A stretch of DNA of 64,000 nt from NCBI GenBank assembly GCA_002104945.1, contig MCFH01000017.1, forward strand, positions 310,001 to 374,000, written 5' to 3'. Shown in pieces: positions 1-64,000 of the stretch. The notes beneath the pieces are model-generated. The model was not told the DNA's origin and ran no database searches. It saw only the letters and a program-made list of their open reading frames with translations. Every line of letters begins with the position of its first letter. The stretch's first letter is position 1. This DNA comes from Piromyces finnis finn. Taxonomy: Eukaryota; Fungi; Neocallimastigomycota. The position numbers and the translations under genes were made by a program.

Positions 1-1030
1 AAGGAAACTCTTTTTTTTTTTTTATATATATTTTTGTATCTATATAAATATTTTAAATACTATAATAAACAAATAAAATGATAAAATATGTAAAACAAAA
101 ATATTAAGAAATAGTGTAGAATTAAAAATGGTTTTTTTTTTACTATAATACTTTACAAAATTTATATAATTATGTTTCATAGTATTAGATAAAATAAAAA
201 GTTTATTCCTTCATCAACAAAAGTACCATTTTCTTTTTTTTTTTTCTTCTCTCTAAACCCTTTAAAGTTTTAACAATTTAACTAAATAACTTTCTTCTTT
301 CCCTAAACAATCCTTTTACTTTTTAATTACTTTAAAATTTTAATTCTTTCATTCCATCTGAAAATTAAACTATTTGAAAACTTTTATTTATTATTTTTTT
401 TACATTTCTTTTTTCTGTATTTTTTTACTTTTTCCAACCTCCGTTTTCCTTTTTTTTTTTTTTAATGTAATACAATTTTCCAAATATAGAAATAAAACGT
501 ATTACAAAGATCTCTTATCATGGTAAATTCTATTTTTTCAAAATTTTAAAAACAAACCATTCTTTAAATTTATTATTTTTTAAAGTTTAATCATTTTTGA
601 TTCATTACATAGAAAATAAATTAAAATTCTTATTTATTTTAATTAAAAAAAAAAACAATATAATAGCCATATAATTTATTATATGAATTATATATTAATT
701 AGTATTATCCTTTAAAAAATTTTTTTATTAAAGTTGCACAAATTATTGGAATGATAATAAAAATAGAAAAATGGAAAATGTAGCTGAATAGAGATGAATG
801 TAGCTGAATAGTGTTGTTAAAAGATGAAATATAGTAGTAAATAAGGTAATAAAAAAGGTGTTATAATTTAAATAGTTATCAAAGATTGAATATCTAGCAT
901 CATTACATTTTAATTATTTTCTTTTTGTATTCAATAATTAACAAAATATAAAAGAAAATGTATAAAAATAAAAAATAAAAAATATTATAGAAGACATTTA
1001 GGTTACACAAGATTATTTTTAGTATTATAG

Positions 1031-1135
1031 AATAATTTTAATACAAACATGTAAGAATTTTTTAGATTAAAAAATTCTCACATGTAATACTGTTATGAAA
1101 TAATTTTAATACAAACATGTAAGAATTTTTTAGAT
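1031..1135. repeat. Direct duplication of ~37 bp (aataattttaatacaaacatgtaagaattttttagat), copies ~68 bp apart
   Basis: Two near-identical copies at ~1031-1067 and ~1099-1135. Confidence 0.7.
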
Positions 1136-1679
1136 ATTTTATTATAATATGATTAGTTGTAAAGAATTTTATAATTTTAAAAGAAAATGATTTTTAAAAG
1201 TTAATTTCTTTTTTAATATAATTTATTTAAGAATATAAAATATTTATTATATAATAAATAGAATATTCTATAAATTGAAATCTAAATAATTCATTAATTA
1301 TTTTAATTATTTTAAAATTAATAATATTATTCTCCAATATAATAATATAACATATACTTTTCTTTATAACTTATAATAAATAACTAAAATAAAATATTTA
1401 AAATGATATTTTAATATTTTTATATTTTTATAAATAATTATTATATAATATCTAAATAATAATTATTCTATTTTTATTAATGCATTAGTCATTTATATAT
1501 TTATATATTAAAATATTAATATCATATTTATTTTAATATTATATTTTTTATAGAATTAAATATTATTATAACAAATATTTCATTAGAAATAATACATACA
1601 TCATACAAAATAAAATAAAATATTAAATATAAACTACAATATATTTAATTAATTAAGCTAAACTTTTTTATTATTTTAA

Positions 1680-1736
1680 TAATTTTAATTAAAATAATAA
1701 TAAAGTTTAAAAATATTTGATGCCGTTAAAAAAAAA
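1680..1736 (+). mobile_element. Severely 5'-truncated copy of the LINE 3' terminus with short poly(A)
   Basis: taattttaattaaaataataataaagtttaaaaatatttgatgccgtt followed by A9 matches the LINE's last ~47 nt before its poly(A) (11375-11421) almost exactly. No clear TSD found. Confidence 0.7.
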
Positions 1737-1740
1737 CTAG

Positions 1741-1890
1741 AATTTATACTGTATCTTACATTTTTTGCCAGAAATTTCTGCTTGCTTTAATTTTTGTCTG
1801 GCTGAAATTTTACCAGAGGTCAAATTTCCTCTGGCTAGAAATTCTGGCTAAATCCTTCCAAAATCTAAGATAAAGTAGTATACAAAATTT
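1741..1890. repeat. Small imperfect palindromic (MITE-like) element
   Basis: Outer imperfect inverted repeats: tatactgtatcttacatttt vs aaaatctaagataaagtagtata, and gccagaaattt vs aaattctggc. Inner hairpin ccagagg-N8-cctctgg at 1813-1834. More GC-rich than its flanks. Confidence 0.4.
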
Positions 1891-2000
1891 AAATATAATT
1901 TGAAAATTATACATTACATTTTCTAATAAAGAAGATAATTACATGTAAGGAGGGAGAAATAAAAAAAGAGAGATATTCTTTTGCTCCGTTTTGCTTTGCA

Positions 2001-2035
<35 letters not shown>

Positions 2036-3492
2036 GGTATAAAAGAGTAAATACATTAGTGTGTATAAAGGAAAAAATTCGCATATCCTCTTCTTTATAA
2101 TTCTAATATTATTTTATCTTTACAAACTATAGAAAATAAGGGCAAAAAAGATTATAAAAAATTAAACAAATTAACACAAAAGTTTGAAAAAAAAAAGTTT
2201 TTTTTTGATCCTTTTACCTAGTACTAATAAAAAAAGATTAAAGTAAAAGGAAATGATTGTCTTCAATCCTCATCTTTTCATTATTTTCCCTTTTCCATTT
2301 TCCATTTTCCTTTTTTTTTTAATATTAAAATATTTGTTTCAGTTATTTCCATTTCCATTTTTTAATTTATTTTCTTTTTGACGTTTCAAAAATTTTTATT
2401 TTAAATTCAGAAAATAAATTAAATTAATTTAAAAATTGAGAAAAACTTAAACTTTAATTATATTTAAATTAATTAATTTATAAAGTAACATTGTTATTTT
2501 TAATAAATAAAGTTATAATACAATATATTAGAAAAATATAATATATACATATTAGAGTATGTTGCATCAATTATTTTAAACTTTATTTGTTTCATTTTGA
2601 AAAAATGTTACAATAAAAATGTTACAAAATTACTAAAAGATTGGCAATGATAAAAGAATAATAAAAGAATAAAAGAATAATAAAATCAATAATAATAGTA
2701 ATAATTGACAATAATAATACTATTTCCATTAATAATGCTTTATTTAATAATTTAAAAGAATGTTTAAAATAATATATTTTTTCTTTTAAAACTATCTATT
2801 ACAAACTTTAAAAAAAATTGTTTGAGATTTTTTATTAAATTGTACACAAATATATTTAATAAATTTTTTTAGTTTTTTATTCGTTAATTCTATTTATAAA
2901 ATAAATTATAAATTATAAATTATAGATATTATCATTATCATTTTCTGCTTTTTTTTATTTTTTTTTTTTACAAATATTCCAATATTCTCTAAGTAAATGG
3001 ACTTTTAAAATATTCTTTTTTTTAAAAATCTTCTTTTCATACAAGAGTTAACATTTTTTTCTTTAATAAAAAGTTTTAATATTTTTTTTGTTAAGTAAAT
3101 TTTTTATAAATTAAAATTTGTATTTATGTATTAATGGACAATTAAGTCGTGTAACATTAATTTAAAATTAATATTTAATTTTTTTATGTTTCAGTTTTAA
3201 TAAAGAATAATATTTAATAGAGTTACACAATAAAAATTAATAAAAGAATTATATATAAAAAGAAAAAAGGTATTTCTTTTTTTTTTTCAATCAATAAAAA
3301 ATAATAAAAAAAAAAAGGTTTTTTTATTAAAATAATTTAATAAAAAACAGTAATAATAATAATAAAAAATAATCAGTAATTATTGAATAAGGTATAATCA
3401 ATTATTATTTGATTATATTATATAAAAATTAGATATTTAATAATAATTTAAGAATTTAGAATCAAAGTAAAAATAAAAAAAAGAAAATAAAA

Positions 3493-5163
3493 ATGAAATT
3501 CAATAAAGTTTTATTAGCTTGTGTTGCTGCATTAGCTTTTAGTGAAGGCGCTAGCGCTCAAACTAAAACTCTTCCATCCAGCAAGACTCTTCCAACTACC
3601 AACCGTATCCTTGCACTTCCTTCTAGTACTAAACCACTTTCTTCTTCCAAGACTCTTTCAACCTTCACCAAGGTTCTTCCAGTTTCCAGCACTGTTGCTT
3701 CTAAGACTCTTCCAGTCTCCAGCAAGACTCTTCCAGTTTCTAGCACTGTTGCTTCCAAGACTCTTCCAGTCTCCAGCAAGACTCTTCCAGTTTCCAGCAC
3801 TGTTGCTTCCAAGACTCTTCCAGTCTCCAGCAAGACTCTCCCAGTTTCTAGCACTGTTGCTTCCAAGACTCTTCCAGTTTCTAGCAAGACTCTCCCAGTT
3901 TCTAGCACTGTTGCTTCCAAGACTCTTCCAGTTTCTAGCAAGACTCTCCCAGTTTCTAGCACTGTTGCTTCCAAGACTCTTCCAGTTTCTAGCAAGACTC
4001 TTCCAGTCTCCAGCAAGACTCTCCCAGTTTCTAGCAAGACTCTTCCAGTCTCCAGCAAGACTCTCCCAGTTTCTAGCACTGTTGCTTCCAAGACTCTTCC
4101 AGTTTCTAGCAAGACTCTTCCAGTCTCCAGCAAGACTCTTCCAGTCTCCAGCAAGACTCTCCCAGTTTCTAGCACTGTTGCTTCCAAGACTCTTCCAGTT
4201 TCTAGCAAGACTCTTCCAGTCTCCAGCAAGACTCTTCCAGTCTCCAGCAAGACTCTCCCAGTTTCTAGCACTGTTGCTTCCAAGACTCTTCCAGTTTCTA
4301 GCAAGACTCTTCCAGTCTCCAGCAAGACTCTCCCAGTTTCTAGCACTGTTGCTTCCAAGACTCTTCCAGTTTCTAGCAAGACTCTTCCAGTCTCCAGCAA
4401 GACTCTTCCAGTTTCTAGCACTGTTGCTTCCAAGACTCTTCCAGTTTCTAGCAAGACTCTTCCAGTTTCTAGCAAGACTCTCCCAGTCTCCAGCAAGACT
4501 CTCCCAGTCTCCAGCAAGACTCTCCCAGTCTCCAGCAAGACTCTCCCAGTCTCCAGCAAGACTCTCCCAGTCTCCAGCAAGACTCTCCCAGTCTCCAGCA
4601 AGACTCTCCCAGTCTCCAGCAAGACTCTCCCAGTCTCCAGCAAGACTCTCCCAGTCTCCAGCAAGACTCTCCCAGTCTCCAGCAAGACTCTCCCAGTCTC
4701 CAGCAAGACTCTCCCAGTCTCCAGCAAGACTCTTCCAGTCTCCAGCAAGACTCTTCCAGTCTCCAGCAAGACTCTTCCAGTCTCCAGCAAGACTCTTCCA
4801 GTCTCCAGCAAGACTCTTCCAGTCTCCAGCAAGACTCTTCCAGTCTCCAGCAAGACTCTTCCAGTCTCCAGCAAGACTCTTCCAGTCTCCAGCAAGACTC
4901 TCCCAGTCTCCAGCAAGACTCTCCCAACATCCACCAGAACTACCACTAAGACCATTGTTACTAGAACTACTACTATCTATGCTCCACAACCAACTAATAA
5001 TAATGGTTCCAATTGTGCCAGTGATGACTGGAGTTGTAAGCAACAAGCTTCTGACAAGTGTTATGCTGAATTAAATGCTTGTTGGTCTAAGCCATGGGAT
5101 CCATCTTTAATTCAAGAATGTGGTGCCATTAACGAAAGATGTTCAAAGATCTGGTCTAATTAA
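3493..5163 (+). CDS. Secreted Ser/Thr-rich tandem-repeat (SKTLPVS) mucin-like protein with C-terminal six-cysteine module
   Basis: 556-aa intronless ORF. Signal peptide MKFNKVLLACVAALAFSEGASA, ~50 SKTLP(VS) units, Thr-rich linker, then CASDDWSC...CYAELNACW...ECGAINERCSKIW. Codon usage resembles highly expressed genes and the stop is followed by an AT-rich UTR. Confidence 0.9.
   Translation: MKFNKVLLACVAALAFSEGASAQTKTLPSSKTLPTTNRILALPSSTKPLSSSKTLSTFTKVLPVSSTVASKTLPVSSKTLPVSSTVASKTLPVSSKTLPVSSTVASKTLPVSSKTLPVSSTVASKTLPVSSKTLPVSSTVASKTLPVSSKTLPVSSTVASKTLPVSSKTLPVSSKTLPVSSKTLPVSSKTLPVSSTVASKTLPVSSKTLPVSSKTLPVSSKTLPVSSTVASKTLPVSSKTLPVSSKTLPVSSKTLPVSSTVASKTLPVSSKTLPVSSKTLPVSSTVASKTLPVSSKTLPVSSKTLPVSSTVASKTLPVSSKTLPVSSKTLPVSSKTLPVSSKTLPVSSKTLPVSSKTLPVSSKTLPVSSKTLPVSSKTLPVSSKTLPVSSKTLPVSSKTLPVSSKTLPVSSKTLPVSSKTLPVSSKTLPVSSKTLPVSSKTLPVSSKTLPVSSKTLPVSSKTLPVSSKTLPVSSKTLPTSTRTTTKTIVTRTTTIYAPQPTNNNGSNCASDDWSCKQQASDKCYAELNACWSKPWDPSLIQECGAINERCSKIWSN
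3690..4926 (+). repeat. Coding minisatellite: 21-bp unit (tccagcaagactct[ct]ccagt[ct]) interspersed with a 33-bp variant (VSSTVASKTLP)
   Basis: Directly visible. The 5' part mixes 21- and 33-bp units; ~4450-4926 is pure 21-mers in homogenised blocks (ctc-type then ctt-type Leu codon). Confidence 0.95.
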
Positions 5164-5738
5164 TTTATTTAAAATCATAAAATAATTAATTATTATTCAA
5201 TAAAATCATTATTTATTATAGTATTTAATTTAAAAATAATTTTAAAAATTAAAATATAAATAATACACTTGAATAATTTTTCCCCTTTATCTTCGTTAAA
5301 GAAATACTTAAAAATATTATTTAACAACATAATTTAAAATAAAAGACGAAAAAATTAATGTTTATAAATATGCATCAATATCATATATAATAAAAATATC
5401 TATAAAATAAAGTAAAATAATTGAATCATTATATCATAAATGTAAAACTATAATAATGTTGATAAATTCATTATTTTTATTTTACGTAATTAAAAGCAAT
5501 AAATATATAATATAATAAAACTCTTGTACTTTTAAATTAATTGGTACTATTAACAATAAAATGTGTGTGTGTGTGTACTTTTATTCTTTTGATAAATAAG
5601 GAAGATATATAAAATATATAAATATACTTATTTTGTTGTGATTGTTTATGTTGATTTAGTAAAGAGATGGTTTACTTCCTTCAATATTAAGAACTAATCA
5701 ATTTAAATTACTTTATGAGAATTAATCTCATTTCTAAC

Positions 5739-5751
5739 AATGGTTCATATA
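5739..5751 (+). repeat. Left target-site duplication (aatggttcatata)
   Basis: Identical 13-mer at 11452-11464, immediately after the poly(A). Confidence 0.9.
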
Positions 5752-5998
5752 CCCTCTTGGGAACGTGCCTTCATTTATTTAATAAATGTAGTTTCTCAAG
5801 GGGGTCTACTCATGCTCATGGTACTGAGAGAGTAGAAAGAATTAAATCCAAGTATTGCGCAATGGATGCTTGGTGCCCTCTTAGGAATGTGCCTTCATTT
5901 ATTTAATAAATGTAATTTCTCAAGGGGGTCTACTCATGCTCATGGTACTGAGAGAGTAGAAAGAATTAAATCCAAGCATTGCGCAATGGATGCTTGGT
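5752..5998 (+). repeat. Two tandem 124-bp monomers at the LINE 5' terminus, each made of three hairpins
   Basis: Unit starts ccctc at 5752 and 5876. Stems in copy 1: accctcttgggaa/ttctcaagggggt (5751-5805, enclosing catttatt-t-aataaatg), ctactc/gagtag (5806-5835, enclosing ctca/tgag), ccaagtat/atgcttgg (5848-5873). Confidence 0.9.
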
Positions 5999-6641
5999 TA
6001 GTCTTCAAGGGAAAATTATTAGGACTAAGCTCATGGTACTGAGCGATTAAAAAACATTTTATTCATCAAATTTAAGTATTTGATGAATAAGTGAATGTTT
6101 GATTTTTCAGGTAAGTTTGTATAGTATTTAATTAGAAGAGTAATACATTTTGTTGCTGTATTTTTTCTTTTATTCATGTATTCATGTAGTACTACTCTTC
6201 TCTTGTAAGAATCCAATGTAGTCAACTTTAGCATTTGCATTGTACTTTTATATTCATGTAGCTATTGTTGTATTGTTTCTTGTAAGAGACTGATTCACTC
6301 TACATCATGTAAAAATACTATTCACAAGCTTTCTGGTGTCGACATTCTTGATTCAAATTTTTTACCAATTTAAATATTTAATGAAAAGTAAAGTCAAACA
6401 AGTTTAGTGTCAAAAAGCGAATCGAATTTACTAACAACAAACCAAAACTAGAATTTTTAAAGAAAATTTACAACTAGAATTCAAAAAAAGAAACTTTAAA
6501 CAAAGCATCGTAACAATTTTTGTACTATCCAGTACTTTTAAGAAGAGAGAGAGAGACAGATTTTTTTCCATATACGTTATATTTGTAATTTTTATTAGTA
6601 TTTATTTTATATTCAATATTTTTTAATTAGAATTTATTATC

Positions 6642-9600
6642 ATGTCAGTCCTTTATATTAAAGATAAGAATTATATCAGACGTGGTACCCGGTCTTATGG
6701 TATCCCCTTAGATGATATTCGCTCCTTCTTTATCCGTGGTATTCGATCATGGTCAGTAAATATGCTATGGGAAAAACTCGAGGTTATTCTAGAAGATAAA
6801 TTTAATTCAGTTATTAGTGTTAAATATTTTCAGACTTTCAATGATCACTTTTTCTTAGTCAAGGTTCATGGTTCATCAAAAGATTGTATTAAAATCTTAC
6901 ACATGTTAAAGAAGAAACTTTCAGTTACCTCAATTTCCTTTTCAGCTCGTAGTAGAAGGAATCACAAATACACTTTTTCCACTCTCAAACGTAAAATTTT
7001 AGTTTCTAATAAACATCAACATTCTATTCAACAATCATTTCAACAATCAGTTCAACAATCAGTTCAACAATCTCATCAACAATCCGATCTTCAACAAGAT
7101 CTTCAACAGGATCTTCAACAAGTTTCCCATCATGAAAATATTCCAGATCTACAGCAAACACAATTTCAATCTCAACATTCAACAATTAATTCTAATAGTT
7201 CTATCAACTCTGATAACAGTTCAATAGTTGATAGTTCTTCAGTTTCACAGCCATCTAGTAATAGTTCTACTTATTCCTCTGATGCATCATCCATTAATAA
7301 CGATGACTTTAATAATAATAATAATAGCAACGATTCTTCCTCATCCAACAAGCCTGATAACTTTTCTTTTTGTCTTAGTTGGAACACCAATGGGTGGAAT
7401 CATGAAAAGAGAGATAGTATTAGCTATTTCACAGCTATTTTCAAACCATTATTCTTATGTTTCCAAGAAACTGGTAATGGTTCTGGATCGAATACAGATT
7501 ATCCTTGTCGTGTTACTTTGCGAAACTATAGACACTTTTTCAAGAAAGCTGACGAATCAGTTCCGGGAATGAGAGGTTTATATTTAGGTTTTCACAATTC
7601 GTGTCAAGCCTCACTTGAAAACTTCTCTGGAAAGTATATTATTTCTATTTATACTTTTAGTCTCTGGAATAGATTCAAATGCTCGATTGGAAATGTTTAT
7701 ATGCCTCATAGTCATCACAACATCTATGTTGATCATGCAAAGTTAGAAGTTCGCTTGTGGTTACAAACTCATTCATCCCATCCATCGATTCTTGTTGGTG
7801 ATTTTAATATGTCTAAAGTAAAATTATCCAACTGGTTATCAACTAATGGATTAGGAGATTGGGAAATTCTTCCGCTTAGAGGGTCTACTATCTCTTGGAC
7901 TCGAGGTGATCAATCTTCCGACATTGACCATGCTCTTATCAATTCGAAGATGAAAGATCTTATTCACTCAGGATCATTTATAAATAATTTTTATCCTGTA
8001 TCAGACCATAAGCCACTTCTTATTAATGGTAAAATTATTCCTATGGAAGATTTTTCTAATGACTTTAATGTTCCTAAGAAAATTCTGAAATGGAATAGAT
8101 TAAAATGTATTGAGGAAAAGGAATCTATTCTCAGTCATAATAAATTCCAAATACTTTCAGCAAAATTCAACGATCCTAATGTTTCTACAGATGAACTTTC
8201 CAAAGAGTTTACTTCAACTGCTTTTTCAATTGCAGACGAGCTCAGTATTACCTCAGCAAATAATGTTATAAAGTCTTCATTTCATATTTCACAACAAATT
8301 TTTAATCTTCAAAAAATCAAAATGAAGTTGTATAAGAGATTTAAAAAAGAAAGAATTTATGATATAGATGAATTTATTAAAAGAATTAAAATCTACCGTA
8401 AACTCATTGATTACATCCACAAAAGATGTAATGAATTTAGGAAGCAAGAATATCTTCATTGGATTAAAACAGGATGTGAGTATATGAAGAGTCATAATCC
8501 TAAGAAGGCCTGGAAATGGATCAAGAAAACTGCAAAAATTGGAAAAGATTCTTTCTTTATTGCTCAACCAATTAAAAACAAAAATGGAGAATTAGTTGTT
8601 GCTACGGAAGAACAACTAGATGTGTGGCATGATCATTTCGAAAAGCTTGCATCAGATCCAAGTGGTGTAAGTCTTGATTTGGAGCATTGGTATGAAGAAC
8701 CAACGAATAAACGTTTTTCACTCCCTATGCTTGATGAATGGGATATCAACCAAGATATTAGTATTGATGAAGTCAAGTCAGCTATCCTCTCTACTCCGAA
8801 TTATAAAGCATCAGGTCCGGATGGTATTCCAATTGAATTTTACAAAGCATTAATTCCATCAAGTAATGATTCTAATAATGCTACAGATAATAATTCTTCC
8901 GGTAATACCACTTCAGATAATGATGCTTATGGTTTAAATTTTATTCTTAAATTATTCAACCGTATTTGGGATGGAGACTTCCCCAACTCATGGAATGAAT
9001 CCAGTATTGTTTCTATTCCTAAGAAGGGAGATTTGACAGATTGTGATAACTATCGAGGTATATCACTTATCAATAATGGTATTAAGTTGATTTCCAAAAT
9101 TGTCACCACTAGAATCTCAGAATATGGTTTAAAGAATAATTTCATTAGACCTGAACAATTTGGTTTTCGAAAAAAGGAAGAAAGTATTAGTCTTTTCATT
9201 TCAATCCAAGAAATATGCCGTAGACGTCAATTAGATAATAAAGAGACATATTTGGCCTTTTTAGATCTCAGGAAAGCATACGATTCAGTCCCAATCGGTA
9301 ATATTCTCCATAAATTAGATTGTTTAGGAATCCGAGGTAAGAGTTTACAATTTATCAAAAATTTATATTTAACATCTAAGGCTAATGTCAAATTAGATGG
9401 ACAATTCTCGAAATCTTTTGATGTGAAGAAAGGAGTCCGTCAAGGATGCCCTCTTTCTCCTATTCTCTTTAATCTCTTTATTAATGATATATTTAAAGAG
9501 TGTGAAGATCTCGGAGTCAGTTTAGGTGACACTCGATGCTGTGGTGGACTTTTTGCAGATGATATAGTTATTTGTGCTCCAACAAGAGGATGCTTAAAAA

Positions 9601-11183
9601 AGATGCTTAGAAGAGTTAATGAATGGGCCTTGTATAATGAAATGGAATTTGGTATCCAGAAGTGTTCAACGATGGTGATTCGTCCTGAATCAATAGAAAA
9701 TCAGAACAAGAGAGATCCAACATTTTACTTAGCAGGACAACCCATTCCAACTACTGATTGTTATACTTATCTTGGTGTTCCATTTGATAAGAATCTGTCC
9801 CTTAAACCAGTTATTAAAGCTCTTAATAACAAGGTTTTGAAAGGGCTTTTTTCAGTCAGTAAATTCTTAAGAAATCCTAATATTCCTATTCCCTTCAAAA
9901 AGCTAGTACTTAACTCACAAGTGATTAGCAGAGTTTCATACTTTGCACCATTACTTGGATCCAACAAAGCCAGGTCTAGTATTGCACAGAAGCATGTTAA
10001 CAAAGGAATACGATGGGTTGCCGGAGTTCATAAAGCTGTATCGTTTATATCTTTATACTCTATTTCAAAAGATTTGAATATTCCTCCATTGTCAGCCAAA
10101 TGTGCATTAGCTCAGGTTAGATGTTTTAACAAATGGAAAAACTCAAATTGTATTATCTCATACCTTGTCAATTACATTCCTAAATTTAGAAAATACACGT
10201 GGTGCAAATCAAGTAGGACACTTGATAAAAAACTAAAGAAACATGGAGATGTTAAAGCAGTTAAAAACTTTTATTGGAAAGATCTCAAAGGGAATTCAAT
10301 CAAAGCGCAATATTATGATGATAATAAGTTTATTGAAACTAAAGATTTTATTAAATTATGTTATGAGTACCCAGAGTTTGCCTATGGCTTCTACTGGCTA
10401 TTGAAAGCAAGAAGCGGATACAAGTTGGATGCTAGAGTTGCCAAAGCTGCCAAATTTGTTGATCCAGTTTGTCCTAACTACTGTCCATGTTGCAAGTGTG
10501 GAGATCAAAGTATTAAACATTGGTTATTAGATTGTCCAACATTTAGAGATATCCGTATTAAACATTATGATTCCATAGTCCAGCTATTAAATTTTTTCAG
10601 TCAACGTAATTCCAATAGTCCTATCAATAATAATGAAATTGATAATATCAGTAGAGATAGTAATAACATTAATAGTAATAGTAACAATAGTAGTAATAGC
10701 AATAGTAATAATAACAATAGTAATAGTAACAATAGTAATAATAACAATAGTAGTAATAGAAATAATAATATTAGTAATGATAGCAATAGTGAAGATAATA
10801 ATTCTAATTTAGATAGTAATTTAGTTAATGATAGTAATAGTTCTAATAATCCGGTGAATATTAATGTGTATGATTATTCTAGTGTGTGCAGTAAAATATT
10901 TAAATTCCTTCTTGGGGGAAGAAGTTTTAACAATATCAATTACAATTCAAGGGAATGGAAAGAACTTTGTAAGCGTCAGATTCAATCTGGTACTAATGAA
11001 GGAACACCATTCTTGACGGTAACCGCGGAACTTCTAACCAAAATCATGCCTTTTGCTATTGGCCAGCAATGGTCAATGTTCAAAAGGTTTGAAGCAACAT
11101 CCAAGAGCGTCAATGCTGAAGAAACAGTAAGACAGGCCAGGAGGGCCAGCGCAACCAATGGAGATCATAATTTTGTCCCATGA
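6642..11183 (+). CDS. LINE polyprotein: N-terminal RRM-like region, apurinic endonuclease, reverse transcriptase, CCHC zinc knuckle
   Basis: APE motifs SWNTNG, CFQET, GNVYMP, VGDFN, SDIDH, SDHKPL. RT motifs KASGPDGI, KKGD..DCDNYRGISL, QFGFR, FLDLRKAYDSV, GVRQGCPLSPILFNLFI, LFADD, YTYLG. C-terminal CPCCKCGDQSIKHWLLDC. Confidence 0.95.
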   Translation: MSVLYIKDKNYIRRGTRSYGIPLDDIRSFFIRGIRSWSVNMLWEKLEVILEDKFNSVISVKYFQTFNDHFFLVKVHGSSKDCIKILHMLKKKLSVTSISFSARSRRNHKYTFSTLKRKILVSNKHQHSIQQSFQQSVQQSVQQSHQQSDLQQDLQQDLQQVSHHENIPDLQQTQFQSQHSTINSNSSINSDNSSIVDSSSVSQPSSNSSTYSSDASSINNDDFNNNNNSNDSSSSNKPDNFSFCLSWNTNGWNHEKRDSISYFTAIFKPLFLCFQETGNGSGSNTDYPCRVTLRNYRHFFKKADESVPGMRGLYLGFHNSCQASLENFSGKYIISIYTFSLWNRFKCSIGNVYMPHSHHNIYVDHAKLEVRLWLQTHSSHPSILVGDFNMSKVKLSNWLSTNGLGDWEILPLRGSTISWTRGDQSSDIDHALINSKMKDLIHSGSFINNFYPVSDHKPLLINGKIIPMEDFSNDFNVPKKILKWNRLKCIEEKESILSHNKFQILSAKFNDPNVSTDELSKEFTSTAFSIADELSITSANNVIKSSFHISQQIFNLQKIKMKLYKRFKKERIYDIDEFIKRIKIYRKLIDYIHKRCNEFRKQEYLHWIKTGCEYMKSHNPKKAWKWIKKTAKIGKDSFFIAQPIKNKNGELVVATEEQLDVWHDHFEKLASDPSGVSLDLEHWYEEPTNKRFSLPMLDEWDINQDISIDEVKSAILSTPNYKASGPDGIPIEFYKALIPSSNDSNNATDNNSSGNTTSDNDAYGLNFILKLFNRIWDGDFPNSWNESSIVSIPKKGDLTDCDNYRGISLINNGIKLISKIVTTRISEYGLKNNFIRPEQFGFRKKEESISLFISIQEICRRRQLDNKETYLAFLDLRKAYDSVPIGNILHKLDCLGIRGKSLQFIKNLYLTSKANVKLDGQFSKSFDVKKGVRQGCPLSPILFNLFINDIFKECEDLGVSLGDTRCCGGLFADDIVICAPTRGCLKKMLRRVNEWALYNEMEFGIQKCSTMVIRPESIENQNKRDPTFYLAGQPIPTTDCYTYLGVPFDKNLSLKPVIKALNNKVLKGLFSVSKFLRNPNIPIPFKKLVLNSQVISRVSYFAPLLGSNKARSSIAQKHVNKGIRWVAGVHKAVSFISLYSISKDLNIPPLSAKCALAQVRCFNKWKNSNCIISYLVNYIPKFRKYTWCKSSRTLDKKLKKHGDVKAVKNFYWKDLKGNSIKAQYYDDNKFIETKDFIKLCYEYPEFAYGFYWLLKARSGYKLDARVAKAAKFVDPVCPNYCPCCKCGDQSIKHWLLDCPTFRDIRIKHYDSIVQLLNFFSQRNSNSPINNNEIDNISRDSNNINSNSNNSSNSNSNNNNSNSNNSNNNNSSNRNNNISNDSNSEDNNSNLDSNLVNDSNSSNNPVNINVYDYSSVCSKIFKFLLGGRSFNNINYNSREWKELCKRQIQSGTNEGTPFLTVTAELLTKIMPFAIGQQWSMFKRFEATSKSVNAEETVRQARRASATNGDHNFVP

Positions 11184-11418
11184 TAAAATTTTGATCTTTG
11201 GCTCGGTGTCCCATTGGAAGTCAAATACAATTATTATACTTTAGTATGATAGTGGCTTTCTTACTTTAATTAAAATTACTAGAATACATTATACCCAATT
11301 TTTATTCATTTGTGTTTATTTAAACATATTTTTTTTATTTTTATTTTATTTTAATTTTTATATTTCATGTATTATAATTTTAATTAAATTAATAATAAAG
11401 TTTAAAATATTTGATGCC

Positions 11419-11451
<33 letters not shown>

Positions 11452-11456
<5 letters not shown>

Positions 11457-11464
11457 TTCATATA
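11452..11464 (+). repeat. Right target-site duplication (aatggttcatata)
   Basis: Matches 5739-5751; the first two A overlap the poly(A). Confidence 0.9.
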
Positions 11465-11650
11465 TTCAAAAAGGTTTAAAAAAATAATAATCAATCTGAA
11501 GAAACCGTTAGACAAGACAGTAGAGTTAGTCCAGCCAATGATGACCCTAATTTAATTCTATGACATAGTTTGATCTTTAATATTAATTATTATACTTTAG
11601 GTAGAGTCGTGGTCTTATTCACTTTAATGGCCGGGGAATACACTATCCCT
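11454..11650 (+). pseudogene. Degenerate 3' end of an older related LINE (the insertion target)
   Basis: Translates (with frameshift) to ...NQSEETVRQDSRVSPANDDPNLIL*, versus NAEETVRQARRASATNGDHNFVP* in the intact ORF. It is followed by the shared UTR motifs ttgatcttt and attattatactttag. Confidence 0.75.
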
Positions 11651-11699
11651 TATTTATTATTTTTTTTTTTTTATTAAATTTAATTTTATTATTTAATTT

Positions 11700-12480
11700 T
11701 TCAAACCTAGACAAGAACATTTTCAAAAAATTAAATTTGAAATATCGATTTTCCTAGCTCATGGAATGAATCAAGTATTATTTCTATTCCTAAGAAGAAT
11801 GAGACTTTGACCAGTCTTTTGATATTAAAATAAAGGTGTATATTAAGGATGTTCACTTTTTCTAATTCTTTTTTTTTTTTTTTTTATTATTATTAATGAT
11901 ATCTTTAAAAGAGTAGGAAGATTTCGGGGTTCGTTTAGGAAAGTGCATGTTACTGTGATGGACTCTTTACAAACCATATAGTTTAATTATATTAAAAATA
12001 TTTATAATGAATCATTATAATATTTTAAGTTTGAATAATAATTTTAATTTAAATAGTTAATGTAATTAATGATAATAAAGTGAATATTAGTGTTTGTCAT
12101 TATTTTAGTTTTTTACAAAAAAAATATTACTTGTAAGAACAATTCAAAAAGAGAATGGAAAAAAACTTTAAAAGTGACAAATTAAACTGGACACCTAGGA
12201 AGGATCACCATTTTTTAATCTAAAAACTTGCTACATGCTTATGAATCAATAATAGTCAATTAATGGTTTAAAAGTTTAAAGTAATAAGATCATCAATATT
12301 AAAGAAATAGTATAACAAGCCAGTGTACCACTGAAGATTATTGTTTTTGTCACCTAACAAAATTTGATATATGACTTTTAGTCTTATTCAAAATCAAAAC
12401 ACAATGATTATACTTTAGTAAAAATGATTAGAATATATATACTTTTTTTTTTATTTATTTATGTTATGTTTATTTAAATT
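11700..12480 (+). pseudogene. Fragmented relic of the same LINE family (RT pieces and 3' end)
   Basis: ~11750-11810 matches 8980-9040 (FPNSWNESSIVSIPKK). ~11815-11985 matches 9410-9570 (KGVRQGCPLSP...LFADDIV region, decayed). ~12135-12450 matches 10945-11290 (REWKEL..., 3' UTR attatactttagt). Confidence 0.75.
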
Positions 12481-13649
12481 TATTCTTTGAATACATGTAT
12501 TAAAAGTTTTTTAGTTAATAGGATAATAATAGTTTCAAAATATTTACTATTACTATAAAACGTATACAGTAGAGCTTTTTTTTTCTTTAAAAAAGAAGTA
12601 TTTTATATCCTATTCACTATAAATGAATTACAAATATTCAATAGGTGACTTGACAATATAAATTAATGATTACATACATAATATATAGAATTATATTTAT
12701 TATTTAGGTAATTGTGTTAGTATTATTTAAAAATTCAAAAAATTTTTTTTTTAAAAAAAAAAAAAATTAAATGATAGTATAATGAATAATATAAAACAAT
12801 TTTAACATTTTTGAAGTTTTAATAAATCTTTATCTTTTTTATTATTAAATAAAAATATTGAATATTACTTGTAATGGATTAGAAAAAAAAAATGATTAAT
12901 TTTAAAATGATATTTTTATTTGTACCTTCAAATTATGTTTTCTTTAAAGACAAATAAAAAAAATAAAGATTAAAATGATGATCTTTTAGTATTTCCATAT
13001 TTACTATATGATTTTTATACGAAAAAAGAATATATATATTAAATAAAATTTAACAATGGAAATATTCTTTAGGAAGAATAGTATAAATTTAAAAGATTTA
13101 TATTTATTATATTATATTCATTTCTTTTCTATCTTTTTTTCATTTTTTGTCTGTTATAGAAAAACAAGACTTTTTCTGAATAATTTGAAAAACCTTTTAA
13201 TATCCTTTTTAATAATATTTAAAGTCATGAAAAAGAAAAGTTTATGAGGTAATATTATAAATTATTCTTTAGCTTTAGGTGTATATAAATATAATAAAAA
13301 GATAGTATTAAAATCCTAATTTAAAATTTTTTTTAATAAAATTAATATATACAAGCATTAACTTAGTATAAAAATATTGTTATCTAAAATACTTTGTTGT
13401 GTATTTACTTTCTTGTCACTATAAATAATTAATAGATTAACAACAACAACAACAACAACAGCAACAAGAAAAAAAAAAAGTATTTTCCATATTATTTTTA
13501 TTTAAAGAAATAAATTAATTTTTTTTAATTAAAAAAAAAAAATCCTTTTATAAATTAAATTTTAGATAAAAAGGAAGGATTTTAGCTAATTTATAATTAC
13601 TATTTCAGTAAATCGTGTATTTTAATTCATATAAATAATAATAATAAAT

Positions 13650-14072
<423 letters not shown>

Positions 14073-14392
14073 AAAAATAAAAATTATATATAACTTTATT
14101 AAAGGAAAAGAAAAAAAAAAAACAATGTATAGTGGTGTGATATGCTATTAATAATTCTTTAATTATCATCCATATTTCGTTTATTATTAAAAAAAATAAA
14201 TAAAATAATTGAATAGATAGATGATGTATATATTAAAAAAAATATATATATATATAGATAAATTATAGTTTAATTTAAATAAATATGTAAATGCAATAGT
14301 ATTATATGTATTTATCATATGTAATTGTAAAAATATAAAAATCGATAAAAAAAGTTTATTTTATTCTAATTATTATTCTAATTATTATTCTA

Positions 14393-14423
<31 letters not shown>

Positions 14424-16876
14424 TAGTTATTATTATTCTAGTTATTATTATTCTAGTTATTATTATTATCATCATTGTTGTTGTTGCTGTTAAATACTCT
14501 TTTTTTTCAATTAGTTTTTTAAAATAGTTATTGTGGATTAACAAAGTACTTTTCATTTTAATATTTTAATTTTATTTACTATTAAAAGAGTAATACTTTT
14601 TATAGAGAAATAGAAATAAAAATATAATAAAAAACTTTTTATTATTTAAAAAATAAAAAATAATAAAAAATAAAAAGAACAACCTCTTTTTTTTTTTTTT
14701 TTTTTTCCTTATTTTTATAATAAAAAATAAAAATTTTAATTTTTTTTTAATTTTTAAAATTTTTGAATTTTATTAATTATTCTATAAAGTTTTTTTTTTT
14801 AAAAAAAAATAATTTTAAAATTTTAATTATTAAATATTAAATTCTGTAAAAAAAAAAAAAAAAAAAAACTTTTTTTTTAAACATATTCACATTTATAACT
14901 TTTTTTTTTTAATAATAATTCTTTCTTTTCAAGTAAAAAAAAAGTGGTTGCTTTTTTAATTATTAATATTATTATAGAATAAAGTAAAAATTAAATATTA
15001 ACATCATAGGAATAATTAGACTCTTAAAATTATATAACTTATTCTTATGAAAGTAATATGCTAATTTTTTAAAAAAGAAAAAACTATATTATATTTTTAA
15101 TTAGGTAATATGAAAAAAAAAATATTATATAAAAATATATAATAAATAAATAATACATGTTAATAAAAGTGTTTATTATAAATTAAAAGATAATAATTTC
15201 AATATTGAAAAAGAAAAGTATTTTTTTTTTTTTAAAATATGAACGGTTTATTAGAAATAGTGTTAAAGAAAAATAAATAAATAAAAAAAAAGAATTCTAA
15301 TTACGACTTTTATTTTTATTACGATATATTTCAAAAAAAAAAAAACGTTAATAATATATCTTTTGTTTTAAAATTTAAAAGCAATAGTTTTTATATATGA
15401 AATTAACACTTAATTCTATTCCACGATAGTAAGATAATAATAATAATAATAATTAAATATTCAATATTTTTTTTTTCTTTTCCATTTTAAATAATTCTAA
15501 TAATAATAAAATTAAATTGCTTATTTTCAAACGGAGTTTATACGAATTAAACAAAAAATAATATAATGAATTATAAATATTAATTATAGAAATATAAGTG
15601 ATATTTTTTTATATCATGTTTTTCATAATACTTGAACTTTTTTATTATTTTTTATTTTTTTTAAAACACTTTAAAAAAAAATTTCGTTGTAATAATAATA
15701 GTTTATATTTCCGTTTTTAACCTCTTTTTTATTTTATTTTTATTATTACTTCCTATAGAAAACCATCAATTAATATAAAAGAAAGAGAGAATATATTTTT
15801 TTAAAAAATTAAAAAAAGGTAATATTAAGTTATTCAAAATGATATTAAATAGTATATAATTCAAATAAAATGCTATTTTTGTTTTATGAATAATATTGAA
15901 GAAGCAATTTTTTTTATAGTATTGAAAGAAAGAAGAGAGAGCAACAATAACAAAAAAAAACATTTTTTTTATCTTCCATCTTTTATACTATGATATAATG
16001 ATAAAAAGAAAATAATACTAATATTATGTATTTTAAAAAACACGCTATTTTCAATTTTAAAAAAAATTAAATATCTTTAGTAAAATTTGAATAATAACAA
16101 GTGTAATAATTAACACTTTTCATTTTTTTTTTCTTCTACAAATATTTTAAATATAAAAAAGTATTAATTATTATTATCTAAATAGTTAAAAGTTAAAAGA
16201 ATCTTTATTCATAAATAGACCAAAGGAAAAAAATATAAAATTATAAAAAAAAATGTATATATAATATTTAAAAAAAGAAAATATATCATAGAAAAAAAGC
16301 ATAAATAAAAGTAATTTATAAACATAAATATTATAACATATATAATTATTTCTAAATATAAAATAATAACATTATAAAAGTAAAGTATACTTTATATTAA
16401 ACTATAAAATGAAAAGAAAAAAAAAAGGTTTTTTAAATATTTATAAGAATAAGTAAAAAAAAAAAAAATTAAAGCATGAATGAATATTTTAAATTAGAAT
16501 ATATATTAAAAATAATATGTATAAATATATATTTTTTTAAAAAAAGAAAATAATAATCTTTCTTTCATATCTTTTTTTTTTTTTTTACATTATTATTTAA
16601 TGTTATTTGTAATTAATGATATTTTTTTATCATTTGTTGGATGATACATTTTTTTTATATTAAAATAAAATTTTTACTAATTATATTTATTAAATTTATA
16701 AATTATATTATAATATTTAACTATATAACAAAAAAAAAAAAAGACGATAATAATAATTAAATTACAACACTTTATTATTATATTATAGAAAGAAAATAAT
16801 ACTAAAATAAATTAAAAAAAAAAGCAACATTATATAAATATTTAAACAGAACGGAAAGTGATTTTTTCTTATAAAA

Positions 16877-17602
16877 ATGATGAAAGTTAAACAAAATAGT
16901 CAAGATATACAAGAAGTATTAAAGTCAAAATTCGATCATACTAATTGTTATGATGATGATATTTGTTCAGAAGATATAAGTAAAGTTAAACTGGAACCAT
17001 ATACTTTTACATGGTGTCCAGAAAATTGGGGATTTGTTTATAATGTATATGTTACAGGAACATTTAATGATTGGAAATTAAAGGATAAAATGACATATAA
17101 CTATGAAACTAAATGTTTTGAATGTACTGTAATGATTAATCCAAGAGTTATCACAAAATTTAAATATGTTGTTGATGGTCGTTGGATTACCGATTCATGC
17201 TATCCAGTCATTGATGATGGTTCAAATAATTGTAATAATGTTCTTTACGCTCAACTTTTCCCAAGTACTCATGCAAATCCTACTGTAATTATGGTTGATG
17301 TTCTTCAACAATTTGGATTAGATGATATTGTTCAAATTGGCTATGGTAGACCACATACTTGGTCATTATTAAATAAAGCAGAAGCTATTTATAAAGGCCG
17401 TTGGCCATGTCTTTTTATTATTATTAAAGAATCTGGTACAATTTTACCTGAATGTATTGAAAATTTCATTCTTTCTCGTTCCAGCTATCCAAAAGAAAAT
17501 TTATTAATTATGAAAACAGATGAATATCCACCATTAATAAATTCAAAAGGTTTCCTTGCTGATTTATTTGAAGAATATTGTTTACCACATGATAAAAATT
17601 AA
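16877..17602 (+). CDS. Protein with CBM48/AMPK-beta-type glycogen-binding domain and unassigned C-terminal domain
   Basis: 241-aa intronless ORF. YTFTW...VYVTGTFNDWK...M...F.CTV.I......FKYVVDGRW is the AMPK1_CBM/CBM48 pattern. The C-terminal half lacks the AMPK-beta ASC motif. Confidence 0.75.
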   Translation: MMKVKQNSQDIQEVLKSKFDHTNCYDDDICSEDISKVKLEPYTFTWCPENWGFVYNVYVTGTFNDWKLKDKMTYNYETKCFECTVMINPRVITKFKYVVDGRWITDSCYPVIDDGSNNCNNVLYAQLFPSTHANPTVIMVDVLQQFGLDDIVQIGYGRPHTWSLLNKAEAIYKGRWPCLFIIIKESGTILPECIENFILSRSSYPKENLLIMKTDEYPPLINSKGFLADLFEEYCLPHDKN

Positions 17603-20283
17603 AAAAAAAAAAAAAAAAGAATGAAAAAAAAAAAATTTTTTTTCACCATTTTTAATAAATTACTAGAGTAACCATTAGTAATAATATAGTTTACGAATTA
17701 TTTTTTTTTAAAAAAAAAAGAAAGAGAAAAAAGTCAATAAAAAATAAATAAAAAAAAAGAAAGGAAAATCAAAACAAATGAATTACAAAAAAAAAATACA
17801 ATATAATGAAAAAGTGAAGAGGAAATATTTTATATAAATAAATGAAAAAAAAATCTCTTCAGAATAAGAATATTGTTTATATGGATTCATTTAAAAATAA
17901 TAATTATTATTATAGTAATAATAATAATAATAATAATAATGGTAATAATACTCCATAGTAACCAAGAATATAAAAGTACAAATTTAAAAAACTAAAGTAT
18001 TATGAAACAATTTATAATCGGTTTTTTCAAATGAAACAACAAAAACAATAATAATAATAATAAAAAAAAGCATATTATCAATCAGTTTACATCCCATATC
18101 ATCATATATATAAAATATATTTAAAGTAACAACAACAATAACTATGACAATAATAACTGAAATAACAGCAACAGCAACAATAATAACAACATTCTCCAAT
18201 TAATATATAGAATTCAAAAAGTATTATAATCATTCACTTTTTTTTTTTTTTTAATATCATTTCTATATCATTTTAAAAATTTAGTAATATTTTTTATTTT
18301 TTTTTAAAAAAAAAAAAAAGTTGAAAAGATAAAAAATAAAAAATAAAAAATTAAAAATATATAAAAAAAGAAAATAGTGATAAATAATTGCATATATAAA
18401 TAAAAGAAAGATGAAAAAAATATAGTAATTATGAATATATGTAATATATATAGTAAAATCAATATTTTTTTTTTTTTTTAAAAAATATATATATATAAAT
18501 AGAATGATTATATTCATTATATCTATATCTACTATGGATATTGATGAAATAATATAACTTTTTATTATTTTATTTTGTAATTAATTCTTTTATCACTTTT
18601 CTTTTATATCTATATATACATGTATTCTATTCATTTTTATTTTTTTTTAACTCTTTTTTTTTTTTTCATATGGATACATTTTATAAGGAATAATGCATTT
18701 ATTTATTCATAATTATTTTCTTTTTTCTTTAAAAATCTGGATATATAATAAAATATAAAAAGGTTCATCTTTCTTTAAATGTAATATTTAAAAAAATAAA
18801 TAAATGTTTTTCAAATTAAAAATCATTCTATCTTAAAACCAATATTTAATAAATCCGTTTTCATTTTGGTAGTTGATGAAAATGGACTTTATAAATTTAA
18901 AAAAGGATACTAATAGAAAAAAAAAATAAAACAAAAAATATATTTAAACTCTCCGGCCTTGCTAGGTTGCTAGCTTGTAAAAAAAGACACGATGATTATT
19001 TTTAATGTCTTTAAATATTAGAGTTTATGTTTTATTTTCTTTTCAATTTTTAAAGTTTTTAAAAATTTTTAAATTTTATTATATTTATTATTATCAAAAA
19101 ATTATAACAAAAAGAGTAAAATAATATAAAAAAAAAAAAAAAAACAAAGTAATATAAAAAAATAAAAACAATTAACAATTAGATTTCTTTTTAAAAAAGG
19201 AATAATAACAATAAAAAAAATTAAAAGGTTAATGATCATTAATTATCTTTATTAATATCATCAATATTTATATAACTGGAAAAGAAAAGTTTTTTTTTTT
19301 CTTAAAAGAAAAATATTAAGAGTTAAATATATTTATTTTCATATCGTTTTATAATCAAACCCATAAAAAAGGAATAGCATTATATTTTATTATTATTATT
19401 ATTATAATTATTATAATAATTATTACAGTATTTTTTTCATATTAATTTTATGAATATAATCTTAATTTTTAGTATTCTTTTTTTTTAAACTTTAGAATTG
19501 TATCAATTCTATTATGATGATAATAATTATTAGATAAATTTATATATAACAAAATACATTTTTTTTTTCTTAACTAAATAACTTTTTAAATTTGAAATAA
19601 CTTTAATAAACAACATTAATTAATATTATTCCTTCTCTTTTTCTTTTACTCTTTTTTTTTTTTTTATAATCTATGACTAACAATAAACTAGTTTTATATA
19701 TGAATAAGATTTTTCTTGATATTTGGGAATATTGAAATAAAATAAAATAAAAAATATAAAATATAAAATAAAATTATTAATAGTTTAACATTTCATTTTA
19801 TTATAAACTAGAAAATATTAATAATTATAACAAAAGCAAATTATAAAAAAAAAAAAAAATGAATATACCTGGTTCAGAAGTAAATTCACCTATAAATATT
19901 TAAATATATAAATTTTCATATATATATATAAAATAAAAATTTGACTAACTGTATAATGTATAAATTCTAATAATGTTATTATTATTTCTTTTATCATAAA
20001 TATATATCATTACAATTAAATATGAACAATAAATTTAATAAAACATTTCCATTTTTTTTTTTTTTTTGTCTTTAAAATAATAAATATAATATTGGAATAA
20101 TAACAAATTATATCGAAACTTAATCAATGTCCTTGTCTTATATTTCATTATTATAATTAAAAATATATAATAATAATAATAATAATAATAATTATAATAA
20201 ACAAATATTTTAAACATATTACACCTACTTTACATGTTATACCTATATATCCTATTTTTTTTTTTTTTTCTTTTTGTTATTGA

Positions 20284-23200
20284 ATGATACAGAATAAATT
20301 TTTATCACCAACACAACATTTTTTAACGAATAAAACACTTAATAAAGTGATGAAAAAAGCAAACTATAATGATATGAATAATCCATATGCTCAATTTGGT
20401 ACAGGAAATAGTAGACCTACGAGTCGTATGAAAATTGTAACAGGAAATGGAGAAGAAGGAAAAGGGGATGATAATAAAGAGAATTTTTCGCCTTATCCAT
20501 TAAATGTGGAAGGAATGAATATTATTAATTCTTCATCTTCTACTGGTATAAAAAATGTAAATAATACTATTCTAAATAATTATCATCAAAATAATAGTAT
20601 ACCACCATCATCTTCTCAAGCAAAATATAGAATTAATGGAGAGGAATTAGAAGAAATTGAGGATCAAACCATGGGATTATCATTATCTCCAACATCACCA
20701 CCATCTATGTATAATAGTCCTTTATATTTTAAAAGTAATCCTATTATGAATCCATCTACTATCATGATGAATCCAAATACAAATTATAATAACCCCTATC
20801 AAAGAAGAAATATAAAACTACGAAACTATAATAAAGTTGTAAAATTAAAAAATTCAAACCATACCATATTAAATAACACGAATAATAACATGAATAATAA
20901 TACCATATCCAATAATAATAGCATGAATAATAATAATAATTCTAGTGGTAGTAATAATAGAAACAATAATTCTAACGATACCAATACTACTCATAATACA
21001 AATTTTAATTTTAATAATAATTCCAGTAATTCATCTACTCTTCTTTCAAAAAATAGTCATGGTGAAGCTATAAATTCCCAAAGTGTAAATGATTCTCATT
21101 TGGATAAAAAAGGAAATCCAAATATTTATTTAAATTCTAAAATACCAACTTTACCAAATTCAAACGTATCACGATATTCTAATGCTTCCTTAAATACTAT
21201 TGAAAATCAGGAAAATGAAAAAGAAACAACAACAACAGCAACAACCAAATTAGTAGGTTTTCAATCCAATTCCAATAATGATCAAAACACAATATTTTCT
21301 ACTAATGAATCGTCTCAACAACCACAACCACAACAAAATATTATTGGAAATAGTGGCAGAATCATTCAACATGATCCAATTCAATACACACCTTTTAATT
21401 CAACTCTACCTACAACTATTACCACAAATCTAAATCAGAATTCTACCCTTCCACGACCAAAAAGTCATTTACCATTAAGTCATCAATCTAATGCTAATCC
21501 TCAAAAATCATTATTAGCTACTTGTCAAAATAAAAATTTAAATGAATCATCAATCTATGGTTCAGGAGAAGAAATAATAAATAATACTAATGTAACATCT
21601 ATTATAAAGCAGCAACAGCAGCAGCAGCAACAACAACAACAACAGGATAATCTTGTACCATTTGTTTCACCTAATAATAATCTCACTAATTCTAATCATT
21701 TTGTTTCCTTATCCTATGAAACAAATACACCTTCTGCCACTCCAATCTCACGAAATTATACCAAAAATTCGGAATTCCAATCACCATTACAAAATCCAAA
21801 ACTTGCAATAATTTCCTCCACTACCACCACAACAACACCAAATCCAAATTTATATCCTAATCATTCAATTCACCAACAAATATTATCTTCTACTACATCC
21901 CCTTTGGTATCATCAGAATTACAACAGCAACAGTTACAACAACTTCAACAATTTCAATTACAGCAACTTCAATTTCAACAACAACAGCAACAACACTTAC
22001 TACAAAATCAATTCCAACAACAACTATTGTCCATTCCTCTGGTTCAATCCCCTCCATCTGTTCAAATAGGATTACAACCTCAACCACCTACGAATATTCA
22101 ACCTTCTCTTCGTCAACTTCAAATGAATACCACTCGAATAATGAAACAACAACAACCGCAGCAACAACAAAATATTACTACTACTGTTGCCAATGCTACT
22201 GGTACTACTATTATTAATCATAATAATGGTAATCCTTTGAATACCATTTCCTTAAGTTATCAACCTTTATTAGTTCCACAAACTTCTTCACCTTCACCAT
22301 CACCATTAATAAATAATAAAAATAATAATAAGGAAAGTGCTATAGAGAAAAAATCAATATCTCCCATTAAGAAAAATCCAATATCCGAGTCATTCACATC
22401 ATTAGATACAACCACTTCTATTGAAAAATCGTCTGGAGAAGTGAAATTAAATTTATTATTTTTAAAGGATGTTGTGAAGGAGTTAAAGCAACAGTATCAT
22501 CTTATTGATGAGGAAGAAGAAAATGATGATGCTGATGCTGATGATTCTAGTGATGATAAAGAAAAAGGAAATGAAGAGGATAGTGATGATGAAAAGGATA
22601 CTTCTCCATCTAAACATTCAAAAAAAAAATTATCCAAGAAAAAAAAGAATTCCAATCGATCAAGACCATACTCGGCTTCTTCTACATTTTCTACTACATC
22701 ATCTTCTAATAAAATTAAAAATGGAAAGGATATAGAAGCGTCACTTTCTCAGAAAAGAAATCATGAAGAAATGACATTAATTCGGGAATTTAAGCCTCAA
22801 TGGGTTCCTACTGTTCATTTTCAAGAAAATCCATATTATTATCAATTTAAGAAAAAATTTATGACTAATTTTTCTGATCTTTCGATTACCTCAATTACCG
22901 ATTTATATTCATCGTAAGTTTGAAGAATAAAAAATAAATTATTTTTATTTTTTCTTTTTTTTTTTTTTCATTATAATATATATATATTGATAACATTTCA
23001 TTAATAACTAACTAATTATATATAAAACAAAAATTAACAATACATTTTTCATTTTTATTTTTTATTTTATTTTATTTTTTTTTTATACTTTGATTCGAAT
23101 ATATACATACATTTAAAATATGAAATACATTTTCAAATAAAATATATATATAAAAAATAGAAAAAGTGAAATAAATTCAAGTCAATTATTAGCAGCTACC

Positions 23201-25344
23201 TCTGATGCTACAGTATCATCCATTAATAATTCTAAAAAAGAGGTTCCACCAAGTCAGGAAATAAAACTTACCTATAACTTGAATCAATATGTATTTAAAC
23301 CAATGACAACTCATTATTTTAGATTGGTGGAAGAACAAGAAGTACAACAAAAATTAAAATTGAAAAAACAACAAGAAGTTCAGGAACAACAAGAACGCCT
23401 TAAACAACAACAACAACAATTTACGAAAAAGAAATTAATGGAAGAAGAAAGTCAGGAAAATGATAATCAAGATTTATCTGATAAAAATAAAACTAAATCA
23501 TCTACCTATGGCCAATCCTATTTAGAATTATTTAATCAACAGCAACGACAACAGCAACAACAACAACAAAAAGAAGGCTATTTAGATTCCTATGCTTTTC
23601 AATTATTAAAAAATAGAGAGGAAGGGGAAAGCAGTATAACCAATAGAAATAATAATAAAATAACTTTTGAGAAAAATGTTATGATTTCAAGTCATAAAGA
23701 TCAAGTAAATTTTAAAGATACAAATGGTAATGATAGTGATGAGGAAGAAATGGTATTATCTCGACAACAAAAAGATAATATATCATTATCGTCAATAAAG
23801 AATGATACTAAAGAAAATTCAACAAACAGTATAGACACTAAAAAATCAGATAATAGTAATAGTAGTAGTAGTAGTAGTAGTAGTAGTAAAAATAGTCTTT
23901 CCTCTAACATTTCACTTTCAACCACGCCAAAAATTAAATTACATCGTACATCAAAAAGTAGAGAAAAACAAAAACAACTTTTCAATTATCCTATTAAATT
24001 GGGAAGTCTTGGACCTGATATGAAAAATGAAGAGTATCTTCAAAAAGTAATTAAATATTAAATTTATTTTATTTAATTTTTATTATATTGATATTTTTCA
24101 TGATTAGTTTTCTTTTTAAATATCTATTTGAAAAATATATATGTATATATCATTTAAAAAAAAAAACATTTATATACAAATACTAAATATCATTCATATA
24201 TAATTGTTATAATTATTATTATTATTATTATTTGAAAATGTTGACATATAGATCGAAAAAAGAAAAAAACAATTAGAATATGCCAATAAGATTCGAAAAT
24301 TACATATTAATGCTCTTTCAAGAGGTAATGATAATTCAATTGTTACAGTAGATCGTCATTCTACTCTAGTGACTCCTACCCAACCATCGAATTCATCAAT
24401 GGTAAGGGTAGAAAATCGAATGAATCTTCTTCAAACCAAAAAAACGTATACCCATAAAAAATTAATTAAAGATTTTAACGAAAAAATTAATGAATATCGT
24501 CAACAACAAGAAATGGCTTCTCAAAAATTAAATAAAGTAATTTTTTTACAATAATATTATAGATTATAGAATATAGGATTTTAAAAACTAAAAATTGAAA
24601 AGATATATTATAATTTTTTATGTTATTTTTTTAAAAAAAAATAAAATAAAATAAAAAACATTATAGATTAAATTTTTACTTTTAATATTTTCTATATAAT
24701 AATAGATGAAAAAGTATGCTAAATCTATACCAAAACCATCCCAAGTAGACGCTAGAAATATTTTAAAAGAAAAAATAAGTCAAGCAATAGATGAACAACA
24801 ACAACAACAACAACAACAACAAATAGCATCATTAATGAATGATACGTATGATAATGATGAAGATATAATAAAATCAATAGATGAAGAATTAAAAGAGGAT
24901 GAAAATAATAAAAATCTTTTAAGACGAATAAATTCTCAAATTCCCATTCCCTCAAAAGATAAGAAAAAGAAGAAAAAAAAGGAAGGAAGTTATCAAAAGA
25001 AAAAATATAAAAACCATACCACTATTACTAAATATTCAGAAATTGAAAAAGAAAGATTGCAGTATAAAGGAATAGATGATTCCATGACTACCCTAAATTC
25101 CTCTGATAATCCATTAACTTTTTCACCTTCTTCCCCTTCTTTTCATTTATCCTCATCAAATGACCCATCTTCTTCTTCTATTGAAGAAGCACTCACTTCC
25201 GCCACAGATTCAAATATTTCTAAAAGACAAGATTTAATTTTACCTCCCATATCACCAACTCAATTTCAATTATGGAATTTAGAAAAAGAGCATCGTAAAG
25301 CAATGGACAAAGTTGAACATATTAAAAAGGAATTAAATCTTTAA
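20284..25344 (+). CDS. Large low-complexity protein with C-terminal JHY-like (cilia-associated) domain; 4 exons
   Basis: Exons 20284-22913, 23161-24046, 24252-24536, 24706-25344, with in-frame GT-AG joins checked. Spliced motifs IKLGSLGPD...KIEKRKKQLEYANKIR, MKKYAKSIPKP and LEKEHRKAMDKVEHIK resemble the remembered JHY C-terminus (KLGGLGPD, QKEYAKQVK, ALEYAKTIPKP, LQNRHEREKQAV). Confidence 0.65.
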
Positions 25345-28300
25345 ACTTTATCATACCCATACTATTTTTATATTATACTTTTACAAAATGATAAAAATTT
25401 TTATTAAAATATCTTTTTTTTTTTTTTTGCCTTATTACAACTTTTTAAATAAAACACAGTAAAAACGATAACAATAGAATAAATAAATAATTTAAAATAA
25501 TTTTAAAGTACGTTTTAATTATAAACTATATTGTATATATATTAATAAAAGAAAATGAAATTACATATAAAAGAGGAAAAAAAAAGTTTATTTTTTTTCC
25601 TTTCATTTCATACTAAAATTTTAAACAAAATAATTTAAAAATAAAACAATTTGCTTTCTTTTCACTGAAAAAGTCAATTACTTAAATGTATTTTAATTAC
25701 CTTTTTTTATATGCTCAATAATTATTATAATATTGACAATAGGATGTTTTTACTTATTGTAAAGTCGTTTTTTTTTCCTTTTTCTAAAATTTGTACTTGT
25801 AGAATATTGTATTCTATAAATATTTTGTATGTGGCTTTTATAATATATATAATATATTATATTTTACCAAGTAAATAATACTACTTAAATATATGGCTGA
25901 TAATATATAAATTAAAAATGGAAAATTATATAATTAAATGAAATTGTCAACTTTATTAATATATGAAGCAATGGCCAAATTTTCTTTTTTTTATATATTA
26001 AATTATGGATAATTCCAGCAAATAATTTTGGTAATATTATAAAAAAGCAATATATTAGAGTATAATCTAATAAAAGAAATATTAGATGAATAAATTCAAT
26101 TGAAAAAGTGGATTTTTAAAAAGGTAAAGATCTTTTATAATATACAACTAGAACTATAAAGACTATTCAAATAGCAATGAAGACAACAAAAAAAAAAAAA
26201 AAAAAAAAAAGAAAAGAAAAGCACATTTTTATATTACAAAATTAAAAGTGAAACTAAAAAAAAAGAATGATATAATAGTATTTGTAGAATATTTTAAAAG
26301 TAAATTTATATTATTAATAAGCATAAAATATATTCAAAAATGAAATTGATATTATAAAGGACAAATATGGAATATATATATATTTATTAAATGGTTATTA
26401 TTTCTACTTTTTTCGTTTTTAGCATACTATTTCAAAAATAGCTTATGGATGAATTTTATATAAGATAGTAAAAAAAAAAAATAATAGCTAACTAATTCAA
26501 AAAATAAAAATTGAAAAAAAGGCTCAATTACTCTTTACGATCAACACCATCCATACCATTAATAGTCTTTAATATTTTTAATCTACTAACTTAGACAGCA
26601 TTAGAGTCCATTATACTATTAAATTTTGTTATAGTATTGTCCAACTATAAAATTTTCTATTTAAAAAGAGATTCCTTTTAATAAAATAAGAAAGGATATT
26701 AATAAAGAGTTTTGTATTTTTTATTAAAGCAAAGTAGAAGTATATATCTTAATAATTAACTTTTTTATCTATTCGCTTATTTGAAATTTGAAACTGTACT
26801 GAATGTATAAAAATTACTATTTATTGATCAATACATATTATTTAATATTCCACAAATAAAAAGTCAATCTCAAAAATGTATACAATTAAAATATTTTAAT
26901 ACAATTTTAAAAAATTAAAAAAAAAAAGGAGATTAAAAAAAAATATTATTTATTAAACTTTTGTTAAGCATTAAAAAGATGTTTTTTTTATAAATAAACA
27001 AATGATGGTGGTGGTGGTGGTGTTGATGGTGGTTAATTTCAAGCAAAAATTAAAAAAATAATTTTTTTTTAATTTTCTTCTTTATTTGTTTTATTCAAGG
27101 AATGAAATTTTACAACAACTTTATTCTTGGACTAGTTTTTTTTAAAAAGAAAAAATTCTTTTATTACAATACATTTGTATACATTATTGTAATATGGAAT
27201 GTTTTAATCACAAGATAATATAAAAAAAATTGCTTAGCGAATCATTAGAGTGTAATATATTATATTATATTAATAATGTATTTATAAATAGTATTAATAT
27301 ATTATATAATATAATTGTTTTTATTGGATACATACATAAAATAAAAATTATATTAGAATTTTTGATAGTTTAAAGTTTATTTATTATAAAATAAATTAAT
27401 TTTTATATACTCATTGTATAATAAATATATTTGAAACAAGAATTTATTAATTAATTTAATAATATATTAAATTAATATATTTATGTGGAAAATTGAAAGG
27501 AAAAAATAATTGCCATTTAAAATATAAAGGAAGGAAGTATTATTCTATTAAAAAAAAGTATAACATATATAAATGAATAAATAAATAATTTAAATAAATT
27601 GAGGTGATTATTTAATAGTTGCTAGCATAAAAGAAGCCATGTAATTCAATTATTTATTATCATCAAATAAAATATTACTATTTTATAGTCATAGCATTCA
27701 TAACAATATAAATGGTGTTTTTAATGGTATTCTTTTTTTTTCATCTTAAAATAGTTAACTTTCAAAATGGATTAAACCAATAAAAATTAGACTTAATAAA
27801 TGTATAAATATTATTTATTTCAATAATATTTATATTAATAATTAAATAAATAAATAATAAATAAATAAATGTATTTCTATAATATAATAATAATCATATC
27901 TAATAAATTAAATTTGAACGAATCATTTTCACTTAAATTTAATTAATGAGAAATGTAACATAAAAGATTATTCATTAAAATATTCTTTGTTAATATTTAA
28001 AGTAATAAAGAAATTTTTTATATAGTAATTATCAAGGCAGAGTTGAAAAAATAATTCAACTTAACTATTTCATTTAGTAATAAAAATAAATAAGTGGTAA
28101 ATTTGTATATAATAAATGTGATAGCAAACAATAAGAAAAACTTTTTTTTATCAAGTCAAATTGATGGGTTTTTTTTATTTGTAAAATCTCAAGTTTAAAA
28201 TATAAAAAAAAGAAATCAAAACTTTAATAAATATGAATTTAAATTTGTTTCATTTTTTCATAAATCTTAATTAATAATAAATTTTATTTTAATAGAAAAA

Positions 28301-28637
28301 AAAATTTAGGCACGACTTTTTAGGCAAAAAAAAAATAAAAGTTTCCTAATAAAAGGGAAAAAAAAAAACTATAAATTTTGAAAAGGTTTTAAACTTTTTA
28401 TACAATTTTTTTGAAATATAAATTATGAATTATGGTATGAGTTCAAATAATAAAAATAATAATATAGCAAAACAATAAAATAATGAATAAGAGATTTAAA
28501 GAATGATATAGTAAGATAAAAAGCATAGTAAAAAAAGTAATATAATTTTAATAATCTTATTATGTTAATGATAAAAATAATATTTTTATACAATCCAATT
28601 TAATTAGTATTAGCATAAATGTTAGATTTAGTATATT

Positions 28638-29870
28638 TACTATTACTATTACTATTACTATTACTATGACTTTGACTATTACTATTACTATTACTATTAC
28701 TATTACTATTACTATTACTTTGACTATTACTATTACTATGACTTTGACTATTACTATTACTATTACTTTGACTATTACTATTACTATTACTATTACTATT
28801 ACTTTGACTATTACTATTACTATGACTTTGACTATTACTATTACTATTACTATTACTATTACTATTACTATTACTATTACTATTACTATTACTATTACTA
28901 TTACTATTACTATTACTATTACTATTACTATTACTATTACTATTACTATTACTATTACTATTACTATTACTTTGACTATTACTATTACTATGACTTTGAC
29001 TATTACTATTACTATTACTATTACTATTACTATTACTATTACTTTGACTATTACTATTACTATGACTTTGACTATTACTATTACTATTACTATTACTATT
29101 ACTATTACTATGACTTTGACTATTACTATTACTATGACTTTACTATTACTATTACTATTACTATTACTATTACTATTACTATGACTTTGACTATTACTAT
29201 TACTATTACTATTACTATTACTATTTACTATTACTATTACTATTACTATTACTATTACTATTACTATTACTATTACTATTACTATTATTTACTATTACTA
29301 TTACTATTACTATTACTTTACTATTACTATTACTATTACTATTACTATTACTATTACTATTTACTATTACTATTACTATTACTATTACTATTACTTTACT
29401 ATTACTATTACTATTACTATTACTATTACTATTACTATTACTATTACTATTACTATTACTATTACTATTACTATTACTATACTATTACTATTACTATTAC
29501 TATTACTATTACTATTACTATTACTATTACTATTACTATTACTATTACTATTACTATATTACTATTACTATTACTATTACTATTACTATTACTATTACTA
29601 TTACTATTACTATTACTATTACTATTACTATTACTATTACTATTACTATTACTATTATATTACTATTTTTACTATTACTATTACTATTACTATTACTATT
29701 ACTATTACTATTACTATTACTATTACTATTACTATTACTATTACTATTACTATTACTATTACTATTACTATTACTATTACTATTACTATTTTTTTTATTT
29801 ACTATTACTATTTTTACTATTACTATTACTATTACTATTACTATTACTATGACTTTGACTATTACTTTGA
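28638..29870. repeat. ~1.2-kb (ACTATT)n hexanucleotide satellite with recurrent ACTATG-ACTTTG variant cassette
   Basis: Directly visible. Variant cassettes are concentrated in 28665-29190; the 3' half is nearly pure with single-base slips. Confidence 0.95.
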
Positions 29871-31380
29871 CATTATCTTTTTTTTATTGCTTATTTTTGC
29901 CATAGCAAACTTTAATCTAGCTTTTAATTTACCATAAATTTTTTTTAATAATATTTTATCATCAAATATTTAATTTAAAATTTTTAATTTATATTAAATC
30001 TTGGTAATATTTCAAAATATATTAATATATATTAATAATATATAAAATAATATATGTTGTATTGATTATAATATATTTCAATATATTTATCTTTATGATG
30101 TTATTTCCATTTTATTGTAAATTAAATCATATTTAATTAATAGAAATTAAAGTTTTTTCTTTTTTAATTCTTTATAATATATTGAAATAATTATTTATTT
30201 ATAATTTATTTATATTCTATACATATATTAATGTTAAGTTTTCAATACATAGAATATATTTATAATATATTTTACCATATATTTAAATTGACTATTTGAT
30301 TTTTTTTTTTTCTATTTGAAATTATCATAAAATTTATAAACTTTGATTAAAACAGTTTATTTTTATTTATTTATTTATTTATTTATTTATTAATATTTAT
30401 TTAAATGACTGATTTAGATTGACCTTTTTTTTTTTAATTATCATCTTTTATTAATGGATAAACAAATCATCATTAATGGTGTACTAAGAAAAAAATAAGA
30501 ATTAATTTCAGTTTGACCAAATCAATTGACTATTAAAAAAAAAAAACACATTTTATTTTCGTACAATTAAATCAATCATTTAAATAGCTATAAATATATT
30601 TCATTAGTTAATAAAAATAAAGAAATATTAAAAAGTTTACATCTATTCTGCTATCAAAAACTCGAATACATTTTAATATTCTTATTATTAGATAAAGATA
30701 TCACTATTTATATCCATTAAGAATTGAAATACTATTAAAATAATAAAAAAAGAAAGGTTTAATTTAAAAAAAATCATTTGTAAGAAAAAGAATATATCCT
30801 TAATATTATAAAATACTAACTAACAAAAATTTAGAAAAGTTTTTTTTTTTTTTGTTTTGTAATTAATAACGATAATAGGTAGAATTTTTTATTGTAATAA
30901 TGATTCTTTATTTTTAAAAAAAAAATAAAAAAAAAGGAAAGGATAAAAACTTAAATTTCAACATTAATTAATGACAGAAATCAATAATTAATAAATGCTA
31001 CATTATCATTTAATCAATTATTATTTTTTTTTAGAAAAAGAAAAGCATTTAAATATTAGCTTGTAATAAAAATATTAATGTATTCTTGTAATTTTCTTTC
31101 AAAATTTTATAAAAACTTTTATAATTTAATATTATATCAAAAGAATTAAAATACGGGATTATTAAAAATATAACTAATTTAAATATTGCCTATTTTAATA
31201 TAACATATTACTATCAATTATAATATTCAATTTCATCTATCTTCTCAACATATTTTTTTTAAATTAATTAAAAAAAATAAATTAATTACTATATAAAAAA
31301 AAGTATTATTATAGGTTAAATAATTCTATGTTTTTAAAATTTGTAACTAATCGTATATTAAATTTAAATTATCAAAGAAA

Positions 31381-34300
31381 ATGTCAGTAAAACGAAATAA
31401 CAGTGAATTAAATGACGATACTATACATAGTATGGCAAAGTTAAAAAGTGAAACTGAAGAGCAATGTAAGGAAAAACATTATGAATTCGATCAGATATTA
31501 CAACTACAAAATAAACAATTATTGGAATTGGAACTGGAACAGAAAAAACAACAGGAAAAACTAAAAATAAAACAACAACAACAAACAAACAACTTAAAAA
31601 AAGTGCTCAATTTAAATATACCATTCAAGGAAAAGCAACGAATCCTCAATGAACAAAAAAATAATCTTTTAAAAAGAGCTAAATATCGTCAAGAAATTCT
31701 TGACCATCAACCACCCGTTGAAATGGCTTTAAAAATGGTATTATATTTTCAACATCAACATCACCAAGATACCTATAATCTTCTTCTCTATCAACATAAT
31801 CAACTTCAACATGCAAAAAGTAGAAAAGAACAGGCTCATTTATTCCTGGAACATCAACAAATGTTTTTAAAATTAATTGATATTCAACAAAAAGTATTAC
31901 TACAAACGTTAGTGGAACAACAAGAAAAAGCGGAATACGAAATAAGTGCAATACGTCATCTTTCCTTAAACGATAAGGATGATGACGATAATGAGCATAC
32001 AGATGTTGATGATAAAAGATCAGATGATGCAAAAAATCAAACATCTTTTGAAACTTTGGAAGAAAGAAAAAAAGACAGTACTATATTTGAACTACCTCAA
32101 GATAAAGATTTTGAATCACTAAAACAGCCAATTCCATCAACTCCTAATCAGATTCTAGCACCTTACTTTTTACGTAGTCATAATAAAAATAAAAGTGACA
32201 GTCAAAGACTTAGTCGTGATAAGGATCAAAGTGACACTCAAAGGCTTAGCCGTAATAAAGATCAAAGTGACACTCAAAGGCATAGTCGAAGTATTAGTCA
32301 AAGTTCGAGTGATTCCTCCTCTTCTACAACCTCTTTAATAATGTCTTCACCTCTTTTTTCATTCACCGAACCTAAAAGTACAGAGGCATTAAACGAAGAA
32401 ATAAAAGATTCTTATTTACTGAAAGATGTTGTACAAAAACATAATATGAATAATTTTGATGATCATAAACGTAAAGAAAAGGAATTTATGGAACGTTCTT
32501 CTGCTTATTTAGAGTGTAAAAATATTAAAGATATAAAAATTGACGTTCCAATTCATCCATCTTATCACAAAAAAATGAATGGAGATACCAAAAAAAATAT
32601 TGATGACTTTTTCTACAAAGCCTATCAAAAATATACAAAAACAAAATTTATTAAAACTCTTCGTGATGATATGATCAAGAATGGCTTTAATAAAAATGTC
32701 TTTAAAAGTATTTTTGATGAAGAGAATAATGAAAATAGCTATGATGATGATGATGGTAGTAATGAAAGAATTATTACTAAGAATTCACATACCATTTCTT
32801 CTGATTCCCTTCCACCATCATTAGAAGGAACATCTACAGGTACGAATATATCCCATAAAAAAAACTTACTAGCAACAACAACCAACATCACCACAACAAT
32901 TTCATTGTCATCAATAGATAATTCAAATGATATTCTGCCAAGCACAACTGATAAAAGTAACTATGATACAAAAGAAATTAAAAAAGAAAAAGAGAAAAAA
33001 GAAAGAGAAGAAGATGACAAAGAAAAAGATAATGAAAAAAATGATGATGAAAAAGAACAATTTATTATCTCTAGAGGAAGACCAAAAAATTCCACTAAAA
33101 ACAAAATGGAAGTATATAAATCAAAAATGAAAAAAGGATCCAAAGATAATATGGAAGGAACTGTTATTGTTGATGGAGAAGTTATTAAATATAAAGAATA
33201 TATTGTTGAAAATAAAGATCAAAGTGGGAATAAATCAGGTATTAAATATAAGCATAAACGGATTATTCGTCGTTACTTTTGTTCTAAAGAAGGATGTCGT
33301 AAATCATTTACAACAAGGTAAAGGGATGATGAAATAAAAAATATTACAATTTATATAAAAATCAATATTTATAAAAGATACAAGAGGAGAACTACAATTT
33401 ACCTCTTTAATTATAAAAAAAAAATTTTTTTTAACCTTTATCCAATAGTTTTTCATAGATAAAATATAGATTTATTTAATATTATATATTATTATATAAT
33501 ATATTTTTTAACCTTTTTTTTTTTTTTTTTTTGATTTTCAATCTATACAGTGGACATGTCATAAGACATATTCATTCATGTCATTTAGCTCTAAGACCTT
33601 TCATCTGTAAATATCCTGGATGTAGATCTAGATTTGGACGTCAAGATAATCTTCGTCAACACTATAAAGTACATTTTCGTAAATATCCTAAAATTAAGTT
33701 TAATTATCGGGAGGTTCTCACTCAAAAACAAATTAGAGAATTAAATATTAGTCCTGAAATTATGAATGTTAATAATGATGAGCTTTACCAATACAGAAAA
33801 AGTAATAAAGAAAAAAGTGATGATAATATGGATGATAATGAAAAGCATAATATGGTTTACCAAAAAATGGATCATAATCAAGAAACATGTGTATTAGATC
33901 AACCTATTCCCTCAAGTTTCCAAAATACTAAATCAGAAATAGTTGCTGATGATTACAGAACAGATTATTCCAACACTCTTTATGATGATCAAACATCTTA
34001 CGAAACACCTTTTTCCAGTACTATTTATGACGACCAAGCATCTTATTCCAGTACAACATACGATGACCAAATATCCTCTTCATTCGTAATTGAAGACGAA
34101 TATAAAAATTTAACGAGTGATCTTGTAGTCCTACCAGGAACTGAATTAGTTCCAACAGCAAATGAAAGTGATATTATTGATTTAGAACAAAAAACGTTAT
34201 CTAAAGAAAAACATTTTTCTTTACCTGAAGAATCATCAAAAAGGAAAGAGAAAACCAAAACATCAACAGAAGATCATCCTGAGAATGACCAAGAAGAGGG

Positions 34301-35627
34301 TGATACGAGTTCAAATCCATCAAATTCAGTAAAAATGAAAATTAAAATGAAGAATAAAATGAATAAAGCACCAACCTTTAAGAATAAACAAAACCATAAT
34401 ACGGAAATCGAAATGAATTGGAAATTAAAGAACCCTATGGTAGATACAAATCTAAACCTAACCACTGAAAATAACACCAAGGATTCTCAAATGGATAAGG
34501 ATACCTCTTTTCCTACTTCATATGCCTCAGAATATGATGTTCAATACACTCTAGAATTAGACCGATCACATCCTTCAATGAACAATATTCCATCCACTTC
34601 CCAACTCACTTCACTTCCAATAAAGATGGATAATCCAAAGGTTGGAACTCTAGATCCTAATAATAGTAATGTTTTAAATATATCCAATGTTCCTGCAATC
34701 ATGCCTTCACCATTCTTAAAAAAAGTTGAACCAACATCAGTTATTTCGCAACAATTATTTACTAGTCCAAGTTTGAACGCTTTAAATTCTCTCTCCTTAT
34801 CCAATATTACTAACCCAAATGAACATGGTACAAAAGCATCAACACTAAATAAATCAGATGATGAGAGTATTACAATTCCAGGCAAGATCACTACATTAAC
34901 ACCATTATCCACTACAGCTAATACAATGATATCCAACAATCCTTCGAATCGCCTAATGTCATCTAATAATAGTTTTTCTATCTCTAGTTTAGATAGTCAT
35001 TCCATGGTAAGACCAACCCCAACCGTCAATCGTTCCAATTCATTACCAAATCCGCAGCATACCCCAATTGTTGCACTGTCTTCTACATCCTCTAACACCA
35101 CCTCATCCGATTATTTAGACATTATTCAATTACCACCTCCTATGTTATCCCAAGATCCAGACCAAAGAGTCAACCCCTCTTTACCTCCACCTATATCCAT
35201 TTCAAAAAACTACTTTATAACCCATCCAAGTCAAGCCAGTTCTCCAACCACAACACTCTATGGTCAAAATGTTTTATACCAAACGATACCAACACCTCTA
35301 TCTTCAAATCCTCAACAAAATGTTCAAGTTCCATTCCCATCATTGGATTATTCTTCATCCTATGATAATACATCTTCCACCTCCACCACTCCTTCTTCTT
35401 CAAAGGTTTACCTTTCCAATACTTCGTATCATTCCGTTAATCCAGAAAATACCTTCCAAAATACCAATCCATGGCTTTTAGAATTCCAACCCATTACCAC
35501 CCCTGCCTATCAAAATTATCCAAATTATCATTTAAATTCCATTGAAAATTCCGATATGGAAATTATGAAAAAGCGATTACATACCACTACCGCCACACAA
35601 AACATTGATTCTTTTTACTATATTTAA
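31381..35627 (+). CDS. C2H2 zinc-finger transcription factor, Nrg1-like finger pair; 2 exons (~1337 aa)
   Basis: Exons 31381-33317 and 33551-35627 (ag|GT...AG|t). The spliced fingers YFCSKEGCRKSFTTSGHVIRHIHSCH and FICKYPGCRSRFGRQDNLRQHYKVH resemble Nrg1 (FTTSGHLARH; CxxxGCxxRFSRHDNCLQHYRTH). Gln-rich N-terminus, Ser/Pro/Thr-rich C-terminus. Confidence 0.85.
32185..32290 (+). repeat. Three 36-bp coding repeats (xSDx/TQRLSRxKDQ)
   Basis: NKSDSQRLSRDK / DQSDTQRLSRNK / DQSDTQRHSRSI in the translation. Confidence 0.8.
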
Positions 35628-36442
35628 TCACCATCACCATAGGATTGACTATCCAACCAGCGATAAAGAAAAAAGCAGTTTTTTTTTAATTTAAAAACAT
35701 CCTTTTTACCCTATCCCATGAACATTTCATAGATAACGTTATCTTTATTAATTTGTAATAGCTAAAAGACTAAAAACAAAAGTACAATAATTATTCTATT
35801 CAGTATATATATATATTTTTTTTTAATTTATATAATATGAATGTATGAATGTGTAAATATGTATGAATGTATGGATTAAATAATTATCTTTATTAGAGAA
35901 TAGACCAGAATAAAATTTGTATTAAGTAATAAAAATACGAAGAAGAAAGGATTAACTTTTAAAAATATCAAAGTTTTTCTTTCTTTCTTTATTAAAAGTA
36001 TAATTTTATAAATTTTATGAAATAAATGTTTTATGTTTTCGGTAAAGGTATCTTTTTTTTTTTTTTTTTGAAAGGTTCGGTGAACAAAAAAAAAAAAAAG
36101 AAAAAACTAATTACGTATTCGTTTTTCTTGTACATTTTATTAACATTGTATACGTAATGTAATGGAATAGAATGGAACGCATTCCATAAAAAAAGATTTC
36201 AACCAAAATCCCGAAACTTTAAAAATCTTTAATCCTTCCTATAAATATAATATTTAAATAGTTTTTTTTTTTCTTCTTTTTCAAATTTCTTTTATATATA
36301 TATATATATATATATTTAAAAGGTAAAAAGCATTTTTAGAAAAGAATAAAGTAAAAAAAAAAAAAAAAAGGTATAAAGACGTTTTAATTTTAAAAAAAAA
36401 AAAAAAAAAATTATAATAAAAAAAAGAAACATTTCAAAAATA

Positions 36443-36474
<32 letters not shown>

Positions 36475-36559
36475 GCACTCATTATATCAATATAAAAACT
36501 TTTATTATTAATAACATTTTAGGATTTTACAAGTTATACATAAATTTTATAAATTTAAA

Positions 36560-39152
36560 ATGGCATTACTTTTTCAATCCATTCCAAATGCTACATTTGG
36601 ATTAAAAAATCAATTATTAGTGTCGTCACTTTCAACTAAAAACCCATTAAATAATATTTTATGTAACAAATTAAATTCAAATAATGCTTTACACTTTGGT
36701 ATGTATTTTGTATTTATTTATTATTTTTTTTTTGGTAAATTGTTATTTACAATAGTTGTTGTTGTTGTTATTGGTTATCCTTTCATTGATATAACCTATT
36801 ATAGTGTCTTTTTCAAGAAAAAAAAAAAAAAAAAAAAGAAACGTTAAAAATATAAAGAAAATAAAATAAAATTGAAAGTTTTTTTTTTAATTTATTCATT
36901 TGTTAAAAAGAAACCATTGAAAATGAAAATGAAAATGAAAAAAAAAAAAGTAGAAAAGAAATTGCTATTTATCAGAATAAAGTGTGGTGAATGTGGTGGT
37001 GAATGTGGTAAAAGTTTTTGGTTTACTTTTTAGTAATAAAAAATGTGTTATTAATGTATACATTTGCATTGATTAATGTATACATTTAATAAATTTATGT
37101 ATGATCCATAAAATGATCATATGTTTAATTAAAAAAAATTAATTAAATAGAAATGGAAAGGAAAAAAAAAAAAAAAAAGAAATTTAAAAGAAAGAAAAAA
37201 AAAAAAAAAAGAAGATAAAAAGACGATTTTTATTTTTAACAAAAAAAAAAGAAGAATGAATAAGAAATAAATAAAAAAAAAGGAATTAAAAAAAAAAATA
37301 TTTAAATAATAAAAAAAAAAAAAAGAAAAACATTCTTCATCAACACACCAAAAAAATTTTTTTTTTCGCTTCCTTAAATTAAAGTTTAATGTCTTTTTTT
37401 TTAATAAACTTTTTATTAATAAAAAAAAAAAAAAAACTATAAATAAAAAGAAAAAAAAAAATTTTTTTAAGAAAAAATAAACCAATTTTTTTTTATAATT
37501 TTTATGATATTTTTATTTTTTTTAAGAAAATCATTTTAATTTTTTTAAAAAAAAAAACTAATTATAATATTGTTATAATATTATATATTTGTTATATTAT
37601 ATATATATCCATATAAATATCATAATCAACTTTTAAAAAAAAAAACAATACATTAATAGCTAGTAAAGCTTCATTAAATCTTTTAAATAAAAATCATACT
37701 TTTACAAATTTAACTTCTCAACGTTTTTTGACAACAACAATGGCTGATTCAAAAAAATCTGCTGCTAAACAACTTCAAGAAAAGTTATTCTACAAAAGAA
37801 AGAATGCTGGTTTAACTATGTCTGAAGAAAGTATCAAAAAATCTGATGCTTATAATGAAGACTATAAACAATTCTTGGGTGAATCTAAGATTGAAAGAGA
37901 ATTTGCTTATAATGCAATTGAAAAAGCCAAGGCTAATGGATTCAAAGAATACACTCCAGGTATGGGATTAAAATCTGGTGATAAGATTTTTGTTAATAAC
38001 CGTGGTAAGGCTGTTATTTTAGCTATCATTGGTGAAGAACCAGTTAAGGAAGGTGTTCATATTTGTGCTGCTCACATTGATTCCCCACGTCTTGATCTCA
38101 AACAAGTTCCACTTTATGAAGATACTGAAATTGCTCTTTTCAAAACTCACTACTACGGTGGTATTAGAAAGTATCAATGGGCTGTTATTCCACTTGCCCT
38201 TCATGGTGTCATCTACAAGAAGGATGGTTCTGTTGTTCAAGTCAAGGTTGGTGAAGATGAAAATGATCCAGTTTTCTGTATCACTGATTTATTACCACAT
38301 CTTTCTCAAGAACAAAACAAACGTTCTTTACCAGATGGTATTAGAGGTGAAGAATTAAACGTTGTCATTGGTTCCTTACCATTCCGTGATGATGAAGCTA
38401 GTGAAAGAGTCAAGACTAACATTATCAAGACCCTTAACGAAAAGTACGGTATTATTGAAGAAGATTTCCTTTCTGCTGAATTAGAAGTAGTTCCAGCTTT
38501 CAAGCCAAAGGATGTTGGTTTTGATCGTAGTATCGTTGGTGGTTATGGTCAAGATGATAAGGTTTGTAGTTATGCTTGTCTCAGAGCTATTCTTGATATC
38601 AAAGATACTCCAAAGAAGACTGCCGTTGTTTGCTTAGCTGATAAGGAAGAAATTGGTAGTGAAGGTAACACTGGTTTAAGATCTTCCTTCCTTAAATACT
38701 TTGTCTATGATATTGCTGAAGAATTCGGCTGCAAGGGAAGACATGTTCTTTCCAAGTCTGAATGTTTATCTGCTGATGTTACTGTTGCCGTTGATCCAAC
38801 CTTCTCTGATGTCACTGAAAAGCGTAACGCTTGTTACCTTAACTGTGGTGTTGGTATCTGTAAATTCACTGGTGCTAGAGGTAAATCTGGTTCCAATGAT
38901 GCTCATGCTGAATTCGTTGGTAGAATTCGTACTTTAATGGATAAGAATGAAGTTGTCTGGCAAACTGGTGAACTCGGTAGAATTGATTTAGGTGGTGGTG
39001 GTACCGTTGCTGCCTATGTTGCTGAACTTGATGTTGACACTATTGATGTCGGTGTTCCAGTTCTTTGTATGCATGCTCCATTCGAACTTACTTCTAAGCT
39101 CGATAACTACAATGCCTACAGATGTTACAACGTTTTCATGGCTGAAAAGTAA
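36560..39152 (+). CDS. M18-family (aspartyl) aminopeptidase, bacterial type, with spliced N-terminal organellar presequence-like extension (~543 aa)
   Basis: M18 motifs AHIDSPRL, KTHYYGGIRKYQW, YGQDD, DKEEIGS, LSADV, HAPFE. Exon 1 36560-36698 (donor GTATGT at 36699) joins exon 2 37660-39152 (after cattaatAG) in frame. An internal ATG at 37740 begins the bacterial-like portion. Confidence 0.88.
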
Positions 39153-40872
39153 TTTTTTAAGGACGTGAAAAAGTAATTAAAAAATAAAAAAAATTGGTTA
39201 ACCCTTTTTTTAACCAAAAAAAAAAAAATCTTTATGTAATATAAAAATAATTTTGCACACATAAACATATACCAAAAAAAAATAATAATAACAGTACAAA
39301 CAATAAATAAATTATAAAGAAACATATAAAATTTTTCTCATGTATAAAAAAAAAAAAGAAAATTTATAATATATGTTTTTTATAAAATAAAAAAAATAAA
39401 AATAAAAAAAAATAGTTGTGAATTTTTATTGAATCCATTTTGTGTATATTAAAAATGAGTTTAAAAAAGGTTGAAGTTTTTTCTATTATTAAAAAAGAGA
39501 AATAAAGACATAATTTAATATTAGGAACAATAGAATAATATAATGAAAGAGACAAAGAAATAAAAAAAAAAAAAATTGATAGAATCGATAGATAGAATAG
39601 ATAATTACACTGTTTTTTTTTTTTTTTTTTATAATTTAAGATGGAAAAAAAAAAATAAAAAGGTTTTAAGATAATTTATTTTGCTTCATCAAAAACGCCG
39701 ACATCCTACCGATGATGATGTAAAAGAATAATATTTAAATAGTAGGTTTTAAGGGACGATATTCCCTCCCTCCCATACTAAATGTACAAAGTTCAATTAA
39801 ATGGTTAGACAATTCTAATTTTTATAAATTTTATTTTTTTATCTTTATCGTTAAACCTAATAATACTTTTTTAAGTAAAACTAAAATATTCTATTGTACA
39901 ATGATCTTAAATGCATTTTAATAATTTTTTTTTTTTTTATTATTAAAATTTTATAAAAATATCAAATGATGTAGAATATCATCTACCTATTTTATAATGA
40001 ATAATTTTAGTGGGTTATTTGTGTTTTAAAGAATTTTAAAAATTAAAAAGAAATGTTTAAATGTATAATAGAGAATTGAACAAAGGGTATTTATATTTAT
40101 CGACTAGTCCACTTTATTTAAAATAAAAAAAGAATCATACATTTTTTATTTAAATAACCATAATATGTTTTCTATAGTTTTTGAAAATGGTCTTTTAAAG
40201 GTAATTATAGACGTTTGTTTATTCAAAAAAAAAAAAATAAAGTTGAATAAAGTATTGGACATTTTATTTATTTAAAAATGGTCTTTTAATTGTCTATTTT
40301 ATTATGAAAATAAATTGAGACAAATATTAAATTTACTTTTCAATATTCTTTAATAGTAGTAAAAGTTTATTTTTTTACAAAATAGAATTGGACAAATTAA
40401 AAGAATCGGACGTTCTATTATTTTAAAAAGTCTACTATTAAGATATTACCTTATTGTACTGAAAAAAAAAAAAAAAATTAACATTCATATCATTTGTATT
40501 TTTTTCTTAACACAATTTTATTAATCAAAGTATTGGACATCTTTTTTATTTGATTAATGATGGACGTTTATTTTTTAAAAATAAACTTTGACCATAATAT
40601 AATATCGGACGAGATAAGGATATGATATGTGACGTCTACCATTATTTAAATGAAAAAAAAAAAAAAAAAAAAAAAAAAACTTAAAAAAAAATAATAAAAG
40701 AATCAAATATCTACTATTTAAATGACTATTATTTGGAATAACTAACGATATAATTTATAATTTTAGGAAAATGGACTTGAAGGATAGATATCATTAAATC
40801 TTTATTTTTTTTTTTAAAAAAATAATATCTATCTATCTACTTATTTATCTATCTACTTATTTATCTATCTAC

Positions 40873-40923
<51 letters not shown>

Positions 40924-42510
40924 TCTATTTATCTATCTATTTATTTATTTATTTATTTATTTATCTATTTATTTATTTAGTTATTTACTTTGTTATATTT
41001 AAAACACACCACCATCAAAAACCTATTTAATTTTCTTTCATATGTTCCTTTAAATGTTCTCTTCTTTTTTTTCTAAAAAAAAAAAAAAATATCATTAGGG
41101 ATCTTATTACACAAATATGGATTTCTTTTTTATTATTCTTTATTTTTAAATATTCAAGGTTATTTTATTTTTATTTTAGTTTTACTTCTTTCTATTTTTT
41201 AAAAGTTTTTTTTTTTTTCTTTCTTTCTTTCTTTCTTTATAGTTTTTTTTTTTTTTTTTTTAATACTTTTTTTTTTCTTATTTATATAAATTATTATTAA
41301 AATATACATAGATATATATATACTAATAATAAATGTTGATAATATTGAAGGCAAGAATAATTTATATAAATAGAGTATTAAAAAAAAAAAAATAATAATA
41401 ATAACTTCTTCTTTGTCTTTTATTAATAAAAAAAGAAAAAGATTAAAAAAAAAAAACTAATTTTATATCATAATAATATATGTTTTATTTATTTATATTT
41501 ATTAATTATTATTCTATTATTAGGGAAAAAAAATGCTAATTATTAATTACTATTTTTTTTTTTTTTTACTATGAATGACTTTTTTGTTTTTAACAAGTTT
41601 TTCTTTTTATCCAGAAAAGAAAGGAGGAAAATGTTGTTGTTGTTGTTGTTGTTGTTGTTATTATTATTATTTTCTAATGAATATAAACTTTTGATTTGGA
41701 TAAAATATTGAAATTATTTAATATAAATGAAAATAATTATAATATATTTATAAAATTTATTAAAAAAAAAAAACTATGTATAGGTATGAATCTACTTTTT
41801 TTTTATATATAAAATTGGTAAAAAAAAAAAAAAAGAATTAAAACTCTTTTTATAATGAATATTCTCTCTTTTTTTTTTTTTTAAAAAAAAAAAAAATGTT
41901 TTCTATTTGTTCAACATTAATATAAATTAAAAAAGGGAAAAAAATTTTTTTTTTTTTTTCCCTTGTTCATTATTTTTTATTATTAATGGTGACCATTGAA
42001 ACAAACGAAATACATTTTAAATTTCATTCATGCTGTATTTTTAGTTACCTTTTTAACTATTATATATTATATATATATATATATATGAAAAAAAAAAAAA
42101 AAAAAAAAAAAGAACTTGATTATATATATAAATGAATGGAAGGATGGATAGAAAGATAGATAGATAGAATATAAATGAAAATGAAATTCAAGAATACTTA
42201 TACTCATTAATGAATTTACCAATTGAATAGTATAGGTTTTGGTTTATTTTAATCATCATTGAATCTAAGAAAAAAAAAAAAAAATGGTGGGATTGAACTT
42301 GGTTTTAATCGTTGGATGATATAAAAATAAAAATTGTTAAGAGTTATCTAGGTAGGAGAATCAATAGGCTATATTTCATTTCATCTTTAATTGATCCCTT
42401 CTCTCTCTCTCTCTCTCTCCCCTCCCTTTTTTTTTTTTTTTTTTTTTTTTGACTATTTTCTTCCTCTTTTTTCATAAAATTTACGGCTCGTCCTACTACC
42501 CATTTATTTT

Positions 42511-46399
<3,889 letters not shown>

Positions 46400-46780
46400 T
46401 TTTTCATTATTAATATATAGTTTAAATAATCTTACTGTCTTTCTTAGATATTAATGAATTAATTATGTTTTGGATTATATATATTATTTGATTTAATAAT
46501 TATTTTAATTTTGTCTCTTTTAAAATTGTTTGTTGTTCTTTAATAAATATTGTACAAACTGTCTTTTAAAATAATGGTATTATTTTCTGTGAAAAAAAAA
46601 CTTTTTTTAAAAGAATTTTCACTTTAATTGTCGGTCTGTTTAATTAAATAAATATATTAAATACTACAAAAAGCAATTACTTTATTTTAATAGCAATCTA
46701 TTGTGTATTATTTAATAGTAATTGTTCTTTTTTATTATTTAAAAAAAAAAAAAGAATTATTAGAATACTTACTATAAATA

Positions 46781-46905
46781 TTATAGTATTTTTTTTTTAT
46801 TTAATAAATAATAGATAAATATTTATTTTAAAATTTATTCTTTATAGTATTTTTTTTTATTTAATAAATAATAGATAAATATTTATTTTAAAATTTATTC
46901 TTTAT
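46781..46905. repeat. Tandem duplication of ~60 bp
   Basis: ttatagtattttttttatttaataaataatagataaatatttattttaaaatttattct occurs twice in tandem. Confidence 0.8.
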
Positions 46906-48109
46906 ACAGTATATTACAGTTTACCTTTAAAACAGTGATATTTAAAGAATTTTATTGAATATATTAATATATAATATTTTAAATTTTATAATACTAATAT
47001 ATATACAATGGGAGTAATATAAAAAAAAACAAATAAATTATTTTGAAATTTATTTTTTTTATTTTGTTTTTGTTTTTATAGTGTATTTTTTTTTAGAACT
47101 TTTAAGCGAACTTTTTTTATTTTTAATAACAAAAATTTTAAAAATTTTGTTTTAAAGTCGTTAATATTCTATTGATTTGCCTTGAATATTTTACTTTTCC
47201 TATAAAGATTTATAGTTTTTATTAATTTTGTTGTTGTAGTTTATTGTTTACTTTATTTGGATTTAATAATGAAACTTGTTTTTTTCTTCATAAAAAAAAA
47301 AAAAAAGAAAGAAAGATATGAATACAAGTATCAAATATTTCCTTTCATTATTTAAAAGTAAAATAGGAAAAAAGTTAGTATTATTTTTTTTAATTATTTT
47401 CTTATTAACATTTACTAGAATCTTTAGTTTTTATAATATTTACTTTTCTTTTTTCTTTTTCTTTTTTTTTTTGATTTTCAAATCAAAAAAAAAAAATGTT
47501 TCTCTCTACGAATCTATTACCAAAAAGGAATTTAAAAAATATTTTTCTTCCTAATTTTTAAATAGAAGAAAAAAAATAATTTATTTTATTTTTTTTCTTC
47601 CTTTTAATCTTTTCTTTTTAATTATTTGTTTTTTCAAGTTTTCAACAAAATATTCTACTTTGAAGAACTTTACTTGATTTAATTCTTTCCACAAAGAAAT
47701 GACTTGATTCAAAGAGAGAATTCGATGAAATGTTTAAAAAAGAAAAAAATGGAATGGAAATTATTAATTAACAAAAAAAAAATTTTTTTTTCTGGTTAAA
47801 TATTTTTATATCAAATAAAGTTTAGGCACTTTTTTTAAGCAGATAAAATTACCTAAAGTACCAAAAAAAAGAATAATAAAATGAAATGAAAGATAAAAAG
47901 TTATATTACAAAACAGTATTGAAATATGATAAGAAGAAGAAGAAGAAGAAGAATATATATGTACGTATAAATAGCAAGATTAAAAATGAATAGTATAAAA
48001 GAAAAAGAAAGCGACTTTCAATTAATAATATTAAATGGACAACTTAAATAAATTATAATTAAATGAATGAATAAAAGAAATATAAATTAAATAATAAAAT
48101 TTATTAAAA

Positions 48110-48205
48110 ATGAATGTATGAATAAAATGAATCTAAATAAATTTCTATCATAAATGAATGTATGAATAAAATAAATCTAAATAAATTTCTACCATAAATG
48201 AATGC
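48110..48205. repeat. ~43-bp tandem repeat, about 2.3 copies
   Basis: aaatgaatgtatgaataaaat(g/a)aatctaaataaatttcta(t/c)cat is repeated. Confidence 0.75.
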
Positions 48206-50054
48206 ATGGATGGAATAAATTTTATTATATTAATTATTTTATTGGAACATATATTAAATTATATTATTTAATAAAGTTTTAATTAAGGATGACTAAGATT
48301 TATTTAGTTTATTCATTTATTTATTTATTCATTACGTATTTATTCATTTTCTTTAAGGCACACTTTTCAATGCATTTTTTATATTTACTCAATAGACTCA
48401 ATAGAATAATGGAAATATAATTTAAAGGTTCCTATTTAAAGTGACTTTTTTTCCTTATTATCCTTTGAAATGTCATCCTTTCATTTTTAAAAAGAGCCAA
48501 AGTTTATTAGGAAAAGTCTCATGCCTCATGCTTGCACTTTCTCCTTTTCTTTTAATATATTCTTATTATATGGATAATATATTATCTATTTTATTCATAT
48601 TATATTATTTATATTGATAAATATCAATTTTAATTGAATTAAATATTTACAGAAAATATATTATTTTACATTACACCAAAAAAAAAAGAATTTATCCATT
48701 TTAATATATTTTAAATATATTTTAAATATATTATAATATATTATTAGTAATTTAATTTTTAATAAAATTCGGAGGTCAATTGGTATAACCTAACCCATAG
48801 TAATAATAGGATGGAAAATGGTGGATGAATGGTGGATTATCCATCATGAAAGAAAGAAAGAAAGAAAGAAAAGAAAGGAAAGATGAAAATTTAAAAGAAA
48901 AATGTAAAATGAAAAAATCGAAATAAAATAGATTATTAATAATAGCAATAAGTGTAAAATAATTGATTTATTAAATTATATAATATAAAAAGGAAATGGA
49001 TTCCAAAAAGAAATAGAAAAGAAATAAACAAATTGGATTCTTTTATTTTTATAAAAATATATATATATATATCTTTCTTTAAGTTTTAAAGAGATCCAAA
49101 TAAAATTTTGTAATAGCAATTATCGCATCATATTAATATTATTTTACCATAACTAATAGTGATGATGATGACTGTGAGGAAGAATTAATTTTAAATAAAA
49201 AATCTTTTTTTTTTTTTTAATCATTTCAAAGTAAATATTATCATTGTAAACAGTAAACAGAATTTGGTTTTTTTCCATATATTTTAACCATATTTATAGT
49301 ATATATAAAACAGGAGATAACATCTTTGTGATCTTTACTTAATTAACATATTATAGAAGTAGTAAATTGTAGTATTTACTATTGTAATTAATTATACCTT
49401 TTTAAATAAACTTTATATATCTTTTTTTTTTTAATTATTTAACGGTCTATTTAAATAATATAACTTAAAAATTTGTCTTTTTTTTTTTTTAATATGAAAT
49501 GTCATATTGTATACATAATAACTTTATGGATCTATTCTTTTGTTAGAGGTATCAGTTTTGGTGTTTTTTTTTTTTTTTTGATATATTTTTATTTTTGTTT
49601 TCCATACCCGTTACCCATAAAAACTAATTAGGCTAAACGACAACTAAATAACAAATAACATCAGACTGTTTTTTATTGTCAGTTAACTGAATTATAACAC
49701 ATCTTAATACCTTTGAACAAAAATTAAACTTTACTATAAATATAAATAGTATATAAATAAATAAATAATATATATTTACTTCGTTATTAATCATACTTTA
49801 CATAGTATCAACCATCTTTAATAAAAGTTTTTTTGTGTATTTATTTCATTTTATTGTTACTAACTACCATCACCACCCATTACCTCCTACAAGCTTTTTT
49901 TTTTTTAAAATTATTTAAAATATTAATTTATTGAATGATTATTGGTCAATAAAATCTTTTTTTCAAATAATAAATATTTAATATTTTTTGAATTTTTTTT
50001 TTTTTTTTTTTTTTTGTATATTAGAAAATAGGGTAAAAATAACTTTATAGAAAG

Positions 50055-51273
50055 ATGAATGCTCCAGATCGTTTTGAACTTTTCGTTTTAGGAGAAGGAG
50101 AAAAAAAGTAATATTTAATAAAAATATATTCATTATTTTGTATATTACATATTAAAATTACCATTCAAAAAGTATAAAAGTTTGAAAAGAAGAAAAAAAA
50201 AATATTCTTTATCAAAAAAAAAAAAAAAGTGTTTTTCGTTTCATTTCACTTTTAATTTTATATTTTATTATTAACCTATTTAATATTTTTTTTTATAATG
50301 GATAATATATATTTAATATATTGAATGTTTTTATAATTTCATTATTTATAATCAAAATCAAACTATTAAAAAATCTCAAATGATTTAAAATTAAAAATAT
50401 GTGAATTCTAGATTAACCATTACTCCAGATACAAAGTTACCAAATGCTGCTACCTTTACTTTCCAAAAAGAAGATCATACTATTGGAAATATGTTAAGAA
50501 TGTAAATTATCAAATATAAAAATTAAGATTTTTTTTTAAAGATGAATTTTGGATTTTTTTTTTTATTTAAAATAAAATAAATTAAAAGTATTATATCTTA
50601 AATAGTCAATAGTATTAAAATACTATATATAATTATTTAATATTAATTCACAATGTCATCATTTTCAATAAATGATAAAAAATAATAGACAATTATTAAA
50701 GTATAAAAAAGTTTTATTTGCTGGATACAAGGTTCCACATCCATTAGAACATTGCATTGTAGGTGTTTTTTTTTTTTTTTTTTTTATATTGTTCATCATA
50801 GTGTATTAATATCTAAAATAATCTGTGGGAAATCAAAATAATAAATAAAATAATTATTTAAATGGTATGGTCGTTAAATAGATTTTAAAAGTTCAAACTA
50901 CTGCTGATACCACCCCAGAAGCCATGTTAATGGATGCTTTTCAAGATTTAATTGATGAATTTGCAACTCTAAAAAAGAAATTTGAAGTAAGAAAAGATAA
51001 TATCTGCAATAATAATAACTATAACAATAATAGAATATTAATTTTTTTTTTAAAACACATAATAATCAAATTTAAATTTCATAATTATTTATATGACATT
51101 TTAAAATCTATTTTGAAATTTCCATAAACTGTAAACATACCTATCTGACTATAACATGTAAATATTTATAGAATGAATTAACCTTACACAACATTAATGA
51201 TGATAAGTCACTTAGAGATGGTAATGGATCAAGTACAGATGGAATGTACGGAAATAATGAATATTACTTTTAG
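50055..51273 (+). CDS. RPB11: RNA polymerase II subunit RPB11; 5 exons
   Basis: Exons 50055-50107, 50412-50501, 50689-50758, 50882-50986, 51172-51273 give [77 protein letters not shown]..., the canonical RPB11 sequence. The last exon is less certain. Confidence 0.93.
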
Positions 51274-51876
51274 ATTAGTAATAATTATGCTGATGTGGTG
51301 ATGAAAAAATACTACAAAATAATTAAAATAAAATACCATTTTCGAAATTGTGAATTTTTTTTCAACAACATTAACAACAACAACAACAACAACAACAAGA
51401 ACGAAAAATAACAAAACAAACAAGCAAAAATACTCCCTTTTATCATTCCTTTTTTTTTTTTGTTATTATTTTATTTTTTAAAAATAAAATAGCATTATTG
51501 TTATAGTTAAATATATCTTTAATTTGTAAATATATAAAAAGATTTATTATTTAAGGCCTGAGAAACATATTATTTTTAGAAACAAGAATTTCAACGTATC
51601 ATAATATCATGTTTAACTGAAATTAAAACCATTTTAATCATTTAGATTTCTTTTAATTTTAGAATATTATATATATAATTCATAAACCCATAATATAAAA
51701 AACAAACTTTATTTTATTTGTTTAAAATAAATGATTTCGTAAAACAAAAAGAAAAACAAAATCAACAAAAACAGTAATTTACTTTATGTTTCTTTCTTTC
51801 TTTTTTTTTTTTTTTTTTAATAAAGCATAAACCAGTGCCTACTTTTTAAAATGTCAAATGCATTTATTTAAAAAAA

Positions 51877-51907
<31 letters not shown>

Positions 51908-52244
51908 TGGAAAATAGTGTATTTCTATGGTATAGGATTGTAGTTTAAATAATATTTTTTAAATAAGAATTAATTCAAAGTTTTTGTATTGTGTATTCTA
52001 TTAAAAAATACGATTTTCTTTTTATTAAAAACGTTTTCTTTTTCTTTTTCTTTTTCTTATATTTATAATTAAATCTTTTTAAAATTTTTATTAATAAAGG
52101 CATGTATTAAAAATTTTTTACATTGTCCATAGAAATAAAATATTATTGGTAGCTTTTTAATTATATTTAAAAAAATTAAAAAGTAGGAAAGAACTTTTAG
52201 TAATTTTATAAAAGTTTTATTGATATATTTATTGTAAATCTATT

Positions 52245-52290
52245 AGAAATCTATTATAAATCTATTATAAATCTATTATAAATCTATATA
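52245..52290. repeat. 11-bp tandem repeat (aaatctattat), ~4-5 copies
   Basis: Directly visible. Confidence 0.7.
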
Positions 52291-52934
52291 TATAAAAGAA
52301 AGAAATATTAAATGAAAAAAAAAAGAATATAATTAAAAAAACTTTTTAAAAAGAGAATATTATACATCAAATACGTCACTTACAATTGTTGGTGAAGATA
52401 TATATATATGTTTCAAGAATAATTATAATATCTATCGATAAGAATTTTAAATAAAAATAAAATTACTGTTTTTTTCATTTATTTAATAATTCTTTATTTC
52501 ATTCTTTCCTTTTAATAATCTTTTTATAATAATTTCTTTTTGAAAATTAATAATAATAGTTCCATTATACTCTATATGAATTGATTTTATTTAAAAATTC
52601 TGTTGCTACTACTACCATTAATACTACAATATATTTCTCTTGATTATCTAGTTCAAAATTAGATTTTTAGAATTAAAAAAAAAAAAAAAAAAAGAAATTT
52701 CATTTCTTATTTGGAATGAAATTTTAAAAAAGAAAATTTCTAAATTTTCAATAATTAAATAGTAAAAGAATTAAAAGTTTTTTTTTAAAAAAAAGTTTTT
52801 ATTTCTTTTTATACCTTTTTTTTATTACCTAGTTATTGTTTATTTTCATACAAGACGACAATTAAATACTATCTTTCTTTCCTTTTTCCCTTTTTTTTTT
52901 TTTTTTAATATATCATTGAAAATTATATAATTTA

Positions 52935-55511
52935 ATGTTTGCTGCAGATGAAATTGAATCTCCATCTTCAAAAAATAGACCACCACCATGTATAGCATTT
53001 TTAGTGGATACGTCAGTAACACCTCTTTATTTAGATAATCAAAAAGTCTTTGGAACATGTACAGTGGAAACCCTTACTATTACCGATATTCATTCAAACA
53101 TTTACATTAAAGGAAAAATAGAAAAATACACAAATCAGGTAAAACTAGCTATTATAAAAATCTTATTATATTTTCAGTATTATGTGGATAAAAAGTTTCA
53201 ATGGGGATACCAATTTTATACCAGTGATTCTAGAACTTTACTTCTTAGTTCTAATAAAAACAAGTTTTTCAAGTTGAATCAGGATTCAATTAATATGTTT
53301 GTGGAAAATTTTAAGAAACTCCTCTTCAAAAATATACAGGAAAAATATTTAAAATCAAAAAGTAGTAGTAGTAATACATCAACTTCTTCATTCAATTGTT
53401 TAAATAATCTTGTAATTACCTTAAGAGAGTGCTTAGCTAGTTTCAATTGGAATTATTCAAGAGATGTAGGATTTTTATCACCTATAAAAAAAAAGAAAAA
53501 AAGTGTTATCCTACATCATTTTTTATTTTTAATGACTCCCTTACCAGATTCTTATTTTGCTTTAGTTAAATATGTAGAAAATCAAAATGTTTATCATGAC
53601 CTTCTTCAAAAACATAATAGTATTGAAGAGGAGGAAGAGGAAGAAGAAGATCCATCAGCTTTGAAAGAAAAAATGGATCTTTTACTGGATAAATTTCAAA
53701 ATGAATTTATTAAAAAGGCGCTTTGGACTGCTTATCTTCAAAATAAAATTGGTATTAGTTGGATCGATACGAATCCTCGATATGAAGAGGATAAAATCAT
53801 TGATTTGGAGATCTGGTCAAAAATGGTAATTTAATTATTTATATTATTATTTTTAATTTTTTTACATATATATATAGAAAAAATTGAACTATTTTATTCG
53901 ATTCAATGTGAGATGTTGATTTTATATTCACGTTGAATCGAATAGAAAAAAAGGATGAAAATTATATTAACCTTTGGGTATCAAATCTATCTATATTATT
54001 CCTTTTTTTTTTTTTTTTTTATGGATTATATATACTTTATATATTTTTATAAAAATATTAAAATAAAAATACCATCATTTATGATAGCAATATATTGAAG
54101 AAAAATATATCAAAGAGTCAATCGAAACGCTTTTAAGTGTTTATGGTGGAAGTATTATCAATTTATATGACATCTCACAAGAATCATCATTACTTCCATT
54201 TTCTTCTTATATTAGTAATTATAGAACTAAAGCAATTAATATGGCAATTGGTGAATTATTAATTAATCAAGGAAAAGATCGTCGAGAAAAAATGATACTT
54301 GAAAATGAAGAAAAAAAAATGAAAAATATTTTATGGTCAGGAAGTTTAACTCATACTAAGGGTAAAATATTATATGATAAATCAAGCACTAGAATTATAG
54401 AATTAGTAAATTTAATTTTTTAAGGTTAATTGATTTTTTTTTTTTTTTATTTAAAAAAGGGAAAAGTAAAACAAATCTTTGTAAAATAGATATTATACCA
54501 TTGCTAAGGTAATTTATAAGGATAAAATAAATAATCAATGACAATAGTTTAAACGTTTAATAAATACAAAAATTAATAATTTTTTTATAATATATATATT
54601 TATATAATAATAACTATTCATATTATCTTAAAATGTATTATTTCATAATCATTCATTATCACTATTTCCTTTTGGACAATAGGGAACAGAAACAATCTCT
54701 ATTCAAATATATGGATACCTTTAAAAAAAATTCAGAATATGAATTTCTTTCAAAACTTTCAAAGGATATTCCACCTTTTTCATTGAAAAGAAAATCCATC
54801 AATGTTGTAAATTTAATAGATACTAATATTGTTGATTCCGCTTGGTTAGAAGGTCAAGAATATTTTTGTCAATTATCTCATGATTTGGAAGAAATGGAAG
54901 ATCTAATAAGTTCCTTATTTTTTTTCAAAGCAATGAATCTATTAAAATTAGGAATGATTGTGGAGGTTTATTTAAATATACGAATTAAAAATAATTCGGA
55001 TGAAGAGTTTAATAATGATGGTGATCTTTCATTACTTTCTAATGATGATACAGAGGATTATGAAAGTAAAAAATATTATGGAATATTGATACCCCTTACA
55101 GAATGTTTTGGATTTATTAGAATTATCAATAGTCAGGCTGCAGAAACTATTCAATCCTATATAAGATCAATGAAAAAAAGGACAAGTCCTAAACAGGAAA
55201 ATATTTTTAAACATTTATCGGAAGATGTATGTTAACTTTTTATTAATAATAGTAATAATCATAGTATGAAATGAATAAAAAAAAAGCAATAAAGTTTATA
55301 ATATTTATTTTAATCATTCATATATATTAGGATTTATTTGAGCTACTTTCTATTGATTTAATAAATAAATCAACTGAAGATAATGAAATTAATCATCATG
55401 GTATGTAAAATTATATTAATAAAGAGATGATGTCAATATATTTAATTAAACTTTTTTTTAAAAAAATAATTAATATATGTAAATTTTTATAATATAAATC
55501 TAATGAAATTT

Positions 55512-55547
<36 letters not shown>

Positions 55548-58500
55548 CACTATATTTATATTTTGATAAATATTCATAATTATGATTATAAACTATTATA
55601 TTTTGAAACTTTTTTTTTAATTATATATAGAATTTTCAATGAATTATTTAGAACGATGGTATAAATCCATTTTAAATAATTTTAATTCTACCGAAGTGAA
55701 AAAGATTAATCTTACAGAGTTAATGCTTCTTTCTCCAAATTCAGAAAACGTCTTGCCAAAAGAAAAGAAAGACAATTCTAAAAACCATTCTAAAAAATCA
55801 ACAAATAAAAATCAATATCAGTTATTTACGCAGGATGGTATTATTGAACTCTACCGAAAACGAGAAAAGGAAAAAGCTCAACTGGAAAAACAAATGGAAG
55901 AAAATCAAAAGTAAGCATTTTTAAAGATTAAAAAAGAGAAAAAAAGACAGCCGTAGTAATAATAGTTTGATTATAAAAGGATAATTTATTTATTTTTTTA
56001 TTATATAATAATATTGTATTATTGTATATTTTTTGTGATAGTAGTAACGATGAAAATTCTGAACATGGTAATTCTGGTAAAGAGGAACAAGAGGAAAAGA
56101 AAAAGAAAAAAACTGTTAAAGATATTATTAATAATCTAAAATCCTTAATATATAATATTATTTACTATGAAAAGGTAACATCATCCTTTTTAAATAGAGT
56201 TTCAAAAATCTTTTTAATGAAAATTATTAATAATATTTCTTTTATTATATATATATATATATATTTTTTTTTTTTCATAAATATCCTATTTTATTAGAAT
56301 ATGGTTGAAGATTTTGGCCAAACCTTAAATACTATACATAATAAATTATTTAGTGAGGAAGATGCGAATGAAAAAATCAAAACAACAAAAGAAGATGGAG
56401 ATCGTTCTATTGATTCTGTTAGTACAGAAAGTTTAGATTTTGATGAAAAAAATGATGAAAACAGTCGGGAAGAAATGGTAATTAGAATGAAATTTAATTT
56501 CACAAAGTTTTATATTAAAAATAGACTATTATAATTTTTTATATAAAAAAATTAAAATATATTATTTTATTTTTTAAATTGTTATTTTTATTGTTATATT
56601 GTTATAAAATAAAATTAAAAAAAAAAAAAAAAAAAAAGAAAAAATTATATTTGTCAACTTTGGAAACCGCTATTGTCATGACCCCAGAACAAATTGATCA
56701 TAAATATAAAAATTTTGTAAATTATATAAATGCTCTTTCTACCATTTCACATTCGTCTGATTCAAATGAAAATGCTAGTGATAAGTCTGACCATGAATGT
56801 GAAAATAATCCATCACTGCCTAATACCATTAATAAAAACGACTTTTTTGAGGAGGGTATAATTACAGAAGAAGAAGAAGGTCAAATTCAAGCTTGGAAAT
56901 TACATAATGAAAAGGAAATGGACAAAATTGAAGAAAAGGTTACCCGAATGAAAATTGAAGAGTAAGATAGATGGATATATATTTAGATTTTATTTAATAA
57001 TTAATTATTAATTTTTTTTTTTTTTTAATTTGATTATAAAATCCATATATTATCTTTATATTCACTTGTCCTTTTTTTTTTTTTTTTTTAAATGTAAAGA
57101 GCTCAGATTCAAGTAATAGTTTTATTAGAATATTTAAGATTGCATAAAAAAGAAAAAATAAATTTCCCAGATGTTCTTCTTGATGCAGAAAATCATCCAC
57201 CTACCAATTTATATTCAAAAAAGAAAGAATTTAAAAAGCCAAGAAAGAAATCTGACACTACTATCATTAAAAATATATTGGAAACGTTAATGGATAAACT
57301 TTGTATTTGGATGACATTAGATCAATTCCCAGCATTTGATAGTGTTAATACTCTTGATAATGAACTTTCAGATGATAAAATTACAAATTTTGTTAATTGT
57401 ATTTTAAAAGAATTGTAACGATCGATATTATTAATTTTTAATATAATAAAAATATAAATATAGATATATATATATATTATATTTTTTTTTTCTAAATATT
57501 TTATAAAATAATTTATAACTAATTCCCCCTCTTTACTTCTCTTTAAACTCATTAGATTTAATAAAGATTTACCAAAGATTATTAAACATCTCTATACCAA
57601 GGTTTCAGGTGGATTTGAGGAAGAAGATCCTAAATCTAACTTGTTATCTCCAAAATTTAAAGAAAAGATGTTGAAATCTCGGGAAAAGTATAAAATTCAA
57701 AAACCGCAAAAAATACAATCTCTTTCGGAAAAGTTGAGGGAAGAGTCACAATCTCTCACAACAAATAAAATGGCTGGAAAGAATTTCTTTAATCGACTTT
57801 TTAAAGATCGTGAAGTTGTTATTGTGAAAAAAGAAAGTAAACATAAAAAGAAGAATAAAAAGAATTTGGTGGTAAAAGAACCAAAAGAAACAACAACGGT
57901 ACCAAAACAACTCTTACCATTTGATGAAGGTAATTTTTATAATTTTTATTCCTATCTTACCTCTTTTCTTCCCCCTTTTTTTTTACTTTCATCTTTTCAT
58001 CCATTTTTCAATCTATTTTTTTATTTTTTTATTTTTATTTTCTAATTCTATTTTTATTATTTATTAATTCATTAAATTTATAACCTAGATGAAGAAGAAG
58101 AGGTTAAAATGGTATTAAAACCAAGAAAAACATTTAATTCAATGTCTATTTTGTCTAATTTAATGGTAAATAAATGTTGATTATTAATTTAATTATTATA
58201 ACAAAAAAAAATTTTTTTTTTTTTCCATTTTTATTTATATTGATAATAATTATTAAAATTACGTTTTTAAAATTGTATATATATATTTACTTTTCATATT
58301 TTTATGAAAATATTAATAAATTAAAAAAATACATTTTTCTTACCTTCCTCCTTCCCCCCCTTTTTTTTTTGTTAGTTAACCCCAAGAAAAAGACGTAATA
58401 AAAATGAATTATTGAAAAACATTACTAAATCTCCGTATAAAATGTCCAATTGGATTACTAAAAATGATCCTCTCCCATTACAATCTAAAAAACCTAACAC

Positions 58501-60190
58501 CACCTCTGAATTTATTGTATTTGCTCCAAAGACACCATCCAAAAAGAATAAAAAATCACGTAATAATGTTTATTTTGTAAACAATACCAATGGGCAACCC
58601 CTTGATACCACTACCACCACTGATAAAAATAAAAGCGATAGTATGGAATTTAAGGTATGTCAGACTCCAATGGTACCTAAACGTAGTCAATCAATGATAA
58701 TGGAAGAAAGAAAAGGAATTTCCTTAGTTAGAAGTCAATCCTTATTAGAAGAATTAAATAGTATTGCCGCTGCAGATGACAAAGAAAACGGCAATAGTAA
58801 TGCTAATCGTATGACGTCAATTAGTCCACAAGATAAAGATACCAGTATGGATAGTGCTAAATTAGAAATTAAAAATTTATTTAAGGCATCCTTTAGCCAA
58901 AACAATATTCTAAGTAAAAGTTATAGTTTTAACATAGGCACCACCACCTCTACTACCGTTGACAAAAAAGAAAAGGAAAGCAATTTTAGTTTTGATATTA
59001 AAAGTTTATATGATAGCTATTTAACCAACCGTAGTCAAAGTTCAAATGATAGTCCGAATGATCATCGTTTTAATATTTTTAGTCGTAGTTATCACCGCCG
59101 TAACAGTGAAGAAGAAGAAAGTAATCGTAGTGGTGAAAGTATTACTTTTCGTAAATGGCTTCCAAAAGATATTAATGATCCGTCAGATGAATCTAGTCAT
59201 GAAAAAACACCTCCTATCGCCCATGATCAGGGTTCTCGAAAAACAAGTAAAAACGAAGATTCTACTCATTTTAACGGGTTGGATGATTTAGAACAATTAA
59301 AACATCATTATTCTCAACATTCCGCTACAGAAAATCGTCGTATTTCCTTTTCACCTTCTCCTTCGCCAACGCCAATGAGCTATTCAAGAGAAATATCTCG
59401 TTCACCTACATTCAATAAACTTAATCGGAATAGCTCCTTTACCCTTGGTCTTGATTCTCAACCATCCTTTTTAGATTTTACAACGACAACTCAAGAAGGG
59501 GAATCGATTTTTCCATCAGCAACAAATCATGCCATAACAACCACACCAAAAGCAGATCGTAGAACCAGTTTTATTAACTTTAATCCTCGTGCTTTTGATA
59601 TATCTAGTGAAGGTAGTAGTAGTGGTGGTGGTGGTGGTGATGGTCCTAGTCCTACACCTTCTGCACCAACCACGAATCAAACCTTCATTTTCCAGAAACC
59701 TTGGAGTCGTCATCAAACCTTAACCGAATCGCCAACTCAAGCCACGGCAAAAGAAGAAGAAATCATGCGTACCCCTTCCAAACGTAAATTAAAACAGTCT
59801 CTTCCAATGTTTTCTTTTTCATCTCCAGGAATGAAAAGAAAGAATTCTTCCTTTGGGGATAATGATTTTCCTTCTTCCTCAAAAGTTTCACCCTCACCTA
59901 CCTCCTCTACCCATTCAACCCTTTCCAAAATCGGCGATGAAGATCCTTCCCATTACCTTAAGGTGCCTATTCTATCGACACCCAAGAAACGAAGACTTAA
60001 TCTTCTTAAAGTAACAAATACTAAATCTCCAACTATGGATCAAAATTATTTAGCTCCAACGGCTCCTTTTTCTTCTCAAGATTCTATAGATAATACCGGT
60101 CTTGATGTTGTGATGACCACTCCATCTAAAAAATACAATATATTTACGGTTGCTCCTACCCCAACAAAATATACCAGTTTATTTGATTAG
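52935..60190 (+). CDS. TICRR: Treslin/TICRR (Sld3 orthologue) with N-terminal CIT/vWA-like domain; ~11 exons
   Basis: Exon 1 motifs IAFLVDTS, VKLAIIKILLYF, FQWGYQFYTS, FFKLNQDSINMFVENF, TLRECLASFNW, SPIK, HFLFLMTPLPDSYFALVKYV parallel the remembered Treslin N-terminus (MLLLDTA, VRRAALRLLTYL, VHWAFKFFDS, ALMETLLDYQW, SPTK, AVFLLAPCPHS). Sld3-core-like LMDKLCIW and LPKIIKHLY. The last exon (58376-60190) is rich in S/T-P CDK sites. Approximate exon starts: 52935, 54088, 54682, 55332, 55631, 56043, 56298, ~56640, ~57099, 57557, 58088, 58376. Confidence 0.75.
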
Positions 60191-60972
60191 AAATAACAAA
60201 GCAATAATAACAACAATAACATATTCATCCACCAACTCACCAATAATTATAAATCTGCCAATATTGGTAAATTATAAAATTTTATTGTTAACCATTATTT
60301 TTAATGCCATGTTTCATTAAAAAAAAAAAGTTTTTTTTTTTTAAATTATTATTTTCCTTTTTACTTATTTATTTGTAATCTATCACATTCCATTAGTTTT
60401 TTTTTTATATTAAATAATTTTTATTTTTTTTTATATTTATAATATAAATATTTTATTGTATTGTTTTTTTTTTATTTATTTATAATCTTTTAAAAAAAAG
60501 AATACACACACACACACGCATATATATATATACCTTTTTAAAGAATTAATCTTGTATAAGAAAGAAGAAAAAGAAAAAAAAAAAATTAAAACTTTTTTTT
60601 TTACTATTTTTAAAAACTCTTATATTGAAATGAAAAACGAATTTTACATTAAATCCCTAATTAATATTTAAAATACATAAAAATAAATATATAAAAAATA
60701 TATATATATATAAAAATAAAAACCATTAGAAAATAAAAACAAAAAAAGGATTCATTTTTATTATTTCGTGAATTAAATATAATTTATTTATTTATATTCT
60801 TCTCTAATAATGTTTATTTTCATTGTTTTCATTTATCCTTTTTTTTTTTTTTTTTATGATTGAACTATTTGTTATTATTATTATTTTACTTTTTATTTTT
60901 TCATTTTTTTTTAAAAGTTAATAAAAATATATAAATATGTGTTGAGTTTTTATTATTTTGTTTGTTTTTCTT

Positions 60973-61003
<31 letters not shown>

Positions 61004-61009
<6 letters not shown>

Positions 61010-61351
61010 ACAAGTAATATTAAAGATTTTATATTTTTCTTCTGAAGGTACAATATTAATAACAAAACGACCATCATACGATAAAGAACCAAAAATCCAT
61101 GGATCTGAATTACTCCAGGTAATGGCATAAACACTATCTTCATGTTGATCATAGGTAGAAACAATACCATCTACTGGATGACTATTATTATTAAAATTTA
61201 AATATGAATAAATAAATAAAAAAAAAAGTGTATGTATGCAAGAATAAAAATAATTTGTAATGAAAAAAAAAAAAAAAAAGTATTTTTGTTTAGGATAAAT
61301 CATTTTTATTAATTAATTAATAATAATATTGCTTTTATTTATATTTAATAC

Positions 61352-61387
<36 letters not shown>

Positions 61388-63951
61388 ACCTTGATCCTGT
61401 ACCAGTATAGAATAATTCTTGTTCATATTTATTATATGTTATAGAATCATCCATGGAAGTTTTATCATCGAAATCAGATTTTTCATCGGTAATAATAATA
61501 GATTTTTCTTCCAAGAATTTTGCAGAGGATGAAACAGAAACAGCACTTTGTAAATTAACTTGACAATCTGAACTAGAAGTAATCAAGAGTTGATCATGGT
61601 AATGATTAAATTTAACATTCCATACCCTAAAAATTATATATTATTTGGTTAGAGTAGTAGAAAAAATATAAAATTAATAGAAATATAATGTAATATACAT
61701 ATGGGTATGTATGTGTGTATGTGTATAGAGAAAAGTAAGTTTTTTTTTTTTTTTTTAGTAAATGATAATAAATAATAAATAAAAATTTAAATTACCAATG
61801 CGAATGATCTGAAATAATCTTTAATGGCTCTTTTGGTAATCGAATATCCCATAATTTTACATTACAATCATTACCAGCAGTAGCAATAAAATAGGGTTTA
61901 TTAGGATTATAATCTATATCATTAATTAACATTTCATGAGCATTTTCAATTTTCATACCAACCCTACATATTGTTAGAGATAAATACAAATAATATATTA
62001 TATATTAATGATAATAATGCTAATAATAATGATGATGATAATGATGATGATTTATATATATAAAGATGTATATACATCATCATCTTATCATCACCAATAT
62101 AATTTTATTATTATTATTTTTTAAATGTAACTTACCCATCTTTACGACAATCCCATGTAAAAACATTTTCATTATTTGTAGTAACAAATATATCATTAGA
62201 ATGAGGACTCCATACACCTGCCGTTAATTGTATTTTATCATTATATTGATTTGATGGAATTGTATATTGACGTATTGACTATTTTTTTTTATTTATTTAA
62301 AACATATTTAAAATAGTAGAATATATAAGTATATATATATATATATATATATTTAGAGAGAGTATGTGTATAAGTAAAAAATAAGATATGGTTAAATCAT
62401 ATAATTATTTCATTTTATGATTTTAATAATTTGAAATGATTGAAAATTATAATATATAGATAAAAAATATCAAATTTTTTTATTTATTTATCTGAGTGAG
62501 CATACCTCTGATGTATTAGTTATATTATTAATATCCCATACACTTATGGTATTATCTTCTAGAGTTGCTAATTTTGTTGCTGATTCGGTTGGTTCACATA
62601 TAATTCTTTTTATTTATTTGTTTATTATTATATATTGTAATATTTTTGTTTTTATACCATAAATTTTTAAATATGAAATTAGGATTTCATTTTTTTTTTT
62701 AGTTTTTAATGAAAAATAAAAAAAAAAAAAGAAAGAAATTATTATTTATTAGGACAATACTGTTATTGAAAGTAAATAAATAAATATATATATATATTAA
62801 AATACTTTTTACTTTTTTATTTTATAATTTGAATTAAAAGTAGCCATATTATCTAATTTATATTCTGTTACAGTATTTTCAGTAACATCTACTGTATTCA
62901 TTTTCCATAAACTTGTTTCCATAGTTTGGGAATTGGGTATCTTATAAGCTGGTTTATTTTTATTTTTATTTTGTTATTGTTATTGTTGTATTTTTCATGT
63001 ATTTATTTTAAAATTTTTTTTATATTTAAACATTTTGGATTGGATTTTCAAATTTCGAATTTTGAAATTCAAATGAAATTTCATTTTTATGTATTCAATA
63101 ATTAAAAAAAAAAAAAATTTTATATTAGCATTGTTCCAATTTCATAATAAAAATTACATTTTATTCTTTTCTTTCTTTCTTTTTTTTTTTTTTTAATATT
63201 GTCTTTTTTATTATTATTAAATTATTATTTATTAAATTGTATTTATATATATATATTTTTTTTTGCTTATTTATTTTAATGTTCGTGTTAATTTTTGTTT
63301 AAATAAAAGTGTATTAATATATAAATAATATTTCATATTTTTTATTTTTCATTGATATAATAAATAGTTGAAATTACTTGTAAATATCATATCACTTAAA
63401 TAAGGATGAGCTGTTATTGACCATACTTCACCGGGGTGTTTAAATATTATACTGGAAATATCACATTCATCTTCGTTAAATTCTAGTAAATGAATCTTTT
63501 ATTCATTTTTGATATTATTGAAAATAATAGAAAATTTTTTATTTGTTTGTTTGAATTTTAAATAAATATATAAAAATTTAAATGTTAATTCTAGGTTCAA
63601 TTAATTGAAACTAAATATTTTTTTATTATTTATATATATATATATGTATTTTTATTTTGAAAAGTAAATATATTTATCAATAGTTTCATAATTGTAATTA
63701 CTTCATTATCATTTCTTGGATCCTGAGTACCTATTATAAAACGATTTTTTTCTTGTTCTGCTTCCTGTGATACCATACATCTTGTCTATAATATACATTG
63801 ACCCATTTATATAATTGTAAAGTTAATGAATTTGTTTACTTTTTTTTTAATATAAAAGTAATATTCTATTTAAAAAGAAATTAAAAAAAACTAGTGTTAT
63901 TGCTATTATTACTTTATGATTTATTCCATAAACACAAGACATTTCCTCCAT
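61004..63951 (-). CDS. EIPR1: WD40 protein EIPR1/TSSC1 (EARP/GARP-interacting); multi-exon
   Basis: Exon 1 63951-63913 ([13 protein letters not shown]), exon 2 63785-63702 ([28 protein letters not shown]), then IHLLEF...[45 protein letters not shown]...DHSHW, and [33 protein letters not shown], matching the TSSC1/EIPR1 pattern. Internal exon boundaries not all resolved. Confidence 0.87.
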
Positions 63952-64000
63952 TTTCGTTTCGTTTCGTTTCGTTTTTCTTTCTTTTTATTAAATAGTTTAA

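Follow-up and report, generated by a model that had tools for sequence, protein, structure and literature searches.

How does an aminopeptidase gene that reads like that of a gut bacterium come to carry a long N-terminal leader, split across an exon of its own, in the hydrogenosome-bearing gut fungus Piromyces finnis, and where would that leader send the enzyme? The question is raised by a locus within a 64,000-nt window of the P. finnis genome (contig MCFH01000017.1), in which a 95-aa open reading frame (ORF) at 36560 lies upstream of an uninterrupted ORF at 37728-39152. A first-pass annotation had joined the two through a splice from 36698 to 37660 into a single gene for an M18 aminopeptidase of bacterial type with an extension of about 72 residues, and had proposed that the enzyme was retargeted to the hydrogenosome.

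The gene consists of two exons (36560-36698 and 37660-39152; Table 1), with the donor CACTTTG/GTATGT at 36698/36699 and the acceptor TTAATAG/CTAGT at 37659/37660. Joining of the exons produces a single open frame of 1632 nt encoding 543 aa, of which 73 form the leader and 470 the M18 aminopeptidase. The first ATG stands in a good context, with A at -3 and G at +4, and an in-frame stop is found 16 codons 5′ of it. The splice proposed earlier is supported by its canonical GT..AG borders, by the open frame that it creates, and by the same junction in orthologues, and the extension stands as an in-frame leader with its length corrected to 73 aa. As read from the sequence, the two-exon gene structure with an in-frame leader is solid.

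Table 1. Features of the M18 aminopeptidase locus and its downstream neighbor (positions within the window).
Feature	Position	Strand	Description
Exon 1, coding part	36560..36698	+	46 codons and base 1 of codon 47; N-terminal half of the leader; ORF with GTATGT donor
Intron	36699..37659	+	961 nt, GT..AG, phase 1, strongly AT-rich
Exon 2, start	37660..37739	+	Last two bases of codon 47 and 26 codons; C-terminal part of the leader, in frame with exon 1
Codons for Q67-R68-F69-L70	37719..37730	+	Candidate processing site of R-2/R-3 type; putative cleavage
Catalytic part	37740..39152	+	470 codons and stop; M18 aminopeptidase of bacterial ApeA/PRK02256 type
Neighboring gene	42511..46215	-	1234-aa ORF, downstream; synteny marker outside the unit

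The same junction is found in relatives of P. finnis. In Neocallimastix californiae, comparison of cDNA contigs (L006/L007) with the genome (L005) gives two blocks, with a 139-nt exon 1 and the same phase-1 junction, and spliced RNA contigs display the junction in three further lineages (L001-L003, L011, L016). Exon 1 measures 136-139 nt in the relatives and ends in phase 1. The position of the P. finnis intron is identical to that of the cDNA-proven N. californiae intron, which is ~1.49 kb long, and introns at this position can also be deduced in Piromyces sp. E2 (~1.46 kb) and in a second Neocallimastix paralogue (~2.4 kb), both of which possess an exon 1 that had gone unannotated. Exon 1 of P. 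finnis shares 62-76% identity with its counterparts in Piromyces E2, N. californiae, and the P0003 and P0006 lineages, and 23 of the 46 positions of its peptide are invariant across five lineages. The leader stretch encoded by exon 2 is likewise homologous to the same stretch in the orthologues. For exon 1, dN/dS lies between 0.15 and 0.33 in 8 of the 10 pairs compared; the two closest pairs give 0.61-0.67, and the mature part gives 0.10. Because of the low ratios in the 8 pairs, exon 1 is judged from these sequences to be under purifying selection.

RNA from P. finnis itself is less telling, as the share of sampled words recovered in RNA runs X2-X4 (0.56-0.59) fits both exons and exon 2 alone equally. 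The exact 26-nt exon-exon junction had 0 matches in JGI metagenome and metatranscriptome contigs, a collection from which P. finnis is seemingly absent. The word shares would thus also suit a gene whose exon 1 is unused in P. finnis and whose true product is the 470-aa protein starting at 37740, like the models for Piromyces E2 and A. robustus. This is very unlikely, however, given the intact frame, the canonical splice sites, and the purifying selection on exon 1 relative to four lineages. In addition, the 26 leader codons of exon 2 are intact here, whereas they are stop-ridden where exon 1 has been lost, and the Piromyces E2 model merely missed its own exon 1.

The catalytic part matches the Pfam family Peptidase_M18 (PF02127) with 267 bits (cut-off 24) over profile positions 1-431 of 432 and the NCBIfam equivalog NF002600/PRK02256 with 651.9 bits (cut-off 529) over positions 2-462 of 463, and scores 184 bits against NF002759, below the cut-off of 356. 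Columns invariant among 31 sequences include the His of HxDSP, the DD pair, the EE pair, the Asp of VDPTF, and the His of MHAP, and the translation of the window carries the same invariant M18 motifs; we take the invariant His, Asp, and Glu columns of M18 to be metal ligands. On this evidence the catalytic part is an M18 aminopeptidase of the bacterial ApeA type, and its activity is predicted. The bacterial M18-family aminopeptidase 1 (ApeA; 2GLJ from Clostridium acetobutylicum, 1Y7E from Borrelia, and 2GLF from Thermotoga) has the same length, start Met, and His/Asp/Glu columns, whereas the fungal gene is nuclear, contains a spliceosomal intron, has fungal base composition, and bears the 73-aa leader added in the eukaryote.

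Eukaryotic DNPEP, yeast Ape1 (Lap4), and Ape4 belong to the same Pfam family and share the metal-site residues, but they represent a different M18 lineage. The catalytic part scores 490 bits with C. acetobutylicum 2GLJ, compared with 50 for yeast Ape1 and 35 for human DNPEP, and by these scores and the sub-threshold one with NF002759 it is not a member of the eukaryotic DNPEP/Ape1/Ape4 lineage. Together with an identity of 65-67% to Oscillospiraceae/Ruminococcus enzymes and the NF002600 score, this supports the Clostridia-like origin claimed in the first-pass annotation, for which grouping with DNPEP had been named as the contrary outcome. The fungal copies form one clade (SH-aLRT 100) in an M18 tree built without a distant outgroup, the resolution of which stops short of nesting them inside a named bacterial family. 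The closest sampled relative for the M18 gene is Piromyces sp. E2, in which an orthologue of the downstream ORF sits next to the M18 gene with unchanged place and orientation (58% identity over 845 aa), as it does in A. robustus (41% over 722 aa), and N. californiae has a gene of similar size at the same place beside its M18 gene. Acquisition of the M18 gene by horizontal gene transfer (HGT) is well supported by these comparisons because of the 65-67% identity to bacterial enzymes, the remoteness of DNPEP and Ape1, the single fungal clade, and the syntenic locus. A single acquisition from gut Clostridia (Oscillospiraceae-like), preceding the divergence of the sampled fungal genera, would account for the gene.

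The leader lies entirely upstream of the first Met of the catalytic part, which aligns with the bacterial start Met, and of everything alignable to bacterial proteins, in keeping with the earlier view of the internal ATG as a start of bacterial type. As also stated in that annotation, Asp and Glu are absent from the leader (0, compared with 15% in the mature part; chance of none ~6e-6). The leader includes 6 Lys and Arg and 15 Ser and Thr, is rich in Ser, Thr, Leu, Lys, and Asn, and has a net positive charge. When four orthologues are compared, the leaders contain 0-2 acidic and 6-9 basic residues in ~73, although Arg accounts for only 1-2 of them. Few acidic residues and a net positive charge are typical of matrix presequences. 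Toward its end, the leader carries the motif QRF, which is invariant in 7 of the 7 leader-bearing sequences seen, stands 5 residues ahead of the Met that corresponds to the bacterial start, and is followed by L, M, F, or I and then TT. An R-10 (MIP/Oct1) motif was also considered as a conserved feature and was rejected, since the window and P0006 agree with it while P0003, Piromyces E2, and N. californiae do not.

A hydrogenosomal presequence is plausible because both the composition of the leader and the invariant QRF fit one. That the leader is a matrix-targeting presequence of mitochondrial type, directing import into the hydrogenosome, is the reading that we favor with moderate confidence. 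After the transfer, the reading frame would have grown in the 5′ direction beyond the bacterial start codon, itself retained, through the addition of 26 codons of exon 2 and a new 46-codon exon, split by the long phase-1 intron. The precursor would be imported into the hydrogenosome, where a processing peptidase would cut off the leader near QRF, and the imported enzyme would then trim peptides arising from presequence removal and protein turnover. Peptidases predicted to be hydrogenosomal in gut fungi by DeepLoc include MPP, MIP, PreP, Xaa-Pro aminopeptidase, and an "Aspartyl aminopeptidase" (PMC10978972, Dataset S3), although the last entry cannot be tied to the M18 HGT gene rather than to native DNPEP. 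No gene for a known hydrogenosomal protein was evident among the eleven other long ORFs scanned in the window. The fusion of a leader to GFP in yeast has reportedly been applied before, to the Neocallimastix malic enzyme.

The hydrophobic moment of the leader lends this reading no support. Its maximal value is 0.32-0.34 (18-residue window), compared with a mean of 0.38-0.41 for shuffled sequences, so that amphipathicity above chance was not found by this comparison. AlphaFold assigns a pLDDT of 23-37 to residues 1-80, with one short low-confidence helix at residues 29-39, but since the model is poor overall (mean pLDDT 56), the low confidence in the leader says little; in this model, the leader is predicted to be unstructured. 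The first 31 residues of the leader are also more conserved than is usual for presequences, and this high conservation hints at a more specific interaction.

Alternatively, the leader could be translated but hold no organelle address. The enzyme would then be cytosolic, and the leader would act as its propeptide or interaction tail, for instance in control of M18 oligomer assembly or in delivery to another destination. The propeptide of yeast vacuolar aminopeptidase I, which is unrelated and acidic, has a similar function in the Cvt pathway. M18 enzymes with N-terminal propeptides thus exist, as seen for yeast Ape1 in precursor-length chains (PDB 5jh9/5jm9), and the unusual conservation of the exon-1 peptide noted above, together with the lack of amphipathicity above chance in the leader, suits such a role. 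We nevertheless regard it as unlikely: the near-absence of acidic residues and the positive charge of the leader contrast directly with the acidic propeptide of Ape1, the invariant Arg-Phe falls at the very boundary to the bacterial-type N-terminus, and no fold is predicted for the leader. It is far less probable still that the leader sends the enzyme elsewhere, such as to the secretory pathway or a membrane. Nothing beyond the presence of an N-terminal extension speaks for this, and the leader contains no hydrophobic core of signal-peptide length, its longest apolar run being ~4 residues.

The favored hydrogenosomal presequence could also be used by only part of the product. In this arrangement, one gene would serve two compartments, with the long spliced mRNA giving the organellar form and either a transcript starting in the intron or initiation at Met74 giving a cytosolic form. 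The window and most orthologues retain the Met that corresponds to the bacterial start, and the sole hint of a short transcript, an RNA contig from a relative (L010), starts ~150 nt inside the intron and continues through the acceptor, while the spliced form (L016) comes from a strain 96.5% identical to that of L010. Leaderless copies elsewhere also show that a leaderless enzyme is viable. However, L010 may be no more than unspliced pre-mRNA, the strong context of the first ATG makes leaky scanning unlikely, and the Met at the bacterial start position is gone from N. californiae. Service of two compartments by one gene is therefore somewhat unlikely, and the case for dual localization through the internal ATG, as the first-pass annotation had raised it, is weak.

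A cytosolic form may instead have arisen through gene duplication. Some lineages contain separate leaderless M18 copies in which exon 1 has been lost and the remnant of the leader has decayed, with stops. These duplicated copies probably provide the cytosolic form in some lineages.

The source of the leader was sought by several routes. A profile search of 1.84 billion representatives for a donor returned only exon-1 fragments of the same gene, a word search over residues 1-76 returned only two full-length orthologues, and among JGI metagenome and metatranscriptome contigs the leader profile matched nothing beyond the cDNA contig of N. californiae. Presequence gain by exon acquisition is known from plants, in nuclear genes of mitochondrial origin, where the exon has often been copied from the gene of another organellar protein. 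The fungal gene is similar to these cases in that the leader resides on a separate 5′ exon joined to the transferred coding region, and it differs in that no exon donor is detectable. Exon shuffling from a recognizable gene is rejected at the level of detectable similarity, as both donor searches returned the same gene only. Taken as a whole, it is proposed tentatively, and with less confidence than the presequence itself, that a de novo leader exon without a detectable donor recruited a bacterial aminopeptidase to the hydrogenosome as the final step in breaking down presequences and peptides, and that partial duplications losing the exon re-created cytosolic copies.

A comparable course is documented for RquA in anaerobic eukaryotes, a laterally acquired bacterial gene that obtained an N-terminal targeting sequence once it had been transferred (Stairs et al., 2018; PMC5953543). 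In both cases, a bacterial enzyme has moved into a eukaryote and received its N-terminal extension afterwards, although targeting is predicted here. The present case differs from RquA in its recipient, a hydrogenosome-bearing fungus, in its enzyme, a peptidase, and in an N-terminal addition that is traceable to one discrete new exon and recruited upstream sequence. Since the gain of a targeting sequence after lateral transfer is an established principle, a specialist would not be much surprised by it.

The first-pass annotation knew of no description of the arrangement, which holds only in part. The N. californiae "aminopeptidase I zinc metalloprotease" (539 aa, GenBank/JGI, P0004) is an orthologue or close paralogue with 88% identity and the same two exons and leader, and differs in having lost 5 residues, among them the Met at the position of the bacterial start. 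The leader is thus already included in this automatically annotated model, though no publication discussing it was found. M18 aminopeptidase has also been listed as a Firmicutes-derived HGT in tortoise gut fungi (Pratt et al., 2024; PMC10978972). The gain of the exon is apparently undescribed, and it appears that nobody has previously linked the leader, the HGT, and the predicted localization.

Several records may be amended in light of this locus. Exon 1 is missing from the Piromyces E2 model, the two exons of one paralogue are called as separate ORFs in a new Neocallimastix assembly, and the statement in the literature that M18 transfer is absent from mammalian gut fungi is corrected. More broadly, the gene offers a clean and datable example of a bacterial gene that was fitted with a eukaryotic intron, a new 5′ exon, and a leader, and it may also show a bacterial gene being drawn into a reduced mitochondrion. 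If the hydrogenosomal reading is true, the enzymes predicted to degrade peptides in the fungal hydrogenosome would be joined by a terminal aminopeptidase, and both the gain and the loss of organelle targeting would be traceable as a natural series on one HGT gene.

Two ORFs in the window, one of 95 codons starting with the ATG at 36560 and one running without interruption over 37728-39152, lie in a sequence whose GC content is 10-20% outside genes and 35-40% in coding parts. When 36698 and 37660 are joined, between a donor site reading ...CACTTTG/GTATGT (36698/36699) and an acceptor site reading ...TTAATAG/CTAGT (37659/37660), a single open frame of 1632 nt results, as the first-pass annotation had predicted in treating the ORF at 36560 as exon 1. 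The extension was placed there at about 72 aa; it is indeed in frame, and the exact count is 73 aa, followed by 470 aa whose first Met is at 37740. Upstream of the first ATG, an in-frame stop lies 16 codons away with no ATG in between. The 470-aa part covers the entire Pfam Peptidase_M18 profile and scores 652 bits against the NCBIfam equivalog NF002600 (PRK02256, bacterial aminopeptidase; cut-off 529), while scoring under the cut-off of a second M18 model, NF002759; the initial observation is thus correct as it was stated.

Coordinates of the M18 gene, of other features of the window, and of M18 copies on contigs of relatives (L handles)
Feature	Location	Strand	Remarks
M18 exon 1	36560-36698	+	
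M18 intron	36699-37659	+	
M18 exon 2	37660-39152	+	
ORF, 1513 aa	6642-11183	+	reverse-transcriptase domain (RVT_1), LINE-type element
ORF, 241 aa	16877-17602	+	AMPK beta subunit glycogen-binding module (AMPK1_CBM)
Long ORF upstream of M18 gene	31381-33321	+	no Pfam match
Long ORF upstream of M18 gene	33531-35627	+	no Pfam match; C2H2 zinc-finger-like motifs at start of translation
Piromyces sp. E2 exon 1	L008:3321-3459		KZ151131.1; absent from GenBank model PIROE2DRAFT_21276 (470 aa)
Second leader-bearing Neocallimastix paralogue	L018:4501-8559		GCA_050613775.1, JBODTK010000001.1; same genome as L004
A. robustus tandem M18 pair	L009:12-269 and 1606-3018		MCFG01000496.1

Comparison across orthologues gives strong support for the predicted splice. 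This support is described as comparative because an exact search of the JGI contigs with the 26-nt junction gave no match, the window species being seemingly absent from that collection, and because the word shares of candidate RNA runs (0.56-0.59) are compatible with two exons and with exon 2 alone. Seven fungal relatives were found in the protein search, with catalytic parts 85-92% identical, and three of them carry a homologous leader (lengths 539-544 aa). In Neocallimastix californiae, the 539-aa frame is unbroken in RNA-derived contigs (L006, L007) and split into two blocks in the genome (L005) and in a second assembly (L004). There, exon 1 is 139 nt long and terminates ...TTTAG/GTAAG, exon 2 is preceded by ...ATATAG/CTACT, and the cDNA is continuous over the junction, so that the proposed 36698^37660 junction is matched in both exon 1 length and phase. 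Spliced contigs without interruption also occur in three further fungal lineages, namely P0003 (three contigs), P0006 and P0122 (L016). That exon 1 goes unused in the window species, the reading under which exon 2 alone would account for the word shares, is regarded as highly improbable.

Exon 1 is under purifying selection, with dN/dS values of 0.15-0.33 for 8 of 10 pairs and of 0.61-0.67 for the closest two; the mature part gives 0.10 (window versus Piromyces E2). In the peptide encoded by 36560-36697, 23 of 46 positions are invariant across five lineages, including the invariant SSLST-x-NPLN. Such conservation exceeds what would be expected of a presequence and is unusual for a targeting sequence.

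In alignment with bacterial homologues, the bacterial start Met falls on Met74 of the window protein, and all upstream residues are extra. As claimed earlier, this 73-aa leader contains no Asp or Glu (chance about 6e-6 at the acidic content of the mature part); it holds 6 Lys+Arg, 15 Ser+Thr, 13 Asn and 15 Leu, in orthologue leaders, acidic residues number 0-2 and basic ones 7-9. Gln-Arg-Phe, followed by Leu/Met/Phe/Ile and then Thr-Thr, is invariant across the seven sequences that bear the leader; in the window it stands five residues ahead of Met74, and it matches an R-2/R-3 processing site in position and form, making it a candidate site. An R-10 variant was rejected as a conserved feature, being compatible with some orthologues only. 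The maximal hydrophobic moment of the leader is no higher than in shuffled sequences, and AlphaFold gives residues 1-80 no confident structure in a model that is poor as a whole. A propeptide without targeting function is an unlikely identity for the leader, and an address to another compartment a very remote one.

When 1.84 billion representative proteins were searched with a leader profile, three short ORFs only were recovered, all exon-1 calls of the studied gene; a leader-restricted word search recovered two full-length orthologues only. Since neither search detected a donor gene, the leader exon either was born from non-coding DNA or has diverged beyond recognition.

The best non-fungal matches of the catalytic part are hundreds of proteins of 465-472 aa at 64-67% identity, the named ones among them from Oscillospiraceae, Ruminococcus, Porcipelethomonas, Huintestinicola and Clostridiales. 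Against solved structures, clostridial, Borrelia and Thermotoga 'M18-family aminopeptidase 1' reach 419-490 bits, whereas yeast Ape1 reaches 50 and human DNPEP 35. The enzyme belongs in full to the bacterial ApeA-type M18 subfamily, outside the eukaryotic DNPEP/Ape1 lineage, in agreement with its initial description as Clostridia-like. A maximum-likelihood tree covering 57 bacterial and 8 fungal sequences unites the fungal copies in a single group, which has an SH-aLRT of 100 and sits on a long branch; as the tree was built without a distant outgroup, placement within one named bacterial family stays outside its reach. Both the intron and the base composition of the gene are fungal, and a downstream neighbour gene is common to the window, Piromyces E2 and Anaeromyces robustus, with a gene of similar size at its place in N. 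californiae. Contamination is ruled out by these features, which support one ancient transfer with vertical descent thereafter. An 'aminopeptidase (MEROPS family M18)' from Firmicutes is among the 35 HGT events reported for tortoise gut fungi, and is marked in Table 1 of that study as absent from gut fungi of mammals (Pratt et al., 2024; PMC10978972); contrary to that table, N. californiae, Piromyces E2, A. robustus and the window all carry it.

Several annotated copies can be corrected. In Piromyces E2, the missing exon 1 is found some 1.5 kb upstream, followed by a GTATGT donor; 26 intact leader codons stand in frame ahead of the annotated ATG. In the second Neocallimastix paralogue, where the layout recurs and the intron measures about 2.4 kb, the exons are annotated as two independent ORFs of 81 aa and 469 aa. 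The A. robustus gene annotated at 470 aa sits downstream in the tandem pair; the upstream copy, cut by the contig end so that its last 85 codons alone are visible, is 90% identical to it in DNA, and no exon 1 was found within the 1.3 kb separating the two. The DNA ahead of the A. robustus ATG can be aligned with the exon 2 portion of the leader, but its coding is lost. The product of the P0007 lineage, called at 645 aa with a TGA stop taken as a sense codon (JGI contigs L012-L015), is 470 aa, and its leader remnant ahead of the ATG is broken by stops. These leaderless copies look like secondary losses giving a cytosolic enzyme, though the remnant alignment, being AT-rich, is weak evidence and the tree leaves the order of the leaderless copies unsettled.

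A single gene might also serve two compartments through an organellar and a cytosolic form, which is considered rather unlikely. L010, an RNA contig of an Anaeromyces-like lineage, begins about 150 nt within the intron and extends past the acceptor, and may be either an internally started transcript, as dual use would predict, or simply unspliced RNA; a strain 96.5% identical has the spliced form L016. Leaky scanning is disfavoured by the context of the window's first ATG (A at -3, G at +4), and the Met corresponding to the bacterial start has been deleted in N. californiae.

Laterally transferred genes that later acquired mitochondrial targeting sequences have been described, RquA being one example (PMC5953543), fusions and intron gains after transfer have been described generally for early-diverging fungi (PMC11291939), and the N. 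californiae GenBank/JGI model already includes the leader. What appears to be new is the explicit link between HGT, a leader exon and a conserved candidate processing motif, along with the leader's lack of a detectable donor, the derivatives that have no leader and the corrected annotations. Predicted hydrogenosomal peptides of gut fungi (Dataset S3; PMC10978972) include MPP alpha and beta, MIP, PreP and Xaa-Pro aminopeptidase, as well as thimet oligopeptidase, LAP3 and an 'Aspartyl aminopeptidase' that may be either the studied gene or native DNPEP. A hydrogenosomal matrix enzyme is the best-supported reading and a reasonably probable one, with import, cleavage and role all putative. The leader would direct import via the TOM/TIM system retained by gut fungi and be cut near QRF by the processing peptidase, and the M18 enzyme may then trim peptides arising from presequence removal and protein turnover.
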